From the NCBI GenBank assembly GCA_043801585.1, contig JAZDLX010000154.1, forward strand, positions 1 to 15,697: a stretch of DNA of 15,697 bases. The letters are read 5' to 3'. Under the pieces are notes generated by a model. It saw only the letters and a program-made list of their open reading frames with translations. It was not told the DNA's origin and did not search any database. Positions 1 to 15,697 of the stretch are shown here, one piece after another. Every line of letters starts with the position of its first letter. The first letter of the stretch is position 1. The position numbers and the translations under genes are program-made. The stretch comes from a bacterium. Its GTDB lineage: Bacteria > Electryoneota > Electryoneia > Electryoneales > Electryoneaceae.

Positions 1-1760
1 CCCTCGCCGTCGTTCTCTTCCGTTTTCTCACCATCTGCCCCCGTTCCCTCGATGCGGCGGACGAGATGGATGCGTGTCGCCTCATGCAGGCTGTCGTAAC
101 CGGTGAAGACCGAGTGCTTCTCCATCTCGGCGACAACGGTAAACTCTCCACCCGACACCCGGAAATTCCCCGCCGCCCGGCTCCGCTCCTTGGCGGCTTC
201 CATCTCGCGGTAGAACCCCTCGACGTCCACGGAGATTCCCCGTTCCCGCGCCATCTGCTCGGTCAGGTCGATGGGGAAACCGAACGTATCATAAAGCTTG
301 AAAGCATCAGATCCAGAGATTTCTAATGTGGCTTTCACAGATATGTAGTCAGTGATTTGACCATACAATTGAGGATCGGTGTTGCTCAGTCTGAGATCAC
401 TGTACAAATCTCTTAGATTCTTGTCAAAACTTTCGATGAGAGAAAATCCCGCTACGTCATTAAGAAGCAATTCGTTGAGTTGGCTTTCCATTGAAAGGAA
501 AGTGGAGTGATATTGGTCGTTCGTATATACAGGTGATTTTTGCATTGTCACCATTAACCTGTGCAATGCAGCTTTATTTTTCCCTGAAATCACGCGAGCA
601 AATTGACTTACATACATAGCACGCCATTCGGCGAGTCCAGTACCCAGCGTCCTCGCAAAAGCCTCTTCTTCCGCCTTCAACACCGCCTCGATGTGCTGCT
701 GGCGATCCTTCAGCTCGGAATAGTGGTCGCCCATGATCCCGATCAGCAACGGGACCAGCGACGGCAGGAACGGCGCTTCCAATACGAGTTCACGGATGAA
801 CCGTGCGGCGCGGCGCAGCACACGGCGCAGCACATAGCCACGTCCTTCATTGCCGGGCAATGCGCCGTCAGCGATGGCGAAGGCGAGCATCCGCAGATGG
901 TCGGCGATGGCGCGGTGAGGGATGTAGTCCTTCTCCTTGCCCCCCTCGGACGGCGGCAGGTAAGGCACACCGCTCGCATCGGCGATGGCGTCGATCAACG
1001 GCTTGAACAGGTCGGTCTCATAGTTGGAGTCCACACCGTTGAGCGCCCGCACGATCCGTTCCAGCCCCGCGCCGGTGTCCACATGCTTTGCCGGAAGATC
1101 GTGCAGCTTGCCATTTTCATCACGGTGGTACTGGATAAACACCAGGTTCCACAGCTCGATGAAACGGCCCGTGCCGCTGTTGGGTCCGTCGTTTTCGATT
1201 TCTTTACGGCCCGGTGCGGGTGCGCCGAGGTCGTAATGGATCTCGCTGCAGGGGCCGCAGGGGCCGGTCTCCCCCATCTCCCAGAAATTGTCCTTGTGAT
1301 TGTGCTTCGAGACATGCGACGGGTCGATGTCGGTCTCGGATTTCCACAGCTTGTACGCCTCGTCATCCTCGGTGAACACCGTGGCGAAGAGTTTCGACTT
1401 CTCGAGGCCGTAAACCTCCGTCATCAGCTCCCAGGCCCACCGAATCGCCTCGGCCTTGTAGTAGTCGCCGAAGGACCAGTTGCCGAGCATCTCAAAAAAG
1501 GTGTGGTGGTTCGGGCTCAGGCCGACCTCTTCCAGGTCGTTGTGCTTGCCGGAGACCCGGATGCATTTCTGGCTGTCGACAGCGCGGGAGTAGGGGCGGG
1601 TGCCGGTTCCGAGAAAGACATCCTTGAACTGATTCATCCCGGCGTTGGTGAACAGCAGGGTCGGATCGTCCGCAGGAACCACGGGCGACGACGGCACAAT
1701 GGTGTGCTGCCTGCTCTCGAAGAATTCGATGAACTGTCTGCGCACTTCCGAGGATGTCAT
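1..1760 (-). CDS. alaS: Alanine--tRNA ligase, 5' part (about 586 codons; 3' end lies beyond the left edge), with an in-frame insertion at ~321-632
   Basis: Manual translation of segments from ATG at 1760: MTSSEVRRQFIEFF...DDPTLLFTNAGMNQFK...QKCIRVSGKHNDLEEVG...HHTFFEMLGNWSFGDYYK...PGNEGRGYVLRR...EEEAFARTL...AFKLYDTFGFPIDLT. All motifs lie in one frame, and no stop was found in the segments translated codon by codon (720-270, 65-3). Confidence 0.98.
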   Translation of the reverse strand, partial: MTSSEVRRQFIEFFESRQHTIVPSSPVVPADDPTLLFTNAGMNQFKDVFLGTGTRPYSRAVDSQKCIRVSGKHNDLEEVGLSPNHHTFFEMLGNWSFGDYYKAEAIRWAWELMTEVYGLEKSKLFATVFTEDDEAYKLWKSETDIDPSHVSKHNHKDNFWEMGETGPCGPCSEIHYDLGAPAPGRKEIENDGPNSGTGRFIELWNLVFIQYHRDENGKLHDLPAKHVDTGAGLERIVRALNGVDSNYETDLFKPLIDAIADASGVPYLPPSEGGKEKDYIPHRAIADHLRMLAFAIADGALPGNEGRGYVLRRVLRRAARFIRELVLEAPFLPSLVPLLIGIMGDHYSELKDRQQHIEAVLKAEEEAFARTLGTGLAEWRAMYVSQFARVISGKNKAALHRLMVTMQKSPVYTNDQYHSTFLSMESQLNELLLNDVAGFSLIESFDKNLRDLYSDLRLSNTDPQLYGQITDYISVKATLEISGSDAFKLYDTFGFPIDLTEQMARERGISVDVEGFYREMEAAKERSRAAGNFRVSGGEFTVVAEMEKHSVFTGYDSLHEATRIHLVRRIEGTGADGEKTEENDGE

Positions 1761-1815
1761 TTCCGCACCTGTTTTCGTCACGTAGCCGCCCGGACGTCGT
1801 TCCGCCGAGCAGGGG

Positions 1816-1843
1816 AAAATACAAAAGTAAACGCTGCGCTCAA
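1816..1843 (-). promoter_or_regulatory. Possible sigma70-type promoter for alaS
   Basis: Minus strand reads TTGAGC-N16-TATTTT, about 55 bp upstream of the ATG. Motif match only. Confidence 0.3.
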
Positions 1844-1885
1844 GGGTTCGCTGGAATTCCACCGGAGAATTGATAACTGCGAACA

Positions 1886-1959
1886 GGGAGTAGGGACAGT
1901 TTCACTTTTCGACAGGGCCTGTCCCGACTCCGACACTTCGGGGACAAGGTAACTGTCCC
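1886..1959. repeat. Degenerate CTGTC(C/A)C-core palindromic repeats
   Basis: The reverse complement of 1886-1910 is GAAAAGTGAAACTGTCCCTACTCCC, similar to GAAAAGTAGTTACTGTCACTACTTTTC at 5440. Further cores GGGCCTGTCCC (~1915) and GGTAACTGTCCC (1948-1959). Confidence 0.55.
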
Positions 1960-2005
1960 AGTATAACGCCGGATTCAGAGAACCCGGCCTCGATAACCAG
2001 CGACT

Positions 2006-2035
2006 GAGACTCGACCCTGAAGGGTCGGGCCACCC
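2006..2035 (-). repeat. GTRG-type REP-like hairpin
   Basis: Minus strand GGGTGG-CCCGACCC-TTCA-GGGTCGAG-TCTC. Same architecture as the copies at 9235, 9317, 9397, 9479, 15485 and 15573. Confidence 0.7.
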
Positions 2036-2058
2036 ACCGTTTGCTATTGTCCCCATTC

Positions 2059-2201
2059 GTCACCCTGAATCCGCCGGCTGGCGGATGAAGGATCTTGTGT
2101 GTCATTGCGAGCGTAGCGAAGCAATCTCGTCGTTCGTTGTTCTCTTTACAAAAGGCGAGATTGCTTCGTCATCCGTCGGCTGACGGATTCCACGCAATGA
2201 C
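2059..2201. repeat. GTCA-type palindromic repeats: one GTCACCCTGA..GAAGGATCT unit and an inverted GTCATTGCG..GAAGCAATCTCG doublet
   Basis: GTCATTGCGA-GCGTAGC-GAAGCAATCTCG (2101-2129) pairs with CGAGATTGCTTC...CGCAATGAC (2156-2201). A related unit lies at 2059-2095. Confidence 0.75.
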
Positions 2202-2234
2202 AACAATGCAGACCCAGGTCCCGGGCCCGGTAAC

Positions 2235-2416
2235 GTGCCCCTGTTTGCTCAGCGCAGCGGGCAAACAGGGTTTATTCTAATTTTTCCCGGCCTGGACCGA
2301 AACCACATCGCGGGCAGGGACGCCCGCGCCACAGGTAATCCTTAAGCGTCGGGCGGGCGTCCCTGCCCGCCAGTCGCCAAACACAAAGAAACCCTGTTCG
2401 CAAGCGAACAGGGCCC
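2235..2416. repeat. Two nested inverted REP-like doublets
   Basis: Outer pair: CCCTGTTTGC..GCAAACAGGG-TTTA (2239-2274) and GAAA-CCCTGTTCGC-AA-GCGAACAGGG (2388-2413). Inner pair: minus-strand GTGG-CGCGGGCGTCCCTGCCCGCG (2309-2332) and plus-strand GTCG-GGCGGGCGTCCCTGCCCGCC (2348-2371). Confidence 0.7.
2379..2413 (-). terminator. Possible intrinsic terminator after the 2501-2704 gene, formed by a REP-like hairpin
   Basis: Minus strand: CCCTGTTCGC-TT-GCGAACAGGG followed by TTTCTTTGTGTTT. Confidence 0.45.
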
Positions 2417-2500
2417 AAATTCAACAGGACCGATATGTCGCCAGGCCGGTTCCCCGAGAAATGAACCTGTTAGTATCACAGCCAGGAACCTGTTCTCCCC

Positions 2501-2704
2501 TCAACGGCTGAGCGGTCCCCATTTTTTTTTCTTCCGTTCACGGCCTGTTACCCGCAAATACACGGCGTACAGACCGTTCACCAGCATCAGCCCGAAAAGA
2601 ACTCCTCCCACGGGATCGAACGCCTCGACCTTCAGGTTGCCGATCATCACTCCGAGTCCGACAAGCCCGATAAATCCGGCGATCAGTGCGAAAGACCCTC
2701 CCAA
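2501..2704 (-). CDS. Small hypothetical membrane protein (two hydrophobic helices, basic C-terminal tail)
   Basis: 67-aa ORF with TTG start 6 nt after the upstream stop. Hydrophobic segments FALIAGFIGLVGLGVMIG and VGGVLFGLMLVNGLYAVYL, tail RERKKKKW. Confidence 0.7.
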   Translation of the reverse strand: MGGSFALIAGFIGLVGLGVMIGNLKVEAFDPVGGVLFGLMLVNGLYAVYLRVTGRERKKKKWGPLSR

Positions 2705-2710
2705 CGGTAT

Positions 2711-3298
2711 CTACTCTTCGGTTTCTTTGTCTTCGCCCGCCGTCTTCTTCGCCCGTTTACGGGAGGAAACGGATCCGTTGTCGCTCTCCGCGGATTTTCC
2801 ATCATCTCCAGCGGTTTCCTCCGCGGGAGGTGGGGTCATTCCGGCGGTCCCGACAAATTCATCCTCCTCGTCCCACGCCTCATCCAGCTCCTCGTCACGG
2901 TAGGGTTTCGGAAGCACACGATCCAGAATGAAGACGGCCACTGCGATGACAATCCCCAGGACGAGGATCACTTTGAAAAAAGACCAACTACGCTTCTTTT
3001 CCATGGTTCCCTCGGGTAACAAATCTCGTTCACGAAGCGCCTGTACCGGGCGGCTGTCCATGACCCTCCCACGCAATCGTTCCTGCCAGGTTTCCGGCTC
3101 CGGGTGGTGGCTGAACGCGTGAACAGCATCCTGTCCGATCTGCCGCGCCTGCTCTGACGTTTTCTGCCAGGTCTTGCGCAGCGATCCCCAGGTCCAGGCG
3201 ATGGATATCCAGGTTGTGATCGCCCGGGCGGTGGTTCGTATCAGGTTAGCCAGCCAGGGCGACATTTTCGTCGATGTTGCGGGTGAATCCATCATCAT
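2711..3298 (-). CDS. Hypothetical single-pass membrane protein with acidic/charged C-terminus
   Basis: 195-aa ORF co-oriented with its neighbours. Clear TM segment FFKVILVLGIVIAVAVFIL preceded by KKR; acidic tail DEELDEAWDEEDE. Start position uncertain. Confidence 0.75.
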   Translation of the reverse strand: MMMDSPATSTKMSPWLANLIRTTARAITTWISIAWTWGSLRKTWQKTSEQARQIGQDAVHAFSHHPEPETWQERLRGRVMDSRPVQALRERDLLPEGTMEKKRSWSFFKVILVLGIVIAVAVFILDRVLPKPYRDEELDEAWDEEDEFVGTAGMTPPPAEETAGDDGKSAESDNGSVSSRKRAKKTAGEDKETEE

Positions 3299-3514
3299 CT
3301 CCGCACAATGTGCATTCGCCGGAATTTCGCTGTCACGCCAAAACCCCTCCAGGCTCTGTCCGGCGACAGGTGTTCACAATTTCGCATTCTGAGAGGCGTA
3401 AATGAAGGATTTCTCGTGATGAACCCCAGCCTCCGGAGAGGGAGGGCTCGTGGGGCACGCCCGGCATTGTATGCAAAGAAACGGATCACAATCCAGCATC
3501 GGTCCGTTCATGGG

Positions 3515-4033
3515 TCAGGATGCGGAATCGTCCATCTCCCCGGAAACAGCCGCCACCGTCCGCCACACCGTTTCCGCGTCGAACCCCCTGGTGGCCAGCG
3601 ACCTTGCCAGGCGGCGGCGTTCGGTTATTTCAGAAAGAGACACTTTCCTTGTCCGAACCCATTTGCGCGCGAGGGCGAGCGCATTTGACCGTTCACGGTC
3701 GTCATCCCACGCTGCCAGCAGTTCCTTGCGGGCGGTTTCGACAGGAAGACCTCGATGGATCATTTTTTCGAGGGCTCTGCGCCTGCCCATCCCACCTCGG
3801 GACGCCAGCTCCGCCGCCCAATCCTCCGCGGTTCGGTCATCGTCGAGATAGCGAAGATCCGTGAGGCGTTCGATGGCCGCCTCGATCTCCTCGTTCTCGT
3901 ACTCACGCTGGCGCAGTTTGCGGCGGAGTTCAGCCGTTGTTTGCTGGCGTCGCGCAAGAAGGTCCAACGCCTTTTCATAGGCGGTGGGAGGTATTTTCGC
4001 TTCGCGGGGTTTCCTGCTCGACCGTTTCGTCAT
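3515..4033 (-). CDS. recX: Regulatory protein RecX
   Basis: ALDLLARRQQTTAELRRKL, YLDDDRTA and LATRGF match the RecX helical repeats; gene lies directly downstream of recA. Confidence 0.93.
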   Translation of the reverse strand: MTKRSSRKPREAKIPPTAYEKALDLLARRQQTTAELRRKLRQREYENEEIEAAIERLTDLRYLDDDRTAEDWAAELASRGGMGRRRALEKMIHRGLPVETARKELLAAWDDDRERSNALALARKWVRTRKVSLSEITERRRLARSLATRGFDAETVWRTVAAVSGEMDDSAS

Positions 4034-4102
4034 GGCATCAACAGTAAACCGGGCGGCACGAGAAACAGCGCGCCGCCCTGAAAGTTGGACGTTTACACGA
4101 TG

Positions 4103-5194
4103 CTACGCCTTCACCTCTTTTGCGGCCTTTTCCTCTTTTGGATTCTCTTTGCCGTTTTCAACGGGTTCGGCAGGGATGTCCCTCGCCGGGGTGAGGCCGA
4201 GTTTCTCCCGAACTTTGTTCTCGATATCAATCAGGAGTTTCGGGTTCTCCTCGAGGAACAGACGCACCCTTTCACGTCCCTGTCCAAGCCGCTCCTCTCC
4301 ATAGGAGAACCAGGTGCCCGCGCGATCAAGGATGCCGTGCTCGACAGCCAGGTCGATCACATCTCCGCTGTGATTGATTCCTTTTCCGTAGAGGATGTCG
4401 AATTCCGCCTCACGGAACGGTGACGCCATCTTGTTCTTGACCACCTTCACCCGTGTCCGGTTGCCAACCGGGTCCGTGCCCTCCTTGATTGTTGCGATGC
4501 GACGGATGTCCATCCGCACGGAACTGTAGAACTTGAGGGCGTTGCCGCCGGTGGTCGTTTCGGGGTTGCCGAACATCACGCCGATCTTCATCCGGATCTG
4601 GTTGATGAAGACAAACGCCGTGTGGCTCTTCGCAACCGTACCGGTCAGTTTGCGCAACGCCTGCGACATCAACCGCGCCTGCAGGCCGACGTGGCTGTCG
4701 CCCATCTCTCCCTCGATCTCGGCACGGGGGGTCAGCGCCGCGACCGAGTCGATGACCACGATGTCAAGCGCCCCGGAGCGGACCAGTGTCTCCGCGATTT
4801 CGAGCGCCTGTTCCCCGTTGTCCGGCTGGCTGATCAGCAGGTTCTCGATGTCCACTCCGAGCGCCTTGGCGTATTTGGGGTCGAGCGCGTGTTCCGCGTC
4901 GACAAACGCCGCGTACCCTCCCGTCTTCTGCGCCTCAGCGATCAGGTGCAGGGTCAGCGTGGTCTTGCCGCTCGCCTCGGGACCGTAGATTTCGGTCACC
5001 CGCCCGCGCGGCACGCCGCCGATGCCGAGTGCCGCATCGAGCGCGAGCGAACCGGTGGAAATCGTCTCCACCTTGACCTTCGCCCCTTCCTCGCCCAACC
5101 GCATGATGCTGCCCTTGCCGAACTGTTTTTCAATCTGCGAGATGGCCAGCTCAATCGCCTGTTCTTTCGGGTTTTCCTGGTTCTTCGCTGCCAT
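4103..5194 (-). CDS. recA: Recombinase A
   Basis: [23 protein letters not shown] (Walker A), [46 protein letters not shown]. Start is 5194 or 5200. Confidence 0.99.
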
Positions 5195-5373
5195 AATCAT
5201 CCCATTGTCAATGGGGAGAAAACGCCATGTTCACCGCTCTCCCCGGTTATCGTTGTCTTTTCGATATCACAAAACATCAATGATGATGCGGCTCTTGCCG
5301 TATTGCACCGATCACTCTCTCGACGCTGAATCAGCGGCGGCTCGTACCGACAGCTCACGTTCACATCCCATCG

Positions 5374-5466
5374 CGAAAAGTAACGACAGTGACTACTTTT
5401 CGTCCCATCCGGTTTCAGTGCGCTACCATTACCTCTCAGGAAAAGTAGTTACTGTCACTACTTTTC
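5374..5466. repeat. Inverted doublet of 27-bp imperfect palindromes (CTGTCAC core)
   Basis: GAAAAGTAACGACAGTGACTACTTTTC (5375-5401) is the reverse complement, with 3 mismatches, of GAAAAGTAGTTACTGTCACTACTTTTC (5440-5466). Confidence 0.8.
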
Positions 5467-5477
5467 GTTCGCACACC

Positions 5478-6053
5478 CTATTGCAAACCGGATGTCAACC
5501 GGACGCTTTCGAGAGCCCGGTGTTCCGGTCCGTCCGGCGTCAATTTGCTCTCGAAGAGCGTCAAGGTATCGAAGACGTAGAAGAACGACTCGACCTTCAC
5601 CGACTGCAGCCTCTTCAGAAGCGGGCTGTGCCGCTCGACGAATTTCACCCTCCCGAGCGTCAGATGCGGCGAAAACGACCTCTCTTCGGCGGGCAATCCG
5701 GCACGCTGTCCCGCCTCGGCGATGGACGACTGTATCCTTTTCAGCTCCTCGTTCTCGCCGATCCCCACCCAGATCACCCGCGGGTTGCTCCGCTTCGGAA
5801 ACGCCCCGAGCTCGCCGACCTTGATTCGCAGGGCTCCATATAACTCACCAGCCGTTTTCACGGCCTCTCGCAGCGCCTCCACCTGCTGGTCGTCCGCCTC
5901 GCCTGCAAAGAACAACGTCAGGTGCATCTGCTTCAGGTTCACCCACCGGATTTTCGCATCCGGCGTTCCGACGAGTTTCGGGAGATCCACAAGCCTCTGG
6001 CGCAATTCCCCCGGAAGCTCCAGGGCGACAAATACCCGTCTCGATGCACTCAC
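5478..6053 (-). CDS. thpR: RNA 2',3'-cyclic phosphodiesterase (2H family, LigT/ThpR)
   Basis: RVFVAL N-terminus, two HLTL motifs (MHLTLFF, PHLTLGR), GAFP..PRVIWVG, and C-terminal ESKL..GPEH. GTG start overlaps the cinA stop (GTGA). Confidence 0.95.
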   Translation of the reverse strand: MSASRRVFVALELPGELRQRLVDLPKLVGTPDAKIRWVNLKQMHLTLFFAGEADDQQVEALREAVKTAGELYGALRIKVGELGAFPKRSNPRVIWVGIGENEELKRIQSSIAEAGQRAGLPAEERSFSPHLTLGRVKFVERHSPLLKRLQSVKVESFFYVFDTLTLFESKLTPDGPEHRALESVRLTSGLQ

Positions 6054-7321
6054 AGCAGCGTCGGCTCCCCGCCCTCGTTGACTCCTTCTGCCAGCATGTC
6101 AAGCAGCAGCATCATCGCTTTCGCTACACTCCGCTGGCGGACATTGTCGCGGTCCTTGTCAAGGAGATACCGCCGGTGCGTCACCTGTTTTTCATCGGCG
6201 TACCCGATGTAGACGAGGCCCACCGGTTTTTCCTCCGTCCCGCCGTCGGGACCTGCAATACCGGTGATCGAGATAGCGATGTCCGCCCGGCTTTTGGCTA
6301 GCGCCCCTGTTGCCATCGCTTCGGCGACTTCCGGGGAAACCGCCCCGTATTTTTCCAGCAACTCCAGCGGAACGCCAAGCTCCTCGTGCTTCGATTCGTT
6401 GGAATAGGTGACCCATCCGCGCTCGAACCACGCGCTGGACCCGGGAATATCGGTGAACCGCTTGCCAAGGAAGCCGCCGGTGCAGGATTCCGCGAGGGCG
6501 ATACGTTTGGCGCTCTTCTTCAGCAGCTCGCCAACCCCCTTTTCCAGCGAAATGTTCTCCCCGACGCCGAAAATGTGGTTTCCCACCTTCTCCCTGATCA
6601 GCGCCTCGGCAGCGTCCAGGTGAGCCGCGCCTTCCACCGGGGTCTCGGCCTGCACCGTCAACCGCAGGCGGACACCCGAATAGCCGGGGAGAAACGCCAG
6701 CGCGGCGTGTTCGAGGATCTGCTGACGGTTGTCCAGCTTTTCGTAAAGAGCCGCCTCCGCGAGACCGTAGGTGTGAAGCGACCGGATCAACGTCACCGGC
6801 CCGCGATGCATCTTCACCAGCCTCGGAAGAACGAACCCGGTGATCATCGCCCGCATCTCGAGCGGCACTCCAGGCATCGCCGCAAACACCCGCCCCTGTT
6901 TCTCGATCCAGATCCCCGGTGCGGTGCCATGCCGGTTCGGAATCGGCGTCGCCCCCTCGGGGAATTCCGCCTGTTCACGGCTGGTTTCGATGAACTCGAG
7001 CTGTTTGCTCTTGTACGCCTCCCGTACCTGTTCCAGCAGGTCGTTGCGGAAAACAACCGGCAGGTCAAAGAACTTTGCCAGCACACTCTTTGTATGGTCA
7101 TCGTGCGTCGGCCCAAGTCCGCCGGTGATCAGTACGGCATCCGAGCGGCGGAACGCTGTCTGGAACGACTCGCGGATCACCTCCGGGTCGTCCGGAATCA
7201 CCGAAATGAAGCGAATGGCGATCCCTTCGGAGAGCAGGGTCTGGGCGATGAACCGGGAGTTGCTGTCCTGGATCTGCCCGAGGAGGATTTCATCCCCAAT
7301 GGCAATGATTTCAGCGTTCAT
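6050..7321 (-). CDS. cinA: Competence/damage-inducible protein A (MoCF-like N-domain plus PncC-type NMN deamidase domain)
   Basis: AEIIAIGDEILLGQIQDSN, TGGLGPTHDDHT, GTAPG, MPGVPLEM, AESCTGG, PGSSAWF, YSNESK, GAVS, ITGIAGPDGGTEEKPVG. Confidence 0.97.
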   Translation of the reverse strand: MNAEIIAIGDEILLGQIQDSNSRFIAQTLLSEGIAIRFISVIPDDPEVIRESFQTAFRRSDAVLITGGLGPTHDDHTKSVLAKFFDLPVVFRNDLLEQVREAYKSKQLEFIETSREQAEFPEGATPIPNRHGTAPGIWIEKQGRVFAAMPGVPLEMRAMITGFVLPRLVKMHRGPVTLIRSLHTYGLAEAALYEKLDNRQQILEHAALAFLPGYSGVRLRLTVQAETPVEGAAHLDAAEALIREKVGNHIFGVGENISLEKGVGELLKKSAKRIALAESCTGGFLGKRFTDIPGSSAWFERGWVTYSNESKHEELGVPLELLEKYGAVSPEVAEAMATGALAKSRADIAISITGIAGPDGGTEEKPVGLVYIGYADEKQVTHRRYLLDKDRDNVRQRSVAKAMMLLLDMLAEGVNEGGEPTLL

Positions 7322-7476
7322 GCCGGCGCCTCCGCTGCGGCCCTGCTCTGTGGCACAAGATAATGAACCCTTGGGGGCGGAAACAAATGTTCAGTCGTTT
7401 ATGATAACCCCTTTGGCTCTTTCCGAATGCACCTTAACTTCAAAAGAAACAACTTCTATCTGTTACGGTGACGGTA

Positions 7477-7833
7477 TTACGTTCGAATCCGCCGCGGTTT
7501 GATCAGGCTGTTGATAACCCCACTGACGATGGAGATGAAAATTGTTCCGATCAGCGCCGCCCAGAAACTGGTGACAAAAAAGCCGTCCACCAGATAGGCG
7601 ACCAGCGTGAGCAACAGGGCGTTGACCACCAGCAGAAACAGGCCGAATGTCAGAATCGTCAATGGCAACGTCAGAATCACCAGCAGCGGCCTCAGCACCG
7701 CGTTGACAAGGCCGAGCAGCAGAGCGGCGATGATTCCCGCCCCGATATCGGAGAGGACGATCCCGGGAATCACGTAGCTCGCCGCCAGCACTGCAAGGCT
7801 CGTTGCAAACCATCGCAGGACAAATGTTCGCAC
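7477..7833 (-). CDS. Phage-holin-like four-TM membrane protein (YvlD/DUF360 family)
   Basis: LLGLVNAVLRPLLVILTLPLTILTFGLFLLVVNA and GFFVTSFWAALIG are typical of this family. GTG start at 7833 with GGAGG 5 nt upstream; the ORF-track extension to 7956 is unlikely. Confidence 0.9.
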   Translation of the reverse strand: MRTFVLRWFATSLAVLAASYVIPGIVLSDIGAGIIAALLLGLVNAVLRPLLVILTLPLTILTFGLFLLVVNALLLTLVAYLVDGFFVTSFWAALIGTIFISIVSGVINSLIKPRRIRT

Positions 7834-8016
7834 AATCACCTCCAGCTTGGTGAGGGAAGGTAGCAATCCCACTCGATTCTCGAAACTCCTCTCCCAAATC
7901 CCTCTCGATGCCGCATGGAGACAAATGACGCCATTGGGCCGGCTTTCACCACCCACTACCTTTCGACTGAGACCTCATCATCGAACGTCTCACAACCCTT
8001 TAAGGGAGAGTGCCGA

Positions 8017-9015
8017 ATGACAACCCACGGTGACAAGGAGAAACGGCGGCTTGAACTGAGCCGCATGGCGGATGGTTTCAGGGCGTCGCACGCCCTGCTT
8101 ACTGCGGTTCACCTCGGTGTCTTCCGGATCCTTTCCGACAGCCCAGCGACAGCTTCCTCGATAGCGAAGGATCTCTCCCTCGCCCAGCGGGAACTGGACC
8201 TCCTGTTGAAAGCGCTGACCGGTCTCGACCTGCTCGCTCTCGACGAGGACGGGCGCTACCGGCTGCACGGTCTCAGCGACGAGTTTCTGCGCGACGGAGC
8301 GGATGGGTACATGGGCGACATCCTGCACCACAACTACCACTTGATGCGCCGCTGGGCGCGGATGGACGAGGTGATCAGCGACGGCAAACCCCTCCCCCGC
8401 AAAGACGGCCGCAGCCCCAGTGAACTGCGTGCCTTCATCCTTGGCATGCAGAACACTGCACGCCAGTCCGCCGTGGAGGTTGGAGACGCTCTCGATCTTC
8501 GCGGAGTTCGAAACATCCTCGACCTCGGGGGTGGTCCGGGCACCTACCTCTACACCCTCCTCGAGAAAATACCCGGGGCCGAAGGTGCGATCCTGGATTT
8601 TCCGGAGGTCATCGAAATCGCCCGGGAGGAGTGCCCTCGTGAACTGAAAGAAAGGGTGACGTTCCTCGAAGGCGACATCTTCGAGCGGGAATACAAAGGT
8701 CCGTGGGACCTGATTGTGATCTCCAACATCATCCACAGCAACACCCTGGATGGCATCCGCGCCATGATCGGTAAGTCTGCCGCCGCCCTCGCGCCGGGTG
8801 GAAGAATTATGGTCAAGGATTTCTTCCTCGACGTCAGCCGCACGGTCCCCGCCGAGGCCGCGCTGTTCAGCTTGAACATGATGATTTCCAACCCGGGCCG
8901 CGCTTACAGCGAAGATGAACTGCGCCATGTTCTGGAAGCTGCCGGACTTGACGTCGTGCAGAGATTAGGTGTGGGTTCGCACTCGGGTATTCTTGTCGCC
9001 TGTAAGGCAGGATGA
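8017..9015 (+). CDS. Class I SAM-dependent O-methyltransferase with N-terminal dimerisation/wHTH domain (ASMT/CrtF-like); substrate unknown
   Basis: LLTAVHLGVF..L (dimerisation domain), ILDLGGGPG (motif I), LDFPEVI, GDIF, SNIIH, LAPGGRI. ATG at 8017 preceded by AAGGGAGAG. Confidence 0.9.
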   Translation: MTTHGDKEKRRLELSRMADGFRASHALLTAVHLGVFRILSDSPATASSIAKDLSLAQRELDLLLKALTGLDLLALDEDGRYRLHGLSDEFLRDGADGYMGDILHHNYHLMRRWARMDEVISDGKPLPRKDGRSPSELRAFILGMQNTARQSAVEVGDALDLRGVRNILDLGGGPGTYLYTLLEKIPGAEGAILDFPEVIEIAREECPRELKERVTFLEGDIFEREYKGPWDLIVISNIIHSNTLDGIRAMIGKSAAALAPGGRIMVKDFFLDVSRTVPAEAALFSLNMMISNPGRAYSEDELRHVLEAAGLDVVQRLGVGSHSGILVACKAG

Positions 9016-9020
9016 GACGA

Positions 9021-9510
9021 TGGGCCCTTGTTTACTTGCAACCGAAGCGCAGCACAGCTCACGCATCGAAGGTGCGTAAACCGGGTTTACTCTGATTCTA
9101 CTTCTGGTGTGCAGTCCAGCTACCCCGATACTTCGGAATGCCTCACCCTTTGTCATTCCCGCGAAAGCGGGAATCCAGAAGGGTGGCCCGGCTGCTCCGC
9201 CCTTTGTCATTCCCGCGAAAGCGGGAATCCAGGAGGGTGGCCCGGCTGCTCCGTCAGCCGGGTTTCTAATATGCTTTTGTTTCCTGCATGCAATGGCTAG
9301 TCCAATAAAGCCATATGAAACCCGGGACTGAAGTCCCGGGCTACCCGTCCGAAATGCCCCACTCTTTGTCATTCCCGCGAAAGCGGGAATCCAGGAGGGT
9401 GGCCCGGCTGCTCCGTCAGCCGGGTTTCTATTATGCTTTTGTTTCCTGCATGCAATGGCTAGTCCAATAAAGCCATATGAAACCCGGGACTGAAGTCCCG
9501 GGCCACCCGT
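9021..9510. repeat. Tandem mosaic repeat array (BIME-like): three GTCATTCCCGCGAAAGCGGGAATCCAG units interleaved with inverted GTRG-REP doublets; 162-bp period
   Basis: GTCATTCCC units start at 9152, 9206 and 9368. The blocks 9206-9348 and 9368-9510 differ at only two positions seen. REP arms at 9235-9266/9317-9348 and 9397-9428/9479-9510. Confidence 0.92.
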
Positions 9511-9602
9511 CGTTTGGATGAGCTTGAGACTGTCAGGGAGTTCGCCGAGAATCCCAACGAGTGTTTGCTGAGATTCCTTTAACCAAATCACTCATCCAGG
9601 AC

Positions 9603-9700
9603 TAAAAAGGGGACACGTACCTTTTAATATTTAGCATAAACAGACTTGCTGGTCACCAACAGAAACTGGACGAAATTAAAAGGTACGTGTCCCCTTTTTA
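9603..9700. repeat. Perfect 26-bp inverted repeat with 46-bp spacer (MITE/REPIN-like); may also act as a terminator between convergent genes
   Basis: TAAAAAGGGGACACGTACCTTTTAAT (9603-9628) and its exact reverse complement (9675-9700). Each arm is itself an AAAAGG..CCTTTT hairpin. Confidence 0.85.
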
Positions 9701-9767
9701 ATTCTCTTCCAGGTTTCATCTCGTCGCAAACGCCACAAAACATCAATGCCCACAAGGATTTCAGCGT

Positions 9768-11987
9768 TTAGGAGGATGATCCCGCCAGTTCCAATTCCAC
9801 CCGCCCGAACTCCGGATCGGCGTCCCAGACACGCACCTTCAGCTGTGATCCCGCCCTGTACAGCAGCTCCCCGCCGATCTCGACAAACGCCTCCAGCGAA
9901 CGGTCAAAATAGACCTGTCCAAGGTCTTCCGCGAGGATCATTCCCTGTGCGCCGGTTCCCTCGATCTCAACGAACACACCTTTCGCAATCGCCTTGACGA
10001 TCAGCCCCTCGAACTCCTCGCCGATCAAGTTCTTGAAGAACTCCGCCTGACGGATCCGCAGCGATTGGCGCTCCATTTCCTGTGCGGCACGTTCCCGCTC
10101 GCTCGACAGCTCGCAGGTCCGTTGCAGGGTCTCAACCTTGGTTGTTTTGTACTTTGCGGTCTTTTCAAGGTCGTCGAGCAAAATGCGGTGAACAACCAGG
10201 TCAGGGTAGCGTCGGATCGGACTGGTGAAATGGGTGTAGTTGACAAACCCCAACCCGTAATGGCCGATGTTCTCGGTGTTGTACTCCGCTTTCGCCATCG
10301 CACGCAGCGTGTGAATTCGTATCACCTCCGCGAGGGGATGGTCCGTCAGCGACGCGAGCCAATGGTTGATCTGTTTCGACGTGATCGAATCGAGATTTTT
10401 TCCGAACGGCCACGGAACATCGAGCCCCTTCACGGTCGCCGACAGTTCCTGGAGCTTATCCGGATCGGGACGGTCATGGATGCGGTAGACAAAGGCGTGC
10501 GCTCCGGCGCCCCGTTCCCGTGTCGCGTACTCGGTCACGGAACGGTTCGCGGCGAGCATGCACTCCTCGACGAGGTGGTTGGATTCGTACAACGGGCGGC
10601 GTTCGATCGCCACCGGGCGGTCATCCTCGTCGACGATGACTTCATATTCAGGTACTTCAAGGTTCAGTCCACCCTCACGAAACCGTTTCGCTCGCATCTC
10701 GCTCGCCAGCGCCGCAAGGTGATGCACCAGCGCGGCGAGGCTGTTCGATCGGAGAGGCGGCAGTGTGCTTCCCCACTTCTTCCGCCCCTGCTCGATCAGC
10801 TCCTGCACCTGGGCGTAAGTGAAACGTTTGCTGCTGCGGATCACACTGCGCACAGGGCGGGATGAAAGCACTTCGCCCTTCGAGGTCATCGTCATGAATA
10901 CGCTGACCGTACGCCGTTCCTCCTCCTCTTTCAGGCTGCACAGGTTCGAGGAGAGGCGTTCGGGGAGCATCGGCAGCGTGCCGTGGGCAGTGTAGACGCT
11001 CGTCCCGCGTTGCCGTGCCTCTTTGTCGAGGGGTCCTCCAGGCCGCACATACCAGGAAACATCCGCGATGTGCACCCCCAGCTCGCAGGTGCCATCGCGA
11101 TGACGGGTGAGACTGATGGCGTCGTCAAAATCGTGCGCCGACTCGGGGTCGATGGTCACCGTCAGCAGGTCACGGAGATCCTCGCGAATCCTGCCGATCT
11201 CGGTTTCGGGAATCGCACCGTCCGCGGCTTCCGCCTCATCAAGTGCCGCGTGGGCAAATTGTTCACGAAATTTAAACTGGGCGATCAACGCGGCAAAGCG
11301 TGCCTTGGGGTCCTCCGCCGGACCGAAGACACAGACGATCCTTCCCCGGGGACGGCGACTGTCGTCCATCCGTTCGACCTGAACACGGTCCCCGTCTTTC
11401 GCGCCACGTTTTTGATTTTCTGGTACTTCAAGCGGACCCTGAACCCTCGGATTGTCCGGGTAGACGAGCCCTCCACGTCCTGGCACCGCGACAAAACGAC
11501 CCGTCACCGGAACGTCATTTCGCTCGAGAACACGGACCACCCGCCCCTGCGGCCCGCCGAAACGCCCCGCTCCCGTCAACGCGATCTCCACCTGGTCGCC
11601 GTGATGCGCACCCAACAATTTTGAGGCAGGGACGTATACGTCTTCCTCGCCTCGCCCACGACGGACAAACCCAAATCCTTTTTCCGCCAGTTCGAGGGTT
11701 CCCTGCACGAGACGATCGTCATCCCGTACCAGCGCCAGTTTCTTTCCCTTGATCCGTTGCAATCTCCCGTTCTTCAGCAGCGAGATCACCGCCTGTTGAA
11801 TCACTTTCTGTTTGGATTGCGGCCACTGGAGCTGTTTCTGCAGGTCGCGGCTGCTGATCGCCGCCCGGGGATGAGCGTTGAACCAGCCGAGCACCGATTC
11901 CGAAGCGGCTTTTTGAAGATCAGACGATGGCCCTGGCGCTGAACGGTCTCGCTTTCGAGGTTTGGAAGGTCCGCGTTTGCGGGGCAT
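9768..11987 (-). CDS. rnr: Ribonuclease R (RNB family 3'-5' exoribonuclease)
   Basis: KGFGFV cold-shock domain, TIDPESAHDFDDA catalytic motif, HIADVS, PMLPERLS, LVEECMLAAN, YRIH, HYGLG..YTHFTSPIRRYPDLVVHR, C-terminal S1 domain. ATG at 11987 has AGGA upstream. Confidence 0.95.
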   Translation of the reverse strand: MPRKRGPSKPRKRDRSAPGPSSDLQKAASESVLGWFNAHPRAAISSRDLQKQLQWPQSKQKVIQQAVISLLKNGRLQRIKGKKLALVRDDDRLVQGTLELAEKGFGFVRRGRGEEDVYVPASKLLGAHHGDQVEIALTGAGRFGGPQGRVVRVLERNDVPVTGRFVAVPGRGGLVYPDNPRVQGPLEVPENQKRGAKDGDRVQVERMDDSRRPRGRIVCVFGPAEDPKARFAALIAQFKFREQFAHAALDEAEAADGAIPETEIGRIREDLRDLLTVTIDPESAHDFDDAISLTRHRDGTCELGVHIADVSWYVRPGGPLDKEARQRGTSVYTAHGTLPMLPERLSSNLCSLKEEEERRTVSVFMTMTSKGEVLSSRPVRSVIRSSKRFTYAQVQELIEQGRKKWGSTLPPLRSNSLAALVHHLAALASEMRAKRFREGGLNLEVPEYEVIVDEDDRPVAIERRPLYESNHLVEECMLAANRSVTEYATRERGAGAHAFVYRIHDRPDPDKLQELSATVKGLDVPWPFGKNLDSITSKQINHWLASLTDHPLAEVIRIHTLRAMAKAEYNTENIGHYGLGFVNYTHFTSPIRRYPDLVVHRILLDDLEKTAKYKTTKVETLQRTCELSSERERAAQEMERQSLRIRQAEFFKNLIGEEFEGLIVKAIAKGVFVEIEGTGAQGMILAEDLGQVYFDRSLEAFVEIGGELLYRAGSQLKVRVWDADPEFGRVELELAGSSS

Positions 11988-12099
11988 GGGAGTCCTGTCA
12001 ATTTTGTACAAACCGTTCAAAATAAAACGACCAGCGGATAACCGAGGCCGTTGTAATCACTGGTGTTACGGAACGCATCAAAACGACGTAAAACGAAGC

Positions 12100-12780
12100 C
12101 TATCGCGATGAGACGTCCGGTTTAACCCAGATAAGACGGGCGATCTCACGGTCCAGGGGAATTTCCCTGTCTTCCACGGAGAGGATTACTTCGCCGTTTT
12201 CCCGGTTCTTCAGACGTGTTACCACAGTTCCGGGAAACGCTCCAATTTCGCCGAGGTTGGTCAACAACCGCCTGTTTCGGCTATCGACGCGGCCGAGTTC
12301 CGCCCTCACCCCTTCTTCCAGGCGAGTCAGGGGGATCATGTCATGTTCCGGCAGATCGCCGTCGCTGTTCGGAATCGGATCACCGTGTGGATCGAATTGC
12401 GGACAACCGAGTACATTGTCGATCCGCTCAAGGAGTTTGTCGGAGACCGCATGTTCCAACACCTGAACCTCTTCGTGAACGTCATCCCAGGTGAATCCGA
12501 GGGTGCGCACGAGGAAGGTTTCCAGGAGACGATGGCGGCGGATCAGGCGAACGGCGACACTTCTGCCCTCGGCGGTCAATTCCGGCGGGCGGTAACGACG
12601 GTAGGAAACCCAACCCCGCTGGTGCAGACGCCGGAGCATGCCCGTCACCGACGGAGCCTTGACGCCGAACATTTTCGCAAGTTGACTCGACCCGACACGT
12701 TCTCCACTGCTCTCGAGCCGGTACAGTGTGAGCAAGTACTCTTCCGCGGAAGGGGACACCTTCATCCGCTTGCCAGCCAT
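12100..12780 (-). CDS. DtxR/MntR-family metal-dependent transcriptional repressor with C-terminal FeoA-like domain
   Basis: EEYLLTLY, GVKAPSVTGMLRRL (HTH), IRRHRLLETFL, VHEEVQVLEHAVS, FDPHGDPIP. ATG at 12780 with GGAG upstream; the ORF-track extension to 13026 overlaps lptF and is unlikely. Confidence 0.95.
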   Translation of the reverse strand: MAGKRMKVSPSAEEYLLTLYRLESSGERVGSSQLAKMFGVKAPSVTGMLRRLHQRGWVSYRRYRPPELTAEGRSVAVRLIRRHRLLETFLVRTLGFTWDDVHEEVQVLEHAVSDKLLERIDNVLGCPQFDPHGDPIPNSDGDLPEHDMIPLTRLEEGVRAELGRVDSRNRRLLTNLGEIGAFPGTVVTRLKNRENGEVILSVEDREIPLDREIARLIWVKPDVSSR

Positions 12781-12791
12781 GCACTCTCCAG

Positions 12792-12837
12792 AAGTTAGCC
12801 GATGCGAAAAGCTATTCGGGTTCGGTCGTTGCGTCAA
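12792..12837 (-). promoter_or_regulatory. Sigma70-type promoter of the DtxR-family gene with an adjacent candidate operator
   Basis: Minus strand TTGACG (12837-12832)-N17-TAGCTT (12814-12809), directly followed by the imperfect palindrome TTCG-CATCGG-CTAA (12808-12795). Confidence 0.6.
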
Positions 12838-12983
12838 GCAGGGTTTTACCGAGAAACCACCCCGAGGAGACGCCCGATGACGGAACCTGCGGTCTTCTCG
12901 AAGGTTATATTGAACGGCTGATGGGCCGTCAACACGCGGTCCCACGTGTTGGGACCCGGGACGACAGGAGGAGCTGGATCGGG

Positions 12984-14291
12984 TTGAAGATTCTCGAACG
13001 CTACATCGTCCGCGAACACATCGCACCTTTTCTGATCAGCATTTCGCTGATCATGCTGCTGTTCACACTGAATCTGGCGTTCAGGATGCTCTCACGGATC
13101 GTCGGCCAGGGTCTCAGCGCCAGTGTTATTTTCGAATTCTTTTTCCTGAACCTCGCATGGATCATCACTCTCGCCATTCCGATGTCCGTTCTCGTTGCCT
13201 CGCTGATGGCCTTCGGACGGCTCGCTGGCGACCGGGAAATTGTCGCCTTGAAATCAACAGGACTTGGCATCGTCTGGATGATCCGGCCTGTGCTGCTGGC
13301 GGCGCTGCTCGTCTCGGCGTTCTCCCTTTATTTCCAGGATCAGGTGTTGCCGGACATGAACCTCCGCAACAAACTGCTGACCCGTTCGATCCGTCAGAAA
13401 AAACCCAATGTCGCCCTGCGGGAAGGGACGTTCACGCGGGATATTCCGAACCAGACGCTACTCGTTCAGCATATCGACCCGGTAACGGAGTGGCTTCACA
13501 ACCTGACCATCTTTGACGAATCGAACCCCAGCAATCTTTCCACGGTCAAAGCGGACAGCGGGCGGCTGGCCTATATCGATACGCTCGGGATGTACCAGTT
13601 CCGTCTTTACCGGGGCGAAATTCACCAGATGAAGCGTGAAGATCCAGAGACTTATGAAATCCTCCGTTACGACCGCGCGCTGTTCCGCGTCGACAGCCCG
13701 GAGCAGATCCTGCAACGGCATGAACGCGGATATCGAAGCGACCGGGAACTTGGTCTCGCCGATCTTCAGAATCGGATCAAAGAGCTCAAGGGGTTGAAAA
13801 GACCTGAGCGTTTTCAGAAACAGATCAACCGGTACAGGGTCGAGTACCACAAGAAATTCGCCATCAGCGCGGCGGCCATCGTTTTCGTGCTCGTCGGTGC
13901 ACCTCTCGGCATCAAATTGACTCACGGCGGCCTGGGAGTTTCGGGGCCTCTCGCCGTCCTCTTCTTTCTGGTCTACTGGACGTTTCTGATCGGGGGCGAG
14001 GACGTTGCGGACCGTGGCCTGATTCACCCCGCCCTCGCCATGTGGCTGCCGAACATCATCCTGGGAATCATGGGCGTGCTGCTGATTCGCGGAGAGATGC
14101 GCCAGCATACAACCATCCGTCTCCCCTGGCAGCGACGTGGAAACGAGGCGGATACCCTTGGCGGATGGAGCAGATTGACCGAAGAGCAGATCCGCCATTT
14201 CGCAGATTCCGCGACATATCCTTCGAACGCAACCGGACAGGTGGAAGAATCTCCGCAACGTGACGTGGGGGACGGCCATGCAGCTCCTTGA
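12984..14291 (+). CDS. lptF: LPS export ABC transporter permease, LptF/LptG family (LptF position)
   Basis: MKILERYIVREHIAPF, AIPMSVLVASLMAFGRLAGDREIVALKSTG, EYHKKFAIS, GAPLG, AMWLPNII. TTG start preceded by AGGAGGAG. Confidence 0.9.
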   Translation: MKILERYIVREHIAPFLISISLIMLLFTLNLAFRMLSRIVGQGLSASVIFEFFFLNLAWIITLAIPMSVLVASLMAFGRLAGDREIVALKSTGLGIVWMIRPVLLAALLVSAFSLYFQDQVLPDMNLRNKLLTRSIRQKKPNVALREGTFTRDIPNQTLLVQHIDPVTEWLHNLTIFDESNPSNLSTVKADSGRLAYIDTLGMYQFRLYRGEIHQMKREDPETYEILRYDRALFRVDSPEQILQRHERGYRSDRELGLADLQNRIKELKGLKRPERFQKQINRYRVEYHKKFAISAAAIVFVLVGAPLGIKLTHGGLGVSGPLAVLFFLVYWTFLIGGEDVADRGLIHPALAMWLPNIILGIMGVLLIRGEMRQHTTIRLPWQRRGNEADTLGGWSRLTEEQIRHFADSATYPSNATGQVEESPQRDVGDGHAAP

Positions 14292-15354
14292 CCGCTACGT
14301 CACCAAACGCTTTTTCACCTTCCTGCTGATGTCTGTCCTCGCCTCAATGACCATCTTTCTCGTCGTCGACCCCATCGATAACCTTGACAAGTTCCTCGAC
14401 AAACAGGTTCCGACAGCGGAGATCATCCGTTATTACGTTCTCTACATCCCGTATATCATCTACCTCGTCTATCCGGTGGCCGTGTTGCTCGCGACGATGT
14501 TCTGCATCGGCGGACTCACCAGTTCCAACGAGCTGGTCGCAATGACCGCTTCCGGCGTTCCCCTCTGGCGGCACCTGTTCACCCTCTCGACCATCGGCCT
14601 GCTGCTCTCCCTGATGATGTTCTGGTGGGGGGAAACTATCGTTCCCGAGACGAACCGCGAGCGTCTCGCCATCTGGCGGCAGCAGGTGCGGAATCGAGAG
14701 GATTGGCGGCTTACCGATCAGGGACAGGTTTACCTGCAACCCGGCCCCGGGCGTGTGCTCCATCTGGATGTTTACCGACCCACCGAGGAGACCGGCTACG
14801 GCGTGGACCTCTACACTCTCGAAGGCGACCACATCGCCCGGCGAACGTCTGCGGCGACAATGACTCACGACTCCCTCGGCTGGGTGCTCCACCGGGTCAT
14901 CAATCGAACCTTCAGCCAGCACGACCGCGAGAAGGTTTCGCGGGTTGATTCGATGCGGGTACAACTCTTCATCGAACCCATTGACATGCTCGAACTGAAA
15001 GTGGAACCCGAAGAGATGTCGATGGAGGAGTTGAAACGGTTCGCCGACCGGATCGAACGGAATGGAGGAAAATCGGATCGCTGGCGTGTGGACATCATGG
15101 GCAAGATCGCCAACCCCTTCGCCGGATTCATCATCATCCTCTTTGGCGTTCCCGTTTCCGCCGTGCGCCGTCGCAGCGGAGTGATTTTCGGAGTCACTCT
15201 CTCGCTTCTCATCACCTTCGTCTACTTCGGCCTGACACAGGTGGGCAAGGTTCTCGGGTACAAGGATGTCCTCGGCCCCTTCCTCGCCGCATGGCTCGGA
15301 AACATTGTCTTTCTGGTCATCGGAATCGTTCTCTACCGCCGCGCTCCACGCTGA
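14278..15354 (+). CDS. lptG: LPS export ABC transporter permease, LptF/LptG family (LptG position)
   Basis: MQLLDRYV, PVAVLLATMF..GLTSSNELVAMTASG, PEEMSMEEL, KIANPF, AAWLGNIVF. Second paralogue in tandem, overlapping the lptF stop. Confidence 0.9.
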   Translation: MQLLDRYVTKRFFTFLLMSVLASMTIFLVVDPIDNLDKFLDKQVPTAEIIRYYVLYIPYIIYLVYPVAVLLATMFCIGGLTSSNELVAMTASGVPLWRHLFTLSTIGLLLSLMMFWWGETIVPETNRERLAIWRQQVRNREDWRLTDQGQVYLQPGPGRVLHLDVYRPTEETGYGVDLYTLEGDHIARRTSAATMTHDSLGWVLHRVINRTFSQHDREKVSRVDSMRVQLFIEPIDMLELKVEPEEMSMEELKRFADRIERNGGKSDRWRVDIMGKIANPFAGFIIILFGVPVSAVRRRSGVIFGVTLSLLITFVYFGLTQVGKVLGYKDVLGPFLAAWLGNIVFLVIGIVLYRRAPR

Positions 15355-15436
15355 TCGCCATCGAAAGATTTCGTTTCTGCGATGATCGAAGTGCCCGATT
15401 CCACTGTGGGACTGACTTCGGTGACAAATACGGACA

Positions 15437-15697
15437 GGACGGCCCAGATTTCAATGAAGCCGGAGTCTCCCTCCCGGCAACCACGGGTGGCCCGGGTGGC
15501 TTGTCCACCCGGGTTTCACGGGGCATTGGAACCCACCCGTTGTGGCAGGTCCTTAGCGATGTATGGCCCGATGGGTGGCCCGGTCAGCTCGTTTGCTCAC
15601 CGCAGCATGTCCTTTCAAGCAAAGGCGAACTGGCCGGGTCTCTCCAATGGTTTTGCATGCACTTTCTCTCGATCGCTCCCTCCAAACCCCTCTCCCC
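15437..15697. repeat. Cluster of GTRG-type REP-like hairpins downstream of lptG
   Basis: GGGTGG-CCCGGGTGG-CTTGT-CCACCCGGG-TTTC (15485-15517) and GGGTGG-CCCGGTCAGCTCG..CGAACTGGCCGGG-TCTC (15573-15642). Degenerate unit at ~15437-15469 and a C-rich repeat-like stub at 15678-15697. Confidence 0.75.

Follow-up and report, generated by a model that had tools for sequence, protein, structure and literature searches.

A predicted helical insert in the tRNA-recognition hairpin of a bacterial alanyl-tRNA synthetase, likely imported by homologous recombination

The identity rule by which alanyl-tRNA synthetase (AlaRS) recognizes its tRNA is a textbook case. Mosaic chromosomal genes, such as penA in Neisseria or pbp2x in Streptococcus, originate from interspecies homologous recombination. 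There, antibiotics select for the imported blocks, which take the place of homologous sequence. Additional sequence is also accommodated in essential proteins of Rickettsia, where palindromic elements, i.e., multi-copy repeats, are translated within genes and tolerated at the protein surface. Segmentally variable or 'mosaic' genes have a variable segment located between conserved ones and, in the part of the source covered here, include aminoacyl-tRNA synthetases, with the ProRS insertion domain as an example (PMC387263; Zheng, Roberts and Kasif 2004); AlaRS and the loop analyzed here are not mentioned in the text covered. According to the sections of the respective papers considered, signature indels of 2 and 4 residues are found in AlaRS of Spirochaetes (PMC3726837), and the enzyme keeps one prototype structure throughout biology (PMC8887476). 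In the literature outside supplements, we found no published account of AlaRS inserts at this position that are long or variable.

We analyzed a window of 15,697 bases, which is a whole contig from an assembly of 225 contigs (3.28 Mb, 92% complete; genome G000). Its alaS gene resembles the penA and pbp2x mosaics in that a sharp-edged, divergent block interrupts an otherwise native housekeeping gene, with likely crossovers in conserved sequence; in contrast to these, the alaS block adds about 90 residues. Like the Rickettsia palindromic elements, it places an extra in-frame segment in an essential protein, but it is single-copy, lacks terminal repeats and is three times longer. With the segmentally variable genes, as described in the part of that source covered, it shares a highly variable segment amid conserved segments of one gene; however, some close relatives have the alaS segment and others lack it, and its foreign composition reaches the conserved flanks. 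The Spirochaetes indels likewise add residues in frame to a universal enzyme and are confined to a clade, yet in the sections of the paper considered (PMC3726837) they are very small, sit elsewhere in the protein and are fixed markers of their clade, whereas the inserts described here are large, patchy within a class and hypervariable, with a foreign composition in half of the carriers. The closest structural reference is the canonical tRNA-recognition (Mid2) hairpin of AlaRS. The insert flanks match this hairpin in the E. coli catalytic fragment (3HXU) and A. aeolicus (1RIQ) with Foldseek E values of 6.5e-4 to 2e-2, but its usual short loop is here replaced by a predicted helical bundle of about 100 residues.

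The gene product matched the PF01411 (tRNA-synt_2c) profile with E 2.1e-173 and 578 bits in two stretches with the insert between them. The profile covers the catalytic and the tRNA-recognition parts and thus identifies a class II alanyl-tRNA synthetase. The contig end cuts alaS after residue 586; the editing and C-Ala parts are absent from the assembly, and a search of the rest of the G000 assembly did not find the C-terminal part of the gene. Upstream, recX, recA and cinA lie on the same strand as alaS (3515–7321) and are a native, ordinary chromosomal context. Rfam gave no match on window positions 1–3000. Coordinates of all features are compiled in Table 1.

Table 1. Features of the alaS locus in the window (positions on the forward strand; residue numbers refer to AlaRS)
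Feature	Position	Strand	Basis or remark
alaS, N-terminal 586 codons	3..1760	-	ATG at 1760-1758; translation and PF01411
Conserved motif AFKLYDTFGFP, residues 486-496	273..305	-	contains Y490, D491 and G494
Low-GC3 patch, residues 364-491, likely recombination tract	288..671	-	two-breakpoint likelihood fit
In-frame insert, 104 codons, residues 377-480	321..632	-	coordinates, open frame, composition
Conserved motif EEAFARTLGTGL, residues 365-376	633..668	-	5' side of the insert; codons partly A/T-ending already
N304, equivalent of E. coli Asn303	849..851	-	outside the patch; nearly invariant in the 77-sequence alignment
recX	3515-4033	-	Pfam match, upstream of alaS
recA	4103-5200	-	Pfam match, upstream of alaS
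cinA	6050-7321	-	Pfam match, upstream of alaS

Exactly 104 stop-free codons separate EEEAFARTLGTGL, which ends in GTGL, from ISGSDAFKLYDTFGFP. A first-pass annotation made from the DNA letters had described 104 open codons, in frame, as an extra segment in AlaRS, and the coordinates in Table 1 bear this out. The five alternative frames of the insert contain 5–9 stops each. Given the insert composition, the probability of zero stops across 104 codons is 0.0011; we hence conclude that the frame is kept by selection. GC and GC3 were both 0.40 in the insert, compared with 0.61 and 0.81 in the 5' flank and 0.60 and 0.75 in the 3' flank. Of 61,754 windows of 312 nt sampled from the genome, 591 (0.96%) had a GC content of 0.40 or below. 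The composition reported in the first-pass annotation was reproduced throughout: its GC count for positions 301–600 (119/300) was exact, TTA, CTA and TCA codons occurred six times inside the insert and not at all among the remaining 482 codons, and A/T-ending codons ran on into ISGSDAFKLYD. The last insert residue lies 10 residues ahead of the Y490/D491/G494 motif, which reads G3:U70.

A DNA search of its own 3.28-Mb assembly found the insert as a single copy. Against Pfam at E ≤ 1, it matched nothing except TPR_20 at 0.16. One sigma-70-like site was found within the insert where 1.1 were expected, i.e., at chance level. We also scanned the genome for similar low-GC, in-frame patches, as had been proposed. 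Among 1,881 coding-like ORFs of at least 250 residues, alaS contained the 14th-lowest 80-codon GC3 window. Judged by eye, a sharply bounded low block between high-GC3 flanks in a recognizable conserved protein was seen in none of the nine other candidates inspected.

To define the region of deviating composition, two breakpoints were fitted to third codon positions, with edge ranges taken as those within 2 lnL units. The resulting patch had a GC3 of 0.40 inside compared with 0.80 outside and a lnL gain of 30.4. Lower gains were obtained with the insert-free sister gene (6.6), with 30 shuffles (at most 9.5) and with the host-GC inserts of two relatives (5.7 and 4.3). The patch starts at residues 362–374 and ends at residues 486–496. 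It thus overruns the insert on both sides, starting before residue 377 and ending after residue 480, and includes, besides the insert, 13 conserved flank codons on one side and 11 on the other. Both edges fall within EEEAFARTL and AFKLYD, the two motifs that are best conserved in this region, and GC3 changes there from about 0.9 to 0.4 over few codons, i.e., in steps and not in slopes. As in mosaic genes, a compositionally distinct block with sharp edges in conserved sequence is hence present. The proposal that a cassette had entered by recombination through conserved flanks fits this change-point result (start at or before residue 374, end at or after residue 486). Because the block contains conserved AlaRS codons in foreign codon usage, it is as expected from crossover with a foreign alaS allele and unlike an insertion of unrelated DNA.

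Comparable low-GC3 patches were found in three more genomes of the class (G015, G002 and G011) with lnL gains of 20.5–29.6, and the patch edges in G011 and G002 lay likewise in or past the same conserved motifs. The 61-residue insert of locus L158 contained no significant low-GC3 patch. In the four anomalous cases of the class, patch and host GC3 were 0.40 and 0.80, 0.26 and 0.67, 0.24 and 0.58, and 0.19 and 0.50, respectively. All four patches are shifted downward relative to the host, and patch GC3 rises with host GC3.

The class comprises 16 species genomes from one family, of which 15 were assessable; the genus mate G001 was left out because its alaS lies in two parts on separate contigs with the loop unassembled. 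Long inserts of 103–133 residues were present at exactly this loop in 8 of the 15 genomes, and seven of the eight measured 103–113 residues. The other seven genomes had no long insert, with linkers of 16–41 residues. When we checked whether the relatives' inserts were of low GC as well, this applied to half of the carriers: four inserts lie in low-GC patches (the window's own in G000, and those in G015, G002 and G011), and four have host composition (G013, G014, G005 and G012). On an AlaRS tree calculated with the insert columns removed, carriers were scattered, which forces at least three gains or losses. G000 is sister to the insert-free G008 with a support of 100/98; the linker of this sister lineage has 16 residues.

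In shuffle tests, six of the inserts (G002, G005, G012, G013, G014 and G015) formed one very diverged family with z values of 3.6–10.9 among its members. The G000 insert shares the loop and the length of this family, i.e., it lies between GL..F and ISGxDAF with 104 residues compared with 103–113, but it has no detectable sequence similarity. Local alignment with the other seven inserts gave z values of -0.8 to 2.1, which is not significant, and hhalign gave E 0.31 over 14 columns. What links the G000 insert to the family is therefore only its site, its length and a single colinear xDKNL motif. The G011 insert matched no other insert of the class (z ≤ 2.1). The first-pass picture of a variable slot thus holds as far as long inserts occur in 8 of 15 class genomes and are patchy on the AlaRS tree, but the inserts are not all unrelated, since six of the eight are one family.

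In a comparison inside one genus, identity was 86–90% over the N-terminal 369 residues of AlaRS and 21–32% over the inserts. We compared substitution rates for two pairs of resident inserts. For G013 and G014, dN was 0.109 in the insert and 0.009 in the catalytic domain at similar dS (0.54 and 0.50, respectively), giving dN/dS values of 0.20 for the insert and 0.019 for the catalytic part. For G005 and G012, the insert dN/dS was 0.07 at saturated dS. The resident inserts are thus protein domains kept by purifying selection, with an evolutionary rate about ten times that of the core. The suggestion of a swap site accordingly stood in part: it fits the turnover at the loop, but purifying selection on the two resident pairs shows that the slot partly holds a maintained class domain. 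A tenfold rate turns hosts of 89% identity into inserts of about 30% identity, and amino-acid divergence alone is therefore no proof of swapping. The G013 and G014 inserts evolve fast, yet their GC3 of 0.83–0.84 matches that of their flanks, so relaxed constraint is not in itself enough to lower GC3. It is therefore the composition step that serves as evidence for import.

Outside the class, we examined this loop in the phylum and in a wide sample. The 79 genomes of the phylum contained two further inserts at this loop, in G056 and G032. About 143 residues long, the G056 insert contains internal repeats, and genus mates of G056 are without it; in G032, a Gly-rich low-complexity run is restricted to the loop. 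Assemblies were broken at the loop in G001, G034, G042, G073 and G078. For the wide sample, metagenomes and species genomes supplied 160 AlaRS loci, 117 of which were parsable. In 115 of these 117 genes the loop had 16–30 residues, and in the other two 61 and 84. The metagenome and species-genome scans found only distant AlaRS genes with at most 69% identity.

We predicted the structure of the insert in its context with AlphaFold2. Models of residues 332–531 (pLDDT 87.8; 71–86 in 10-residue blocks of the insert) and of all 586 residues (pLDDT 88.2, pTM 0.84; blocks 68–93) agreed on an all-helical bundle, in line with the helical domain anticipated in the first-pass annotation. In these models, helices comprise residues 377–391, where the native helix is prolonged by 15 residues, and residues 394–408, 415–431, 435–459 and 463–476. 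After the last insert helix, the chain is predicted to return in a short strand to the SDAFKLYDTFG helix. A Foldseek search of the PDB, one of the checks proposed beforehand, matched AlaRS only, and this via the flanks, with no match for the insert.

Conserved residues flank the insert. In an alignment of 77 sequences, E365, F368 and G375 on its 5' side were invariant, and Y490, D491 and G494, which correspond by alignment to E. coli Tyr399, Asp400 and Gly403, were conserved. In E. coli, the latter three contact G3:U70, and Asn303 makes a major-groove contact to U70, as stated in the part of the source covered (PMC6055181). The role in G3:U70 reading that had been assigned to Asp400 was thereby confirmed. 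All three tRNA-Ala genes of the genome keep G3:U70, so that both N304, Y490, D491 and G494 and a cognate tRNA-Ala are in place for this readout. Given these intact contacts and the seven assessable relatives without a long insert, the insert would not be required for aminoacylation. The net charge of the eight class inserts ranges from -10 to +1; being neutral to acidic, they are presumably not an added RNA-binding arm. We infer that the insert is a solvent-exposed surface module of the protein, either accessory or merely tolerated.

No relative of the insert was found in any collection searched. A word-indexed search with residues 365–495 against 5.8 billion proteins returned only the window's own protein, and no match was found when it was limited to longer proteins. 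Phmmer gave 0 matches against 1.84 billion representatives, a set in which an insert-free representative can mask alleles with the insert because of clustering at 50% identity. Phages and plasmids gave no tblastn match, viral contigs gave no confirmed match to the insert, and a six-frame search of all 79 phylum genomes recovered the window itself only. There was no match at 0.9 or above in the ESM Atlas, and Foldseek against viral models gave 0 matches at E ≤ 0.001. These searches hence returned no donor of the patch and no relative from which a patch tree could be calculated, so that incongruence between patch and flanks is not demonstrable.

Several known types of in-frame elements were considered and rejected. 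As had been stated from the sequence, intein signatures were absent for all features tested: Ala377 comes first, after Leu, and Leu-Glu480 last, followed by Ile; there was no Hint or intein match in Pfam at E ≤ 1, and the predicted fold is all-helical. A translated multi-copy repeat of the RPE or MITE type was dismissed with 1 match in the 92%-complete assembly and no repeats at either edge. A target of a diversity-generating retroelement was dismissed likewise, as the DNA search of the incomplete own-genome assembly returned only the insert stretch itself.

We consider it likely that a real in-frame insert of 104 codons, for which a helical bundle at the hairpin tip before LYDTFGFP is predicted, came in by homologous recombination from a lower-GC alaS allele, which would also have supplied about a dozen conserved codons per side. 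Crossovers would have taken place in the region's two most conserved motifs, and this in turn would make the donor itself an insert-bearing alaS gene. Probably, the module is a member of, or a substitute for, an AlaRS insertion domain that is specific to the class and evolves fast; it would project from the hairpin tip and be dispensable for aminoacylation. A less probable, though by no means negligible, alternative is an old, vertically inherited class domain with one ancestral gain, three or four losses and fast evolution, whose low GC arose in place, e.g., by AT-biased mutation where divergent alleles block recombination-driven GC enrichment. The common site with 103–113 residues in seven of eight inserts, the demonstrable kinship of six of the eight and the approximately tenfold rate ratio are what such a domain would show. 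In addition, patch GC3 tracks host GC3 with four of four shifts downward, a pattern that fits a local process or partial amelioration, and a donor was not found in the collections searched; these points speak for vertical descent with local AT drift. It accounts poorly, however, for the abrupt GC3 change between about 0.9 and 0.4 over a few codons inside conserved motifs, for fast-evolving resident inserts that remain at host GC3, for a GC content of 0.40 that is below 99% of the genome windows, and for the absence of the insert from the sister lineage of G000. That the patch is an assembly chimera in a metagenome-assembled genome is barely credible, even if it lies 288 nt from the contig end of a genome in 225 contigs and all four low-GC cases come from fragmented metagenome-assembled genomes (70–260 contigs). 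Two in-frame switches 384 nt apart would be required, and since the genes would differ at most third positions, shared long k-mers are unlikely. Moreover, the high-GC alaS returns beyond the patch, the same architecture is found in four separate genomes, and the 1- and 2-contig genomes G005 and G013 also carry long inserts at this loop.

Two further readings bear on what the module is and does. A selfish in-frame passenger, e.g., a decayed homing or transposable element in a tolerant loop, would suit the patchy distribution and the site between very conserved motifs, which resembles intein and homing sites. It is nevertheless very improbable for a sequence that is single-copy in the genome, has neither terminal inverted nor direct repeats at its edges, contains no nuclease, transposase or intein domain and is predicted to adopt a helical fold without matches, and with purifying selection acting on the resident copies of the class. 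Diversification of a hypervariable surface on the tRNA-acceptor side of AlaRS by a docking phage or toxin protein, or by another partner, is a claim on function and is compatible with recombination; we regard it as doubtful, and the role in evading or sensing phage or toxin proteins suggested in the first-pass annotation is speculative. In its favor, a single loop shows turnover and exchange while the rest of the enzyme is conserved, and contig breaks at the loop in several assemblies hint at variants within populations, but the resident inserts are under purifying and not positive selection overall (dN/dS 0.07–0.20), and 7 of 15 relatives manage without a long insert. In its widest form, the idea would be that the hairpin tip that places the G3:U70-reading aspartate is a cross-phylum hot spot where fast-evolving helical modules are kept and traded, and are diversified by an arms race with a putative phage, toxin or regulatory protein docking beside the acceptor stem; we put this forward as speculation that is unlikely to hold.

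The loop has consequences for work with this gene. It breaks assemblies and can mislead alaS-based phylogenies, which is a practical warning. A dispensable yet selectively maintained module, located 10 residues from a key aspartate, patchy in distribution and apparently exchanged as a cassette, points to an unrecognized interaction or regulatory surface on AlaRS, for which enzymes with and without the insert form a natural test set.

The alaS loop that carries the 104-residue insert in the window's genome is occupied by other sequences elsewhere in the phylum. A longer insert at locus L115, in a host belonging to a different family of the phylum, contains Q-P-x-x-E-type repeats and is absent from two genus mates of that host. 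At locus L116 the same loop is filled by a Gly-rich, low-complexity run (GFGGG-like), which is limited to the loop and has nearly all of its codons ending in A or T (GC at third codon positions, GC3, 0.10 vs 0.65); this looks like a local repeat expansion rather than an import. In the broader sample, locus L158 of a species genome labeled uncultured Bacteroidetes holds a 61-residue insert at this loop with a GC3 of 0.38 vs 0.66 in its flanks, which was not picked out by the two-breakpoint change-point fit on GC3.

In the four genomes with a low-GC3 patch around the insert, patch GC3 climbs monotonically with host GC3, i.e., 0.19/0.50, 0.24/0.58, 0.26/0.67 and 0.40/0.80 (patch/host). In no case did the GC of an insert exceed that of its host. 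Elsewhere in the window's genome (G000), GC3 falls to ~0.4–0.5 in the C-terminal part of an aspartyl-tRNA-synthetase-like gene (C77, 481–2313), below the gene average of 0.63.

Upstream of alaS, nested inverted repeats and three terminator-like hairpins lie at window positions 2060–2340. This region had no match in Rfam; a repeat element and a leader structure are both possible interpretations. Three open frames of the window (195–273 residues) had no Pfam family at E ≤ 1e-5, and some of them may be shadow frames of high-GC genes.

Features at the alaS loop and in the window (G, genomes of the phylum; C, contigs; the contig ends lie at or beside the loop)
Feature	Location	Strand	Remark
Contig ends at loop	G001:C20 end, C60 end
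Contig end at loop	G034:C18 start
Contig ends at loop	G042:C55/C85
Contig ends at loop	G073:C277/C354
Contig end at loop	G078:C108 end
L115 insert	G056:C146, 117–545	minus	~143 residues
L116 run	G032:C21, ORF codons 334–373
Inverted repeat pair	window 2103–2129 with 2156–2209		example among nested repeats
Palindromes	near window 2068–2087 and 2171–2188
Open frame	window 2711–3298	minus	no Pfam family
Open frame	window 5022–5843	plus	no Pfam family
Open frame	window 8965–9591	minus	no Pfam family

Contigs end at, or adjoining, this same loop in five further assemblies of the phylum, and some of these ends overlap. This suggests that they are assembly-graph branches, i.e., variants within populations at the site.
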